DNA from: an uncultured Chloroflexia bacterium | Lineage (GTDB): Bacteria; Chloroflexota; Limnocylindria; Limnocylindrales; CSP1-4 | Reading direction: 5' to 3' | Assembly (NCBI GenBank): GCA_963776925.1 | Contig: CAVZON010000002.1 | Location: forward strand, 66,130-130,129 | DNA: 64,000 nucleotides | Part shown: positions 1 to 64,000 of the stretch, one piece after another | Layout of the letters: each line of letters starts with the position of its first letter | How positions within the stretch are numbered: the first letter of the stretch is position 1 | The notes under the pieces: model-generated | What the model saw: the letters and a program-made list of their open reading frames with translations, nothing else | Databases searched by the model: none | What the model was told of the DNA's origin: nothing | Made by a program: the position numbers and the translations under genes

Positions 1-1634
1 CCGGATCATCGCCATCGGCTCCCGGGGCAGTGCACTGGCGCTGATCCAGGCGGGTCTCGTGCGCGATGCGCTGACTCGGGCCGGCCGTCCCAACCGGATC
101 GTCGTCATCGAGACCGAGGGCGATCGCCGCGCTCCGGACACGGCCTGGGGCGAGGGGGCCTTCGTCGGTGCGATCGAGGGGGCGCTGCTCGACGGCCGCA
201 TCGATGTCGCGGTCCACAGCGCGAAGGACGTCCCGACGGACGAGGATCCCCGGCTGTGGATCGCCGCCTACCTGTCCAGGGCGGATCCGCGTGACGCCCT
301 CGTCGTCCGTCGGGACGCGACCCATCGACGTCTGGACGACCTGCCCCCAGGGACCCGCATCGGGACCGACAGCCCGCGTCGGACGGGCTTCCTGCTCGCC
401 CGTCGACCGGACCTGCTCGTCCACCCGCTGCATGGCAACGTCGACACGCGCCTGGGTCGACTCGACGCCGGCGCGACCGACGCGCTCGTGCTGGCATGCG
501 CCGGGCTGGATCGCCTGGGCTGCGGCGATCGGATCGCCGAGCGCCTCTCGCCGGAGGTGGTGCCGCCGGCGCCCGGCCAGGGCGCGATCGCCGTCCAGGT
601 CCGTGCCGACGACCGGACCCTGCACGACCTCGTCGGCGCGATCGACGACCGATCGACCCGGCAGGCGGTCGAGGCCGAACGCGCGTTCCTGGTCGCGACC
701 GGTGGTGGCTGCCGGGCGCCGGTCGGCGCCCTCGCCACGATCGCCGGCGACACGCTCGACCTGCTCGTCGGTCGGGCCGATCCCGACGGCGGCGATGCGC
801 TGGTCGTGCGGCGTTCCGCGCCGGTCGGCGCGCGAGCGGACCTCGGTCGGGAGCTGGCCGACGAGCTGCGCCGGCCCGGGCCGGCGCGTGTCCTCGTGAC
901 CAGGGCGGCCGAGCAGGCCGATGGCCTCCTGTCCGCACTCCGCACCGCCGGTCTCGAGCCCGTGCTGGTCCCGACGATCGAGGTCGAGCTCGAGCCGGCC
1001 GGCGGAGCGCTCGACGAAGCGGCCCGCGACATCGGCCGCTACGCCTGGGTCGTCCTCACCAGCGCGAACGGGGCGCAGGCGCTCCTTCGCGCCGCCGAGC
1101 GGGTGTTCGTGCCATTCGAGGCGACCCGCTTCGCGGCGATCGGGCCGGCGACGCGGGACGTCCTGGCGCGCGAAGGGCTGGATGTCGCGTTCGTCGCCGC
1201 GCCGTGCCGACGCGGCGACCGTCGCGCCGAGGTCCCGGTCGGACCGGGCGAGCGGTGCTCGTCGTTCGGGGCGACCAGGCCGCCCACGACGTCGCGGCCA
1301 CCCTCCGGACCCGGGGAGCCGTCGTCGACGCCGTCGTCGCCTACCGGACCTGCGAAGCACCGGCACGGTCCGGCGCCTTGCTCCGCTCCGCGGTCGATGG
1401 CTACCTCGCCGCCACCGTGTTCACCAGCGGGTCCACGATCCGCGGACTGCTCACCCTCGGCGAGCGGGAGGCCGTCGACGTGCGGTCGATCCCGGCCGTG
1501 TGTCTTGGCCCCGAGACGGCCGCGCTGGCGACGGCAGCCGGGTTCCGCGTCCTCGCCGTCTCGCCAACCCCCGACCCATCGGCGCTCGCCGCAGCCACGG
1601 CCGACGCCCTCGCACGACCGCTCCAGGAGGCACG

Positions 1635-1638
<4 letters not shown>
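1..1638 (+). pseudogene. hemC: Hydroxymethylbilane synthase fused in-frame to uroporphyrinogen-III synthase (HemC-HemD). It is 5'-partial and has one frameshift near 1253.
   Basis: Frame 2 from nt 2 reads RIIAIGSRGSALALIQ..HSAKDVP..APGQGAIAV..GGCRAPVGA (HemC). It runs without a stop into [19 protein letters not shown] (HemD). The HemD C-terminus ([18 protein letters not shown]) sits in frame 1 (ORF 496..1638). The junction gagcggtgctc looks like a GGG->GG loss. Confidence 0.85.
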
Positions 1639-2657
<1,019 letters not shown>

Positions 2658-2661
<4 letters not shown>

Positions 2662-3347
2662 CGACCGACCCGCAGACCTACATCCAGGCGCTCGCGCTCG
2701 GGCTCGATCCGGCGTGGCGTCGGCGGTCGGACGAAGAACGTCTCGACGATGGCCGGCAGTTCCGTGCCGCAGCCGACGCGAGCGACGAGCACGGCGTGCG
2801 CAGCCTCGCCTACTCGTCGGTCGGCCTCGAGCCGGGGGTCGACGTCCTGCTGTGGCGGATGGCCGAGACGGTCGACGCGCTCGAGGCGAGCGCCGCGGCC
2901 CTGCTCCGCGCCGGGCTGGGCCGGTGGTGCACCGTGACGCACTCGCTCCTCGGCCGGATCGGGCCGTCGCAGTACGTGCGCAAGCCGACCGACCAGGAGC
3001 AGTCGCTGTTCGCCGGCGATCGCTCGCGCTACCTCGTCGTCTATCCATTCACGAAGTCGACCGACTGGTACCTCCTGTCGCAGGAATCCCGGCAGGGCGT
3101 GATGAACGAGCACATGCGGGTCGGCCACCGGTACCCGACGATCCGGCAGGCCCTTGCCTACTCGTTCGGCCTCGACTCGCAGGACTTCGTCGTCGCCTAC
3201 GAGACCGACGATCTCGTCGCGTTCGGCGACCTCGTCCGGGCGCTGCGCTCGACCGAGAGCCGACGCTCGACGGTCAGCGACACGCCGATCCTGCTCGGGA
3301 TCCACCGGCCGGTCGAGGAGATCCTCGGCCTGCTGGGGGCGGCCTGA
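2658..3347 (+). CDS. hemQ: Coproheme decarboxylase / chlorite-dismutase-like HemQ.
   Basis: Intact 229-aa ORF with ..YLVVYPFTKSTDWYLLSQESRQGVMNEHMRVGHRYPTIRQ..SFGLDSQDFVVAYETDDL.., typical of the Dyp/Cld-like HemQ family. It is embedded in the heme operon. Confidence 0.85.
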
Positions 3348-4393
3348 TGCGCGATCGGTTCGTGCGCGCGTGCCGGCGCGAGCCCGTCGACGCGACCCCG
3401 GTCTGGTTCATGCGCCAGGCCGGTCGATCGTTCGCCGCCTACCGCTCGCTGCGCGAGCGCTACGGCATCCTCGAACTCGCCAAGACGCCGGAGCTGTGCG
3501 CCGAGGTGACCCTCATGCCCGTCCGTGAGCTTGGCGTCGACGCGGCCGTCCTGTTCGCCGACATCATGTTGCCGCTCGAGCCGATGGGCGTCGGCCTGCG
3601 CATCGAGCCGGAGATCGGCCCGATCATCGACCGGCCGATCCGGTCCGCAGCCGACGTCGCGGCGCTCCAGCCGTTCGAGGCTGGCGACGTGTCGTTCACG
3701 CTCGACGCGATCCGGCTGGTCCGTCGGGAGCTCGGCGGCTCGGCCGGCGTCATCGGGTTCTCCGGGGCGCCGTTCACGCTTGCCTGTTACCTCATCGAGG
3801 GTCGCCCATCGCGCGACTTCGCCACGGCCAAGGCGTTCATGTACCGCGAGCCCGAGGCCTGGCACGCGCTGATGGATCGCCTGTCCACGATGGTCGTGAC
3901 CTACCTCCGCGCCCAGGTCGATGCCGGCGCCGACGTCGTCCAGCTGTTCGACAGCTGGGTCGGTGGCCTTGGTCCGTCCGACTACGTGGCGTTCGTCCAG
4001 CCACACGTGCGACGCATCTTCGGTGCGCTGGAAGACGTGTCGACGATCCACTTCGGGACCGGGACGGCGGCCATCCTCGAGCTCATGGCCGATGCCGGCG
4101 GCGATGTCATCGGCCTCGACCATCGGGTGTCGCTCGCCGACGGCTGGCGGCGGATCGGCCACGATCGAGGGGTCCAGGGCAACCTGGACTCGGCTCGACT
4201 GCTCGCGGGCTGGGAGGCGACCCGGTCCGGTGCCGACGCCGTGCTCCGCGAGGCCGCCGGGCGACCCGGTCACGTGTTCAACCTCGGCCACGGGGTCCTT
4301 CCTGCGACCGACACGGACCTCCTGCGACGGCTCGTCGAGCACGTCCACGAGACGACGGCGCGGACCGAGGCACCCGTCGAGGTGGTCGCATGA
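3347..4393 (+). CDS. hemE: Uroporphyrinogen decarboxylase.
   Basis: Starts at ATG 3347 inside ORF 2714..4393. Reads PVWFMRQAGRSFAAYR..AVLFADIMLPL..GFSGAPFTLACYLIEG..VQLFDSWVG..HVFNLGHGV. The reading frame is intact. Confidence 0.9.
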   Translation: MRDRFVRACRREPVDATPVWFMRQAGRSFAAYRSLRERYGILELAKTPELCAEVTLMPVRELGVDAAVLFADIMLPLEPMGVGLRIEPEIGPIIDRPIRSAADVAALQPFEAGDVSFTLDAIRLVRRELGGSAGVIGFSGAPFTLACYLIEGRPSRDFATAKAFMYREPEAWHALMDRLSTMVVTYLRAQVDAGADVVQLFDSWVGGLGPSDYVAFVQPHVRRIFGALEDVSTIHFGTGTAAILELMADAGGDVIGLDHRVSLADGWRRIGHDRGVQGNLDSARLLAGWEATRSGADAVLREAAGRPGHVFNLGHGVLPATDTDLLRRLVEHVHETTARTEAPVEVVA

Positions 4394-5317
4394 CCGGACA
4401 CGAGCGGGTCGGGGTCCTGCTCATGACCTACGGCTCGCCGGCGACGGTGGCGCGCCTCGACGTCCACGACTACCTCGCCCGGGTTCGCGGCGGACGGGAG
4501 CCCGACCCGGATCTCGTCGATGAGTTCACCCGCCGGTACCAGGTCATCGGTGGCTCACCGCTCATCGGGATCACCCGCGCGCAGGCCGCGGCGCTCGCGG
4601 CGTGCACCGGCTTGTCGGTCGAGGTCGGGATGCGCTTCTCGGAGCCATCCGTCGAGGCTGGCCTGCGAGCGCTCGCAGCCGACGGCGTGACGGCGGTCGT
4701 CGCGATCATCCTGTCGCCCCAGTACTCGCCGCTGCTGATGCGGGGCTATGCGCAGGCGATCGATGCGGCGCGCGAGGCCATGGGTCGGCGGTGCGCCCGA
4801 GGTCAGCGTGGCCGGCGCCTGGCACGGGGAGCCATCGTTCATCGCGGCCCTGGCCGGGCGGATCCGGGAGGCGCTCGAGCGGCTCGGGTCGGAGGAGCGA
4901 AACACGACGCACGTCCTGTTGACCGCACACAGCCTGCCGCGGCGCGTCGCCGACCAGGAACCCGACTATCTCGCCCAGCTGCGGACGACCGCGGAGGCCG
5001 TCGCGGTCGCGGCGGGGCTGGACGCCTCGGCGTGGACCTTCTGCTGGCAGAGCGCGGGCCACGAGCCCGGGGAGTGGATGACCCCGGACTTCGCCGACCT
5101 GATGCCCGTGATCGCCGCTGCCGGCGGCCGGTCCGTGCTCGTGGCTCCGGTCCAGTTCCTGGCCGACCACCTCGAGGTCCTCTACGACATCGACGTCGGG
5201 GCACGCGAGCAGGCCGAGCCCTGCGGCCTGCACTTCGAGCGCATCGAGTCGCTGAACACGGACCCGCGGCTGATCGAGGCGATGGCCAGCGTCGTCGAGG
5301 GCACGCTCGCCCGCTGA
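4390..5317 (+). pseudogene. hemH: Ferrochelatase (coproporphyrin-ferrochelatase type) with one frameshift near 4790.
   Basis: The N-terminal part (VGVLLMTYGSP..YQVIGGSPL..ILSPQYSPLLM) is in ORF 4390... The C-terminal part (WHGEPSFIAAL..LLTAHSLPRRV..CWQSAG..EWMTPD..APVQFLADHLEVLYDID) is in ORF 4748..5317. Confidence 0.85.
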
Positions 5318-5408
5318 CCCGCGTTTGGTCGCGTCCCCGGGTGCAACAGGTCCGTGACGGGGCCCGATTACCGTTGCGTGTCCGGGGCAAGCGCGACCGA
5401 GGGAGTCC

Positions 5409-5966
5409 GTGGACCAGCGCGAGCTCGTCGAGCGAGCCGCTCGAGGCGATCACGATGCGTTCGCCTTGCTCGTCGGCGCGTCCATCGCCCGGCTGGAAGC
5501 CGTCTCCCGCCTCATCCTCCGGGACCAGGAGCTCGCGCGGGACGCCGTCCAGGATGCCTACATCCGCGCCTGGCGCGACCTGCCGGGCCTGCGCGATCCC
5601 GATCGGTTCGATGCCTGGCTCCATCGGCTGACCGTGAACAGCAGCCTCGATGCCATGCGCCGACGCCGACGCCGACCGATCGAGGTCGAGCTGTCGCCGC
5701 TCCTCCCACCGACCGTCGCCGACCAGAGCAGCAGCGTCGTCGACCGGGACCAGCTCGAGCGGGCCTTCCGCCATCTCCGGGCGGACATGCGGGCCGTGCT
5801 CGTCCTGCACTACTACCTCGGCCTGTCCGCCTCCGCGGTGGCCGAGACGCTCGATATCCCGACGGGCACCGCCCAGTCGCGCCTGCACCGGGCGATGGCC
5901 GAACTCCGTGCCGCCGTCGCGGCCGATGAGCGGCTCCCGCTGGATCCCCGGCCGGTCACCGCATGA
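5409..5966 (+). CDS. ECF (sigma-70 family group 4) sigma factor, copy 1.
   Basis: The 185-aa ORF has region 2 (DAVQDAYIRAWRDLPGLRDPDRFDAWLHRLTVN) and region 4 (LVLHYYLGLSASAVAETLDIPTGTAQSRLHRA). Confidence 0.85.
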   Translation: MDQRELVERAARGDHDAFALLVGASIARLEAVSRLILRDQELARDAVQDAYIRAWRDLPGLRDPDRFDAWLHRLTVNSSLDAMRRRRRRPIEVELSPLLPPTVADQSSSVVDRDQLERAFRHLRADMRAVLVLHYYLGLSASAVAETLDIPTGTAQSRLHRAMAELRAAVAADERLPLDPRPVTA

Positions 5967-7189
5967 ACCGACCGGACGCCCTCGAGCGCCAGCTCACTGA
6001 CTGGTTCGCGGAAGCCGCGTCGCCGCGTGTCCCCGACTACACGGAGGACATCGTCCGGGCCGCCGTCGGCACCCGGCAGCGGCCGCGCTGGAGCTTCTCC
6101 GATCGGTGGCTCCCACGTGGCATCGTCACGGTCGCCCGCGTCAGCACGCGGCCACTCCGATGGCGAACGGTCGGTCTGTTTGCGGCGCTCGCCCTGTCGG
6201 TCGCGGCCCTGGCCGGATCCTTCGTCGGGAGCATCTCACGCTTCCCGCCGCCGTTCGGTCCCGCCGCCAACGGCCTCGTCGCGTACGCCGACCAGGGGGA
6301 CATCCTCGTGGTCGATCCGTCCACCGGTGAGCGGATGCCGATCACCAGCGACGCATCGGTCGACCTGGAGCCGCGCTGGTCCCTCGATGGGACCCGGATC
6401 GCGTTCCTGCGGGCCTCGGGGACCGGGTACCTGCTTGCCATCGTCGATCACGACCGACCGACCCACCTGGTGACCTCGGCTGCCGTCCTCGATATCGACA
6501 CCGACGGCATCGAGTGGTCACCGGACGGTCGCTCGATCATGTTCGCGGGCGCGCCCCAGGGTGCCGGTCTGGGCGGCCTCCACGTCATGGACACCACGTC
6601 GGGCGTCGTCACGAGGGTGGCCGTCGACTTCGGCGGCGAAGCCCACTGGCGTCCTGCGGATGGGCGTCAGCTGATGTTCGTGGACGAGACGGGTACCGGT
6701 CCGATCCTGCGGCTCCTCACGCTCGACGACTTGACCGCGACCGACATCGCCAGACCAGCCACGCCTGCCGGATTCATCAGGCCGACCGGCTGGACGCCGG
6801 ACGGACGCCGCGCCGTGTACATGACGATGGAGCCCGACGGCCCGGCAGTCACCCACGTGCTGGACCTGGAGACCGGCGACGAGGTTCGCATCGACGCGGC
6901 CTTCGCCCACGTCTCGAACGACGGCAGTCGGGTGGTCGGGCTCGACCCGCAGGGCTGGATGTGCGTCGCGCCGACGACGGGCGGGGAGTGCCAGAGGATC
7001 GGGACTCCAGACCTGGCGTACGCGGGGACGACCCGTGCCAGCGTGCAGTGGGCACCGGACGACCGGTGGGTCCTCGTGGATCCGGGGTCGGGTGACGGCG
7101 CCGTGATGCTTGACCCGGACGGGATGACCCTGGAGCAGCCGGCGTGGCGCACATCCGGGGGAGCATCCTGGCAGCGCCTCGCACCCTGA
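5963..7189 (+). CDS. Single-pass membrane protein with an anti-sigma-like N-terminus and a TolB/PD40-like beta-propeller ectodomain.
   Basis: There is an ATGA overlap with the sigma gene. It has one TM helix (LFAALALSVAALAGSFVG) and repeated blades (EPRWSLDGTRIAF, EWSPDGRSIMF, TGWTPDGRRAVY, QWAPDDRWVLV). Confidence 0.6.
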   Translation: MNRPDALERQLTDWFAEAASPRVPDYTEDIVRAAVGTRQRPRWSFSDRWLPRGIVTVARVSTRPLRWRTVGLFAALALSVAALAGSFVGSISRFPPPFGPAANGLVAYADQGDILVVDPSTGERMPITSDASVDLEPRWSLDGTRIAFLRASGTGYLLAIVDHDRPTHLVTSAAVLDIDTDGIEWSPDGRSIMFAGAPQGAGLGGLHVMDTTSGVVTRVAVDFGGEAHWRPADGRQLMFVDETGTGPILRLLTLDDLTATDIARPATPAGFIRPTGWTPDGRRAVYMTMEPDGPAVTHVLDLETGDEVRIDAAFAHVSNDGSRVVGLDPQGWMCVAPTTGGECQRIGTPDLAYAGTTRASVQWAPDDRWVLVDPGSGDGAVMLDPDGMTLEQPAWRTSGGASWQRLAP

Positions 7190-7339
7190 GCTGCCTGCCG
7201 AGCCCCGCGTCCCCAGATCGACGGCCAGGTATCGGGCCGACGAGGATGCAACCCTTCTGCACGGCGCCGACCCGACGGATCGGCGCACCGTAGCCCGGCC
7301 GTCTGGTACGACGGTGCCAGAGCCGTGAAGGAGCACCGG

Positions 7340-7840
7340 ATGGACCAGAAGAACCTCGCCGACCTGTACAGCCTCGACCCGATCCCGTGGTCACGAGCAC
7401 TCGCGGCGCTCGAGGCCGCCGACGCACAGCAGCAGACGCCGTTCCTGGCGACGACGCGCCCCGATGGCCGGCCGCACGTCGCGGGGGTCGGCGCGCTGTG
7501 GGACGAGGGCAAGGTCTACTTCGTCAGCGGCGCCGGGACGCGCAAGAGCCGGAACCTGGCCGAGAACCCGGACTGCGTGATCGCGATGTCGCTCAAGGGC
7601 ATCGACATCGAGATCGAGGGCACGGCCGTGAAGGTGTCCGATGACGGGACGCTCCACCGGTTGGCGAAGCGGTACGGCGACCAGGGCTGGCCGGCGACGG
7701 TCAAGGATGGTGCGTTCACCCACGAGTACAGCGCCCCGAGCGCCGGTCCGCCGCCGTGGGACCTCTACGAGGTCGCGCCGAGGACGGTCTTCGCGGTGCT
7801 CAGCGAGGAGCCGGGCGGCGCCACGCGCTGGCGGTTCTAG
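7340..7840 (+). CDS. Pyridoxamine 5'-phosphate oxidase (PPOX)-family / split-barrel flavin-binding protein.
   Basis: Reads ..FLATTRPDGRPHVAGVGALWDEGKVYFVSGAGTRKSRNLAENPDCVIAM... ATG 7340 is preceded by GAAGGAG. The ORF-track start at 7325 lies inside that RBS. Confidence 0.7.
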   Translation: MDQKNLADLYSLDPIPWSRALAALEAADAQQQTPFLATTRPDGRPHVAGVGALWDEGKVYFVSGAGTRKSRNLAENPDCVIAMSLKGIDIEIEGTAVKVSDDGTLHRLAKRYGDQGWPATVKDGAFTHEYSAPSAGPPPWDLYEVAPRTVFAVLSEEPGGATRWRF

Positions 7841-7858
7841 CGCTGCTCGACGATCCGG

Positions 7859-9196
7859 TCAGGCGGCCGCCGCAGGGGCTTGGTCGTCCTCGGTGGCTTC
7901 GCTCCGGGCCGACAGGTACCGGTCGGAGAGGCGGTGATACGGCCGGGACCGTAGGGCGGCAACCGTCACGAGCAGGCCGATGATGCCGACGACGATGAAG
8001 ATCAATGCCATCCCTCGCGCCGGGCCGGTGCCGAACCACGGCCCGATAAGCCCGGCGAGCGCGCCGTCGGTCATCGATGGGAGGATCCAGAACTGCGCGA
8101 TCGGGCCGATCAGGAACGCCGTGACCGGCGCGGCCGCGGTCTCGAGACTCTGGGCGAACCCGAAGACGCGCCCCTGTGCGCTGAACGGCACGACCTTCTG
8201 GATGACCGTTTGCTCCGACGCCTCGGCCACCGGGGCGAGCACCAGGTAGATGAAGAAGCCGAGCGCGAGCGGCAGGATCTCTGACCGGATCGGGAAGCCG
8301 ATCGTCACGACCCACATGACGACGTTGGCGAGGAGCAGGGTCCGGACCGGGTTGGCACCCAGGCCACGTCGGGCTACCGCGATCCCGCCAACGATGAACC
8401 CGAGACTGGTGAACGCGATGAGGATGCCCCACGCCTCGACCGACATGAGCGTCAGCCCATACGGGTCCATCAGCGCCATGAACACCCCGCCCAGGAAGTT
8501 GTTGAACGTCGAGAACAACAACAGGCCGAGCAACCCCGGGATGATGCGGACCTCGCGGATCGCCCCACGCACATCGATGACGCGAGCGCTGTCCTCGCTC
8601 GGCTCGGGGGCGTCCTCGTCGATCCGGATCGTCAGCAGGTGCAGCCCCGCGATCGCGGTGATGACGATCGCGATGAGCACGCACGCGCCCATCCCGAGCA
8701 GGCCGATGGCGAGACCGCTGAACACGGAGGTCAGGGCGAACGACACGCCGTTGGCGGTGCCGACCAGCCCGTTGGCGCGGTCGCGCTCGTCCTCGGGGAC
8801 CAGGAGGGTGACCGTCGTCGACAGCGCGACGGACCGGAGATTGCCGGCGATCGCTCCCAACAACACCAGCGTGATGAACGCCCAGAACGCGATGTCGCCG
8901 AGGTCGCGGAGAGCCGAGCCCGGCGCGACGAGGAAGACCACCCCGGCCAGGGAGAAGGCCACGAGCGACAACGCGCTCGACAACAGCATCGATGTCCGCC
9001 GTCGATGCCGGTCCACGAAGGTCCCGAAGACCATCGCCGACGCCGCCACCAGCAGCATGTAGCCGCCGCCGATGATCGCCGTCGCGAGGACCGACAGGGT
9101 CTCGAGGTAGACCCAGAACGTCAGGGCGAACCACAGGAAGTTGTTGGTGACGCTGGCCACCAGCGTGTTGGCGACCAGCAGGTGGAAGGTCCGCAT
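7859..9196 (-). CDS. MFS transporter.
   Basis: Intact 445-aa ORF with about 12 hydrophobic helices and the loop FGTFVDRHRRR typical of MFS motif A. Confidence 0.8.
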   Translation of the reverse strand: MRTFHLLVANTLVASVTNNFLWFALTFWVYLETLSVLATAIIGGGYMLLVAASAMVFGTFVDRHRRRTSMLLSSALSLVAFSLAGVVFLVAPGSALRDLGDIAFWAFITLVLLGAIAGNLRSVALSTTVTLLVPEDERDRANGLVGTANGVSFALTSVFSGLAIGLLGMGACVLIAIVITAIAGLHLLTIRIDEDAPEPSEDSARVIDVRGAIREVRIIPGLLGLLLFSTFNNFLGGVFMALMDPYGLTLMSVEAWGILIAFTSLGFIVGGIAVARRGLGANPVRTLLLANVVMWVVTIGFPIRSEILPLALGFFIYLVLAPVAEASEQTVIQKVVPFSAQGRVFGFAQSLETAAAPVTAFLIGPIAQFWILPSMTDGALAGLIGPWFGTGPARGMALIFIVVGIIGLLVTVAALRSRPYHRLSDRYLSARSEATEDDQAPAAAA

Positions 9197-9407
9197 CAGG
9201 GTTCGCTACCGGGGATCCGGGCTCGATCGCTGCTGTGCCAGCTGGATGGGATCGCCGTGTGGCAGGTCGTGGCTACGAGGGTCGCCTGGGGAGATCGGAA
9301 CATCGGTCAACCGTACGGACCGGGACCCGGGCCGGTCAACCGGCCCTGCCGAGCGGCGGCCTTGCATCCCACCGCCACTTGGTGGGCGAACGGGCCGGCG
9401 CACCAGA

Positions 9408-9898
9408 TCATCCCCGATCCTCGGAGGTCGCCATCCCGCGATCGACGAGGTAGGAATCGCGGTCATCGCCGAGGAGGAACCGCGGGCCGTCGCCCGCCCC
9501 CGCGGCGGCATCCTGCGGGTTATACAGACGGCACGTCGCCAGCGATAGGCACCCGCAGCCGATGCAACGACGTGAGCGTCTCGCGCAGCTGCTCGAGCTC
9601 GGCCATCCGTGCGTCGAGCCGGACGGCGCATCGCCCGCGACAGCGACGCCCAGTGCGCCTTCGTCGGCGCGCGATCGAGCGGGAGACCGGCGAGCAGCGT
9701 CGGCGATCTCGTCGAGGGTGAGCCCCACGCGCTGCGCCGACCGGATGAACGCGAGCCGCCGAAGCACGTGCCGCGGATAGACGCGATGCCCGCCGGGCGT
9801 CCGGGCCGCGACGGCATCAGGCCGCTCGTCCTCGTAGAAGCGGATCGCGCGCGGTCGCGTGACCGCTGCGCGCCGCGAGCGTCGCCGATCGTGAGCAC
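9408..9898 (-). pseudogene. soxR: SoxR-type MerR-family redox sensor, broken by at least 4 frameshifts.
   Basis: The pieces are LTIGD.., AIRFYEDE..GGHRVYPRHVLRRLAFIRSAQRVGLTLDEIA, LPLDRAPTKAHWASLS, RMAELEQLRETL, and the [2Fe-2S] motif CIGCGCLSLATCRLYNPQD. They are spread over all three minus-strand frames. Confidence 0.75.
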
Positions 9899-9932
9899 GT
9901 CGTCCTTCGCGGCCACGGTCACGCACGCATCC

Positions 9933-9963
9933 TTGACTTCAAGTGCACTTGAACTCGTAGCGT
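9933..9963 (+). promoter_or_regulatory. MerR/SoxR-type promoter: TTGACT, a 19-nt spacer holding the perfect palindrome TTCAAGTGCACTTGAA, then TAGCGT.
   Basis: Read directly at 9933-9963, between the divergent soxR and transketolase genes. A 19-bp spacer and a CAAGT..ACTTG palindrome are hallmarks of SoxR boxes. Confidence 0.55.
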
Positions 9964-9971
9964 GCGCCGCC

Positions 9972-10667
9972 ATGGATACCACGACCGGACGCGCTCGCGC
10001 GCGTCCGCGCGCTGATGGCCCGGGCGACCGGCGACGAGAAGCACGAGGAGAGCAGCACCTCGACCCTCGACGCGCTGTGGGTCCTGTACGACCGAGTCCT
10101 GCGCGTGGATCCGGCCGATCCGCAAGGGACCGGAGCGCGACCGGTTCGTCCTCAGCGAAGGGCCACGGGCCGGCGTCGCTGTACGCCATCCTCGCGCACG
10201 AAGGGGTTCTTCCCGAGCCGACGGCTCGACACGGTTCATGGAGCACGACGGTCGGCTCGGCTCGCACCCGGACCGGACGCTGGTGCCCGGGATCGAGGCG
10301 TCGACCGGGTCGCTCGGGCACGGCTCGCGATCGCGGTCGGGATCGCGCTCGCGCTGCGCGCCAAGGGTGCACACGAGCCGCGGGACGATCTGCCTCGTCG
10401 GGCGACGCCGAGATGAACGAGGGCTCGAACTGGGAGGCGGTGCTCCTGGCGCCGCACCTGCGGCTCGGCAACCTCACGATGCTCGTGATCGACAACCACA
10501 GCTCGACGACCCGAATGTCGCCGTGGGAGGCGCGGCTCGGCGCGTTCGGGTGGGACGTCGCCGCGGTCGACGGGCACGACAGGACGCGCTCGAGACGGCC
10601 CTCCCCGACGTCGCCACGACCGCACGCCAGTCGCGGTGGTCGCCGACATCCCCCAGGGGAGTGGTGA
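9972..10667 (+). pseudogene. Transketolase, N-terminal (TPP-binding) subunit of a split transketolase, with multiple frameshifts.
   Basis: Fragments STLDALWVLYDRVLRVDPADP, RDRFVLS.G, GSHPDRTLVPGIEASTGSLGHG and GDAEMNEGSNWEAVLLAPHLRLGNLTMLVIDNH are scattered across frames. Confidence 0.75.
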
Positions 10668-10676
10668 TGGCCGACG

Positions 10677-11576
10677 ATGCGGGCCGCGTTCGCGCGGACG
10701 GCGAGCGCCCTGCTCGACGAAGACCCACGGGTGGCGCTCGTGCTCGCCGAGATCAGCGAGGCGGTACCTGACGGCGCGCGATCGCCGGCACCCGGAGCGG
10801 GCGATCAACATCGGGATCGCGGAGGCAGGCGATGGTGGGCGTCGCGGCCGGCTTCGCGATGGAGGGGTTCCACCCGATCGCCCACTCGATCGGCGCCGTT
10901 CGTCGCCGAGCGGCCCGTACGAACAGATGAAGCTCGACATCGGCTACCAGGGGCTCGGTGGGACGTTCGTGGCGATCGGTGGTTCCTACGACTACGCGGC
11001 CGAGGGCGCGACGCACCACGCGCCCGGTGACGTGGGGGTGATGCGCGCGATCCCCCGGATGCAGGTGCTGGCGCCGGGTCACGGCGCACGAGGTCGAGCC
11101 GCTCCTGCGCGCGATCTACGCGAACGGCCGAGCCGACGTACGTTCGGACCAGCTCGACGGCCAACCCGACGCCGTCGCGTGGCGGTCGGCCGCATCGAGG
11201 TGCTGCGCACGCGGCGACCGGCGCCACGATCGTGGCGGTCGGGCCGATGGCGACGAGAACCCTCGCGGCGGTCGCCGACCTCGATGTGACCGTCCTGTAC
11301 GCGACGAGCATGCGGCCGTTCGACGCCGCGACCCTCGCCGCCGTCGCGGCGACGGGCCGGTCGTGATCGTGGTCGAACCCTGCTACGAGGGGACGATGGT
11401 GCCGGTGCTTGCCGAGGCGCTGCGGCACGTGCCGTCGCGATTCAATTCGATCGGGCGTTCCGCGGGCCTTCATCCACGGCTATGGGACCGCCGAGGACCT
11501 CGATGCCAAGGTCGGACTGGATGTCGCCGGGATCCGGCGTCGGGTACTCGCAGCCCTTGGCGGCGTCGAGCCGTGA
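10677..11576 (+). pseudogene. Transketolase, C-terminal (pyrimidine-binding) subunit, with multiple frameshifts.
   Basis: Fragments MRAAFARTASALLDEDPRVALVLAEIS, HPERAINIGIAEAG, YEQMKLDIGYQGLGGTFVAIGGSYDYAAEGATHHAPGDVGVMRAIPRMQVLAPGH and VVEPCYEGTMVPVLAEAL lie in different frames. Confidence 0.75.
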
Positions 11577-11586
11577 CCGGGGGGAG

Positions 11587-11661
11587 TGGAGCCGACACTC
11601 GGATTTGAACCGAGGACCTGCTGTTTACGAAACAGCTGCTCTACCGCTGAGCTATGTCGGC
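11587..11661 (-). tRNA. tRNA-Thr (anticodon CGT), with encoded CCA.
   Basis: The reverse complement is GCCGACA-TA-GCTC-AGCGGTA-GAGC-A-GCTGT-TTCGTAA-ACAGC-AGGTC-CTCGG-TTCAAAT-CCGAG-TGTCGGC-T-CCA. It folds into a full cloverleaf with anticodon CGT. Confidence 0.9.
11625..11661. repeat. Direct repeat copy 1 (37 bp). It equals tRNA-Thr positions 1-37, from the 5' end to the anticodon loop.
   Basis: ttacgaaacagctgctctaccgctgagctatgtcggc is identical to 15092..15128. Confidence 0.85.
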
Positions 11662-11960
11662 GCCGATCAACAATAGCCGATGCTCACGGACATCAGCTTT
11701 TCGCGGTCACACGACCACTCTCGAGATCGCGCCCAAGACGCTAGCACAACGCTCGAACAGCTGATGAGTGTGCTGATGGCCGAGGGCGACGCGGCACGTA
11801 GCGGTCCTGAAAGCGCACAAGCGTTCCATCCTTCGATGCGACTGTCGTTCAGGTTTCAGCCACCTCGACCCTGGGCGGCGACCGAACTGCCTTCCACCAA
11901 CCATCGCTATGCGGGCGGAGTCATCCTCTGCACACGGCAGAGCGAGGGACTTCGACGATC

Positions 11961-12542
11961 GTGGATAGCGTCCTGGAGGCACCGGTGATCCGAACGGGCG
12001 AAACAGCGCTCGTGCAACGCGCCTGCAGAGGCGACCACGAGGCGTTCGCCGCCCTCGTCGACGCTCGGCTTGCGGCGACGTTCCGGACCGCACTAGCCAT
12101 CCTCGGCAATGAGAGCGACGCCCGCGATGCGACCCAGGAGATCTTTCTGCGGGCCTGGCGGAATCTGCCGGAGCTTCGCGAACCGGACCACTTCTCAGCC
12201 TGGTTCGGCCGGATCGTGGTCAATACCTGTCGCACCGCGATCCGCGGGCGCCGGCGTCGGATCGTCCGCGAGATCTCGGTCGGCGCGCTGCCCGACGACG
12301 GCGAGCAGTCGCCATCCCCGGCGAGCCCACACGACGACCGGACCGCCGACCTCGACGTGCTGGAGCGGGCGCTCGACCGCCTGTCGCTGGCCGATCGGAC
12401 GCTCCTGGTGCTCCATCACTTCGAGCACCTCTCGCTCGGCGAGATCGGCGAGCGGCTCGGCGTGCCGAGCAAGACCGTGAAATCCCGTCTCTTCAGTGCG
12501 CGTCGCTCGCTCGAGCGTGCGCTCGAGGTCGAACGACAATGA
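11961..12542 (+). CDS. ECF sigma factor, copy 2.
   Basis: Region 2 (DATQEIFLRAWRNLPELREPDHFSAWFGRIVVN) and region 4 (LVLHHFEHLSLGEIGERLGVPSKTVKSRLFSA). It is a paralog of the 5409 and 57712 sigmas. Confidence 0.85.
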   Translation: MDSVLEAPVIRTGETALVQRACRGDHEAFAALVDARLAATFRTALAILGNESDARDATQEIFLRAWRNLPELREPDHFSAWFGRIVVNTCRTAIRGRRRRIVREISVGALPDDGEQSPSPASPHDDRTADLDVLERALDRLSLADRTLLVLHHFEHLSLGEIGERLGVPSKTVKSRLFSARRSLERALEVERQ

Positions 12543-14032
12543 ACCGATCCGACTGGCTGATTGACGAACTGATTGAGGCCGCCTTCGAGCGACGCGCTGG
12601 GCGGGCCGATCCAGCCGACCTGCGCGACACCATCGTCGCCTTGAGCGCCGCATCGAGCCAACGCTCGCCGTGGCGGCCGCAGTTCAGGAGCACCATGTCG
12701 ACCTTTGTCCTTAGCCCGGCGTTGCTCAGGGGCGTTGTTGCGGCGACCGTCGTCGGCATGATCGCGGTCGGGGCCGCTTTCTTCGTTACGAGACCCGACC
12801 AGCCCGCGGTCGGCGGACCAAGCCCGACGCCCGGCGCGACGTCCAGCCCGAGCACGCTCTCCAGTCCATCGGCCGGCCCGAGCGCGGCTGTCGTTCCACC
12901 GAGGGCGCCAGCGTGGACCGCCACCGGGGCCATGGCCAAACCTCTCTTCGGCCACAAGGCCACGCTGCTGCCCGACGGCAGAGTGCTCGTCGTGGAGGAC
13001 GTCGTCGACCCGACCGGCCGCCTCATGCGCGCTGAGTTGTACGACCCGGGCACCGGGACATGGGCCTCCACCGCGAGCATGGTCGCGCCACGCTCCAGCT
13101 ACTCGGCCACGTCGTTGGCCGATGGCAAGGTGCTCGTGGCGGGAGGCGCCGATAACTCCGGCGCGCTGGCCTCCGCCGAGGTCTACGATCCGGTCAGGGG
13201 CATGTGGACTGCCACCGGGGCCATGGCCACCGCTCGCTACTATCACACGGCCACACTGCTACGCGATGGCAAGGTGCTCGTTGCGGGCGGCATCGTGGCG
13301 GGTGATGCTGCCGACGACCAGATGCCCCCCGGCGAGCTCTACGACCCGGCCAGCGGAAGCTGGACTGCCACCGGGCCCATGGCCGCCGATCGCTACCTCC
13401 ATACGGCCACGCTGCTACCGGATGGCAAGGTGCTCGTTGTGGGTGGCTTACAGGACGGGTCCCCGGACGGGCCGTTCGCTGAGCTCTATGACCCGCTCAG
13501 CGGGACATGGACGGCAGCCGGGAACATGGCCACCATGCGCTCCTCCCACACGGCGACGTTGCTGCCGAATGGCAAGGTGCTCGTGGCGGGCGGCTATATC
13601 CGCAGCACCCGGGAGCTTTGTGGGCAGCCGGCGGGCTCGCCGAGCGTCGACTGCATGAACCCGCTGGCCTCGGCCGAGCTGTACGACCCACAGACCGGGG
13701 CATGGAGCGCCCCCCAGGACATGGTCGCGCCACGCGCTGGGCACACGGCCACGCTGTTGCCGGATGGCAGGGTGCTCGTGGCCGGCGGCACAGGTAGCGC
13801 CGACACCAGCGCCAGTCGGTTACATGAACCGTTGGCATCCGTCGAGCTCTACGACCCGGCCAGCGGGAGCTGGAGCGCAACCTCGAGCATGGTCGCCTCG
13901 CGCGGCGGTCACACGGCCACGCTGCTGCCCGATGGCAGGGTGCTCGTGGCGGGCGGCATCGGGTTCAAGGTCCCGCCCGGCTCTGTTGATCTGGCATCCG
14001 CCGAGCTGTACGACCCGGGCAGCGGAAATTGA
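12539..14032 (+). CDS. Single-pass membrane protein with an anti-sigma-like N-terminus and a Kelch-repeat beta-propeller ectodomain.
   Basis: There is an ATGA overlap with the sigma gene, a TM helix (VVAATVVGMIAVGAAFFV) and a Pro/Ser linker. These are followed by 6-7 blades marked [AG]E[LV]YDPxxGxW..HTATLLPDG[KR]VLVAGG. Confidence 0.8.
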   Translation: MNRSDWLIDELIEAAFERRAGRADPADLRDTIVALSAASSQRSPWRPQFRSTMSTFVLSPALLRGVVAATVVGMIAVGAAFFVTRPDQPAVGGPSPTPGATSSPSTLSSPSAGPSAAVVPPRAPAWTATGAMAKPLFGHKATLLPDGRVLVVEDVVDPTGRLMRAELYDPGTGTWASTASMVAPRSSYSATSLADGKVLVAGGADNSGALASAEVYDPVRGMWTATGAMATARYYHTATLLRDGKVLVAGGIVAGDAADDQMPPGELYDPASGSWTATGPMAADRYLHTATLLPDGKVLVVGGLQDGSPDGPFAELYDPLSGTWTAAGNMATMRSSHTATLLPNGKVLVAGGYIRSTRELCGQPAGSPSVDCMNPLASAELYDPQTGAWSAPQDMVAPRAGHTATLLPDGRVLVAGGTGSADTSASRLHEPLASVELYDPASGSWSATSSMVASRGGHTATLLPDGRVLVAGGIGFKVPPGSVDLASAELYDPGSGN

Positions 14033-14226
14033 AGTTGCCCTGGTCGGCTATCGGGTTTGAGCCTCGTGGTAGCCGACTATCGGACCGAAACAAGGGGAGA
14101 GTCGTAAAAGCATTGATGCGGGCGAGGCTGAGTATGCCCACAGAGGCGGTGGAGCAGGCCACGGGAGGAACGCCTTCGCTGGCTCATGGTCGCGGTCGTC
14201 CTCTACTCGGCATGCTCGAGACCGCG

Positions 14227-14818
14227 ATGCGGACCGTCTGGCGGTTGCTGGTCCTGTCCCTCGCGCTCGTCGGCTGCTCGGCCGCGGCGACTCCATCCAC
14301 AAGCCCAACGCCCAGCGCAAACGCTGTCGTGGCGGCGTCAGCTTCACCTTCGGCCACGCAGCTCGCGTCACCGTCCACGGGTACGATCGCCAGTCCTCTC
14401 GAAGGACGCTGGGCGACCGGATCTATCCCGACCGCCGACATCAAGGCCTCGATGCTCGCGGCGGGCATCGAGGTGGGCGATGTAGATAGCTGGATCGCCG
14501 AGGTCGGCTCGCCGACCCGGTACTCCTTCCTGCTGGATTTCGCCGGCACGACCTTCACTCACTCAGAGGAGACCCCGGACATGGCGATGCAGGTCGGGGA
14601 GCTTGGAACGTTCGCGCTCTCCGGGAATCGAGCTGGTGCTTACGCCCGGCGAGCCGGGCAACATCGACACGTACACGTTTGAGGCGACCCTGGCGGGCGA
14701 CGAGCTTTCCCTTCGATGCATCGACTCGACCGAGCAGGGAACCACCGAGGACAAGGCGAAGCATCGGCGATACACCATCGCGTTCTACTGCACCGCCCCG
14801 TTCAGACGGCAGCCCTGA
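14227..14818 (+). pseudogene. Lipoprotein of unknown function with one frameshift near 14625.
   Basis: It has a signal peptide and lipobox (MRTVWRLLVLSLALVGCSAA). The C-terminal part (ELVLTPGEPGNIDTYTFEATLAGDELSLRCIDS..) is in ORF 14603..14818. Confidence 0.55.
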
Positions 14819-15091
14819 ACGTCCTCACTCAACACCGAGGCAAGCACCGGGGAGCGTCGTGAAGTCCAACCGAGCGTCCAGCTGTCATCCAAGGATCTCC
14901 CGAGGAGATGACTGTTGAACCACGCGTGGACCCGCCGATTCCCACCCAAGTCAGGGCATCTGGGTCGTCTCGGAGGCGATCGGCCCGCAGCGTCGGTCTA
15001 CGACGGTCATGGGTTGGAGCCGAATAGCTGATACGTGTGCCCGTTTGTATCGACCCCTCAAGCACGGTAGCACTGCGCAGAGGCCAGAGAC

Positions 15092-15128
15092 TTACGAAAC
15101 AGCTGCTCTACCGCTGAGCTATGTCGGC
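15092..15128. repeat. Direct repeat copy 2: an orphan 5' half of tRNA-Thr.
   Basis: Identical over 37 bp to 11625..11661. Beyond the anticodon-loop position the sequence diverges, with no anticodon-stem 3' strand and no T arm. Confidence 0.85.
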
Positions 15129-15243
15129 CGGAGCGCGAGTATAGGAGGCGATGCTCTCGATCAGGAGCTGTCCCACGCCCGAGGGTCGTGCGCCTCGGTG
15201 ACGGTCCGCAGCCTTCCGATGCGTCGTTGACGCAACCGGATAG

Positions 15244-15278
15244 TTGCTATACCGTGAGTAGCAACCACATGGTTGCTA
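15244..15278 (+). promoter_or_regulatory. Candidate ArsR-family operator made of overlapping palindromes: GTTGCTA-N9-TAGCAAC and TAGCAACCA-CA-TGGTTGCTA.
   Basis: Read at 15244-15278, 20-50 nt upstream of the SRPBCC-ArsR-DUF899 operon start (RBS AGGAGA, ATG 15297). Confidence 0.4.
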
Positions 15279-15296
15279 CTGCACAGGAGAAATGAC

Positions 15297-15734
15297 ATGG
15301 GCTTCCCCGATCGGATCGAGCGGACTGTCGAGATCGGCCATCCACCGGCCAGGGTGTGGGCCGCCCTGACCACTGCCGAAGGTCTCGGCACGTGGTTCGG
15401 GAATGCGGCGACGATCGAGCTGCGGCCGGGCGGCGCGGCCCAGATGACATGGACGAGCGGAGACAAGGCGTCCATGCGCATCGAACGGGTCGAAGCGCCG
15501 ACCGTGTTCGGCTTCACCTGGGGCATCTACGGCCTGCCGGACGACGATCCGCGCCGCACGTACGTCGAGTTCACGCTCGAGCCGACCGGCACAGGGACCC
15601 GGTTGACCGTCGTCGAATCGGGCTTCGCGCAACTGCCGGAGGACGGCTACCGCAAGGCGTTCGAGGGCAACACCGAGGGATGGGCCAGCGAGCTGGGCGA
15701 GCTGGTCGAGTACCTCGATGCCAACGCGGCCTGA
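15297..15734 (+). CDS. SRPBCC / AHSA1-like (START-fold) protein.
   Basis: Reads MGFPDRIERTVEIGHPPARVWAALTTAEGLGTWFG..FGFTW..VEFTLEPTGTGTRLTVVESGF.., a typical Aha1/BPI-like SRPBCC sequence found beside ArsR regulators. Confidence 0.75.
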   Translation: MGFPDRIERTVEIGHPPARVWAALTTAEGLGTWFGNAATIELRPGGAAQMTWTSGDKASMRIERVEAPTVFGFTWGIYGLPDDDPRRTYVEFTLEPTGTGTRLTVVESGFAQLPEDGYRKAFEGNTEGWASELGELVEYLDANAA

Positions 15735-16101
15735 TATCGAGGCCGTCGCGGAAGCGGTCTTCACCGCCCTGGCCGACCCGAGCCGCCGCGGGATCCTCGC
15801 GGCGCTCGCGGCAGGCGGGCCTGCCACGGCCACGGACCTGGCGACTCGCCTGCCCATCACCCGTCAGGCGATCGCCAAACACCTGGCCCTACTGGCCGAC
15901 GCCGGATTGGTAGCGGCCGAGGCAGGGGTGGGGCGTCGCGTGCGCTACCGGCTGCAGTCTGCCCCCATGCAGGTGGCGCAGCAGTTCCTGGCCGCACTGG
16001 CCCGGGACTGGGACCGCCAGTTCGATGCCCTGCAGGCACATCTCGACGCCGCCACGGGGGACCTGTCGGCGCGAAGCGATGAAGGAACGAGCGAGTCATG
16101 A
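15718..16101 (+). CDS. ArsR/SmtB-family transcriptional regulator.
   Basis: Winged HTH: FTALADPSRRGILAALAAGGPATATDLATRLPITRQAIAKHLALLADAGLV. Confidence 0.8.
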   Translation: MPTRPDIEAVAEAVFTALADPSRRGILAALAAGGPATATDLATRLPITRQAIAKHLALLADAGLVAAEAGVGRRVRYRLQSAPMQVAQQFLAALARDWDRQFDALQAHLDAATGDLSARSDEGTSES

Positions 16102-16904
16102 ACAACGACACCATGGGTACCTGGACCCGTCCTCCGGAGTGGCTGCCAGATCGACGGACCGGTACCGATCACCGGATCGGCACGCGAGAAGAATGGGCCG
16201 TCGCGCGCGAAGCGCTGCTCACTGCCGAGAAGGAGCACACGAAGCTGGGCGACGAGCTGGCGCGCCAGCGACGCGAGCTGCCATGGGTCCGCGTCGAGAA
16301 GGAGTACCGCCTCGACACGGACGACGGCCCACGCGCGCTCGCGGACCTCTTCGATGGTCGCAGTCAGTTGCTCGTCTACCACTTCATGTTCGGCCCGAGC
16401 TACGAGGCCGGCTGCCCCGTCAATTCGTCGATCGCCGACGGCATCAACGGCCTGATCCCCCACCTGAACGCCCGGGACGTGACGATGCTCTTGGTGTCGC
16501 AGGCTCCACTCGAGAAGCTGCAGGCATACAGGGCGCGCATGGGCTGGAGCGTTCCCTGGGCGTCGTCGGCCCGCAGCGAGTTCAACCTCGATCTCGGGTA
16601 CTCGAGCAGCGAGGAACAGACGCGCGAATGGGTCACGCAGAACCTCGGGTCCCTGCCGCCGATCGTCGGTGTCAACGCCAGCGCCAGCGGCACCGACGTC
16701 GTCGGATACCTGACGGAGAGCCCCGGCTTCAGCGCCTTCGTGCTGGACGGCGGTGCCATCTACCACAGCTATTCGACCGGGTGGCGTGGGCTCGAGTTCC
16801 TGATGGGCTACTACCCGATCCTGGATCGCGCGCCGAAAGGCCGCGACGAGGACGATGGGTTCCAGCTCTGGATCCGCCGCCACGACGAGTACGGCAGCCC
16901 GTGA
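16098..16904 (+). CDS. DUF899 thioredoxin-like family protein.
   Basis: Reads ..EWAVAREALLTAEKEHTKLGDELARQRRELPWVRVEKEYRL..LLVYHFMFGP..GCPVNSS..LVSQAPLEKLQAYRARMGW, characteristic of DUF899. Confidence 0.75.
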   Translation: MNNDTMGTWTRPPEWLPDRRTGTDHRIGTREEWAVAREALLTAEKEHTKLGDELARQRRELPWVRVEKEYRLDTDDGPRALADLFDGRSQLLVYHFMFGPSYEAGCPVNSSIADGINGLIPHLNARDVTMLLVSQAPLEKLQAYRARMGWSVPWASSARSEFNLDLGYSSSEEQTREWVTQNLGSLPPIVGVNASASGTDVVGYLTESPGFSAFVLDGGAIYHSYSTGWRGLEFLMGYYPILDRAPKGRDEDDGFQLWIRRHDEYGSP

Positions 16905-17088
16905 ACGGCTACCACGCAAGGAAAGGCCGCGATCAGCGGACTACGCGACGGATCAGCGGCTGCCTGCGCGACGCCCACTGACCGATGCCAACGACTGCTC
17001 TTCCGGCCGGCGACCACATGGGGTTCGAGGTGGTCGCCGAGGCGTTCGCCGCGACCCTGGATCGGGTGCTCCGGGAGCTCCCGGCCGC

Positions 17089-17591
17089 CTAGGTCGTGGC
17101 GTCCCGCGTCGCGTCGATCGGCAGGATGAACGCCATCGCGATGTAGACGACGATCAGGAGCCCGGCAGTCACGAGCGCGCCGAGGACGAAGATCGTGCGG
17201 ACCCAGTCGACGTCGATCTCGGAGTAGTCGGCGAGGCCGGTGCACACGCCGGCGATCTGCTGGCCCTCCTTGATCCGGCGGAGCCGGCGCCGCCGCGGGG
17301 CCGCCGGCGCGTGTCCGGCTGCCGGCTCGCGTCCCGTGTCGACCGTGCCGATCTGCCGGATGACCGCGTCGATGTCGGCGACGGTCAGGACCCGGTCCTC
17401 GGCGCCGAGCGCGGTCGCCAGCTTGGTGCCGATCGATCGCTCCAGGTCGTCGAGGACCTCGGCCCGATCCGGGTCGTCCTGCAGTCGGACGCTGCCTGGT
17501 CGAGATACTGCGTGAGCCGCCGGTACGGCGTCGTCGTCCAGCTGGAACCCTCGGGTCTGGCCGCCAGGCTGACCAGGGTGGTCTTGTTCAT
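17089..17591 (-). pseudogene. PspC-domain membrane protein, the downstream partner of PadR, with at least 1 frameshift near 17540.
   Basis: ATG (MNKTTLVSLAARPEG) overlaps the PadR stop (ATGA). The rest reads in another frame: ..LQDDPDRAEVLDDLERSIG..RLRRIKEGQQIAGVCTGLADYSEIDVDWVRTIFVLGALVTAGLLIVVYIAMAFILP (PspC motif). Confidence 0.65.
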
Positions 17592-17920
17592 GGTCGTGTC
17601 CCCAGTGCGTCGATGAGAGAGGTCAGGGAGGCCCAGTACGACCGGAACTCGGCGAGGTTGTCGCGTCCGGTCGACGTCAGGCGGTAGTACTTGCGCGGTG
17701 GCCCGGCTGCCGACTCGCGCCAGTCGTAGTCGAGCAGTCCCTCGCGCCGCATCCGGCTCAGGAGCGGGTAGAGCGTGCCTTCGCTGGTCGCGAAGTCGGT
17801 GTCGCCCAGGCGATCCAGGATGTCCGCCACGTAGACATCGCCGGTGGCGACGATGTCGAGGATGAGGAACTCCAGCAGCCCCTTGCGGAGCGGAGCGAGC
17901 TTGGATGCGTCCATGTTCAC
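17588..17920 (-). CDS. PadR-family transcriptional regulator.
   Basis: Reads LRKGLLEFLILDIVATGDVYVADILDRL..TSEGTLYPLLSRMRREGLLDYDW..PPRKYYRLTSTG. Confidence 0.85.
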   Translation of the reverse strand: MNMDASKLAPLRKGLLEFLILDIVATGDVYVADILDRLGDTDFATSEGTLYPLLSRMRREGLLDYDWRESAAGPPRKYYRLTSTGRDNLAEFRSYWASLTSLIDALGTRP

Positions 17921-17922
17921 CT

Positions 17923-17952
17923 GATGCTACCTTGTCGACGCAAGGTAGCATC
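17923..17952. promoter_or_regulatory. Perfect 12-6-12 palindrome, GATGCTACCTTG-TCGACG-CAAGGTAGCATC. It is a candidate PadR operator, a terminator hairpin, or both.
   Basis: Read directly. It lies 3 nt upstream of the padR start and just downstream of the HAD gene stop. Confidence 0.35.
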
Positions 17953-17995
17953 GCCGACGCTGCCCGTCAAGGGGCGATGGCGGTCGTGCGTCGGG

Positions 17996-18682
17996 TCAGC
18001 CCGAGAGGGCGACCTCCGCGAACGACGCCATCGACGGGAAGGTCGCATCCGGCGCGGCCTCGGCCGGCGGGGTCGCGCCGGCACCCGGTCGATCGTGGCG
18101 GCGGTCGATCCAGACCGACGACAGCCCCATCCGCTTCGCCGGTGCGTGGTCGTGGTACAGGCTCTGCGCGACGTGCAGGATGCGCTCGCTCGGGACGTCG
18201 ACGGTCGCGAGCAGCCGCTCGAAGTTTGCCGGTGACGGCTTGTACGAGCCGACCTGCTCGGCCGTGACGATCCAGTCGAAGCGGACCCCGAGCCGCTCGT
18301 TGGAGGCGGCGAACAGGTCGTCGTCGCAGTTGGTCAGGACGCCCAGCCGATAGCGGGTGGCGAGGAGGGCCAGGGCGGCCGTCGAGTCCGGGAACGCCGG
18401 CCAATCGGCGACCGAGCCGCCGAAGGTCGCAGCCTCTTCCTCGGTCGGGCGGAACCCGAGCTCGGCGCCGACCCCGCGCAGCGCCTCGGCCAGGAGGTCG
18501 CGGTAGCGCAGGTACGGACCGGCCTCGAGCCGTGCCTCATGCGCGGCGTAGCGCACGAGGAGGGCTTCGTCGTCGATGTGCACGTCGTGCGCCGCGAGCA
18601 CCGGAGCGAAGGCGCCGAGCAGGCCGGCCTCCCAGTCGATGAGCGTCCCGTAGCAGTCGAACGTCAGCGCGTCGAAGCGCAT
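17996..18682 (-). CDS. HAD-superfamily hydrolase (haloacid dehalogenase type II-like).
   Basis: Motif I (FDCYGTLIDWE), plus LTNCDDDLF and VGSYKPSPANF. The 228-aa ORF is intact. Confidence 0.8.
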   Translation of the reverse strand: MRFDALTFDCYGTLIDWEAGLLGAFAPVLAAHDVHIDDEALLVRYAAHEARLEAGPYLRYRDLLAEALRGVGAELGFRPTEEEAATFGGSVADWPAFPDSTAALALLATRYRLGVLTNCDDDLFAASNERLGVRFDWIVTAEQVGSYKPSPANFERLLATVDVPSERILHVAQSLYHDHAPAKRMGLSSVWIDRRHDRPGAGATPPAEAAPDATFPSMASFAEVALSG

Positions 18683-18748
18683 CGAAGTCGAGGGGCACGG
18701 GAACCTCCGGTAAGCCGTGGTCGAGACGGGTCTGCTAGCATCGCACGA

Positions 18749-18857
18749 CCGAGGGGGAGTACCCCGGGCCCCGGATGCATCGCGTCATCACGGTCGCTCA
18801 TTGCGACCCGCGTGCATCGGCCGAGCGCGCAGCGTCTCGGCTGGCGGAGACCTTCGG
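18749..18857 (+). ncRNA. Candidate yybP-ykoY (Mn2+) riboswitch aptamer in the TerC leader.
   Basis: The 5' CCGAGGGGGAGUACC and 3' GGCGGAGACCUUCGG resemble the conserved AAAGGGGAGUAGC ... AGCAAGACCUUUCC elements, and CCGAGG/CCUUCGG can form P1. A TerC/Alx gene follows, which is the classic context. Confidence 0.5.
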
Positions 18858-18892
18858 CGGCAGCTTCCTGCCGCGCCTTGAGGTCCGCACCC

Positions 18893-19858
18893 GTGCCCAT
18901 CGACACGATCCTCTGGATCGTCCTCGGCGTGACCATCGCCGTGGTCCTGACCCTGGACCTGCTCGTCTTCAACCGCGAGGCGCACGCCCCGTCGTTCAAG
19001 GAAGCGGCGCTGTTCAGCGCCTTCTACATCTCGCTCGGCCTGGCCTTCGGCGCCCTGGTGTTCCTGACCCGCGGCGTGGATGACGGCACGGCCTATCTCG
19101 CGGGCTACCTGCTCGAGCTCAGCCTGTCGGTCGACAACGTCTTCGTCTTCGCGCTGATCTTCACCGCGTTCGTCGTGCCCCTGAAGTTCCAGCATCGCGT
19201 GCTGTTCTACGGGATCCTCGGCGCGATCGTCTTCCGTGCGATCTTCATCGGCCTTGGCGCGGCGATCATCGAGCGCTTCAGCTGGGCGATCATCGTCTTC
19301 GGCGTGCTGCTGCTGTACACGGGCTACCGGATGTGGGCGCAGCGCAACGAGCACATGATCGACCCGACGAACAACGTGCTGCTGCGTCTGTTCCGCCGCT
19401 TCGTCCCGACGACCGACGGCTATCGCGGCCAGCGGTTCATCGTCCACGAGGGCGGTCGACGCCTGGCGACGCCGCTGATGGCCGTCCTCGTCGTCGTCGA
19501 GTCGAGCGACATCCTGTTCGCCATCGACTCGGTGCCGGCGATCTTCTCCGTGACGACCGACACGTTCCTCGTGTTCAGCTCGAACGCGTTCGCGATCCTC
19601 GGCCTGCGCTCGCTGTACTTCCTGCTGGCCGGCGCCGTCGACAAGTTCCGCTATCTCAAGCCGGGCCTGGCGGCCCTGCTCATCTTCGCCGGGCTGAAGA
19701 TCCTGCTCGCCGAGATCGCCCACATCCACATCCCGATCCCGCTGTCGCTGGGGATCATCGTGGGGATCCTGGTCGTGGCCATCGGTGGCTCCCTCGTCGC
19801 CGACCGATTGGCGCCCGCCGGAACCGATGGTGAGGCATCATCGTCGGGTCACCCATGA
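18893..19858 (+). CDS. TerC/Alx-family integral membrane protein.
   Basis: From GTG 18893: PIDTILWIVLGVTIAVVLTLDLLVF..YLLELSLSVDNVFVFALIF..ESSDILFAIDSVPAIFSVT..FSSNAFAILGLRSLYFLL. Confidence 0.85.
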   Translation: MPIDTILWIVLGVTIAVVLTLDLLVFNREAHAPSFKEAALFSAFYISLGLAFGALVFLTRGVDDGTAYLAGYLLELSLSVDNVFVFALIFTAFVVPLKFQHRVLFYGILGAIVFRAIFIGLGAAIIERFSWAIIVFGVLLLYTGYRMWAQRNEHMIDPTNNVLLRLFRRFVPTTDGYRGQRFIVHEGGRRLATPLMAVLVVVESSDILFAIDSVPAIFSVTTDTFLVFSSNAFAILGLRSLYFLLAGAVDKFRYLKPGLAALLIFAGLKILLAEIAHIHIPIPLSLGIIVGILVVAIGGSLVADRLAPAGTDGEASSSGHP

Positions 19859-20319
19859 CCAACCGACTCGCCGCCCCGCTCTCCCTCCTCGCCGTCGCCT
19901 TCCTGGCTGCCGGCTGCGCGGCGAGTGGCGGCGCCTCGGCCGGCGCGTCCGGGGCCCCCGCCTCGATCGACCCGGGCGCCAGCCCCGCGCCATCCTTCGA
20001 GCTCGTCGGACCGGTCACGACCCCGGAGCAGGCGTGGGCTGCCGTCGTCGCCGCCGAGCCGCGCTTCGCCGACGTCGAGCCGCTCGATCCGGACCTCATC
20101 GGCCAGTCCGCGTGGTACGAGGTGGAGCCGGCGTCGGGGGTCGGTGCGTACATCGTGACGATCACGATCGGCTGGGGCGATTGCCAGGCCGGGTGCATCG
20201 AGGAGCACACCTGGCAGTACGCCGTCGGCCCCGACGGGACGGTCACGCTGCAGTCGGAATCGGGCGACAGCGTCCCGCCGGACGCCTTCCCGGACGGGGC
20301 CACCAGCGACGCGTCCTAG
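19855..20319 (+). CDS. Lipoprotein of unknown function.
   Basis: Signal peptide and lipobox (LSLLAVAFLAAGCAAS) and a Cys pair (GWGDCQAGC). There is an ATGA overlap with the terC stop. Confidence 0.6.
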   Translation: MTNRLAAPLSLLAVAFLAAGCAASGGASAGASGAPASIDPGASPAPSFELVGPVTTPEQAWAAVVAAEPRFADVEPLDPDLIGQSAWYEVEPASGVGAYIVTITIGWGDCQAGCIEEHTWQYAVGPDGTVTLQSESGDSVPPDAFPDGATSDAS

Positions 20320-20409
20320 AGCGCTCGTGATCGTTCCGGTGCGGTCGGGCACCGTGGCGTGCGTCGCCGCCCATCGACGCTCGAACGGCGACGGCGTACG
20401 CTGCGGCCG

Positions 20410-21020
20410 ATGACCCGCTCCGTCGGCTCCCTTCGGATCGTCACCGCGTTCGTGGCGCTGGTCGCGCTCGTCGGCCCTCATCGCGCTGCCGGCGCTCGCC
20501 GCGGATCGCCCCGTCGACCGGTCGACCGAGGCCGTCGCGCCGCCCGCCGCCAGCGCCAAGCCGGACAAGAGCCCGAAGCCGGGCAAGGCGGCCAAGCCGA
20601 AGGGCGATCCGGTCACGGTGAGCGGCACGGTCGGGACGCGGACGGATGCCGATGGCCGGACCGAGTACACCCTGACGTCCGGCTCGACCGTCGTCGTCCT
20701 CGATGCCGGTCCGACCTGGTTCTATGGCGACGACCATCCGCTGGCCGATGACGTCGGCAAGCAGGTCTCGATCGCCGGGACGCAGCGCGCCGGCGAGGCG
20801 GAGGTCGACGTCGAGACCGTCGATGGTGTCGCGCATCCGCGAGCCCGGCAAGCCACCATGGGCCGGTGGCTGGAAGGCCGTCGGCTCGGCGCATCCCGGC
20901 TGGACCCAGGAGAAGGCCGACCGGTGGGCCGCCAAGCGGGCCGAGCAGGCCGCCCGCCACGGGGCGTCGTGCTGGCCGCCAGGCCATTGCAAGGACCAGC
21001 CCGCCGCGACCGGCGACTGA
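20410..21020 (+). pseudogene. Secreted Lys/Pro-rich protein of unknown function, with two frameshifts (~20478, ~20830).
   Basis: A signal-like N-terminus (MTRSVGSLRIVTAFVALVALVG) continues in frame 2 (LIALPALAADRP..KPDKSPKPGKAAKPKGDPVTVSGTVGTRTDADGRTEY..). It then continues in frame 0 (..PPWAGGWKAVGSAHPGWTQEKADRWAAKRAEQ..). Confidence 0.45.
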
Positions 21021-21052
21021 CCGCGACACTCGCCGCGGCGTAGCATCGCGGC

Positions 21053-21871
21053 ATGCGCCTTCCCGTCGCCCTCGTCCAGACCGATGCCGGCCCCGACGTC
21101 GAGGCCAACGTCGCACAGGCCGCCGCGCTCGCCGACGAGGCCGCTGCGGGCGGCGCCCGGCTCGTGGCCCTGCCCGAGTACCTCCAGTACCGCGGCCCGG
21201 ACGCCGGCTACCGCGCCTCCGCCCGGTCCGTGCCGGGACCCACGACCCAGCCCTTCGCCGAGGTCGCCCGGCGACGCGGGGCGTGGATCCTCGTCGGCAG
21301 CGTCGCCGAGACCTCGGACGACCCGGAGCGGCCGTACAACACGAGCGTCCTGATCGATCCGGATGGGTCGGTCGCGGCGCGCTACCGCAAGATCCACCTG
21401 TTCGATGTGGCCGTCGATGACGGCCCGGTCGATACCGAGTCCGCGCGGGTGTCGCCGGGGGAGGAGCCGGTCTGCGCCGACGTGGACGGTGTCCGCATCG
21501 GGCTGAGCGTGTGCTACGACCTGCGCTTCCCGGAGCTGTACCGCTCGCTCGCCCTCGCCGGTGCCGAGGTCCTGACCGTCCCCGCCAACTTCACCGAGCG
21601 CACGGGGCGTGACCACTGGGAGGTGCTCCTGCGCGCGCGGGCGATCGAGAACGGGGCCTACGTCCTGGCGCCGTCGCAGGTCAACGGCCCGCCCGGCTCA
21701 CCGGCGTACGGGCGCTCCACGATCGTCGACCCGTGGGGCACGGTCATCGCCCAGGCGCCGGACGTCGTCGGCATCATCCGGGCGGACATCGAGACGGACC
21801 GCGTCGCCGCGGTCCGTCGTCAGATCCCGTCGTTGGCCAACCGCCGTCCGGCGTCGTACCGGCTCGGCTGA
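21053..21871 (+). CDS. Carbon-nitrogen hydrolase (nitrilase-superfamily, Nit/omega-amidase-like).
   Basis: The catalytic E-K-C context is present (LVALPEY.., RYRKIHLFD, GLSVCYDLRFPELY) together with RARAIENGAYVL. The 272-aa ORF is intact. Confidence 0.8.
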   Translation: MRLPVALVQTDAGPDVEANVAQAAALADEAAAGGARLVALPEYLQYRGPDAGYRASARSVPGPTTQPFAEVARRRGAWILVGSVAETSDDPERPYNTSVLIDPDGSVAARYRKIHLFDVAVDDGPVDTESARVSPGEEPVCADVDGVRIGLSVCYDLRFPELYRSLALAGAEVLTVPANFTERTGRDHWEVLLRARAIENGAYVLAPSQVNGPPGSPAYGRSTIVDPWGTVIAQAPDVVGIIRADIETDRVAAVRRQIPSLANRRPASYRLG

Positions 21872-21901
21872 GCCGACGGCCGGCCGGTCAGGCCGGGCGG
21901 A

Positions 21902-23060
21902 TCACTTGATGAGCTGGACGCCGATGGCGCCGGCCCCTTCGATGGTCCCCGAGCCGACCGGCCCGGACGTGATGTAGCGGACGAACCAGCCGGCCATGCA
22001 GCGAGCTGCTGCCGTTGCCGCGGATGGGGACGAGGGTCGTGCCGTTGCCCTCGCAGGCCGCGTTGTTGCCGCCGTTCTGGTCCGACATGTAGTCGAGGTA
22101 GAAGGCCGTGACGCGGATGACGTGGTACTCGGCGTGCGAACCGCCACTCGTCACGCACTCGCCGTCGCAGATCGGGATGAGGACGACCTTGCCGGACAGG
22201 GCGTTGACCTCGTCGACCAGCTCCTTGGCGCAGTTGTTGCCGTTGTCGGACGGGACATGGACGGGGAACTCGACGAACTGGATGGCCGGCGGGTTGCGTG
22301 ACCTCCTCATCGCAGTTGTTCATCGGGCCGGGCGGGTCGAGCATGCCGTCGAGGTCGAGGATCATGAACGAGCCGCCTTCGGTCTTGCACAGGGGCACGA
22401 TGTACTCCTGGCCGATGGGGTGGCCGCCGTTCGGGTCCGGATCGCTGATCGTCCAGTTCGCCTCGCCGGCGCCGAGGTCGCCGTTGACGTCGCAGTCGAC
22501 GATGTTGACCGGGAAGACGACCGGCAGGAACATCGCCGCCGGTGAGCGCGCCGGTCACGGCCGTCGCCTCGGCCGAGGCGCTGAACTGGTCGATGCCGAG
22601 GACCCGGGCGAACGTCGTCCCGAACGACTGCGTGCCGCCGACCTGGACGCCCTGCGTGTTGGGCGGGATCGTGCCGACGACACCGACCTCGGCAGCGGCC
22701 GCCGTGTTGCCGACGACGACGCCGCCGCTGTTGAGCAGCTTGCCCTTGACATCGGTGTACCAGGCCTGGTGGCTGCCCAGGCGATTGGTGGTGGCGAGCG
22801 AGGCCATCGCGCTCGCGACGTCGGCGTCGGTCTTGGCCGTGCCGCCGAGCCGCTGGGCGAGGACGGTCGCCCCGGCATTGGCGACCGCGTCGGCCGCGTT
22901 CTGGACATCGCGCTGGTGGGCGTAGGCGTTGCCGGCTTCGACGACGAGCGACACGCCGCCGACCAGCGCCACCATGGCCATGGCCGCGATGACGATGACC
23001 TGGCCGCGCTGGCGCGGACGGCCGGACGGCACCGGGCGATCGGGGCGAGAGATGACGCAT
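21902..23060 (-). pseudogene. TadG-like (Tad/Flp pilus-assembly, pfam13400-like) protein, cassette copy B, with about 4 frameshifts.
   Basis: ATG 23060 has a GAGGAAG RBS. N-terminus: RGQVIVIAAMAMVALVGGVSLVVEAGNAYAHQRDVQNAADA. Later pieces are in ORFs 21820..22533, 21888..22310 and 21902..22147. It ends ..FVRYITSGPVGSGTIEGAGAIGVQLIK. Confidence 0.65.
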
Positions 23061-23071
23061 GGATGGCTTCC

Positions 23072-23587
23072 TCATGGCTGCTTCGGGCAGAGCGCCGCGG
23101 CCGCCCCATCCGTCGGGACGAGCGGGCAGCTGTATTCGACCGACAGCACGGACTTCGCTTCGAAGGTCACCCCGCTCGCGAAGATGATGTTGCTGATGAA
23201 CGGGGTGATCGGGTTGTACGTCGCCTCGAAGCTGACGACGGCAAGGCAGCCGACGGCGATCGTCGCGCACGGGATCGACAGGTCCGGCGTGCCGTCGCTC
23301 TTGACCTGGACGAAGTCGATGTCGACGCTCGGGTCGTTGAGCTCGACGATCGCGGTCTGCTGCTTGGCCCGGGCGATGATGCTCGGCTTGTACTGGTTGA
23401 CGATGGCGGTCCGGGCGCCCTCGCGGGCGGCGTTGGTCAGCGTGTTGTAGGCGAACACCGCCCGACCGAGGTCGAACAGGCCGACGAGCAGGAGCAGGAA
23501 CAGCGGGATGATCAGTGCGAACTCGACGAGGGCCTGTCCGCGGCGGCGGTCGCCATGGACCAAGCGGTGTGTGGGTCTGGAGTTCAT
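23072..23587 (-). CDS. TadE-like pseudopilin (small), cassette copy B.
   Basis: Reads MNSRPTHRLVHGDRRRGQALVEFALIIPLFLLLLVGLFDLGRAVFAYNTLTNAAREGAR. The ATG overlaps the upstream stop (ATGA). Confidence 0.7.
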   Translation of the reverse strand: MNSRPTHRLVHGDRRRGQALVEFALIIPLFLLLLVGLFDLGRAVFAYNTLTNAAREGARTAIVNQYKPSIIARAKQQTAIVELNDPSVDIDFVQVKSDGTPDLSIPCATIAVGCLAVVSFEATYNPITPFISNIIFASGVTFEAKSVLSVEYSCPLVPTDGAAAALCPKQP

Positions 23588-24786
23588 TGTCGATTCACCG
23601 TGATGCTGCTGTTGCAGGGGACGGACGTCGGATACGTCAACGACTGCGACGTGATGACGTAGTTGCCGTTCGGCGCGCCCGGGCCGTCGGACACCGTGCC
23701 GGTGAATCCGTCGCCGGGCCAGATGCCCGGGGCGTTGTTGCGGTGCTCGCCCTCGAGCTTCGGCACCTCGCACAGGCCGGATCCGACCGTGACCGTCTTG
23801 CTCACGGTCAGGGTCTCGGTCGGATAGGTGACCGTGAGGGTGACCGTGAACGTGCCTGCGGTGGTGTAGGTATGCGTCGTGGTCTGCCCGGTCCCGGTGC
23901 CCTCACCCGTCCCGAACGACCAGTCCCATGCGGTCGCGCCAGTGGCCGAGGCATCGGTGAAGGTCACCAGCGACGGGATGTTGGGGGCGGACTGGGTGAA
24001 CGTGAAGTCGGTGGTCGTCGGCGAGGTGACCGTCACGCCCATCGACGTCGTGCTCGTGCCCGTCGAGTTCGTCGCGGTCATCTTCGACCACGTAGGTGCC
24101 GGGGGTCGTGAAGGTATGGCCGAGCGGGTCCTGGGCGATGGAGGTCGTGCCGTCATCGGGGAAGTTCCACAGCCAGCTGCTCGGCGAGCCACCGGACGTG
24201 TCGCGGAAGACGACCGTGAACGGGGCCGTGCCGCTGATCGCGTTGGGAGCGAGCGTGCCGTTGCCGGTGAACGCGGCGCTCGGGGCGGGAAGTGCCTGGA
24301 CCCCCCGCGCCGGGATCGGTCATCCCGGCCTTGACCGGGAAGGTCGAGGACGACGAGACGGTGATCGACCCGCCGAGGACGTTGGAGATGCCCGGGCGTG
24401 ATGACGCCGAACGTGCACGACATCGCGACCGTCACGGTGTCGCCGATGTTCGTGCCGCTGAAGACGGGCGCGGGGGCGGTCGGCTTGCCACCGACCATGG
24501 GGAGCTGGCAGTTCGTGGCAGACGCGTCGTTGCGGATCTGCGCCTGATAGGTCGCCAGGACGTCGGGTTCGCCGCCGCCGCTCCACGCGGTCGGGTTGTT
24601 GGCCGCGGTGTTGGCGGCGATCCGGGTCATGCTCTGGAGGTTGATCCAGCCGAGGTACACGCGCCCGAAGTCGAGGGCGATGACCGTGAGGAACAGCAGG
24701 ATCGGCACGACGAGGGCGAACTCGACCAGGCTCTGGCCGCGGTTCCGCTCGCGTCGGCGTGGGCGCTCGGTCGACAGGTGGCGCAT
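23584..24786 (-). pseudogene. TadE-like N-terminus, two PKD-like domains and one PASTA-like C-terminal repeat, cassette copy B. Three frameshifts sum to zero.
   Basis: MRHLSTERPRRRERNRGQSLVEFALVVPILLF.. The central part of the 420-aa ORF is Arg/Ser/Pro junk. The other two frames read ISNVLGGSITVSSSSTFPV and APSAAFTGNGTLAPNAISGTAPFTVVFRDTSGGSPSSWLWNFPDDGTTSIAQDPLGHTFTTPGTYVV (PKD). The second PKD (FTFTQSAPNIPSLVTFTDAS..WDWSFGTGEGTG..HTYTTAGTFTVTLTV) and the C-terminus are in frame. Confidence 0.7.
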
Positions 24787-24941
24787 CAGGGTCCCTGGGT
24801 GCAAGAAGCGGGTCATGGCGCCGATGCTCGGCGTGGCACCTTGCACGGTCCCTTAAATCGGTGCGCGACTGCATAGCCCGGAAGGGCCACCGATGGGGGC
24901 GAGATGGTCAGCACCCGCAGGTCGCCCTGGCCAAGTCCGGG

Positions 24942-24983
24942 GCGCAAAAGCAGAAGGGCCGCGCCCACCGGCGCGGCCCTTCT
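24942..24983 (-). terminator. Rho-independent terminator after TadG-like copy A.
   Basis: On the minus strand: AGAAGGGCCGCGCC-GGTG-GGCGCGGCCCTTCT (14-bp perfect stem) followed by GCTTTTGCG. It lies about 20 nt downstream of the stop at 25005. Confidence 0.6.
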
Positions 24984-25004
24984 GCGTTCCCCGAACGGGA
25001 TGAG

Positions 25005-26134
25005 CTACTTGATGAGCTGGACGCTGAAGCCGGTTCCGGGCGTACACCCGCCGACCGGGCACGGCGGACCGACCGGCCCTTCCGTGATGAAGGTGACGAA
25101 CGCGCCGCGGAGACACTCCCTGGCATTCGTCACGCCGCACTCGACCTCGTTGTTGCCGTTGATGAAGGCGCCCTTCGGGTCATCGAGCTGGAACGAGAGG
25201 AACTTGGTGATGTGATACCACTGGTTCACGCCTTCGCCCCCGGGCGGAACAGGGCAACCGTCCAATTCGTTGTTCGTCGGCTCCTCGTCGCAGGTGCTGT
25301 CGAAGAAGGGCAGCAACACCAACTCGCCGGCGTATTCGTTGATCGCGTTCTCGACCGTCAGCGCGCTGATATCACCCGTCTCCGTGATGTACTGCCAGGA
25401 CGGCAGCGGGACCGAGATGTCGGGCGGATTCTCGATCACGTCCACGATCTCATTCGTTCCACCGGCGGGAGGCGTCCAGTCGAGCCATCCGACGCTTCCG
25501 GGATTGCCGCCGCACAGCGGTAGCGTGATCAGCTGACCGACCTCCCATGCCTGTGGTGGAAAGATCGGCGCGGTCTTGCCGTTGTTCGTGCACGCGAAGA
25601 CGGTCACCGGATAGGTGATCGGGAAGCAGGTTGCATCCCGTCTCCACGTCGACGCAGCCCGTCGTCGGTCCGGAGACGGCGGTCGCCGTTTGGCCGATGT
25701 GGAACTCATTCATGCCGATGACCCGGACCAGGAAGGTCTCCTGATCCTTCGCGCCGTCGACCTTGACACCAGCCGCCCCAGAAGGGATGAAGCCGCTCGG
25801 CAGGACGGGCGGGTTCCCTGCGAGGGGATTCCCTTGCCAATCGGTGTAATGCGCCGCGTCGACGGTGACCTCGTTCTGGGCGGCGGTCCCCGTGATCGCG
25901 TTCCATACGTCCGCGCCCACCTTCGGCGCAGACGTGATCGGCCTGGTGTTGCGCCAGGACCAGCGCGCCGGCTCGTGCCGCGGCGTCTGCGCCGTTCTGT
26001 GTCGACCGCATCTGCGCCCAGGCGAACCCGACGTCGACGACCAGACCGACGCCGAGGACGATCGCCACCAGGCCTCCCGCAAGAAGGACGATGACCTGGC
26101 CCGACTGGCCGGTGCGCTGACGACGGGTGTTCAT
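25005..26134 (-). pseudogene. TadG-like protein, cassette copy A, with about 2 frameshifts (~25950, ~25625).
   Basis: Reads MNTRRQRTGQSGQVIVLLAGGLVAIVLGVGLVVDVGFAWAQMRSTQNGADAAARAG. It continues in ORF 25450..26082 and then ORF 25005..25709. It ends ..FVTFITEGPVGPPCPVGGCTPGTGFSVQLIK, the same terminus as copy B. Confidence 0.65.
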
Positions 26135-26150
26135 GGAGTCGAACCTCGGC

Positions 26151-26549
26151 CTACGGAGAGACATACACGCGCTCGATGGGCATCTGCGTGGTCGACGAGA
26201 CCGTGATCGGCCCGACGATGGAGGACATCAGGGGGGTGATCGCCGACCATTGGTAGTCGACGGTGACGACCGCCTCGCAGCCGATCTTGATCGGCGGCGC
26301 GCAGGTCGTGAACGTGACGGTCATGAGGGTCGGGTCAAGGCTGATCGCCGTCGCCCGAGCGTCGTCCTCGACCACGTCCGGGTTCTGGTCGACGATCGCG
26401 GCCCTCGCTCCCTCACGGGCGGCATTGGAGACGAGGTTGTAGGCGAAGATCGCCCGTCCGAAGTCGAAGATGCCCAGCAGGATCAGCAGCAACACGGGCA
26501 GGACGAACGCGACCTCGACGAGTGACTGGCCCTCTCGTCGGCGGATCAC
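26151..26549 (-). CDS. TadE-like pseudopilin (small), cassette copy A.
   Basis: An internal GTG at 26549 is preceded by AGGGAA. Reads VIRRREGQSLVEVAFVLPVLLLILLGIFDFGRAIFAYNLVSNAAREGARAA. It is in-frame with the upstream gene, with no intervening stop. Confidence 0.65.
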   Translation of the reverse strand: MIRRREGQSLVEVAFVLPVLLLILLGIFDFGRAIFAYNLVSNAAREGARAAIVDQNPDVVEDDARATAISLDPTLMTVTFTTCAPPIKIGCEAVVTVDYQWSAITPLMSSIVGPITVSSTTQMPIERVYVSP

Positions 26550-27698
26550 GGGTTGTTCCCTGCGCTGGTGGCTCAACTCGATCTCCGCGGTGCAGTTGAT
26601 CTTCGTCCCACCGACGAGTGATTGCGAGACGACAAGGAACGTACCGCCGCGGGAGAAGTCGAGGTTGGCCACGTCAAACCCGGCCTGCGTCCACGTCGTG
26701 GCGGCAAGGTTCGACATCGTGTTCACGAAGCTCGGAACCGTGCACGGCGGCGGCGGTGGCGTGGGCCACCCGGGGCCATGCGCGACGATCACCGCGGTCG
26801 TCGGCGGCACGCAAGCGCCCGGCGAGGCATCCGGGTCCGTCACCTGGCTCAGGACGACCCGGGTGTCATTGCCGGTCGGCAGGAACGCACCCGTGAAACC
26901 GTCGGCCGTCCACGTGTCCCTGGCATCCGCGACGCTGATCCCGACGAGGTTCGGCAGCGTCTGGCAGCCCGCGACGACCGGTTCGATCGGCTCGAGCGTC
27001 ACGGTCAGCGTCGAGTCGAAATACCGCTCCGAACCGGAGCACCCCTCGGTATTCGACGCTTCGGTGACCGACTGGTTGTCGACGGTACGGGTGTCATCAC
27101 CCGTCGCGGGAACGACCTGACCGGCTGGGAAACCCGCCGATTCCCAGGCAAGCCTCGCACCGGCGACCGACATGCCGATCACGTTCGGGACGGTTCGGCA
27201 CAGGTCATCGGGAGGGGGCGGCGGCGGGGCTCCGGGCCCAGTCGGACAGTCGGCAAGGCAGCCGGACGTGATGGGGAATGCGGACGAGGAGCTCACCGTC
27301 ACGGTGTTTCCCACGATCGCGCCGATGATCGGCGTGAGGATCGTGAAGTCGCAGGAGAGGTTGACCCGAACGACGTCGCCGGGATCCTTCGTCGGTCCGA
27401 ACACGGGCGCCGCCGCCGGATCGGGATCGGGCGTGCAGTTGATGGCGTCCATGTTGTCGGCCATCAGGATCTGGTAGGTGGACCCGGCAGCCCAGCTGTC
27501 GTTCGGATGCTGCGCGGCGTAGTTCGCGCCGACCCTGGCCGCATTGTTCAGCGACACCCAGCCGAGGAATGCCCGCCCGAAGTCGATCGTGACCAGGAGG
27601 AGCAGGATCAGGACGGGCAGGATGAGGGCGAACTCGACGACCGTTTGGCCACGCGATGGTCGGCGATCTCGGCGGCGGTGCAGGAGCGGGATGCGCAT
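26550..27698 (-). CDS. TadE-like N-terminus fused to three PASTA-like repeats, cassette copy A. It has no stop codon of its own.
   Basis: MRIPLLHRRRDRRPSRGQTVVEFALILPVLILLLL, poly-Pro linkers, and repeats CRTVPNVIGMSVAGARLAWESAGF.., CQTLPNLVGISVADARDTWTADGF.. and CTVPSFVNTMSNLAATTWTQAGF... It forms part of the 636-aa ORF 26151..28061. Confidence 0.65.
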
Positions 27699-27869
27699 GG
27701 GTCCCCCGGTCGGGTTGGTACGAAGGTACCGGATGGTGCCCGGCCGACCTTGCAGTGCACCTTGCGCGTGGTGCCGTCGAGCGACACCTGGACGGAGGTC
27801 GTAGGACAGGACCGGACGGGACCAGTAGGTGGGTTGGAACCGGCCGGGCGAGCGCGCACCATCCGCGCC

Positions 27870-28088
27870 ATGACCAAGCGCTTCTTCGCCGCGATGCTGT
27901 GGTTCTACACCGGCTGGTATGCCGGGGCGATGCTCGCCGAGTTCATCGGCGTCAGCCCCGTGCTCGGCCCGTTGATCGGCGCCGCCGCGGCCGGCCTGAT
28001 CGCGGGCGACCCGCGCCACCTCATCTGGAAGCGCTCGACGGCCCCGTCGGGAGCGATGCAAGTGGAGGCCGTGGCCGAGCCGGCCTGA
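27870..28088 (+). CDS. Small (72-aa) two-helix membrane protein, hypothetical.
   Basis: Reads MTKRFFAAMLWFYTGWYAGAMLAEFIGVSPVLGPLIGAAAAGLIAG... It is followed by a strong hairpin. There is no homology call. Confidence 0.35.
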   Translation: MTKRFFAAMLWFYTGWYAGAMLAEFIGVSPVLGPLIGAAAAGLIAGDPRHLIWKRSTAPSGAMQVEAVAEPA

Positions 28089-28105
28089 CCGCCTTCACGG
28101 AACAA

Positions 28106-28143
28106 GGTGAGCCCCGGGCGCCTGTCGTCGCCCGGGGCTCACC
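28106..28143. terminator. Perfect 15-bp stem hairpin between convergent genes, a possible bidirectional terminator.
   Basis: GGTGAGCCCCGGGCG-cctgtcgt-CGCCCGGGGCTCACC. There is no clear U-tract. Confidence 0.45.
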
Positions 28144-28220
28144 CGTTCCCCAGATGTATTCGATGATGAGGGTCCGGTACGACGCGGCGGTGCAGGACGG
28201 CACCGTCCGAGGTGCGCTGC

Positions 28221-29624
28221 CTAGCCTTCCTCGGCTGATTCCCCGGGCAGGATGACCGTGAACGCCGCCCCGCGACCGGCCATCGCCGGCTCGAGGACGA
28301 GGTCGCCCTGCATCGCTCGACACAGCTCGCGGGACACGTAGAGACCCAGGCCGCTGCCGCCGTCCGGCGCTGCTTCGCCGCCCCGAGCGAAGCGAGCGAA
28401 CAGCCGCTCGCGGTCGGCTTCGGCGATGCCTGGCCCGCCATCGGCGATGGTCAGCCGGGCCTGACGGGCAGCCGCGTCGGCCACGATCGTCGCGCTGACC
28501 GGCGTCCCGCCGCCGTACTTCACGGCGTTGTCGAGCAGGGCCCACAGGACCTGGTCGAGCTGGTCCGCGTCGGCGACGGCGAGCCAGCCGCCGGCCGCGT
28601 CGTCGAGGGTGAACGCGACATCGTCGACGCCGAGCGCCTCCCACGCCTTGCGGACCCGCGTCCCGAGGGCGAGGACCTCGCTCCGTGGCCGCAGCGCACC
28701 CGACTCGAGCCGGGTGACCGTCAACAGCTGGCGGACCATCCGGGACAGCCGCTCCGACTGCTCGGCGATGATCCCGAGCCGTCGATCCGGCCGCGCCTCA
28801 TCGAGCTGCTCCGCGTATGCCCGGATGCTCGTGAGCGGGGTCTGGAGGTTGTGGCTCACGCCACGCAGGAAGTCGTCCTTGGCCGCGTCGAGCTCGAGCA
28901 GCTGCTGGTTCTGGTCCTCGATGGTGGCGAACAGCTGGGCGTTGCGGATCGCGGCGGCCATCGCACTCGCGAACAGCTCGAGCAGGTCCTGGTCGGCGGG
29001 CTCCCAGCGTCGCGTCGCCGGCAGACGACCGATGAGCACCCCGAGGTCGCCGCCGCCGGCACGGAGGACCGCGCGCAACGGCCGCGAGACACCGGGGACG
29101 ACCTCTTCCTCCTCGACCGTCCTCGGATCGCCCAGCACGACCAGCGCATCGATCAGCGCGAAGGCCGACGTGGCTTCGGTGGCCGCGCGGTCGACGAGGC
29201 TCTCGACGTCGTCGCGTGGCGAGACCTCGTCGATGGCGGCCAGGATCCGGCCGAGCTCGCGGTTGCGCCGTGACAGGTCGGCGGCGAGGCGGTTGTGGCT
29301 CTCGGCGAGTCGAGCCAGCTCGTCATCGCCGGTCACCGGCATCGGTGTCGACAGGTCGCCGGCCGACACGCGGTCGACGGCCGACGCCACCGAGCGGAGC
29401 GGTGCGAGGAGGGCGCCGGTGATGGCGAACGCGGCGAGGATGGCCAGCGCCAGGATGCTGACGATCGTGAACAGCAGGATCGGGCCGGCCGTGCCGCCGC
29501 TGACCGGGCCCCCGAGCACGCGCTCCAGGATGACGACGACGACGAGCAGCGCCAGGAGCGGGACGACCGCGGTCAGGATCAGGGCCAGGGTGAGCCGGGC
29601 GCGGAACCCGAGTCGGTCGCTCAC
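28221..29624 (-). CDS. Sensor histidine kinase (2 TM, HAMP, GAF-like, HisKA, HATPase_c).
   Basis: GTG 29624 overlaps the regulator's stop (GTGA). It has HAMP (LAPLRSVASAVDRVSAGDL..DELARLAESHNRLA), an H-box (FLRGVSHNLQTPLTSI), an N-box (LDNAVKYGG) and a G-box (GSGLGLYVSREL). Confidence 0.85.
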   Translation of the reverse strand: MSDRLGFRARLTLALILTAVVPLLALLVVVVILERVLGGPVSGGTAGPILLFTIVSILALAILAAFAITGALLAPLRSVASAVDRVSAGDLSTPMPVTGDDELARLAESHNRLAADLSRRNRELGRILAAIDEVSPRDDVESLVDRAATEATSAFALIDALVVLGDPRTVEEEEVVPGVSRPLRAVLRAGGGDLGVLIGRLPATRRWEPADQDLLELFASAMAAAIRNAQLFATIEDQNQQLLELDAAKDDFLRGVSHNLQTPLTSIRAYAEQLDEARPDRRLGIIAEQSERLSRMVRQLLTVTRLESGALRPRSEVLALGTRVRKAWEALGVDDVAFTLDDAAGGWLAVADADQLDQVLWALLDNAVKYGGGTPVSATIVADAAARQARLTIADGGPGIAEADRERLFARFARGGEAAPDGGSGLGLYVSRELCRAMQGDLVLEPAMAGRGAAFTVILPGESAEEG

Positions 29625-30340
29625 GGATCGGTCGGCGTGGCGACCAGCCGATAGCCGATGCCGCGCACCGTCTGGACGTGGGCCGGCTTGTTCGGGTCGA
29701 CCTCCACCTTCTGGCGCAGGCGACGCATCGTGACCCACACGTACGACGGATCGGCGTCCTCGGTCTCGGCCCAGCCGCGGGCGAGGAGCGTCTCGGTCGA
29801 CACCGTCTGGCCAAGGTTGGCGGCGAGGGCGTAGAGCAGGCGCGACTCGGTCGGCGTGAGCTGGACGATCTGGCCACCGACCGTCGCCTCCCGCCGGTGC
29901 AGGTCGAGGATGAGGTCCGGGCCGAGGATCAGGCTCTGGCGCGGCACCTTGTCGCCGAGCCGCTTGAGGACCCGGTTGATGCGCGCCCGCAGCTCCGGGT
30001 AGTGGTACGGCTTGGTGACGTAGTCCTCGGCGACCTCTTCGAGCAGGTCGGCCTTCGAGTCGCCGGCGTCGATGGCGGACAGGACGATGATCGGCAGGTC
30101 GGCCTGGGCCTTGATCTCGCGGGCCAGGGTGAGGCCGTCCATGCGCGGCATCATCATGTCGATGATGAGCAGGTCCGGCCACGAGGTGCGCAGCCGCTTG
30201 AGGGCCTCGTCGCCGTCGCGGGCGGTCGCGATCTCGTAGCCATCCGCCCGGAGCTGGTCAGCCAGCAGGACGAGCAGGTTCGGGTCGTCGTCGACGATGA
30301 GGATCCGCGGGACGACGCCGCCGGACGGGCCGCTGAGCAT
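29621..30340 (-). CDS. OmpR-family response regulator.
   Basis: From ATG 30340: RILIVDDDPNLLVLLADQL..PDLLIIDMMMPRMDG..VTKPY.., and a winged helix (LTPTESRLLYALAAN..VWVTMRRLRQKVE..VRGIGYRL). Confidence 0.9.
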   Translation of the reverse strand: MLSGPSGGVVPRILIVDDDPNLLVLLADQLRADGYEIATARDGDEALKRLRTSWPDLLIIDMMMPRMDGLTLAREIKAQADLPIIVLSAIDAGDSKADLLEEVAEDYVTKPYHYPELRARINRVLKRLGDKVPRQSLILGPDLILDLHRREATVGGQIVQLTPTESRLLYALAANLGQTVSTETLLARGWAETEDADPSYVWVTMRRLRQKVEVDPNKPAHVQTVRGIGYRLVATPTDP

Positions 30341-30647
30341 GCCCGCCAGTATGGCGCCCGCGCGTGCGCGCCCGGCGGTCGCCGTCGGTGCGCGACGGCA
30401 CCGTAAATCGCACTCGTGTGCGGTCTGGTAGCCCAAATGGGGGATGAATCCGACGCACCGGGGAGTACCGTTGGCGACCTTCCGGCGCCCAGTCGGGGAA
30501 GGCAACCGAAGACAGTCCCGCCCCGGTCGGGCGAGGCGATCATCGGTCGAGGGCGCGCGCATCCAGCACTGATCGTCTTCTACCTACGCCCTCATCCGCA
30601 TCGTCTCCTCGTCGGCTCATGGGCGGGCATGCACAAGGGGTAGGCGA

Positions 30648-32580
30648 ATGATCGCGAGACGATTCGTTCGGGCACTGGTGGTCGCGATGGCTGCCGCGCT
30701 GCTCACATCGACGGTGGCGTTTGCCGACAATCTGCAGTCGGACCTCAACACGACGACGGGCGGACTCGACAAGACGGTCGAGCGGGGAACGCTGTCGCCA
30801 GGCACCGCCTACACACAGAGCGTGTTCCTCTTTGTCGACGAGACACCGGGGGCGACGAACAACCCGACGTATCCCTTCTCGGTCACCGGCAGCGGGAACC
30901 TCGGCGCGACGTTCGGGGGCGTGACGATCAGTGGCCCCGGAACCGCGAACGGGCAGACGGGCACGGTCAGTTGGACGACGCCCGCGGCTGGGGCCACCGC
31001 CCAGAACTACGAGATCGCCGTCACGCTTCGACGCGAACACGACGATCAACGAGAGCCCAGCATCGATCACGATCAAATTCACCATCGCGGGCGTCCCCAC
31101 CGACTCGGATGGCGACGGCGTCCCCAACGCTTCGGACAACTGCCCGACCGTGGCTAATGCCGGTCAGGCGGATCTCGACGGTGACGGCGCCGGTGATGCC
31201 TGCGACGCCGACGATGACGGCGACGGTGTCGCCGACACGTCCGACAACTGCCCGACCGTCGCGAATGCGAACCAGGCGGACCTTGACGGCGACGGCGCGG
31301 GTGATGCCTGCGACGCCGACGATGACGGCGACGGTGTCGCCGACGGCGCGGACAACTGCCCGACCGTCGCCAATGCCGATCAGGCGGACCACGACGGTGA
31401 CGGCACGGGTGATGCCTGCGACGCCGACGATGACGGCGACGGTGTCGCCGACACCTCCGACAACTGCCCGACCATCGCCAACGCCGACCAGGCCGACAAC
31501 GACGGCGATGGCGCCGGTGACGTCTGCGATCCGGATGACGACAACGATGGCGTCGCCGACACCTCCGACAACTGCCCGACGGTGGCCAACCCAGACCAGG
31601 CGAACGCCGACGGCGACGCTCTGGGGAATGCTTGCGATCCCAATAGCTACCCGGCCGAACTCGATACTGCGGCGGCGGACGCCAACGGGACCGAAGGGGA
31701 CACCCTGACGGCCAGTGGCGCGTTCACCGATCTGGACGGAAACGACAGCCTTGACCTCACGTCGGACGCCACGGAAGGCACCTTCACCGACAACGGTGAT
31801 GGCACCTGGAGCTGGAGCCTGCCGACGACGGATGACGTCACCGGCGGCACGATCACCGTCACGGCCAGCGATGGCGAGCACGCCAACGCCACCGATTCGT
31901 TCGACTACTCCGCAGCAAACGCCGACCCGGTGCTCAGCGCCCTCGCTGCTCACGGGTGCGACGGCAACGGCATGCCTGACCGGGAACACGGTCGGGCTCA
32001 GCTTCAGCTGGACAGATGTCGGAGCCGACACCTTCACCGGGACGATCGACTGGGGTGACGGCTCGACGGACACGGCGTTCACCGCCTCGCCGGTGGCTAC
32101 CAGCCATGCCTACGCCACCGCGGGGAACTACACGATCAGCGTCACGGTCACCGATGACGATGGGGGCTCCGCCTCGGCTACCGCCAACGTCTCGCTGACG
32201 TGGAATGACAGCGGCATCCTGCAACCCATCAACGCAGCGGGCACGCCGAGCGTCTTCAAGCTCGGAAGCACCGATCCCGGTGAAGATCAGGATCACGGAC
32301 TGCAACGGCGTCGTCGTGAGCTCGCTCGCGCCGACGATCGAACTCCGCCGGGTGGACCCGACACCCGCCTCTGAGGTCACCGAGGCTCCTCCGGCGGCCT
32401 CGTCAGACGCCGGCAACACGATGCGTTGGTCCGCCGACGGCCAGCAGTACATCTTCAATCTGTCGACCAAGCGCAGTCAGTTCAATGCGGGCGGCGACCT
32501 CACGCAAGGAACCTACATGTTGAAGATCTGGGTCGGCTCCCAACTCCAGGAGACCTGTCAACTTCGACATCAAGAAGTAG
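30648..32580 (+). pseudogene. Secreted protein with thrombospondin type-3 (Ca-binding) repeats, a PKD-like domain and a C-terminal PxKF-like domain. It has at least 4 frameshifts (~31020, ~31940, ~32275, ~32553).
   Basis: It has a signal peptide (MIARRFVRALVVAMAAALLTSTVAFA) and about 5 repeats [37 protein letters not shown]. It also has [41 protein letters not shown] and ..GSTIPVKIRITDCNG..GTYMLKIWVG..VNFDIKK*. Confidence 0.75.
31102..31645 (+). repeat. 108-bp tandem repeat, about 5 copies, encoding the TSP3 repeats.
   Basis: The gacaactgcccgaccgt motif recurs at 31135, 31243, 31351 and onward, with an exact 108-nt period. Confidence 0.8.
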
Positions 32581-32669
32581 CGGTCGCTCCAGAGCGCTCG
32601 ATCTCCAAGCGCATGGGTGCCTCGTCCGCTCGTCGGGCGGGGCACCCGCCATGTCCGGCCTCGCAGGGC

Positions 32670-33554
32670 CTAGGGCGCCTTCGGGTCGACGAAGCGGCAG
32701 CGCGTCCGGAGCGGGCACGCCTCGTGGTCCGGGCGCTGGGCGTGGCAGACCTTGCGGCCGTGCTGGATGAGGTTGACGTGGGCCTCGTACAGGTCGTCAG
32801 GCTCGAAGAGTCCCAACACGAGGTCGTGGCCCTGGTCGAGGGTCGCCTTGGGCGGGAGCAGCCCGACCCGGCGCATGACCCGCTCGACGTGGCGGTCGAT
32901 CGGCAGGAGTGGCTGCCCGAACGAGAACAGGAGCAGCACCGAGGCGGTCTTCTTGCCGATCCCGTCGAACTGGTCGAGCCAGTCACGCGCCTCGATGGCG
33001 GGCATGTCGCCGAGGAACTCGAGCGAGTAGTCGCCGCGCTCCTCGCGGATCCGGCGAAGGGTCGATTGCAGGCGTGGTGCCTTCTGGTTCGGCAGCCCGC
33101 CCGGCCGGATGACGTCGGTCAGCTCGGCCAGTGGCGCGAACTCGACGGCCGCCCAGTCCGGCGCGACCCCGTCCGGCAGCCCGTCTCCACCCCAACCGGC
33201 GCCGGGGTGGTGGGCCTGCGCCTCGCCGACGCCCGGATAGGCCTGCCGCAGCGCCTCGAACGCGACCTCGGCGTTCGTGTCGGCGGTGCTCTGCGTGAGG
33301 ATCGTGAGGATCAACTCGCTCGTGGGGTCGAGCCGGCGCTCCCACTGCGGGTGGCCGTAGCGGTCGGCGAGCGCGTCCAGGGTGAACCGCGGCGAGCCCC
33401 GGTCGATAGCGCTCGAGACGCTTCGCGTAGCTCGACGCCGGGATCGCGAGAACTTGCGCTTCTTCGGCCGCTTGCGTTTCGGCTTGGGCTTGGCGCCGGC
33501 CGACGGCGCGACGATCACGACCTCGATCAGCCCGACGTCTTCGATCTCACCCAT
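32670..33554 (-). CDS. nth: Endonuclease III-like HhH-GPD DNA glycosylase with a basic N-terminal tail.
   Basis: HhH-GPD motifs are present (LILTILTQSTADTN.., FDGIGKKTASVLLLF, LPIDRHVERV), with the 4Fe-4S loop CHAQRPDHEACPLRTRC. The N-terminus carries KPKPKRKRPKKRK. Confidence 0.85.
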   Translation of the reverse strand: MGEIEDVGLIEVVIVAPSAGAKPKPKRKRPKKRKFSRSRRRATRSVSSAIDRGSPRFTLDALADRYGHPQWERRLDPTSELILTILTQSTADTNAEVAFEALRQAYPGVGEAQAHHPGAGWGGDGLPDGVAPDWAAVEFAPLAELTDVIRPGGLPNQKAPRLQSTLRRIREERGDYSLEFLGDMPAIEARDWLDQFDGIGKKTASVLLLFSFGQPLLPIDRHVERVMRRVGLLPPKATLDQGHDLVLGLFEPDDLYEAHVNLIQHGRKVCHAQRPDHEACPLRTRCRFVDPKAP

Positions 33555-34636
33555 CAGGCGAGTGATACCAGACGCGCCAGCCGTTCACCACACCGTTCGA
33601 GCGGTTCGGTGCCGGCGGCCATCGCCGCCTCGACGGTCCCGGGGCGTTCGGCGACCGGCACGGCGATGGCACCCACGGCTGCGAGCGCGTCGATCCCGTC
33701 GACCTCGACACCGCCACCGACCGCGATGCACGGCACCTCGGCCGCCTGTGCGGCGCGCGCGACGCCGAGCGCCGTCTTGCCGAACCCGGTCTGCGCGTCG
33801 ATGCGTCCCTCGCCGGTGATGACGAGGTCCGAGCGCGCCAGCCGGGCAGGGAAGTCGGTCGCCTCGATGACGAGGTCCACACCCGGTCGCAGGGCGAAGG
33901 CGGCGAACCGGTCCTGGCTGGCGAGCAGCGCGAACCCGACCCCGCCCGCCGCCCCGGCGCCCGCCGAGTCGCGCTCGCGACGTCCCGTTCGGGCCTCCAG
34001 CTCGTCGGCCCACGCGGCGTTCCGCGCGTCGAGCGTGGCGACGTCGTCGGGCGTCGCGCCCTTCTGCGGGCCGTAGACGGCCGCCGCCCCGTCCGACCCG
34101 AGCAGCGGGTTGCTGACGTCGCACGCGACCTCGAGCTCGACGCCGCCGAGGTCCAGGTCGTCGCCGAGCCCGTCGAGCAGGCCACGCCCGCCGTCGGTGG
34201 TGGCGGTGCCGCCGATGCCGAGGGTGATGTGCCGGACCCCGTCGGCGACGACGGCGCGCAGCAGCTCCCCGGTGCCGTGGGTCGTGGCACCGATCGGGTC
34301 ACGCTCCGCCGGTGTGAGCCGTGACAGCCCGGACGCCTGGGCCATCTCGACGAACGCCCGCCGGCCATCGGCCGAGCGCAGCCACCGCGCCTCGACCGGT
34401 CGCCCGATCGGATCGCGGACCTCGGTCGTCCGGACCGTCCAGCCGCCGGCCGCCTCGATCGCCGCGAGCGTGCCCTCGCCACCGTCCGCGAGCGGGCACA
34501 GCAGCAGCTCGTCGTCGGGCCTCGCCCGCCGCCAGCCGTCGGCGATGGCGGTCGCGACCTGCACCGAGGTCAGCGAGCCCTTGAACGAATCGGGCGCGAT
34601 GCACACGGTCCGCCGGCCCGACCCGCGGGCCGCCAT
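33554..34636 (-). CDS. glxK: Glycerate kinase.
   Basis: From ATG 34636: VCIAPDSFKGSLTSVQVATAI..CPLADGGEGTL..GIGGTATTDGGRGLL..VACDVSNPLLG..GAAGGVGFAL..VITGEGRIDAQTGFGKT. Confidence 0.85.
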   Translation of the reverse strand: MAARGSGRRTVCIAPDSFKGSLTSVQVATAIADGWRRARPDDELLLCPLADGGEGTLAAIEAAGGWTVRTTEVRDPIGRPVEARWLRSADGRRAFVEMAQASGLSRLTPAERDPIGATTHGTGELLRAVVADGVRHITLGIGGTATTDGGRGLLDGLGDDLDLGGVELEVACDVSNPLLGSDGAAAVYGPQKGATPDDVATLDARNAAWADELEARTGRRERDSAGAGAAGGVGFALLASQDRFAAFALRPGVDLVIEATDFPARLARSDLVITGEGRIDAQTGFGKTALGVARAAQAAEVPCIAVGGGVEVDGIDALAAVGAIAVPVAERPGTVEAAMAAGTEPLERCGERLARLVSLA

Positions 34637-35165
34637 CAGCGCAGGTCCTTCCAGAAGAACGTCGCAGGCCCGGGCGTCCCGTCGGGCAGCAACGCGTAGT
34701 CCGGGCACGGTGCCCGTCACCTGCCAGCCCATCGAGCGATACAGCGCGTCGGCCGGCGAGTCGGTGACCGTGTCGAGGACGAGCATCCAGCGTCCCTCGG
34801 CGCGGGCCTGGTCCTCCGCGGCCTGCATCAAGGCGCTGCCCAGGCCCTGCCGCCGACACGAGCTGTGGACGATGACCTTGCCGATCTCCGCGCGATGCGG
34901 CGAGTTCTGGTTGGTCGAGCGCATCAGCAGCGTGCAGCCGACGATCGGCTGGTCCGACGCGGTGTCGTCGCGGGCCACGAACAGGGTCGTCGCGCCGTTC
35001 GCCACCTCGTCGCGCCGGGCCACCCACCAGCCGCGCTGCCTGGTCCTCGGTCACCCCGGACAGGAAGTTGATCGATGCGCCATGGTCGACCGCATCGACG
35101 ACGAGCTCCGCCAGCCGCGGGATCGCCGCCTCGTAGTCCGCCGGGTCGAGGGCCGCCACGATCAT
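34636..35165 (-). pseudogene. GNAT-family N-acetyltransferase with two frameshifts. As written, one of them fuses it to the glxK ORF.
   Basis: MIVAALDPADYEAAIPRLAELVVDAVDHGASINFL is in ORF 34299..35786, and ..AEIGKVIVHSSCRRQGLGSALMQAAEDQARAEGRWMLVLDT..YRSMGWQ is in ORF 33554..35023. Dropping one base at cccggactacg restores GYALLPDGTPGPATFFWKDLR* with a TGATG junction. Confidence 0.7.
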
Positions 35166-36160
35166 CCGTCGACGGTGGCGGTGGCACCTCGTCGGCGCTC
35201 GAGGTACTCCGGGATGCGGATCATCGGCGGCCGCTCCTGGTCGGCCAGCTCGATGACCTCCAGCGACAGCCGGCCCTTGCCCGAGCGCGGCAGCTTCATC
35301 GTCGAGCCGAGCTCCGCGAACAGGCGGGCCTTGCGGCGCTCCTCGAGGCGCTTCATGACCGCGTGCAGGATGACGAACGACATCCGCGACAGGCCTTCGA
35401 GCTCCTGGTTGCGATGGACCCGTCGCTCCAGGTCGACCTGGCCGAGCCCCTCGATGCCGACCCGCTCGGCGGCGTCGATGAGGTGGCCGATCTCGACCGC
35501 GTAGCCGGTGAAGAACGGGATCGACTCGAGCAGCGTCCGGCGCCCGGCGTACTCGCCGGCGAGGGGCTGGATGAGCCCGGACAGCTCCGGGTAGAACAGG
35601 TTGATGAGCGGTCGCGCGACGAGCTCCGTGACCCGGCCGCCGCCGCCTTCCTTGAGCTGCCCGGCCTCGACGATCGGCCGCTGGTAGTAGCCCTTGACGT
35701 ACTGCAGCCGCGGCTCGTGGAGGAGCGGTCCGAGGGTCCCGTAGACCATCCGGTGGTGCCAGTGCTTCACGTCGGTGTCGGCCCACACGACGATGTCGCC
35801 GGTCGTCTCGAACAGCGACTTCCAGAGCGCCTCGCCCTTGCCCTTGAACGAGCCATAGCGCGTCAGCACGTCGGGGTGCTGGACGACGCGCGCGCCTTCC
35901 GCCTCGGCGATCTCGCGGGTCCGGTCGGACGACGCGGAGTCGATGACGAGGACCTCGTCGAGGAGCGGCACGCGGCCGACCATCTCGCGCATCGCGCGCC
36001 GGACGATCGGCCCGATCGTCTCCTCCTCGTCGAGCGTCGGCAGGACGAGGCTGACCGTGACGCCCTGCTTCTCCTTGAGCTGGACGAGCCGGCGCAGGTC
36101 GCCGAACTCGGCGTGATGGAAGTTCGACTCGCCGAACCAGCGCTCGACCCGGGCCGGCAC
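35162..36160 (-). CDS. gpgS: Glucosyl-3-phosphoglycerate synthase (GT81).
   Basis: From GTG 36160 with a GAGGAGG SD 8 nt upstream: VSLVLPTLDEEETIG..VIDSASSDRT..KGKGEALW..WADTDV..GGGRVTELVARPLINLFYPELSGLIQPLAGEYA..GYAVEIGHLID..VHRNQ, closely matching the known mycobacterial GpgS pattern. The ORF is also open upstream into the USP region. Confidence 0.8.
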   Translation of the reverse strand: MPARVERWFGESNFHHAEFGDLRRLVQLKEKQGVTVSLVLPTLDEEETIGPIVRRAMREMVGRVPLLDEVLVIDSASSDRTREIAEAEGARVVQHPDVLTRYGSFKGKGEALWKSLFETTGDIVVWADTDVKHWHHRMVYGTLGPLLHEPRLQYVKGYYQRPIVEAGQLKEGGGGRVTELVARPLINLFYPELSGLIQPLAGEYAGRRTLLESIPFFTGYAVEIGHLIDAAERVGIEGLGQVDLERRVHRNQELEGLSRMSFVILHAVMKRLEERRKARLFAELGSTMKLPRSGKGRLSLEVIELADQERPPMIRIPEYLERRRGATATVDG

Positions 36161-37092
36161 GGCGCGCGCCTCCTCGGCGGCGCGGTCGGCGGCGGCCAGC
36201 GTCTCGGCCCGCGACGCGAGGGCCTCGAAGGTCGGGCGGCCGATGGCCTCGCGGGTCTTGACCACGACGACGCTCGAGCGTGAGCGGGCCGCGATGGCCT
36301 CCGGCAGGGCCCCGAACAGATAGCTGTCGGCGCCCTCGCCGCCGGGCGACGCGGACGCGCCCATGACCACGAGGTCGGCCTGCTCGGCCTCGCGCAGGAT
36401 GGCGTTGCGGACGTTCGGCGCCTCGCGGAGGAGGCCCTCGCCGTGGCCCTTGAGGTGCTGCTTGACGAACGTCGCCAGGGCCCGTTCCGCCTGGGCCCGG
36501 ACCGCCATCGTGATGCCCGGGGGGACGAGGTGGAGGACGACGACCGTCGCGCCGTGGTGGGTCGCGATGGCGTCGGCGAAGCGCATCGCCAGCTCGGCAT
36601 GCGGGCCGCCGCGGACGGGACGAGGACGCGCTTGATCTCGCGGGCGCCGCGCTGCTTGACGACGGCGATGTCGGCCGGCGACTCGCGGACGACCTCGTCG
36701 ATGGTCGGCGAGAAGACGGTGGGGCCGGTACGTCCGTCGCTGCCGGCCGGCGCCTTGCCGCCCCAGCCGAAGATGATGAGGTCGGCCTCCTGCTCGGCGG
36801 ACGCCTCGATGATGCCCTCGGCGGCGTGGCGGCCGATGCGCACGATGGGATGGATCGTCGTGCCCTCGGGGGCGTAGTCGAGGACCTTCTGGAGCAGGCG
36901 CCGGGCGTGCCGCGCGCGGGTCGCGCCCTCGGACAGGGGCATCCCTTCGGGCACCTCGACGATGCCCAGGGCGGACAGCTCGCCGGCCCGCGGGTCCATC
37001 ATCGCCGCGCCCAGCCGGATCAGCTCCTCGGCGGTGCCCGGGTTCGCGACCGGGATGAGGATCCTGGCCGGCAGCGGCGAGCGGGGGCTCAC
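36161..37092 (-). pseudogene. Tandem universal-stress-protein (UspA x2) module. It has one frameshift (~36630) and no stop before gpgS.
   Basis: GTG 37092 overlaps the upstream stop (GTGA). USP-1 (ARILIPVANPGTAEEL..ADLIIFGWGG..ADIAVVKQRG) is in ORF 35863..37092. USP-2 (ATVVVLHLV..ADLVVMGASAS..SSVVVVKT) is in the 35162..38686 frame and runs straight into GpgS. Confidence 0.65.
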
Positions 37093-38476
37093 GCGCGGGT
37101 CTCCGCCGCGTTCCAGCGCTCGACGAGGTACGGCTTGAGCAGCTCGAACTCGCGGGCCTGGCGCTCGACCCGGTCCTCCGCCTGCTCGGTCGTGATGTGG
37201 CGGTTCTCGATGACGAACGAGCCGACCCGACCGAAGTAGATCGGGACGAGCGACGCGACCAGCGTCTCGAGCGGGGCCGGCGGGTCCGCGCGGTCACCAC
37301 GAGGTCGTAGATGACGCGAGCCCAGAGGTCGTCCGGGAAGTGGAACGTGCTGACCGCCTCGGCCATCTCCAGGGTGGTCACCGAGGTCGACGCGACATCA
37401 CCGCCGATGCCGAGCTTGGCACGGGCCTGGTCGCCCAGCCGGCCAGCCTCGGCCGCGAGCTCGAGGACCGTCTCGACCGTCGCCGGGGCGAGCATCGAGC
37501 GCCACGTCTCGGCCAGCGTCAATGAGCCGGCGTGGAACTCCGACAGCAGGCGCAGCGTGTTCACCTCGAGCGGCGGCGGGTCGATGATCCGCTCGAAGCC
37601 GTAGGCCGGGACGTCGTGGCTGCCGCGGATCGGCAGCCAGTGATCGGCGTAGCGCTCGGCCAGGCGCAGGATCGTGCCGACGACCTGGCGGAACATCGGT
37701 CCGAGGTCGGCGCCCGGGTCCTTGGGGTCGTGGATCTTGGCCCCGAGCCGGGTCTGGCAGACCGCGAAGCCGCCGGCCAGCGCCGAGGTCGTCATCCAGA
37801 TGTCGATGCCGAAGCGGCTGATGTCGTCGGTCCAGTCGTCGAGCGTCAGGTAGTGCCGGACCAGGTCGCCGCTGACCCCGAAGTCGCCGCCGATCGGCTG
37901 GCGGATCCGGTGGCCGTAGAGCGCGCGGGTCAGCGGGTAGGTGACGGTGTTGGTGATCGTGCCGTCGTACTTGTAGCGCGCGTAGAGCGGCGCGACGAAG
38001 TCGTAGCCACCCTTGAGGATCGGGCCGGCAAGGAGCTCGATCCATTCGGGCACGATCGAGCGCAGGTCGGAGTCGACGACGACGAGCGCCTGGACGTCGA
38101 GGGCCGCGGCGATCTCGAAGATCGTCCGCAGCGCCGCGCCCTTGCCGCCGACCCCGTCGATCTCGGGGTAGGTCAGGCTGACCCGCTCGAGCTTGTGGTT
38201 GGGCCGGACGAGCAGGATCTGCTCGACGTAGTCCGGCGGCTCGGTCTCGACGACGACACGACCGGTGCCGTCGGGCGATCCGGCGTCGCTGTTGACGACG
38301 ACCGGATGGAGATCGGGGAAGTACTGGACCAGGCCGGCCTGGGCGGCCCGGACGACATAGCCGATCGTCGCGGCATTCTTGAAGCTCGGGATGCCGACCA
38401 TGATGTCGGCGGTGCCGAGTGCGGCGATCTGGTCGCGGATCGCCGGCGAGAGGGCGGTGGGCATCGAGCCCAGCAT
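37089..38476 (-). pseudogene. GT-A fold glycosyltransferase resembling the mannosylglycerate/glucosylglycerate-synthase type, with one frameshift near 37260. Its specificity is unknown.
   Basis: Reads IMVGIPSFKNAATIGYVV..GGKGAALRTIF..VVVDSDLRSIVPEWIELL..YDFVAPLYARYKYDGTITN..RQPIGGDFG... The true C-terminus (PLETLVASLVPIYFGRVGSF..LLKPYLVERWNAAETRA*) is in another frame. Confidence 0.55.
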
Positions 38477-38568
38477 AGCGAGGTTGACCCGCCCCCGGCC
38501 TTGCAACGCGCCGCGCGGCATGCGCGTCGCTGCGCACGCAGGCGCGACCGGCCGACGGCGCCTCGTGC

Positions 38569-39292
38569 TCAGCGCGCGCGGGCATCGCGCACGTCGATCG
38601 GCCCAATCGACCGCGCGGTGGCGCCCGACTGGTAGCGCGAGTTGGCCTCCTTGAACGTGATCGACGTGAACCCCTGGGCCCGCCACGAACCGATCCAGGT
38701 CGCGAGCGGCGGTCGGACGGAGATGCCGGGGCGGACCAGCTCATCGCCGGGGAACAGCGAATCGAGGAGTCGGAGCCGCTCCATGAGCGGCACGTCGAGG
38801 AGCGACTGGCCGTCGAGCCAGAGCAGATCGGTGACGACGAGGTTGACCGGGTCGTCTCGCGCGAACGTCCGAGCCGCCACCTCCGCCTCGCGCGCCTCCG
38901 CCGCCTCGTCCGCCCGGTTGCGTCGGACGCCGACCATCGACTGCGCGATGAGCTTGCCGGTCGATGGCAGCGCATCCGTCCCCGTATAGACGCCGCCGTC
39001 GTCGTCGGCGACCTGCTTGGTCAGGATAGCCATCGACGACCGCGCTCGCGGCCGACGCCTCGAGCTGATGGGCGAGGTGCCAGCAGATGCGCTCCTGGCC
39101 CTCCAACGCCACGCCGTCGGCGAAGAGTGCGACCTCGTCACCGTCGACGCCGGCGATGAGCCGTTGTCCGGGCCAGCCGGGCTCGACCACGGGCTCGCGG
39201 ATGCGGTCAGGCGAGGTGCGCCCGAAGACCTGGGGTCGAAGCTCGCTCGCGACCCGGGCTGCCGCTCGGTCGGGTGCGGAGGACGCGTCCAT
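38569..39292 (-). pseudogene. ATP-dependent DNA-ligase-like adenylation-domain relic, frameshifted near 39030 and with the motif I lysine absent.
   Basis: EPGWPGQRLIAGVDGDEVALF stands in place of EPKWDGxR. LVVTDLLWLDGQSLLDVPLMERLRLL and ITFKEANSRYQSG correspond to motifs IIIa-V. Confidence 0.4.
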
Positions 39293-39333
39293 GGCACGGC
39301 ATCGTACGCGGCGCAGGGCCGTATCATCGCGTC

Positions 39334-40709
39334 GTGGCTACTGCCGCCGATCCGCCCGGACCCGCGTCACGTCCCGGTGGGTTGGCCGGCCTGACCCCGA
39401 GCGGGCGGTCGGTGGTCCCGGCGGCCTGGTCGCTGTACGACTTCGCCAACACGATCTTCAGCTTCGCGGTCGTGTCCGGCGCGATCGGCCTGTACCTCGT
39501 CAAGCCCGAGCAGTTCGGCGAGCGCGACGGCAACGTCATGCTCTCGCTGGCGGTCGCGATCAGCGTGGCCATCAACGCGGCGGTCTCGCCGATCCTCGGC
39601 GCACTGTCGGATCGTGGCGGCCGGCGGATGCCGTTCCTGCTGTTCTTCACGCTGCTGTGCATCGCCACGACGTTCTTCATCGCCGACGTCTCGCCGCTCG
39701 TCGGGCTCGACGTTGTTCATCGTCGCCAACTTCGCCTACCAGGCGGCACTCATCTACTACGACGCGACGCTCAAGGTCGTGTCCTATCCCGGAGACGCGC
39801 GGCCGGCTGAGCGGCATCGGGACCGGCATCGGCTATTGCGGGACGATCTTCGTCGGCCTCCTGATCTTCCTGCTCGAGATCCCGGTCGAGGACCGGTTCC
39901 GCCTGACCGCCGTCCTGTTCCTCGTCTTCTCCATCCCGATCTTCCTCATCGTCCGCGAGCCACGCGACCCCGGATCGCTGGTCAGGGCGAATGACGTCAC
40001 CGCGTCGTTCGGACAGCTCAAGGCGTCCATCCAGCACGCCCGCGCCGTGCCGGGGCTGGGTCGCTTCCTGATCGGGCGGTTCTTCTACAGCGACGCGGTC
40101 AACACGGTCATCGTCGTGATGAGCGTGGTCACGGTCAGCGCACTCGACGTGAGCGAGGCCGACGCCAACCTGATCCTGCTGCTGCTGACCGTGGTGGCGG
40201 TCGTGATGAGCTTCGTGTGGGGCGCCCTGGCCGACCGGCTCGGGCCCAAGCGCACGCTCGTCATCGTGCTCATCTCGTGGGCCGTCGGGCTCATCCTCGG
40301 CGGGATCTCGCTCGGCTTCGGGCCCGACGGGCTCATCCCGTTCCTCGTGGCCGGGGCGATCCTCGGCTCCGGCCTGGGCGGCGTGACCGTCGCCGACCGG
40401 GTGCTCATGGTCCGGCTGTCGCCGCCCGAGCGGATCGGCGAGTTCTTCGGCCTGTACGGGCTGGTGGGCAAGGGCTCACAGGTCATCGGCACCCTGCTCT
40501 ACGGGCTGATCATCTTCCTGTTCCTCGACACCCTGGGTTCCGGCGCCTACCAGCTGGCCGTGCTGAGCCTGCTCGTGACGATGCTCATCGGGCTGTGGCT
40601 GCTGTGGCCGGTGCGGGACGACTGGGCGGGGAGCGGCGAACGCATCCACGCCGAGGTGCCACCGGAGCGCCTGGCGCCCGCGACGACCCCGCTCGAACCG
40701 CGGGCCTGA
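39334..40709 (+). pseudogene. MFS transporter, UMF1/Atg22-like family, with two frameshifts (~39715, ~39795).
   Basis: AAWSLYDFANTIFSFAVVS..ILGALSDRGGRRMPFL is in ORF 39274... LFIVANFAYQAALIYYDATL is in ORF 39614... The remainder is in ORF 39087..40709. Confidence 0.7.
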
Positions 40710-40718
40710 CCGACGGGC

Positions 40719-41549
40719 CTAGCGGTCCAGCCGCCGATAGCGGCGCACGGCCAGGGGCAGGAACACGGCGATGATCACGACCGGCCAGAAGACTGCCAGC
40801 TGGATGGCGTTCTGGGCGACGAACGAGTCGCCGCCGACACCCGGGTTGCCGAACAGCTGTCGCGTGGCTGTCACCGTGGCGGACAGCGGGTTCCATTCGG
40901 CCAGGGTGCCCAGCCAGGCGGGCATCGTGTCGGTCGGCGCGAACGTATTCGTGACCATCGTGACCGGGAACATCACGGTCTGGACGATGGCCAACGCGGC
41001 CGCGCCGGTGAAGATCAGGCCCATCCACATCCCGGCCCAGAGGACCGCGAGGCGCAGGAACAGGAGAAGCCCGATCGCCGCGGCGACCTCGGCCGGCCCG
41101 GTGTGCCAGCGCCAGCCGAGCACGAGCCCGCAGCCGATCATCACCGCCAGCCCGAGCGTGGCGTAGAGCATGTCCGAGCAGGCCCGACCGAGCAGCACGG
41201 CCGCCGACGACATGGGCATCGAGCGGAAGCGATCGGTGACGCCCTTGTCCGCGTCCTGGGTCACCGCGATCATCGTCTCGCCGGTCCCGAAGGCCATGGT
41301 CATGACGAACATCCCGGGCATCAGGAAGTCGATGTACGAACCGCCGCCCGGCACGGTCATCGCCCCGCCGAACAGGAACGCGAACAGCACCACGAGCATG
41401 ATGCTGAACCCCAGGCCGGCGATGATCTGGGTCGGCTCGCGACGCCAGTACTGCAGGCCGCGCAGGGTCAGCGTCCAGGCATCCGCCAGCAACCAGCGCA
41501 GACCGCTGCCCGCGATCGCTGCCGGTGGTCGGGTCGTCGTCGCGGTCAT
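40719..41549 (-). CDS. ABC-2 type exporter permease (DrrB-like).
   Basis: From ATG 41549: LLADAWTLTLRGLQYWRREPTQII..GVTDRFRSMPMS..WNPLSATVTATRQLFG, with six hydrophobic helices. Confidence 0.8.
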   Translation of the reverse strand: MTATTTRPPAAIAGSGLRWLLADAWTLTLRGLQYWRREPTQIIAGLGFSIMLVVLFAFLFGGAMTVPGGGSYIDFLMPGMFVMTMAFGTGETMIAVTQDADKGVTDRFRSMPMSSAAVLLGRACSDMLYATLGLAVMIGCGLVLGWRWHTGPAEVAAAIGLLLFLRLAVLWAGMWMGLIFTGAAALAIVQTVMFPVTMVTNTFAPTDTMPAWLGTLAEWNPLSATVTATRQLFGNPGVGGDSFVAQNAIQLAVFWPVVIIAVFLPLAVRRYRRLDR

Positions 41550-42546
41550 GCCGCCACCTCCTCGTCGGTCGTCCCGGCGGCGCCGGACGCATCGTCGGCG
41601 ATGCCATGGCCGGTCAGGTGCAGGAATGCCTCGTCGAGCGTCGGCCGGCGGACGCTGACGTCCTCCGCGTCGATGCCGGCCGCGATCAGCGCCGGGAGCA
41701 GGCTGCCGAGGGCGGCCATCCGGTCGCTGACCGGGGCGCTGACCCGACGACCGTCCCGGTCCTGGTCCGCGGCCGCTCCGGCGACCCGGGCGACGATGGC
41801 CGCCGCCTGCTCGAGCGTCTCGACGTCGCGGACGATGCACTCCAGGCGATCGCCGCCGACCCGTGACTTGAGCTCGTCGGGTGTGCCGTCGGCGATGACC
41901 CGCCCGCGGTCGACGACGCTGATCTGGTCGGCCAGCTGGTCGGCCTCGTCGAGGTACTGCGTCGTGAGCAGGACCGTGGTCCCCTCCCGCACGAGCGCCC
42001 GGATCTCCGACCAACCTCGTTCCGGCCGCGTGGGTCCAGGCCGGTGGTCGGCTCGTCGAGGAAGAGGACCGCCGGGGCGAGGATCAGGCTCGTCGCAAGG
42101 TCGAGCCGACGGCGCATGCCGCCCGAGTAGTGCTTGACCGGTCGGTCGGCCGCGTCCTCCAGTCGGAAGCGCCCAAGCAGCTCGTCCGCACGCCGGCGCG
42201 CGCTGGCCGTCCCGACGTGGAAGAGGCGCCCGAACATGACCAGGTTCTCGCGCCCGCTCAACGACTCGTCGAGCGCCGCGTGCTGTCCGACGAGCCCGAT
42301 CCGGCGGCGGACCGCGGCGGCATCGCGGACGACGTCGTGCCCGGCCACCTCGGCCCGGCCGCCGTCCGGCCGGACGAGCGTGGCAAGGATCCGGACCGCT
42401 GTCGTCTTGCCCGCGCCGTTGGGGCCGAGCAGCCCGCACACGCTGCCCTGGGCGACCTCCAGGTCGAACCCGTCGAGGGCCGCCGTGGTCCCGTAGCGCT
42501 TGACCAGGCCGCTCGCCCGGACCGCCGGTGGATCGCTCGTCGTCAT
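41546..42546 (-). pseudogene. ABC transporter ATP-binding protein (DrrA-like) with one frameshift near 42020.
   Basis: Walker A (GPNGAGKTT), signature (YSGGMRRRL) and Walker B ([12 protein letters not shown]) are in ORF 41686..42747. [27 protein letters not shown] is in ORF 41546..42439. Confidence 0.85.
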
Positions 42547-42562
42547 CCCGTCGCCCTCCATT

Positions 42563-42603
42563 CCGTACGCAGTACGCCGTTGGACCGGCATGATAGCGTA
42601 CGG
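42563..42603. promoter_or_regulatory. Inverted repeat CCGTACGC-N25-GCGTACGG, with an inner CGTAC-GCA-GTACG, in the TetR/ABC divergent intergenic region. It is a candidate operator.
   Basis: Read directly. Its function is inferred only from position. Confidence 0.25.
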
Positions 42604-42632
42604 CCTACGGAGTTTGCAACAGGGCATCATCC

Positions 42633-43470
42633 ATGCCGATGTCACCCGAGTACGCCGGGCGCGGCGATCCCCGACGCAGCCTCGACCTGCTGTGGGGCGA
42701 CGCCCCGCGTCCGAGCCGTGGGCCCAAGCCGGGTCTGGACGTCGCATCGGTCGTCGCCGCCGCGATCGAGCTCGCGGACGCCGATGGCCTCGATGGCCTG
42801 TCGATGCGTCGGGTGGCCGAGCGACTCGGCGTCGGGACGATGTCGCTCTACACCTACGTGCCGTCCAAGGCCGAGCTGCTCGACCTCATGCTCGATACGG
42901 TCTACGGCGAGCAGGTGACGGACCTCCGCGCGGCGACGACGAGCGATCCCGACGATCCGGCCGCGCCGCTCACCGTCGACTGGCGCGCCGGCCTCACCGC
43001 GGTCGCCCAGAGCGCATGGGACCTCTACCATCGCCATCGCTGGATCCTGCAGATGGCCCACAGCCGGTCCGTCCTGGGGCCGAACGAGATGCGTCTCCAG
43101 GACGCCAGCCTTCGGGTCGATCGACGGGTCAGGCCTGTCGGGACGCGAGATGGTCGCCATCATCGACCTCGTCGCGGTCTACGTCGGGGGCGCGGCGCGC
43201 GGCGCCGTCGAGGCGGCCCAGGCGCCGGCCGCGACCGGCCAGACCGACGACGAGTGGTGGCTGGAGCGGGTCCGCATCCTGTCCGAGAAGGTCGGTGACG
43301 GTGCCGCGTTCCCCACCGTGACCAGGGTCAGCGAGGCCGGCGGCTACGACGTCGCCGAGGACGCCGAGTCGTACACCCTGACGTTCGCCCTGGACGACTA
43401 CCGCTATGGCCTGGACCGGGTGCTCGACGGTATCGCGCAGCGCATCGCGGCGAGGCCTCAGTCCTCGTAG
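42633..43470 (+). pseudogene. TetR/AcrR-family transcriptional regulator with one frameshift near 43115.
   Basis: The HTH ([39 protein letters not shown]) is in ORF 42633... The C-terminal ligand domain is in ORF 43150..43470. Confidence 0.8.
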
Positions 43471-44458
43471 CCGGACGGGTGGGCGCGCCGCCATGCCCAG
43501 GCCGACGCCACCATCCCCTCGAGCTCCGGCCGCGCCGGTCGCCAGCCGAGCACGGAGGCGACCCGCTCCGCCGAGGCGACGAGGACCGGTGCATCGCCTG
43601 CTCGTCGCGCCGCGACCGAGACCGGGATGTCGTGGCCGACGACGGCCGCCGCCGCCGCGAGCACCTCGCGGACGCTGAACCCGCCGCCGTTCCCGAGGTT
43701 GCAGGCGATGGCGCCCTCGTCGGTCCGGGGATCGTCGAGCGCCGTCGCCTCGAGCGCGCGCACGTGCGCGTCGGCCAGGTCCTCGACATGGATGTAGTCG
43801 CGGATGCACGTCCCGTCCGGGGTCGGGTAGTCGTCGCCGAAGAGGACCGCCGGCTGGCCGGTCTCGACCGAGCGCAGGACCGCCGGGATGAGGTGGGTCT
43901 CCGGATCGTGGTCCTCGCCGTGCTGGCTCGGTCGCGCCGGCGACGTTGAAGTAGCGCAGCGACACGCTGCGCAGGCCGTACGCGCGGCCGTACCAGGCGA
44001 GCGCCCCTTCGAACGAGCGCTTCGTCTCGCCGTACGGGTTGATCGGCCGGAGCGGGGCATCCTCGCCGATCGGCGTCGTTCCGGGGATGCCGTAGCACGG
44101 CCGCGGTCGACGAGAAGACCAGGCGCTGGACCCCGGCCGCCCGGGCCGCGTCGAGCAAGGTGATCCCGCCGCTGACGTTGTCGCGGTAGTAGCGCCCCGG
44201 GTCCTGGATCGATTCGCCGACGAGCGAGCGGGCGGCGCAGTGGAGGATGGCATCGACCCGGTGTTCGGCCAGGACGCGGTCGATGGTCGCGCGATCCCCG
44301 TAGTCGCCGACCACGAGCGACGCGCCGTCGGCGAGCGCCGCCCGATGGCCCGTGGTCAGGTCGTCGAGCACGACGACCTCGTGGCCGGACTCGAGCAGGG
44401 CCGCGACCGACACCGAGCCGACGTAGCCGGCGCCGCCCGTGACGAGGATGGAGGTCAT
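43458..44458 (-). pseudogene. galE: UDP-glucose 4-epimerase with two frameshifts (~44095, ~43925).
   Basis: [20 protein letters not shown] is in ORF 43328..44458. [33 protein letters not shown] is in ORF 43129..44253. [27 protein letters not shown] is in ORF 43458..44888. Confidence 0.85.
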
Positions 44459-44478
44459 GGCGGAACGATACGGGTCGG

Positions 44479-44916
44479 TCAGCGTCGGCGCAGCCGGTCG
44501 AGCAGCGACCGTCGCTCGGCAGCCGCGGACGAGCTGGACGCCGCGTCGGCGGGCGCAGGACGTGAGGCTGCCTCGGCCTGGATCGCGTCCACGGGGTCGG
44601 GCGGTGGCGGCGCGATGACCGGCATCGGCTCGGTCGGCATCGGGTCGTCGACCGGGTCACCGCGCGTCGCCAGGACCTCCTCGAGTCGGATGGCGAGCCG
44701 CCGGGCGGCGTCGTTCTCCGGGTCGATCGCCAGCGCGCGCCGGGCGAGCAGGTAGGACCCGAGGTCGTCGCGCCGGTCGAGCGCGACCCGGGCCAGCCCG
44801 ACCACCGCGATCGAGTTGCGCGGATCCGCGTCGGCGACCTGGCGATAGAGCTGCTCGGCCCGGTCCAGCTGACCGAACGAGATGGCACGCTCCGCCTCGA
44901 GCAGGAGCTCGATCAT
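44479..44916 (-). CDS. TPR-repeat protein (145 aa).
   Basis: From ATG 44916: two TPR-like units ([50 protein letters not shown]), then a Pro/Ala-rich tail. Confidence 0.6.
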
Positions 44917-46286
44917 GCCGGCGTCCCCTCGTCGCCACGCTCGACCACGATCGACCTGGCGATGGCCAGCAGCCGGCCACGCGTGTTGATCGACGGATCG
45001 GCGACCGCCCGCGCCAGCAGGTCGCGCAGGATCTCGCCGACGCGTGGCGACGGCGTCAGGCCCAGCTCGGCCATGAGGTCGTCGCCATCGATCGCCAGGT
45101 CGCGCACCGACAGCACGACCCCGGCATCGAGCTGCGCCGCCACGCGAGCCCGGATCTCGGCCAGACCGCCACCATCCCGCTCGCGGCCGGAGCCGACGTT
45201 GTCGGCTTCGCGCAGCAGGAACAGCGCCGGCAGCTCGTCCGGACCGATCTTGGCGATGAACCGGCGAACGGCTGCGTCCGACCAGGTCGGCTCGTAGCCG
45301 TACATGTGATGGCGGACGAGTCGGACCACCATGTCGCGTTCTGCCCGCGGCCAACGCAGTCGGTCGAGGAACGCATCGGCGAGGTCGGCCCCGACCGTGT
45401 CGTGGCCCAGGAACCGGCCGTCCGCCATGGCCGCCGGCTTGCCGATGTCGTGGAGCAGGGCGGCGAGGCGGATCGTCGGCGGGTCGGAGGCGGCGCCGTC
45501 GACCGCGCGCAGCGTGTGGTCCCAGAGGTCCTCGCCGGGGATCTTGTTCTGCGGGATGCCCGGCTGCAGCGCGAGCTCCGGCGAGATCGGCGCGAGCAGG
45601 CCCGTGTCCGCCAGCAGCCGCAGGGCGATCGACGGGACGGGCGCCGCCAGCATCCGCCGCAGCTCCTCGGCGATCCGCTCGCCGGACAGGTGCGCCGCGT
45701 CGCCGGCCCTGGCCTGGATGCCGGCGAGGGTCTTCGCCTCGATCCCGAAGCCGAGCGTCGCCGCGAGACGGACCGCGCGGAGCATCCGGAGGGCGTCCTC
45801 CTCGAACCGCGTGCGCGGGTCGCCGACGGCACGGAGCAACCGACCGACGAGGTCGCCCTGGCCACCATGCGGGTCGATGAGGTCCGGGGCGGCACCGGCC
45901 GCCGCTCCCCAGGCGATCGCGTTGATGGTCAGGTCGCGGCGGTCCAGGTCGGCCTCGATCGAGTCGGTGAACTCGACGCGGTGCGGCCGGCGATGGTCGG
46001 CGTAGGCATGGTCGGAGCGCAGCGTCGTGATCTCGACGATCCCGACGGCCGGGTCGTCGGTCTCGACCGCGACCGTGCCGAAGGCGTTCTCGTAGCGGGC
46101 GCCAGGGAACAGCGCCTGGGTCTCCTCCGGCAGTGCCGCGGTCGTCAGGTCCCAGTCCCACGGGACCCGCTCGAGGAGCACGTCGCGCAGCGAGCCACCG
46201 ACCACGTACGCGGCGTGGCCGTTCGACCAGAGCGTCCGCAGGAGATCGTGGACACTCGCCGGGACCGCCGCGGCGATGTCGGTCGT
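44913..46286 (-). CDS. cca: CCA-adding tRNA nucleotidyltransferase with an HD domain. The start codon is uncertain.
   Basis: Reads AYVVGGSLRDVLL..DWDLTT..RSD..DLDRRDLTINAIAW..RFEEDALRMLRAVR..LLHDIGKP... No ATG or GTG lies in frame between the HNH stop (46289) and the conserved core. Confidence 0.8.
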   Translation of the reverse strand, partial: TTDIAAAVPASVHDLLRTLWSNGHAAYVVGGSLRDVLLERVPWDWDLTTAALPEETQALFPGARYENAFGTVAVETDDPAVGIVEITTLRSDHAYADHRRPHRVEFTDSIEADLDRRDLTINAIAWGAAAGAAPDLIDPHGGQGDLVGRLLRAVGDPRTRFEEDALRMLRAVRLAATLGFGIEAKTLAGIQARAGDAAHLSGERIAEELRRMLAAPVPSIALRLLADTGLLAPISPELALQPGIPQNKIPGEDLWDHTLRAVDGAASDPPTIRLAALLHDIGKPAAMADGRFLGHDTVGADLADAFLDRLRWPRAERDMVVRLVRHHMYGYEPTWSDAAVRRFIAKIGPDELPALFLLREADNVGSGRERDGGGLAEIRARVAAQLDAGVVLSVRDLAIDGDDLMAELGLTPSPRVGEILRDLLARAVADPSINTRGRLLAIARSIVVERGDEGTPA

Positions 46287-46288
46287 CG

Positions 46289-46804
46289 TCAGTTCCGACC
46301 CAGGAACAGGTACGACCGCCAGGCGTCGTTGCGATCGTCGGCGAGATACGGCGTGAACAGCGAGTAGAGGTCGCTGCGTGGCTCGTGTGGCTCCTTGTCC
46401 AGCCGCAGCCGGGCCTCCTCGAGGAGCTTGCCGCCCTTGCGGTGGTTGCACGACTTGCAGGCGGTGACCAGGTTCTCCCACGTGTGGCCGCCCCCGCGGT
46501 GGCGCGGGACGACGTGGTCCAGTGTCAGGTCGTGCGTCTGGCGTCCGCAGTACTGGCAGGTGTGCCGGTCCCGCGCGAAGACCTCACGACGGCTCAGCTT
46601 GACCCGCGGTCGAGGGCGCTTGACCATGTGCTGCAGGCGGATGACGGAGGGCGCGCGGTATTCCGTCCGCGGCGTCCGGATCACCTGGTGGTCGAACTCG
46701 ATCACTTCGGCCTTGTCGCCGAACACGAGCCGGAAGGCCCGCGGCAGGTTGCAGACGTTGAGCGGCTCGTAGTTCTGGTTCAGCACGAGCACGACGCCGT
46801 TCAT
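46289..46804 (-). CDS. HNH endonuclease-family protein (171 aa).
   Basis: Reads ..CQYCGRQTHDLTLDHVVPRHRGGGHTWENLVTACKSCNHRKG... Confidence 0.8.
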   Translation of the reverse strand: MNGVVLVLNQNYEPLNVCNLPRAFRLVFGDKAEVIEFDHQVIRTPRTEYRAPSVIRLQHMVKRPRPRVKLSRREVFARDRHTCQYCGRQTHDLTLDHVVPRHRGGGHTWENLVTACKSCNHRKGGKLLEEARLRLDKEPHEPRSDLYSLFTPYLADDRNDAWRSYLFLGRN

Positions 46805-46850
46805 CGTGGCGCGAGCATACCAAGCACGCCGCATCGTGCTCGCCGCCACG

Positions 46851-47783
46851 TCAGCGACCGGTGGCCGCCCCGGTCCGCGGGTCCCACCCGCCGGCCTGCC
46901 CGACCTTCGTCGCGAGGGGCTTGCCGAGCGCGTCGGCGATGAAGCGCGCCGCCACGAGCACGCCGTCAAGGGCCACCCCGTGCTCCCAGCCCGAGGCGTC
47001 GAGGAGATACACGAGGTCCTCCGTCGCGAGGTTGCCCGCCGCTCCCGGGGCGTACGGGCAGCCACCCGTCCCGCCGGCCGCGCTGTCGAACGAGCGCACC
47101 CCGGCCGCGAGCGCCATCGCGACGTTGGCGAGGGCCGTGCCACGCGTGTCGTGGAAGTGGTAGGCCTGCCGCTCGACCGGGATGCCGCCCGCCTCCGCCA
47201 GCGACACGAGCTCGGCGACCTGGTCCGGCACGCCGACGCCGATCGTGTCCCCGAAGCAGACCTCGTCGACGCCCAGGTCCTGCAGGCGCCGGGCGACATC
47301 GACGGCCACCGCCGGATCGACCCGGCCCGTGTAGGGGCAGCCGAATGCGGTCGAGACATAGGCGCGACGCCACCAGCCACGCTCGCCGGCCCGAGCCAGG
47401 ACCGGCCGGAAGGCCGCGATCGACGCCTCGATGGTCATCCCGATGTTGGCGGTCGTGAACGCGTCGGTCGCGGCGGTGAAGACGGCGATGGCGTCGACGC
47501 CGGCCGCCTCGGCACGCTCGAGACCACGCTCGTTCGGGACGAGCACCGGGTAGCGCACGCCGGGCCGTCGGTCGAGGCCGGCCATGAGCTCGTCGGCGTC
47601 GGCCAGCTGCGGGATGGCCCGGGGCGACACGAAGGAGGTGGCCTCGATGTCGCCCAGTCCGGCGTCGGCGAGCAGCTCGATGAACCGCGCCTTGACCGCC
47701 GTCGGGACGATGGCCGACTCGTTCTGCAGGCCGTCGCGCGGCCCGACCTCGGTGATGCGGACCCGCCGGCCGGGGTCGGTCAT
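46851..47783 (-). CDS. Hydroxymethylglutaryl-CoA lyase.
   Basis: Reads ITEVGPRDGLQNE..IEATSFVSP..AFGCPY..FGDTIGVG..HFHDTRGTALAN..FDSAAGGTGGCPYAPGAAGN. Confidence 0.85.
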   Translation of the reverse strand: MTDPGRRVRITEVGPRDGLQNESAIVPTAVKARFIELLADAGLGDIEATSFVSPRAIPQLADADELMAGLDRRPGVRYPVLVPNERGLERAEAAGVDAIAVFTAATDAFTTANIGMTIEASIAAFRPVLARAGERGWWRRAYVSTAFGCPYTGRVDPAVAVDVARRLQDLGVDEVCFGDTIGVGVPDQVAELVSLAEAGGIPVERQAYHFHDTRGTALANVAMALAAGVRSFDSAAGGTGGCPYAPGAAGNLATEDLVYLLDASGWEHGVALDGVLVAARFIADALGKPLATKVGQAGGWDPRTGAATGR

Positions 47784-47799
47784 CGGTCGGGTCGGCCGG

Positions 47800-48027
47800 T
47801 CAGACGAGCGGCGGGTCCATCGCCCGCTCGATGCGGGCGATCTCGATCTCGATCCGGCCGATCAGGTCGATGGCCGCCTTGTGCTCCTCGCTGCCGTGCT
47901 TCGCGGCGTTGCGGCGCTTGCGCGTCACGGTGTGGAGCGCCTCGAGCTCGGCGCGGGTCTGGGGCAGCGGCTCGGTGTCGGTCGCCTGGTGGGCGGTCGA
48001 CTTGGGAGCGGTCGTCTTGTGGGCCAT
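47800..48027 (-). CDS. Small coiled-coil hypothetical protein (75 aa).
   Basis: MAHKTTAPKST..TRAELEALHTVTRKRRNAAKHGSEEHKAAIDLIGRIEIEIARIERAM. It sits between the lyase and mccA with G/C-rich third positions. There is no family call. Confidence 0.35.
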   Translation of the reverse strand: MAHKTTAPKSTAHQATDTEPLPQTRAELEALHTVTRKRRNAAKHGSEEHKAAIDLIGRIEIEIARIERAMDPPLV

Positions 48028-48052
48028 GGCGGTCAGGGTAGCGCGTCGCGGG

Positions 48053-50050
48053 TCATGGCTCCACGCTCGCCAGGCGCATGCCTCGGTCGACCTGGGCCCC
48101 CACGGTGACGTCGATCTCTGCGACACGGCCGTCGCGCGGCGTGGCCACGACGTGCTCCATCTTCATCGCCTCCAGGGTGACGACCGCCGCACCGGCCTCG
48201 AGTGGCTCCCCGACCACCGCATGGATGGCGATGACCCGACCGGGCATCGGGGCGACCAGGTCGATCGCGCCGCCGCCCTGGCCATGGGCCGCGGCGGCGC
48301 GCGCGGCGCGATCGACATCCGGCGGCGGCGCGAGCGTGATGGCCACGCTGCGTCCCGCGGCGTCGACGTGGACCACGTCCCCGACCCGGACCGCCGTGAC
48401 CGTCGGGTCGGGCTGCGGGGCGACGCTGCGGCGGGTCGTCCCATCGGTGACGGTGACGTGCGGTGGTGCGTTGAGCCGCCACCCGCCGGACCACGGGTCG
48501 CCCGCGGTCGGCGCGGCGAGGAGGGCTGCGGCCGCCGACCAGTCGTCGCTCCGGGAGCGTCGTTCGGTCGGCCCATCCGTCCGGCGGCCAGATGCGGTCG
48601 AGCGTGTCGGTGCGAGCCCGGCCGTCCCGAACGACCGGCTCGCGGACGAGCCAGCGCAGGAACCGCAGGTTGGTCGTGACGCCGAGCACGATCGTGGCAT
48701 CGAGGGCCGCGGTCAGCCGGTCCAGGGCCGTCGCCCGGTCCGGACCATGGCCCACGATCTTGGCCAGCATCGGGTCGAAGCGGCTCGTCACCTCGTCACC
48801 CACCGCGACACCCGTATCGACCCGGATGCCCTCGCCGCTCGGCCAGCGGATGTGCTCGAGCCGTCCGGTCGCCGGGAGGAACCCGTCCTCGGCATCCTCC
48901 GCATACAGCCGGACCTCGACGGCGTGCCCGGCGATCGCGACCCCGGCCTGGTCGAACCCGAGCGGCTCGCCGGCCGCGATGCGCAGCTGGTCGGCGACGA
49001 GGTCTCGCCCGGTGACGAGCTCGGTCACGGGATGCTCGACCTGGAGTCGCGTGTTCATCTCGAGGAACGTCGCGGCGCCACGCTCGTCGACGAGGAACTC
49101 GCAGGTCCCCGCCCCGACGTAGTCCACCGCGGCCGCCAGCTCGACCGCCATCGCGCCGAGACGCTGCCCGCTCGCCGGCGTCGAGGCGTGGCGCCGGCGC
49201 CTCCTCGAGGACCTTCTGGTGGCGGCGCTGGAGCGAGCAATCCCGCTCGCCGAGATGGACGCCGTGCCCGTACGCGTCGAACAGCACCTGGATCTCGACG
49301 TGGCGCGCACCCTCGACCAGCCGCTCGAGGATGAGCCGCTCGTCGCCGAACGCGGCGCGAGCCTCCCGCCGTGCGGCCGCGAGCTCATCGGGCATCCGGT
49401 CGAGGTCCCGGACGGTGCGCATCCCCTTGCCGCCGCCGCCGGCCGCGGGCTTGACGAGGACCGGGGCGCCGATCCGTCGCGCGGCCGCGAGCAGCGACGC
49501 ATCGGTCTGGTCGGCATCGTCGTAGCCCGCCGGGGTGGGGACGCCGAGCCGGGCGGCAAGTCGCCGCGCGGCTGCCTTGTCGCCCATCGCCCGGATGGCC
49601 GCCGGCGGCGGGCCCACCCACAGGACGCCGGCCGCGAGCACCGCATCGGCGAAGGCGGCGTTCTCCGCCAGGAACCCGAAGCCGGGATGGACGGCGTCGG
49701 CCTCGGCGGTCACCGCGGCCGTCGACGACCGCCTCGATGTCGAGCAGGTCGAGCGCCTCCTCGCCCTCGGTCGATGGGACGACCGTGCGCAGGCCGAGCC
49801 GGTCGCCGGTGCGCCGGATGCGCGCGGCGATCTCCCCACGATTGGCCACGAACAGCGTGCGGATCGGTCGTGCCCGGGCGGGCTCTGGTGCCGTCTCGGT
49901 CAGGAATGCGTCAAACGCGTCAGACGCGACACGCCATCGACCACCAACACGTCGGGCAGGCAGGCGGCCTTGGTCGATCCAGCGCTGGACGGTCCGCGTC
50001 GAGGTCCCGAGTCGTCGTGCGACCTCGCTCGGGCGGAGTTCTTCAGCCAT
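48053..50050 (-). pseudogene. Acyl-CoA (3-methylcrotonyl-CoA-type) carboxylase alpha subunit: biotin carboxylase plus BCCP, with an N-terminal excisionase/MerR-like HTH. It has about 3 frameshifts (~49720, ~49190, ~48560).
   Basis: The HTH is LRPSEVARRLGTSTRTVQRWIDQGRLPARRVGGRWRV. It is followed by IRTLFVANRGEIAARI.., VHPGFGFLAEN..VLVKPAAGGGGKGMR..HVEIQV.., CEFLVD..FLEMNTRLQVEHPVTE.., and the biotinyl site EAMKMEH. These span four frames in total. Confidence 0.8.
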
Positions 50051-50084
50051 CGTGTCGCGATCGTCGCATACGAGCGACCGCCTG

Positions 50085-51380
50085 TCAGCCCGCGCCGGGC
50101 GCCGGCACCGCATCGTCGGCGATCGGGGCATGGGCGATGTCGTCGAGCGTGCGCCAGATCGCCAGGAGCAACACGGCCGAGCCGATGAACGCGAACCAGA
50201 ACGGCGCCACGATCCCGAGCTGCTGGGCGATGAGGCCGCCGAGGATCGAGCCGATCGCGGCGCCACCGACGTTGAGCAGCATGTACACGCTCGTGACCCG
50301 TCCCAGGTAGGCCGAGGGCACGGCGCGCTGGCGGACCGTCGTCGACGTCGTCCCCCAGACGACGGCGTGGATGCCGAACAGGGTCATCGTCGCGCCGACG
50401 ACGAGCGCCGAGGTCGAGACCGCCAGGATCAGGTGGGTCACGGTCTCGAGGAGGAGCCCGACCCGCATCAACGTGGCGAGCGCGAATCGCCGTTCGAGCG
50501 TGGGGTAGGCGATCGAGCCGGCCAGCCCGCCGAGCGCCCCGGCCGTGATCAGCACGCCATACCCGAGATCATCCAGCCCGAGTCGCTCGGTGGCGTACAG
50601 CACGTACAGCGAGTACGGCGCCCAGAACGTGACGTTGAACAGGAAGATGGTGAGGGCCAGCGCCCGGATCGGCGGGTGTCCCCACAGCCAGCGAACCCCA
50701 TCGCTGATCTCGTGTCGGAGATGGCGGCGCTCCACGGTCGACGGGTCCGGCCGCGGTGTCGCCGCGATCCGCCCGACCAGGAACGCCGCCGCCAGGGCAC
50801 AGATCGCATCGACCGTGAACGGGACCGCCAGGCCGAGCCCGATGAGCACCGCGCCGATCGGCGGGCCGGCGAGTTCGTTGGTCAGGATGCGCGTGCCGGT
50901 GAGCCTGGAGTTGGCGACGCCGAGATGCTCCTTCGGGACGTGGGTCGCCAGCAGGGCGCTGCCCGCGTTGTCGGCGAACATCTCCGCCGTCCCGAGGACG
51001 AGGAGGCTGATCAGGATCACGGGCAGGGAGGCGGTGCCGGTCACGATCGTCGCGGTCAGCACGAGCAGCACGAGCGCCCGGGCGATGTTCACGAGCACCG
51101 ACAGGCGGCGGCGGTCGACACGGTCGATGAGTGCGCCACCGGGGATCCCGAAGACGACCCATGGCAGGAACGACATGAGCGTCGCCATGGCCACCGCGAA
51201 CGGATCGCGCGTGATGGTCGTGACCAGCAGCGGCCCCGCCGAGAGCAGCAGCCCGTCGCCGAGGTTGGACGCCGTCGACGAGGCCCACAACCAGCGGAAG
51301 TCCCGGCCCAGCGCGGGCGGCAGCAGCCTGCCGACCGGGGTGACGCGGGCCGCGGCGGGCTGCTCCTGGGTCGCCGTCAA
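50085..51380 (-). CDS. MFS transporter.
   Basis: A TTG start overlaps the hydratase stop (TTGA). Reads FRWLWASSTASNLGDG..GALIDRVDRRR.. with about 12 helices. Confidence 0.75.
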   Translation of the reverse strand: MTATQEQPAAARVTPVGRLLPPALGRDFRWLWASSTASNLGDGLLLSAGPLLVTTITRDPFAVAMATLMSFLPWVVFGIPGGALIDRVDRRRLSVLVNIARALVLLVLTATIVTGTASLPVILISLLVLGTAEMFADNAGSALLATHVPKEHLGVANSRLTGTRILTNELAGPPIGAVLIGLGLAVPFTVDAICALAAAFLVGRIAATPRPDPSTVERRHLRHEISDGVRWLWGHPPIRALALTIFLFNVTFWAPYSLYVLYATERLGLDDLGYGVLITAGALGGLAGSIAYPTLERRFALATLMRVGLLLETVTHLILAVSTSALVVGATMTLFGIHAVVWGTTSTTVRQRAVPSAYLGRVTSVYMLLNVGGAAIGSILGGLIAQQLGIVAPFWFAFIGSAVLLLAIWRTLDDIAHAPIADDAVPAPGAG

Positions 51381-52189
51381 CCGTCGTCGGTCGACGAGGC
51401 CCAGGCCGGTGGCCGGTGCTCGTCGAACGCGGCGAAGCCCTCGCGCGCCTCGGCGCTCACGCGCTGCCGGGCGATGACGCGGGCGGTGTGCCATTTGGCC
51501 GACCCGTGGCCCAGGCCGCGCACCTCGCGGACGACGGCCTTGGCCGCGCGCGCCGCGGTCGGTCCGGCCGCCAGCACATCGCGCACCGCCGATTCGACCG
51601 CAGCGTCCAGCGCGGCCTCGCCCTCGACGACCTCGTGGACGAGCCCGATCCGCTGGGCCCGGATGGCATCGAAGCGGCGACCGCCCGGGAACAGCGCCCG
51701 GGCGTGCGACTCGCCGATCTTGGGGATCACGAACGGCGCGATCACCGCGGGCAGGATGCCCAGGCGCGTCTCGGTGAAGCCGAACTTCGTGCCGCTCTCG
51801 GCGATGACGATGTCGCTCACGGCGCACAGACCCATCCCGCCACCCAGCGCCGCCCCGTGGACCCGGGCGATGACCGGAACGGGGCAGCTGTCGAGCGTCT
51901 CGAACATGTCGGCCATCGCCATCGCGTCCTGCTCGTTGCCCTCGACATCGAGGGCGACGGCGGCACGCATCCAGGCGATGTCGGCGCCGGCGCAGAACGA
52001 AGGGCCGGAGCCGGCCAGGACGACCGCCCGGAGGTCCGCGGGTTCCTCTCGCGCGAGCGCGGCGAACGCGGTCCGAAGCGCGGCGATGGTCGACGCATCG
52101 AAGGCGTTATGGACATCGGGTCGGTCGAGGGTGACCCGGGCGACGACGCCGCCAGGCCCGCTGCGCTCGAGGTGCAGGGCGTCCGTCAA
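51377..52189 (-). CDS. Enoyl-CoA hydratase/isomerase family, methylglutaconyl-CoA hydratase by context.
   Basis: Reads VARVTLDRPDVHNAF..AVVLAGSGPSFCAGADI..ARVHGAALGGGMGL..FGFTETRLGILP... The upstream 75 codons of ORF 51377..52417 are Arg/Pro junk. The probable TTG start is at 52189. Confidence 0.8.
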   Translation of the reverse strand: MTDALHLERSGPGGVVARVTLDRPDVHNAFDASTIAALRTAFAALAREEPADLRAVVLAGSGPSFCAGADIAWMRAAVALDVEGNEQDAMAMADMFETLDSCPVPVIARVHGAALGGGMGLCAVSDIVIAESGTKFGFTETRLGILPAVIAPFVIPKIGESHARALFPGGRRFDAIRAQRIGLVHEVVEGEAALDAAVESAVRDVLAAGPTAARAAKAVVREVRGLGHGSAKWHTARVIARQRVSAEAREGFAAFDEHRPPAWASSTDDG

Positions 52190-52398
52190 CGGACGCGCCG
52201 GATGTCCGCGCTGCGCCGACGGCGCTCCTCGGCCTCGATCTCCATCCAGCGCGTGGAGTCGTGGCCGGCCCCGGCGGCCCACAGGTGGACGATCGCCTCG
52301 CCGCGGCTCGGGCCGGTCTGCGTATCGGGGGCATAGACCCAATCGAGGAACCGGCGGGCGGCGCGAAATGGGGCAAGGAGCCAGTGGAGCGGTCGCAT
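52186..52398 (-). CDS. Small hypothetical ORF (70 aa), translationally coupled to the hydratase.
   Basis: MRPLHWLLAPFRAARRFLDWVYAPDTQTGPSRGEAIVHLWAAGAGHDSTRWMEIEAEERRRRSADIRRVR. About 85% of third positions are G/C by eye. The stop overlaps the TTG start (TTGA). Confidence 0.3.
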   Translation of the reverse strand: MRPLHWLLAPFRAARRFLDWVYAPDTQTGPSRGEAIVHLWAAGAGHDSTRWMEIEAEERRRRSADIRRVR

Positions 52399-52463
52399 CG
52401 CGCGGGCCAGCGTACACCCGGTCGCGCGTGCCTGGCCGGTCCGCCGTCGACTACCGTGCGCGC

Positions 52464-52961
52464 ATGGGCCCGGACGATCCATGGTCACCGCAGTGGCAGC
52501 CCGACGACGGCCGGGAGCGGTTCGTCCGGATCCTCACCGCGCGCCGTGGCGCGCTGTTGGCCGCGGCCGTGTGGGTCCCGGTGGCGCTCGTCGCGACGTG
52601 GCGCGCGGCCATCGAGCCGCCGACGACCGTCGCCATCGTCGTGGTCGGCTCTGCGGGTGTCGCCCTCCTCGGCGCGGGCCTCACGCCGGCCGCGATCGGG
52701 TCACGGATCGATGCCGTCGTCGCGGGGGTCGCGCTCGGGATCGGCGCGCCGGTCGCGGCGGTCACCTCGGCGATCATCGCCGGGGCGATCCTCGATGCGG
52801 CGTTCGCCGAGGTCGACGATCTGCCCGGGACGATCCTGCGGACCGGTGTCCTGGCCGCGGTGGCGGTCGCCCCGCTCGTGGCGGTCGCGGCCGCGGGCTG
52901 GGTCATCGGCGTGCGTCGCTATGCCGCCCGATTCAGCTGGTGGCAGCGACCGCGTCCCTGA
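52464..52961 (+). CDS. Hypothetical polytopic membrane protein (165 aa).
   Basis: This is the only plausible part of the 1074-aa ORF 49737..52961. It has four Ala/Val-rich helices after MGPDDPWSPQWQPDDGRERF. Confidence 0.45.
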   Translation: MGPDDPWSPQWQPDDGRERFVRILTARRGALLAAAVWVPVALVATWRAAIEPPTTVAIVVVGSAGVALLGAGLTPAAIGSRIDAVVAGVALGIGAPVAAVTSAIIAGAILDAAFAEVDDLPGTILRTGVLAAVAVAPLVAVAAAGWVIGVRRYAARFSWWQRPRP

Positions 52962-52982
52962 CCGCCTCCCGCAAGGTCTCCG

Positions 52983-53747
52983 TCAGTCGAGCGGTCGGAC
53001 CGCATCGCCGACCCGGATCCGGCCGGGCACGGTGACGTCGGCGAGGACCCCCAGATCGGCGTGCTTGCCGTCGCGCAGGCCGCGTGCGGCGATGATCCCG
53101 CGCAGCGTGTCCAGGTCGCGGACGCCGCTGTCCGGATGCTGGGTCGTGATGGCGCAGCGGGCGTCGGGCTTGGTGACGTGGAGGACCGCGTCGCCGACCG
53201 CGATGTCGCGTCCGACCCAGCCGTCCTCCTCGTAGGCCGACGCATCGGCCAGCTCGATGAGCATCCGGAACCGTCGCCCATCGAGCGACGCGACGGCCAT
53301 CGATCCGGCCAGCGCCCGCAGCGTGCCGTCGCCGATGAGGCTGGTCGGGTTGCCGGCACGCGTCCCGGCGGGCTTGTCGCAGCGGACGAGTCGGACCGTC
53401 CGCCCGGCGAAGGCCGACAGCGCCTCCGCCCACGGCCCCACGACGACGTGGCCGATCGCGGTCCGGCCGTACATCGGGGTCTCGATCGCGTCCGCGGTCC
53501 GGACCTCGTCGTCGATGACCTCGCCATCGGCCATCGTCAGGCGCAGCCGCGTGCCGTCGGGGTCGGTCTCCGCGGCGATCCGGACGAGCTCACCGACGAT
53601 GAGCCGGTCGACCAGCCGCCCCGTGTCGTCGACCAGGTAGAAGCGGCGATCCTCGGCCACGCCGGCCGTCGTCACCTCGATCTCGGTCGGGTGCTGCAGC
53701 CCGAGACTGCGGACGGGGGCGATCGACAGACGGGCGACGGTGGGCAT
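52983..53747 (-). CDS. MOSC domain-containing protein.
   Basis: It has the beta-barrel N-terminus (VARLSIAPVRSLGL..EDRRFYLVD) and the MOSC core (GDAVLHVTKPDARCAITTQ..). Confidence 0.8.
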   Translation of the reverse strand: MPTVARLSIAPVRSLGLQHPTEIEVTTAGVAEDRRFYLVDDTGRLVDRLIVGELVRIAAETDPDGTRLRLTMADGEVIDDEVRTADAIETPMYGRTAIGHVVVGPWAEALSAFAGRTVRLVRCDKPAGTRAGNPTSLIGDGTLRALAGSMAVASLDGRRFRMLIELADASAYEEDGWVGRDIAVGDAVLHVTKPDARCAITTQHPDSGVRDLDTLRGIIAARGLRDGKHADLGVLADVTVPGRIRVGDAVRPLD

Positions 53748-53764
53748 CGCGCGGATGCTAGCGG

Positions 53765-54379
53765 TCAGAGCAGTCCCACGCTGGCGCGCTCGGCCCGGGC
53801 CAGGCGATCGAAGCGGCCCGCGGCGAAGTCGCCGAACGGATCAGGCGTGAAGGCCAGCAGGTCGTCGTAGTCGAGCCGGTTGATGGCGCGCGTCGCAAGG
53901 GCCTGCTCGAGCGTGGCCGGCGCGACGTCGGCCGGTGCCGTGCGGATGGCCCGGCTCGCGGCCCGGAGCGTCGCCAGCCGGTCGGCCCGCCACGGCAGGT
54001 AGCGCGCCAGCCACGGGACGAGCGCGACGCCGATGACCAGCGCGGCGAGCAACCGGGCGACCAGGATGAGCATCGACTCGAGCTCCTGCCCGACGACGAC
54101 GAACGGCTCGCCGGCCGTGCTGAACGCCCCGGTCGCGAGCGTGTCCAGCCCGCCCCCGACGATCGGTACCGAGCCCAGCGCGTCGCCCAGGTCGGCACCC
54201 GCCGCCTGGAGGTTCGCACCGCCGCCCTGGAGGATGCGGCCGGCCTCCGAGAACGCCGAGATCGCGTCGTGGATCCGCAGGCCGATCACCGTCCACAGCG
54301 CGACCCACAGCCAGGTGACGACGTCCGTCACGACCTCGCGCGTCCGCATCCGCGGCGCCTCGCTGTAGAACGGCAACAT
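53765..54379 (-). CDS. Hypothetical membrane protein (204 aa).
   Basis: From ATG 54379. It has TM helices (VVTWLWVALWTVIGL, LILVARLLAALVIGVALVPWL) and a Gly-rich loop. Confidence 0.5.
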   Translation of the reverse strand: MLPFYSEAPRMRTREVVTDVVTWLWVALWTVIGLRIHDAISAFSEAGRILQGGGANLQAAGADLGDALGSVPIVGGGLDTLATGAFSTAGEPFVVVGQELESMLILVARLLAALVIGVALVPWLARYLPWRADRLATLRAASRAIRTAPADVAPATLEQALATRAINRLDYDDLLAFTPDPFGDFAAGRFDRLARAERASVGLL

Positions 54380-54420
54380 CGCGTCCTCCTGGCAGCCGTG
54401 CCCGGTCGGCACGGCGTTCG

Positions 54421-56019
54421 TCACATCCGGAAGACGCCGAAGCGGGTCTCCGGGATCGGGGCATGCAGGGCGGCGTCGAGGCCGAGCGCCAGGACCCGAC
54501 GGGTATCGAGCGGATCGATCACCCCGTCGTCCCACAGCCGAGCCGTGGCGTAGTAGGGCGATCCCTCGCGCTCGTAGGTCTCGAGGATCGGCGCCTCGAA
54601 CGCGTCGCGCGCGGCGTCATCAGCGAACTCGCCGCGGACCGTCGACAGGACGCGGGCCGCCTGCGCGCCGCCCATGACGCTGATCCGGGCGTTGGGCCAC
54701 GTCCACAGGAAGCGGGGCTGGTAGGCACGGCCGGCCATCGCGTAGTTGCCGGCCCCGAACGAGCCGCCGATGAGCACCGTGAACTTGGGGACCTCTGCGC
54801 TGGCCACCGCGGTCACCAGCTTGGCCCCGTCCTTGGCGATGCCGGCTTCCTCGTACTCCCGCCCGACCATGAAGCCGGTGATGTTCTGGAGGAAGACGAG
54901 CGGGATGCGGCGCTGGCACGCGAGCTCGATGAAGTGGGTGCCCTTGAGCGCCGACTGGCTGAACAGGATCCCGTCGTTGGCGAGGATGCCGACCGGCACG
55001 CCATCGATGTGGGCGAAGCCGGTCACCAGGGTCTCGCCATAGCTCGGCTTGAACTCGTGGAACCGCGAACCGTCGACGAGGCGGGCGATGATCTCGCGGA
55101 CCGGCACGGGTCGACGCGGATCGGCTGACACGGCGCTGTACAGCCCGGCCGGGTCGACCGCCGGCGGTTCGGGCTCGCGCCGGTCCCACGGAGGGGTCGG
55201 GGCCTTGCGCTGGAGATTGGCGACGATCGACCGCCCGAGGGCCAGGGCGTGCTCGTCGTCGAGCGCCTCGTGGTCGGCCACGCCGGACCGACGCGTGTGG
55301 ACCTCGGACCCGCCGAGCTCCTCGGCCGTCACGTCCTCACCGGTGGCAGCCTTCACGAGCGGTGGGCCGCCGAGGAAGATCGTGCCGGTGCCCTTGACGA
55401 TGACGGTCTCGTCGCTCATCGCCGGGACGTACGCGCCGCCGGCGGTGCAGCTGCCCATCACCAGGGCGACCTGGGGGATGCCGGCGGCAGACATCCGCGC
55501 CTGGTTGTAGAAGATCCGACCGAAGTGGTCGCGATCCGGGAAGACCTCCGCCTGGAGCGGCAGGAACGCGCCGCCGCTGTCGACCAGGTAGACGCACGGC
55601 AGTCGGTTCTCGAGGGCGATCTCCTGGGCCCGGAGGTGCTTGCGGACCGTCATCGGGTAATAGGTGCCGCCCTTGACCGTGGCATCGTTGGCGACGATGA
55701 CGCAGGTCGTGCCTTCGACCCGACCGATGCCGGTGACGATGCCGGCGCTCGGCGCGTCGTCGTCGTACAGCCCGCCGGCGGCCAGTGGACTGAGCTCGAG
55801 GAACGCGCTGTCGGGGTCGAGCAGCCGGTCGATGCGCTCGCGGACCGGCAGCTTGCCACGCTCGCGGTGGCGCTCGATCGACCGCTCGTCGCCGCCGGCG
55901 CCACGACCGGCCACCGCGACCTGGCGCCCGCGCAGCTCGTCGACGAGGGCCGTCATCGCCTCGTGGTTGGCCTGGGTCTGCGGGTCGGTCGGGTCCAGGC
56001 GGCTGCGCAGGACGGGCAT
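54421..56019 (-). CDS. Methylcrotonyl-CoA carboxylase beta (carboxyltransferase) subunit.
   Basis: Intact 532-aa ORF. Reads ..[82 protein letters not shown].. Confidence 0.9.
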
Positions 56020-57715
56020 GCCCGCGATGATAGGCCGCTCGCCGGTCGCTCCTTCGTACGCAAGGTCGTGGGTGGGACCGGGGCTGCGTCACTGGGCGTG
56101 GATCTCGATCGATCCCACGAGCCGGGCTGCGTGCTCGTCACCGTCTCGAAGCTGTCCTCGTCGGTGATGGTCACGATGGCTAGGACCCTGGCGCCCGATC
56201 CTGCGGGCAGATCGAGCAGGGTGATCCGCGCCCGATCAGCTCCGACGTGGAAGGCGGCATGCGTCAACAGCGGTGCTGAGCAGCGACCCGCCTCCGGGGC
56301 GAGCACGACGTCCATCTGGAGGGCCGGGATCCCCCCGACGGTGATCTCTGCCGGAGCGGCGGCGTCGAACGTGGGGTTCGCACGGATGCGTGCAGCCAGC
56401 GTCTCGGCGTCTGCGGAAACCGCCGCCTCCGTGCAGTCCGGCCCGATCGCCCGCGGGTCGGCCAGGAAGACGGCGACTCGTCGGGGCGCGCCGTCGTTCG
56501 GGAGGAGGCCGTCGACGGCGAGGCGATCTGGGGCCCGGAACCCATCCTGGCTCGGGGCAAGCGGGAGGTCGGCGCGGTACGTGACCACGCCGTCGAGGAA
56601 GCCGTACGTCACGCGTACGGACTTCCCGTCCTCGGTTCCCGGCTCGAAGCGGTAGACGACGCGCACGCGTCCGGACTCGTCTCGCTCCAGCCAGAACCGC
56701 TGCTCGACGACCGTCGCGTCGTCGTCTGCGAAGAGTCGGACCTCGACCTGCATGGTCCCCGTGGGCCACGCCGGCCCGTCCACGACGTCGAATGCCGAAC
56801 GCACGTATGGCTCCCCGGAGCTCGTGGCGTACAGCAGGGGGACCGTCGGTTCGACCCACTCCTCGGCAAGGAAGGCGTACTCGCTGACGTCGACGAATGC
56901 GTCGGCGCCTTCGCCGTCGATTCGGGCCTGGAGGAACGCTCCGAGCGATGCCTGGATCTCCGCATCGGATGGGGCGCCAGCCTCGGTCGCGGGCTCGATG
57001 ATCTCCCAGCTCGTGACGACCCAGATCCCGCCGGGGCCCTTGCGGTCCGGCTGGGCGATGTTGATCTTCACGGTCTCGTGTCGGCCATCGTCGGAGGTCG
57101 GCGCGCAGCCACGGAGTCGTCGGTCCGATGCGCGGTACCGATCGATCGCGTCGCCATCAGCGCAGCGGACGTACACGACATCGCCGTCCACCAGCCCATC
57201 GGGATGGGCGAAGGCCTCATCCCAGCGGTAGTTCTCCCAGCCGAGCTGGTCTTCGAGGAAGCGGAGGAAGATCGGCGCGTCCTTGGGGTGATGCTGGGCG
57301 AGCTGCCATTCGATCACCCCGGTGACCTGCCACATCAGGCCGGGATCACCCGCATCCGCGAGCGCCTGGGCCTGGCGGACCTCCGCAAGGCTGGATTGCG
57401 GCCACATGCCGCCCGACGTCTGGATCGGCGTCGTCGACGGGTCCGGCGTCGGCGACGGGTCTGGATGCGGCGACCCCGTGAGGCCGATGAGTCCGGCCAC
57501 CAGCGCGATCGTCACCAGGATCACGGCGACGCCACCCAACGCGGGCACCGTCGAGCGGCAAGGTCGCCAGCCGGTGCTTGCCAGTCGACGTCCTGTCGGC
57601 TCTTGCGCGTCCGCTCGAATGTGGCGTCGAGGACTCGCTCTGGCAAACCGGGCGGCGCGACGTGCCTCGAACCAGGGTGATCGTGTGATCGAAGCGGTCG
57701 TCGGTCGTCCATCAC
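55953..57715 (-). pseudogene. Single-pass membrane protein downstream of ECF sigma 3, with an anti-sigma-like N-terminus and a ~480-aa ectodomain of unknown fold. It is frameshifted near 57570, and possibly near 56140.
   Basis: There is an ATGA overlap with the sigma gene (ORF 57521..57715). The TM helix (GGVAVILVTIALVAGLIGL) and ectodomain are in ORF 55953..57548. As written the 3' end overlaps mccB by 66 nt. An alternative frame ends ..LVGSIEIHAQ* at 56089. Confidence 0.55.
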
Positions 57716-58269
57716 GCCATCCCGTCCTTGGCTACCGCGGGCGGCCGCGCGTCGGCGTCGAGCGCGGCACGCATCGCCCCGATCGCGTAGTGCAGTCGAG
57801 ACCTCGCAGTCCCTTCCGGGATCTGGAGGATCCGAGCGATCTCCGATGCCGAAAACCCGTTGTAGTAGTGGAGGACGACGATCGCTCGGTACGCGGGCTT
57901 GAGCCGATGGAACCCACGCTCCAGTTGGTCCCGGTCCGCGATCGACGCGGTGTCGTCAGTGATCGCGAAGTCGACCGGAAGCAGGCGCACGCGCTGGGAC
58001 CATCGCCGCGCCTGGCGACCCTGGTCAGCACACGCGTTGACGACCAAGCGATACAGCCACGCATCGAATCGATCCGGGTCGCGCAGCGATGGGAGCTGTC
58101 GCCACGCCCGGACGAGGGCCTCCTGCACCGCATCCTCTGCCAGGTCCGACGAACGAAGGATCAACCGGGCCGTCGCGTAGAGCCGGTCGCCGGCCGTCGA
58201 AGCCAGGACCTCGAACGCCTCGTGGTCGCCGCGGCGGGCCGCCTCGACGAGGTCACGTTGCATGGCCAC
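57712..58269 (-). CDS. ECF sigma factor, copy 3.
   Basis: Reads DAVQEALVRAWRQLPSLRDPDRFDAWLYRLVVN and VVLHYYNGFSASEIARILQIPEGTARSRLHYA. It is the closest paralog of the sigma at 5409. Confidence 0.85.
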   Translation of the reverse strand: MAMQRDLVEAARRGDHEAFEVLASTAGDRLYATARLILRSSDLAEDAVQEALVRAWRQLPSLRDPDRFDAWLYRLVVNACADQGRQARRWSQRVRLLPVDFAITDDTASIADRDQLERGFHRLKPAYRAIVVLHYYNGFSASEIARILQIPEGTARSRLHYAIGAMRAALDADARPPAVAKDGMA

Positions 58270-58396
58270 TCCCTCGCTGACACGCGCCGTGGTGCCGGTG
58301 CGTGTTGTCTGGTATGACGTCAGCTCTAGGCTCAGTTACTCGATATCTCCTCCCGCGTCAATGGAACCGAGCCGCGTGCGCTGCCGTCCGGCAGCC

Positions 58397-58873
58397 ATGT
58401 CGACCGCCGTGCGCGCCGCCGTCGCGGTGCTCTCCGTTGTCCTGCTGGCCGGGTGTCAGGCGCTCCCGTTCGGCTCGACCATCCCCGACCAGGGCGGTCC
58501 GCTGGTGACGGTCACGACCCGCGGCGGCGAGTGCCCCGACGGCGCGTGCGGCAGCGCGACGGTGATCGCCCGCGATGGCCAGGTCCACCAGATCGAACCG
58601 GTCGCTGCGGACCTCGGCGAGGTGCCACCGGTGATCCTCACCGCGCTCGACGCGGCGATCAAGACGACCGACTTCGAGGCCATCCGCGCCGTCGCGTTCA
58701 CCGGCGAGTGCCCGGTCAACTTCGACGGGCAGGAGGTCGTGTACGAGTTCGCGGCACCGGCCGGGGTCGAACGCATCGCGTCGTGCGAGACCGAGGTGGA
58801 CCCGGATCACCCCCTGTTCGCGGCGGTCGACGCGGCGCTGGCTGCCGTCCAGACGGTGCCCGCAGGCGGCTAG
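58397..58873 (+). CDS. Lipoprotein of unknown function.
   Basis: MSTAVRAAVAVLSVVLLAGCQAL (lipobox), with Cys-containing motifs GGECPDGACG and TGECPVNFDG. It is divergent from ECF sigma 3. Confidence 0.55.
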   Translation: MSTAVRAAVAVLSVVLLAGCQALPFGSTIPDQGGPLVTVTTRGGECPDGACGSATVIARDGQVHQIEPVAADLGEVPPVILTALDAAIKTTDFEAIRAVAFTGECPVNFDGQEVVYEFAAPAGVERIASCETEVDPDHPLFAAVDAALAAVQTVPAGG

Positions 58874-59190
58874 CGAGCCCGACGTTCGCGGGTCGTCACC
58901 AGGACGCCGAGTCCGGTCAGGACGCCCGCGACCAGCAGCCACGGACCCAGGTCTGGCGCGACGCAGCCGTCGCGGCACGTCAGGGCGACGCGACCGAACA
59001 GCGCGAGCCACGCGCCACCCAGTCCGACGAGCACGCCCCCGATCGCTGCTGCCCGTGGCGGTTCCGCGACCGCGAGCGCGATGGCGGCGAGCCCGAGCAA
59101 CCCACCGAGGAAGCCGGTGATCAACGTCCCTGCTCCGGCCACCACGCCGACCAGGAGCCCGATCGACCACCGGCGACGACGCCTCACCAC
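58870..59190 (-). CDS. Small hypothetical membrane protein (~105 aa).
   Basis: A GTG start overlaps the upstream stop (GTGA). It has three Gly/Leu/Val-rich helices and a CRDGC motif. Confidence 0.3.
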   Translation of the reverse strand: MVRRRRRWSIGLLVGVVAGAGTLITGFLGGLLGLAAIALAVAEPPRAAAIGGVLVGLGGAWLALFGRVALTCRDGCVAPDLGPWLLVAGVLTGLGVLVTTRERRAR

Positions 59191-59828
59191 GCCGGGCACG
59201 ACGGCGTGGCTGCGATCTGCGCGACCGCGACGGCGCCCACGACGACGGCGACGATCAGGACCACGTGTCGCACCCCGAACGCCGCGACCGGCTCCGGCAT
59301 CCGGGCACGCTCCAGCCAGCGGTCGGGCACGGCGCGAGTCGCGAGCCCCCAGGCGATGCCGAGCGGGATCGTCACGACGATCGCGATGAAGGAGACCGGG
59401 ACCGCGTACAGCAGGAGGAGCGACGCGGCGACGAGCCCCGGGACGCTGCAGCTGATGACCGCGGTCTCCCCTACGAGGCCCTCCAGCATCCCCATCCCGA
59501 GGACGATCTCGATCGCCCCGAGCGGCGGCGCCGCCCAGCCGAGCGCCATCCCGACGACCACCGCATGGCGCCATCCGCCGTCGCGGATCCACGGCAGCGC
59601 GGCTCGGCCGAGGACGAAGGCGACCGGTACGCCCAACAGGCCGACGATGGTCAGCGACTCGACGTCGACGGTGGCGATGCGCCCCACGAGGACCGCCACG
59701 ATCGCCAAGGCCAGCGAGACCAGCGCCCCGATCAGGCCGCCGATCCAGCGACCGGGACGGTCGACCGCCGGCGTGGCTGGCCGCGACGTGACGGGCGCGG
59801 GTGGGGGAAGGAATGTCGATGCGTCCAT
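59184..59828 (-). CDS. Hypothetical polytopic membrane protein (214 aa).
   Basis: Five or six hydrophobic helices. It is divergent from the GbsR/MarR-like regulator gene. Confidence 0.5.
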   Translation of the reverse strand: MDASTFLPPPAPVTSRPATPAVDRPGRWIGGLIGALVSLALAIVAVLVGRIATVDVESLTIVGLLGVPVAFVLGRAALPWIRDGGWRHAVVVGMALGWAAPPLGAIEIVLGMGMLEGLVGETAVISCSVPGLVAASLLLLYAVPVSFIAIVVTIPLGIAWGLATRAVPDRWLERARMPEPVAAFGVRHVVLIVAVVVGAVAVAQIAATPSCPAW

Positions 59829-59914
59829 GGCTCGACTCCAGCGTGCTACTCTGACATAGCAAGTTATGGACGCAGAAACTCGCTACTGTCAAGGCGCCAG
59901 ATTCGACCGAGAAC

Positions 59915-60634
59915 GTGGCTGCCCCCGGCGACGCTGGTGCGACCGCCGAGACGATCCGTCTCGAGCTCGCCCAGGCGTGGGGCGAGATGGGCGCGGCCTG
60001 GGGCGTGACCCCGGCCATCGCCCGGGTGCAGGCCTACCTCATGGCCCGCCAGGAGCCGCTCACCGAACGCGAGGTCCGAGAGGCGCTCGGTCTGTCCCAT
60101 CGAGCGGCCAGCCTGGCGCTTGCGGAGGCCGAGACGTGGGGCATCGTCGAGCGGGTCTCGGAGCCGCGACGGGTCGGTCGGCGCGGACCGGCCGGCGTCG
60201 CCTACCTCGCCGTCGGCGACCACTGGCAGTGGTTCGGACGGGTCATCGCCGAGCGCAAGATCCGCGAGGGCGACCCGGTCGTGGCCGTGCTCGAGCAGAA
60301 GGCGGCGGAGGCCGCGACGGCCTCGGCCGCGCATCCCGAGGACGCCGAGCTGTCCGCCCTGCGCGACTGGCTGACGTCGTTCGTCGCGTTCGTCCGGCTG
60401 TTCGACCGCGCGGTCGGACTCGTGCCGCAGCTGGAGCCGCGCGAGCTGCAGCGGTCGCTCGAGCTGCTCGGCCGCGTGCCGGATGCGACGATCCTGCGGC
60501 TGTTCGACCTGCTGGGGGGTCTGGACGACGGCGACGTGCTGGAGCTCGTCGATGCCCTGTCGCGGCTGTCGCCGACGGCTGCTCGTCGTGCGACGAAGCT
60601 GATGTCGGGGGTCGTTCGGACCGTCGCCCGCTGA
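59915..60634 (+). CDS. GbsR/MarR-like winged-helix transcriptional regulator.
   Basis: Reads WGVTPAIARVQAYLMARQEPLTEREVREALGLSHRAASLALAEAETWGIVERV, then a long helical C-terminal domain. Confidence 0.65.
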   Translation: MAAPGDAGATAETIRLELAQAWGEMGAAWGVTPAIARVQAYLMARQEPLTEREVREALGLSHRAASLALAEAETWGIVERVSEPRRVGRRGPAGVAYLAVGDHWQWFGRVIAERKIREGDPVVAVLEQKAAEAATASAAHPEDAELSALRDWLTSFVAFVRLFDRAVGLVPQLEPRELQRSLELLGRVPDATILRLFDLLGGLDDGDVLELVDALSRLSPTAARRATKLMSGVVRTVAR

Positions 60635-60842
60635 GCTGACGGCGCCCGAGGGCGGCACCGGTCCAAATCAGGCCACGAACCGCGTCGCGACACGTCCGCC
60701 GCTGCCCTCTTGGGCCTGAACGGGACCCGTGCGATAATCCGGCCGCGCGAGGAGGCTCGGTCGCCTCGAACGGGCGAGGACCCCGGGGCAAGGACCGACC
60801 GGCGAATCCGACCGCCACGCCACCACGAGGATCCCTGTTCAC

Positions 60843-61730
60843 ATGACCGTCGAGACCTCCACCTGGGCCACCAAGACCGGCCTCGCCCAGATGCTCAAGG
60901 GCGGCGTCATCATGGACGTCGTCACCCCGGACCAGGCCAAGATCGCCGAGGACGCCGGCGCAGTCGCCGTCATGGCGCTCGAGCGCGTCCCGGCCGACAT
61001 CCGCAAGGCCGGCGGGGTCGCCCGCATGTCCGATCCCGAGATGATCGTCGGGATCATGGACGCGGTGACCATCCCGGTGATGGCCAAGGCCCGCATCGGC
61101 CACTTCGTCGAGGCGCAGATCCTCGAGGCCCTCGGTGTCGACTACATCGACGAGTCCGAGGTCCTCACCCCGGCCGACGAGACCAACCACATCGACAAGC
61201 ACGCCTTCAAGGTCCCGTTCGTGTGCGGCTGCCGGAACATCGGCGAGGCGCTCCGCCGCATCAACGAGGGCGCGGCGATGATGCGCACCAAGGGCGAGGC
61301 CGGCACCGGCAACATCGTCGAGGCCGTCCGCCAGCTGCGCGACGTCAACCGCGAGATCCGACGCCTGCAGGGCGCCCGCGAGGACGAGCTGTTCGTGGCG
61401 GCCAAGGAGGTCGGCGCCCCGTACGAGCTGGTCAGGGACGTCGCCGAGCACGGCAAGCTGCCGGTCGTCAACTTCGTCGCCGGCGGCATCAGCACCCCGG
61501 CCGACGCCGCCCTGGTCATGCAGCTCGGCGCGGAGGGCGTCTTCGTCGGCTCCGGCATCTTCAAGAGCGAGGACCCGGCCCGGATGGCCAACGCCATCGT
61601 CCAGGCCACGACCTTCTTCGATGACGCGGCCAAGATCGCCGAGGTCAGCAAGGGTCTGGGCGCCCCGATGCGCGGCATCGCCCTCGAGGAGATCCCGGAG
61701 CAGGAGCGACTCGCGGTCCGCGGCTGGTAG
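60843..61730 (+). CDS. pdxS: Pyridoxal 5'-phosphate synthase, lyase subunit.
   Basis: Reads [75 protein letters not shown].. Confidence 0.95.
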
Positions 61731-61766
61731 GCGGGCAGACACGACCACCCGCACCGGGTTCCAGGC

Positions 61767-62402
61767 ATGAAGATCGGCGTGCTCGCCCTCCAGGGGGCGT
61801 TCCGCGAGCATCTCGACACGCTTGCCGCCATCGGCGTCGAGGGCGTGCGCGTGCGCGAACCGCGCGACCTGCGCGACGTCAGCGGCCTGATCCTGCCCGG
61901 CGGCGAGAGCACGACGATGCGCCAGCTCATCGATCGCTGGGGGCTGCGCCAGCCGATCCTCGACCTGGCCGAGTCGGGAGCGCCGCTGTTCGGGACGTGC
62001 GCCGGGATGATCGTCCTGAGTCGCGACATCGCCGGCGGCGAGCCGCCCGTCCTGCCCCTGCTCGACGTGACCGTCGAGCGCAACGCCTTCGGCCGCCAGC
62101 TCGACTCGTTCGAGGCGGAGCTGTCCGTCCCGGTCCTCGGCGACCGCCCCGTCCATGCGGTGTTCATCCGGGCCCCGATCATCGAACGCACCGGTCCCGG
62201 TGTCGACGTCCTGGCTCGCCTCGACGACGGCCGGGTCGTCGCGGTCCGGGAGCGGAACATCGTCGCCACCGCGTTCCATCCGGAGCTCGCCGGCGAGACG
62301 CGCTTCCATCGGCTGGTGGCGGCGATGGCCAGCGAGCACCACGAACCCGGCGAGGGCGCCGGCCGACGTCCGCACCCCACGCGGCGGGCGCAAGCGCGAT
62401 GA
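61767..62402 (+). CDS. pdxT: Pyridoxal 5'-phosphate synthase, glutaminase subunit.
   Basis: Reads KIGVLALQGAFREH..LILPGGESTTM..GTCAGMIVL..ERNAFGRQ..FIRAP..ATAFHPEL. Confidence 0.9.
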   Translation: MKIGVLALQGAFREHLDTLAAIGVEGVRVREPRDLRDVSGLILPGGESTTMRQLIDRWGLRQPILDLAESGAPLFGTCAGMIVLSRDIAGGEPPVLPLLDVTVERNAFGRQLDSFEAELSVPVLGDRPVHAVFIRAPIIERTGPGVDVLARLDDGRVVAVRERNIVATAFHPELAGETRFHRLVAAMASEHHEPGEGAGRRPHPTRRAQAR

Positions 62403-63475
62403 CCGCGACGCGGCCACCCCGCAGCCCGGGCAAGGTCCGCGCGGCGCGCCTGACCGACCTCGCGGCCCTCGGCGAGCTGTCACGGCTGTGCCAGAGCGAC
62501 GACTCCGCGACGCGGTCGCTGGGCCTGCCGGTGAGCGGCCCACCGATCGGCGTGTTCAGCCTGTTCCGCCTGCCGCTCGGTGCCTTTCGCCCCAACGACC
62601 TGATGTACGTCTACGAGCAGGACGGCCGCATCGCCGGGCTCGTCCGGGTCGAGCGCGAATCCACCCGCGACGAGTGGACCATCGTCGAGCTCGATGCGGT
62701 CGGGCTGACCGACGCCGGCGACATCCGCTATCGGCTCGTCCAGCAGCTGCTGCGCGAGGGCGCGAAGCGTGGTGCCGCACGCTTCCACGTCGCCTGCGCC
62801 GATACCGACGGCAACGTCGAGATGCTCATGCAGGCCGGCTTCATCCGCTACGGCGAGGAGCACATCCTCGTCCGGGCGGCCAGTGCGGAACTGCCGGAGC
62901 CGTGGTCGGACCAGGCGGCCGCGAAGGCACGGATCCGTGCGGCACAGGGCGTCGACGCCCTCGCGCTGCACCGCCTGTACATGACGGCGACGCCGAACCC
63001 CGTTGCCCGACTCGAGGCGGTCCGCCTGCCCGACTGGGAACGCCAGGGCACGCATTGGCGGGTCCCACGCTCCAGCCTCGCCCCGATCCTGCGCTTCGCC
63101 GACGTCGAGGTCTTCGTGCAGGCATCGAAGGACGGTGGCAAGGACGGCACGCAGCTCGACGGCCTCGTCCAGATCGGCGTCGCCAAGGAAGACCAGCCAC
63201 ACTATCTGAAGGTCGTCACCCGTCCGGACGCGGACGCGACAGCGCTCATCGAGTACGGTCTGGGCATCATCGAAGCGCGCACCGCGAAGGGCGCCGACCA
63301 TCGTCACGACCACGGGGTCATCGCACCCGTGCGAACCTATGAAGCACCGCTCGACCGCCGCCTCGAGGACGCCGGGTTCGAACGCGTGTCGAGCGTGACG
63401 CTGCTGATGAAGGAAACCCTCGTTCGCGTCGCCGAGCCGGCCCTCATGCCGGCGGGCGTGCGCCAGACACCCTAG
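62399..63475 (+). CDS. GNAT-like acetyltransferase-domain protein (358 aa), function unknown.
   Basis: There is an ATGA overlap with the pdxT stop. The N-terminal half ([58 protein letters not shown]) looks GNAT-like. Confidence 0.5.
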
Positions 63476-63477
63476 CG

Positions 63478-64000
63478 ATGGAGGTCAGTGTGGGAACTGC
63501 GGACCGCCAGCGGGAATCGATCGACGACCTCGACGCCCTGCTCTCGTCCCTCCCGCCCGAGATCGTCGCCGCCGTCCATGCGCTGCCCGACAAGGAGGCG
63601 CTGATCGAGGTCGTCATGGACCTCGGTCGACGACCGGAGGCACGGTTCCCCGACTCGGAGGTCTCGCTCCTGGACCGGGAGATCGACCGACGCCGACATC
63701 GCCTTCGTCGTCGAGCACATCGGCTCGTTCGGCGACGACAACCGGGCCGGCATCGAGCGCACGCTCCATCGCATCTCGCGCCATCCGCAACCGCAACGGC
63801 AAGATCGTCGGGCTGACCTGTCGCATCGGCCGGGCGGTGTACGGGACGATCGAGATCATCAACGACTTCGTCGAGACCGGGAAGTCGATCCTCATCATGG
63901 GTCGGCCGGGCATCGGCAAGACGACGATGCTGCGCGAGGCCGCCCGCGTGCTGGCCGACGACATGGGCAAGCGCGTCGTCGTGGTCGACACGAGCAACGA
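63478..64000 (+). pseudogene. SpoIIIAA/Ycf45-like AAA ATPase. It is 3'-partial with two frameshifts (~63693, ~63780).
   Basis: Frame 1 reads [34 protein letters not shown] second frame reads [28 protein letters not shown] third reads [39 protein letters not shown] (Walker A). Confidence 0.7.

Follow-up and report, generated by a model that had tools for sequence, protein, structure and literature searches.

A family of integrase-less gene cassettes stacked upstream of the tRNA-Thr(CGT) gene in soil Chloroflexota

The 3.4-kb insert described here is a member of a previously unnoticed family of integrase-less gene cassettes that are stacked upstream of the tRNA-Thr(CGT) gene in soil Chloroflexota. 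It lies in what we call the window, that is, the whole stretch of 64,000 nucleotides that was analyzed. Our preferred reading, to which we assign a probability of about 0.6, is that positions 11662-15091 are a gene cassette that a recombinase acting in trans inserted at the anticodon loop of the resident tRNA-Thr(CGT) gene. That elements with an integrase of their own integrate at tRNA genes is textbook knowledge, and arrays of cassettes have been described chiefly in integrons. The loci analyzed here combine the two ideas: small cassettes without an integrase carry the front half of an essential tRNA gene together with its upstream region and form ordered arrays upstream of that gene, in an abundant and uncultured soil lineage.

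ARAGORN called a single tRNA in the window, the tRNA-Thr(CGT) gene at 11587-11661 on the minus strand (Table 1), where the first-pass annotation had placed it and where Rfam gave a score of 72.6 bits. That annotation had also claimed a perfect repeat of tRNA positions 1-37, and we found it: the 37-mer at 11625-11661 recurs exactly and on the same strand at 15092-15128, and its last base is, as read from the sequence, the final base of the anticodon loop. A search allowing up to three mismatches gave no third copy, and none of 100 shuffles matched the 37-mer. The two repeats are separated by 3,430 bp. The region upstream of the displaced half was classified as upstream type 'B' and resembles the sequence before the solo tRNA-Thr genes of relatives; it does not have the distal P-arm motif and may serve as a promoter.

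Two conserved non-coding arms accompany the repeats. The P arm, of about 180-200 bp, adjoins the intact tRNA, shows a -10-like GCTATTGT immediately 5' of it and contains the motif ATCAGCT[AG]TTCG in direct (11754-11765) and inverted (11692-11703) orientation. The P' arm, of about 160-170 bp, begins with GTCTC directly after the displaced tRNA half and contains TGCGCAGTGCTAC (15067-15079) and ACGGGCACACGTATCAGCTATTCG (15021-15044). Since nothing in the arms passed a strict scan for the sigma-70 consensus, the upstream regions are treated here as putative promoters. A complete P-half-P' unit measures about 400 bp and, according to the unit HMM, the window holds exactly two pieces of it, half+P' and P+tRNA; motif searches and nhmmer revealed no further copy in the 64 kb. 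In the unit consensus, ATCAGCT[AG]TTCG occurs at about -110 (direct), -42 (inverted) and +60 (direct) and resembles the tRNA core AGCAGCTGTTTCG. We counted this recurrence for an attachment-site reading because att sites are expected to carry repeated protein-binding sites. The core of a classical tyrosine-recombinase site has mirrored half-sites, whereas the right half-site of the unit, GTCTCC, is not a mirror of the left one.

Table 1. Features of the insert and its borders in the window
Feature	Position	Strand	Basis
Intact tRNA-Thr(CGT)	11587..11661	-	ARAGORN; Rfam RF00005, 72.6 bits
P arm, conserved upstream region	11662..11842	-	nhmmer, unit HMM positions 29-237 at 11842-11624; alignment with other loci
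ECF sigma factor, 193 aa (cargo gene 1)	11961..12542	+	Pfam Sigma70_r2, Sigma70_r4_2, Sigma70_ECF
Putative anti-sigma, TM-Kelch (cargo gene 2)	12539..14032	+	Pfam Kelch_1/3/4/6
Lipoprotein-like ORF, signal peptide ending LALVGC (cargo gene 3)	14212..14818	+	ORFs 14029-14682 and 14603-14818
P' arm, conserved, starting GTCTC directly after the tRNA half	14932..15091	-	nhmmer, unit positions 238-396; motif searches; alignments
Displaced 5' half, positions 1-37 of the resident tRNA-Thr(CGT) (attL core in the model)	15092..15128	-	Identical over 37 nt to 11625-11661
Resident upstream region of the displaced half, -10-like TATACT	15129..15171	-	nhmmer, unit positions 161-200 only

More than 100 distinct copies, taken from MAGs of Limnocylindria/Chloroflexota and from soil metagenomes, share these arms and this breakpoint. 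A genome scan gave 17 junctions from 15 sources, the window included, in which the tRNA half is followed by the same conserved sequence; a metagenome scan with the P' motif gave at least 120 loci, and 98 distinct half+P' sequences were obtained in all. Most of the sampled contigs are short and end at the repeats, and repeats of about 400 bp break short-read assemblies exactly at these loci. Forty-seven cassettes, of 0.3-10 kb, were bounded on both sides. The order half+P', cargo, P+tRNA is also that of loci L111, L071, L088, L142, L157, L206 and others. Complete units often divide cassettes in arrays of a single orientation with the intact tRNA at the array end, as in L081 (three units), L223 (four units and a P' fragment), L141 and L242 (three units). 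Loci L206 and L223 share about 90% identity over a cassette of 6.5 kb, then the P arm and the tRNA half as far as TTTCGTAA; beyond it L206 continues into the tRNA 3' half and L223 into a P' arm and further cassette DNA. The pair shows an unfilled (L206) and a filled (L223) site, with the expected breakpoint seen at the family level. The same cassette also occurs with varying neighbours in different contigs; the PIN-domain (VapC-like) toxin cassette of L081, for example, is present in L145, L218 and L107. The breakpoint itself extends beyond the family: junctions of unrelated types at tRNA-Thr(CGT) in L020, L115, L118 and L103 break at the same anticodon-loop nucleotide.

In the mechanism that we propose, the incoming cassette would bring a composite attachment unit made of 1) a P arm with a tRNA-type upstream region, 2) tRNA positions 1-37 and 3) a P' arm. 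Two junctions would result from a crossover that falls on the 3' edge of the anticodon loop or immediately ahead of it. At one of them the resident upstream region and 5' half would be fused to P' (15171-14932), and at the other P and the incoming 5' half would be joined to the resident 3' half to give a working tRNA with the attR core (11842-11587). The cassette, without a recombinase of its own, would be inserted and possibly excised or shuffled in trans by an enzyme that would most probably be a tyrosine recombinase, and the copy in the window may still be mobile. Repeated insertion at one tRNA would produce arrays of the same orientation, their cassettes divided by complete P-half-P' units.

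The first-pass annotation had proposed that the tRNA 5' half and its promoter came with the incoming DNA. Our results support this for the 5' half and for the upstream region of the intact gene, the presumed promoter, and they also support the reading of the segment as an insertion between an intact tRNA and a displaced 5' fragment. The polarity, which it had called unusual, is indeed uncommon but had already been catalogued, because a 5' fragment is present in 159 of 3919 tDNA islands in Islander, where a 5' fragment upstream of the gene is accepted (PMC4383910). Like such islands, the insert combines an intact tRNA gene with a cognate fragment of one end that has the gene's orientation and lies upstream of it, measures 3,430 bp within the allowed 2-200 kb, and restores the gene, here by supplying its 5' half and upstream region; the position of the breakpoint corresponds to the anticodon-loop 'A' sublocation of tyrosine integrases. 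It differs from them in being a cassette-sized element (0.3-10 kb in the family), in its long conserved arms common to many copies, and in occurring in multi-cassette arrays in which no cassette has its own integrase. Islander also asks for a tyrosine integrase within or overlapping the island, and none was recognized by Pfam, among the PHROGs families listed, by tblastn or by HMM. The integrase filter would therefore reject the insert, and every one of these loci escapes island finders in which an integrase is mandatory.

The lack of an integrase, already claimed in the first-pass annotation, was confirmed with these four approaches and is not peculiar to this locus, as none was recognized in any family member sampled. 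Pfam detected no integrase in the three cargo ORFs, and there was none among the PHROGs families listed for the 49 ORFs of the window; neither a tblastn search with one local tyrosine integrase as the query nor a small HMM made from five of the local integrases had a match in it. No recombinase appeared among the 25 top families listed by Pfam and PHROGs for the 116 ORFs of the 47 cassettes, or in the gene lists covering 10 kb on each side in L240-L246; besides the cassette ORFs, the screens took in 124 ORFs of the window and the loci. Inspection of the ORFs by the arms, the gene lists and the HMM revealed no integrase adjoining the arrays or the tRNAs that bear a P arm. A very divergent recombinase could be missed by these screens because the Pfam and PHROGs results comprise the 25 top families and some seeds of the HMM were in the wrong frame. 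Across 1.59 Mb of sampled loci, tblastn and the integrase HMM matched only five integrases unrelated to this context (L039, L037, L040, L002 and L117), and there was one transposase ORF. In L039 a PF00589 integrase gene begins directly after a tRNA-Thr 5' half, and the integrase gene of L117 is located immediately 5' of the intact tRNA-Thr. Tyrosine integrases thus do act on tRNA-Thr(CGT) in this clade and with the same polarity.

A phage origin was considered and rejected: the junction, the P' motif and the P motif are all absent from IMG/VR, and neither a phage integrase nor structural modules were among the PHROGs families listed. IMG/VR likewise yielded no attP, either free or viral. The transketolase side was nowhere found joined directly to the ArsR side, as it would be in an empty site, and no relative had both flanks. 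Relatives with an SRPBCC-ArsR-DUF899 operon 84-92% identical to that of the window have other left neighbours, and L110 has the MFS flank in common with the window but its own P arm and other cargo. The missing viral attP and empty site at the window locus, together with the unmirrored GTCTCC half-site and the lack of a recombinase linked to the family, were counted against the insertion model, as were the mostly short contigs and the ease with which RecA could act on such similar units.

One alternative, which we consider unlikely, is that the arrays, with the cassette of the window among them, arose by homologous recombination after one ancient event that created the unit, without any dedicated site-specific recombinase. 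Since the units are 80-90% alike over about 400 bp, RecA-dependent recombination alone could excise, reinsert and reshuffle cassettes by unequal crossing-over, loop-out, Campbell-type reinsertion or uptake of unit-flanked foreign DNA. The failure to find a recombinase in cis or nearby is in line with this, as are the unbiased orientation of the genes inside the cassettes (53 sense and 68 antisense) and a cassette G+C content near that of the host. Yet it leaves unexplained the constant break nucleotide in the anticodon loop, common to the unrelated junctions mentioned above, as well as some 370 bp of non-coding arms with core-like repeats that are conserved across many species, and the use of tRNA-Thr(CGT) by integrases of the same polarity in the clade also speaks against it.

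Decay of an integrase-bearing island or prophage with 5'-fragment polarity, from which the integrase and most genes were deleted later, seems to us quite improbable. The region does decay, as the adjacent transketolase genes are pseudogenes with multiple frameshifts; one cargo gene is frameshifted as well, and integrase-bearing elements do occur at tRNA-Thr in relatives. However, independent decay would not have kept both arms, of about 170-200 bp, intact and conserved in about 100 loci, all without a recognizable integrase, nor would it yield arrays in which complete units accompany cassettes of 1-7 kb or the same cassettes beside different neighbours. Far less credible is the idea that the tRNA half and P' form a transcribed structured RNA or regulatory leader unrelated to insertion. 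A tRNA-type upstream region does precede every copy, and in L017, L081 and L111 the copy is followed by an ECF sigma gene of the same strand, but the downstream genes occur in either orientation and those adjacent in the window are antisense. RNAalifold, run on 17 and then on 98 distinct junction sequences, gave no covariation (for the 98, 15 pairs almost entirely within the invariant tRNA half, 0 compensatory, covariation term +0.04), and Rfam had no match at E<=1. Finally, chance or the simple truncation of a duplicated tRNA-Thr gene, the latter being the alternative raised in the first-pass annotation, has nothing in its favour except that a partial copy exists and can be dismissed, because in about 100 other loci the half joins one and the same conserved sequence of about 160 bp at an unchanged nucleotide, while the chance expectation for a 37-nt match is zero and no relative has two full tRNA-Thr genes at such spacing.

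The proposed insertion of cassettes by a recombinase in trans invites comparison with integrons. As in integrons, and in CALINs, which are clusters of attC sites without an integrase, small cassettes form arrays in one orientation with a repeated recombination unit between them; the new cassette adjoins the anchoring site (in the one pair examined, L206/L223), toxin genes are part of the cargo, arrays exist that lack a neighbouring integrase, and the head of the array has a resident promoter-like region directed into it. However, an integron attC of 60-140 bp is conserved as a hairpin, in structure and not in sequence, whereas the unit described here is about 400 bp long, is conserved in sequence, includes a tRNA 5' half and has no supported fold. 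Integron cassettes are mostly single promoterless genes in one direction, while the genes in these cassettes run in either direction and frequently make up multi-gene operons. In place of attI, the anchor is an essential tRNA gene, and no IntI-type integrase was seen beside the arrays and P-arm tRNAs inspected. The CIMEs of ICE accretion, the IMEX at dif and the pdif modules of Acinetobacter plasmids are elements that lack an integrase and borrow a recombinase. The cassettes resemble these in being bounded by recombination sites (arms on both sides, their site function suggested by L206/L223), in encoding no recombinase, in building up in tandem at one site and in their presumed mobilization in trans. 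They differ in that the site is a tRNA anticodon loop and not dif or fda, the unit brings along one half of the target gene with its upstream region, and the hosts are uncultured Chloroflexota.

We would go further only tentatively, and at less than even odds, in proposing that Limnocylindria (Chloroflexota) possess an undescribed integron-like capture system in the anticodon loop of tRNA-Thr(CGT), in which an unlinked dedicated recombinase adds unit-tagged cassettes beside the tRNA. If such a trans-acting enzyme exists, the arrays would represent a second, independent solution for modular gene capture and a horizontal route for signal transduction, by which ECF sigma/anti-sigma and other regulatory modules would be traded between soil lineages.

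With regard to composition, the first-pass annotation had described the insert as A/T-richer. This holds for its non-coding arms (G+C of 0.60-0.63 versus 0.67-0.71 in other intergenic stretches) but hardly for the insert as a whole, whose weak deviation comes mostly from the arms (0.671 versus 0.709 for the window, about 2 sd under the mean of 3.43-kb windows). The GC3 values of the sigma (0.825) and Kelch (0.831) genes are about 1 sd below those of the window genes (0.872 +/- 0.044). Since the deviation is weak, composition gives no independent evidence of transfer.

The cargo agrees for the most part with the genes named in the first-pass annotation: Pfam confirmed the ECF sigma factor and the Kelch protein, and the third ORF, lipoprotein-like and with no Pfam match, is broken across two frames near 14630, by either a frameshift that made it a pseudogene or a sequencing error. 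The start of the TM-Kelch gene overlaps the sigma stop by 4 nt and its product has a cytoplasmic N-terminus, a single TM segment and an extracytoplasmic Kelch propeller; gene order and architecture suggest that it is the anti-sigma factor. An exact-protein look-up of the Kelch protein gave no match. Modules of an ECF sigma and an anti-sigma factor are, as in the window, a frequent cargo of the family; ECF sigma domains were present in 12 of the 116 cassette ORFs, and a homologue of the cargo sigma factor (63% identity) is found in another cassette, that of L054. Full-length homologues of the TM-Kelch protein (62-74% identity) lie inside the unit-bounded cassettes of L241 and L242, and homologues of the sigma/Kelch pair occur in unit-bounded cassettes in either orientation.

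ARAGORN called a single tRNA in the 64-kb window, the tRNA-Thr(cgt) gene at the left copy, which scores 72.6 bits against Rfam. This gene and a perfect displaced copy of its 5' 37 nt (the half) stand as the first-pass annotation had described them, and so do the three genes that it had placed between the two: Pfam upheld the sigma and TM-Kelch genes, and the lipoprotein-like gene had no Pfam hit. Based on a cloverleaf reading, the 37 nt cover the acceptor 5' strand, the whole D arm, the 5' strand of the anticodon stem and the full loop TTCGTAA, and the repeat therefore ends at the loop/stem boundary.

Features of the tRNA-Thr locus in the window and unit arrays of the family
Feature	Location	Layout	Evidence
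tRNA-Thr(cgt) gene	11587-11661, minus strand		ARAGORN, Rfam
Displaced half	15092-15128	exact same-orientation copy of 11625-11661 (plus-strand coordinates)	repeat search
Upstream region + half + P'	15171-14932		unit HMM match
P + intact tRNA	11842-11624		unit HMM match
ECF sigma gene	11961-12542		Pfam
TM-Kelch protein gene	12539-14032	start overlaps sigma stop	Pfam
Lipoprotein-like gene		third gene between copies; two frames, break near 14630	
Array	L081	three units	
Array	L223	four complete units and a P' fragment within 14.5 kb	
Array	L242	three units	

Further copies of the 37-mer, whose search had been proposed at first pass, were absent from the window at up to 3 mismatches, and 100 shuffles gave no match; a scan of one genome per species returned at least 119 loci, nearly all titled as Limnocylindrales/Chloroflexota MAGs. 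Among the matches listed, the 37-mer mostly sits inside a full tRNA. In at least 17 copies from at least 15 sources, the window included, it trails into the same non-tRNA sequence, the P' arm (GTCTC..GCC.T.TGCGCAGTGCTAC...CCGATACAAACGGGCACACTTATCAGCT[AG]TTCG..., conserved over ~170 nt), and the earlier alternative of a truncated second tRNA-Thr gene is thus wrong. A second conserved block of ~200 nt, the P arm, lies upstream of many copies, partial and full alike. An HMM spanning the whole unit, with the P arm at 1-200, the half at 201-237 and the P' arm at 238-409, matched exactly two pieces in the window, and in outline these bear out the insertion proposed by the first-pass annotation. Their layout is the anatomy expected if DNA bearing a P-half-P' site recombined with the resident tRNA gene: attL would then join the resident upstream region and 5' half to P', and attR would join P and a 5' half to the 3' half of the resident gene. 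In the consensus of 47 complete units, the motif ATCAGCT[AG]TTCG, which is similar to the tRNA core AGCAGCTGTTTCG, occurs at about -110 (direct), -42 (inverted) and +60 (direct), and a related copy in the -10 region forms a palindrome with the -42 copy. These repeated core-like sites suggest binding by a recombinase or an accessory protein. Within P', the block at columns 62-72 of the alignment of half+P' sequences (window ~15057-15066) exists in three discrete versions, CAAGCGTGG, CCCCGAGTGG and CCGTGCTTGG/A, which pair freely with variants elsewhere in the arm; such mixing suggests recombination among unit subfamilies. Half+P' was also considered as a structured RNA. RNAalifold, run with 17 sequences at first and with 98 distinct ones later, did find pairs, nearly all within the invariant tRNA half, with 0 compensatory changes and a covariation term near zero; since true pairs should covary and Rfam gave no match for half+P', this reading was rejected.

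The insertion point can be followed in two loci, L206 and L223, that have one 6.5-kb cassette in common. In alignment they are ~90% identical over the cassette, P arm, upstream region and tRNA half to ...TTTCGTAA, and then diverge totally: L206 continues with ACAGCAGGTCCTCGGTTCAAATCC..., the tRNA 3' half, followed by flanking DNA, whereas L223 continues with GTATCCCGCGCTCTGCGCAGTGCTAC..., the P' arm, followed by more cassette DNA. They constitute an unfilled/filled pair for the family, in which the new material adjoins the tRNA. Unrelated junction types at tRNA-Thr (L020, L115, L118, L103) also lose homology directly past TTTCGTAA, a comparison biased by a search pattern that stopped at that base. 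L118 and L056 are neighbouring blocks of a single contig, in which 9.2 kb separate a 5' half (L118, 1242-1278) from a full tRNA (L056, 2474-2548). The sequence at the junction bears no relation to P', genes of metabolism (PALP enzyme, saccharopine dehydrogenase) are located there, and the pair may represent another insertion family at the same site. In L103 (2518-2650) only 22 nt separate the tRNA-Thr 5' half from a complete but different tRNA-Thr(CGT) gene, whose acceptor stem is not the same, and the incoming DNA may here have brought a whole tRNA.

For the window locus itself, the empty site that the first-pass annotation hoped to see, joining the transketolase side to the ArsR side, was not found among relatives sharing a flank. 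One of these (L110) has the same left MFS gene (85% amino-acid identity) and a tRNA that also bears a P arm, with different cargo. Relatives whose SRPBCC-ArsR-DUF899 operon is 84-92% identical have unrelated left neighbours; in one such relative, L245, a remnant of P' 80 nt long survives at the corresponding position. The 12.3-kb contig L244 has a tRNA-Thr(CGT) gene at each end, the two being inverted relative to each other, and two operon copies, likewise inverted, that are 92% and 84% identical to that of the window; either the copies are true paralogues or the long-read assembly has produced an artificial palindrome. A TTGACG box with the inverted repeat GTTGCTATA...TAGCAAC, upstream of the SRPBCC gene (window 15225-15290) and kept in all four loci compared (window, L244-L246), is probably the ArsR-type operator of this operon.

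The window's cassette is one of a family that recurs upstream of tRNA-Thr(CGT), where cassettes bounded by units and lacking an integrase form arrays. A metagenome scan with a 19-nt P' motif added at least 120 loci, and all loci collected hold at least 98 distinct half+P' sequences and at least 47 cassettes with both boundaries present, the shortest of 293 bp and the longest of 10 kb. Many end in P and a full tRNA, as in the window (L111, L071, L088, L142, L157, L206 and others); others lie between complete units in arrays, with all units in the same direction. Gene direction within cassettes is mixed (53 sense vs 68 antisense). ECF sigma domains are the top Pfam profile (12 of 116 cassette ORFs), and further families include PD40 and Kelch propellers, ParA/ArsA ATPases, TetR regulators, methyltransferases and PIN toxins. 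The window's Kelch protein has full-length homologues at 62-74% identity, which adjoin ECF sigma genes within unit-bounded cassettes; the pair lies directly upstream of the tRNA-Thr gene in L241 and is present in both orientations in L242. Cassettes also recur in changed surroundings. L081 shares its small cassette for a PIN-domain (VapC-like) toxin with L145, L218 and L107, and the sigma/Kelch cassette nearest the tRNA in L142 and L242 comes after a different cassette in L081. At L175 (5-684) and L195 (11920-12580) a second P' arm, without P arm or tRNA half, lies ~270 bp past a complete unit and makes this a near-empty or rearranged cassette.

The ORFs adjoining the arms belong to the ordinary cargo. 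Among the 25 top families listed by Pfam and PHROGs screens, 116 cassette ORFs and 124 window or locus ORFs gave no integrase and one transposase, in keeping with the first-pass annotation, which had recognised no integrase. Nor was one present in the gene lists within 10 kb on either side of the arrays of L240-L246, and IMG/VR held neither the junction nor either arm motif. Integrases using tRNA-Thr with the same polarity do exist in the clade. In L039 a tyrosine integrase gene (PF00589) comes immediately after the 5' half, followed by a TnpB/IS605 OrfB-type gene (196-3017); its downstream sequence differs from P', and this is a distinct element that uses the tRNA with the same polarity. Relatives of this integrase adjoin the tRNA in L037, L040, L002 and L117 among the loci searched. 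The cognate integrase sought for the window did not emerge: the L039 type had no match there or in 593 kb of metagenome loci, and an HMM of the five integrases found nothing further in 1.59 Mb. No integrase was recognised in cis to the arms, and the P/P' family seems to rely either on an enzyme whose gene lies elsewhere or on homologous recombination of its ~400-bp units. We favour site-specific recombination by a trans-acting enzyme, with a probability of about 0.6; the core-like sites of the arms are consistent with it. The main rival is RecA-driven exchange, for which the long units themselves would be the substrate.

According to the Islander paper (PMC4383910), integration leaves a tDNA and a displaced fragment; Islander accepts a 5' fragment upstream of the gene, and 159 of its 3919 islands have a 5' fragment. 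The polarity regarded as unusual at first pass is indeed uncommon, but it therefore belongs to a known minority class and is not new. P/P' elements differ from those islands in being cassette-sized and arrayed, with long conserved arms in common, and in having no recognisable integrase, so that Islander's integrase filter would discard them. CIMEs, IMEX and pdif modules are integrase-less modules that borrow a recombinase, and P/P' cassettes resemble them, as they resemble integron arrays in behaviour. They fail the defining features of integrons: the arrays are without IntI, the repeated units do not correspond to attC hairpins, and the genes show no preferred direction.

The claim of an A/T-richer insert holds in part. 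G+C is 67.1% in the insert vs 70.9% in the window, ~2 sd under the mean of equal-sized windows, and the deficit comes mostly from two non-coding stretches (60-63% vs 67-71% in other intergenic regions), whereas sigma and Kelch GC3 is only ~1 sd under that of the window's genes. With near-typical cargo GC3 and a mostly non-coding deficit, composition is proof neither for transfer nor against it; exchange between organisms of like G+C would fit. The lipoprotein-like gene shows a single frame change at 14600-14640 (...FALSGN / ELVLTPGEPG...), outside any homopolymer; either the frameshift is genuine or the assembly is at fault there. With this gene frameshifted, the cassette may be an ageing one. 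Across the tRNA, adjoining its 3' end, 9200-11580 is without an intact ORF, its preferred frame changes each 100-200 bp and pieces match Transketolase_N and Transket_pyr; the stretch has the look of two genes for transketolase subunits that have decayed through many frameshifts, and the genes around it are intact. Beyond this stretch, with no P/P' units flanking the pair, a second ECF sigma gene (5358-5966) precedes a PD40-propeller protein gene (5963-7189), and the region carries many sigma/anti-sigma pairs.
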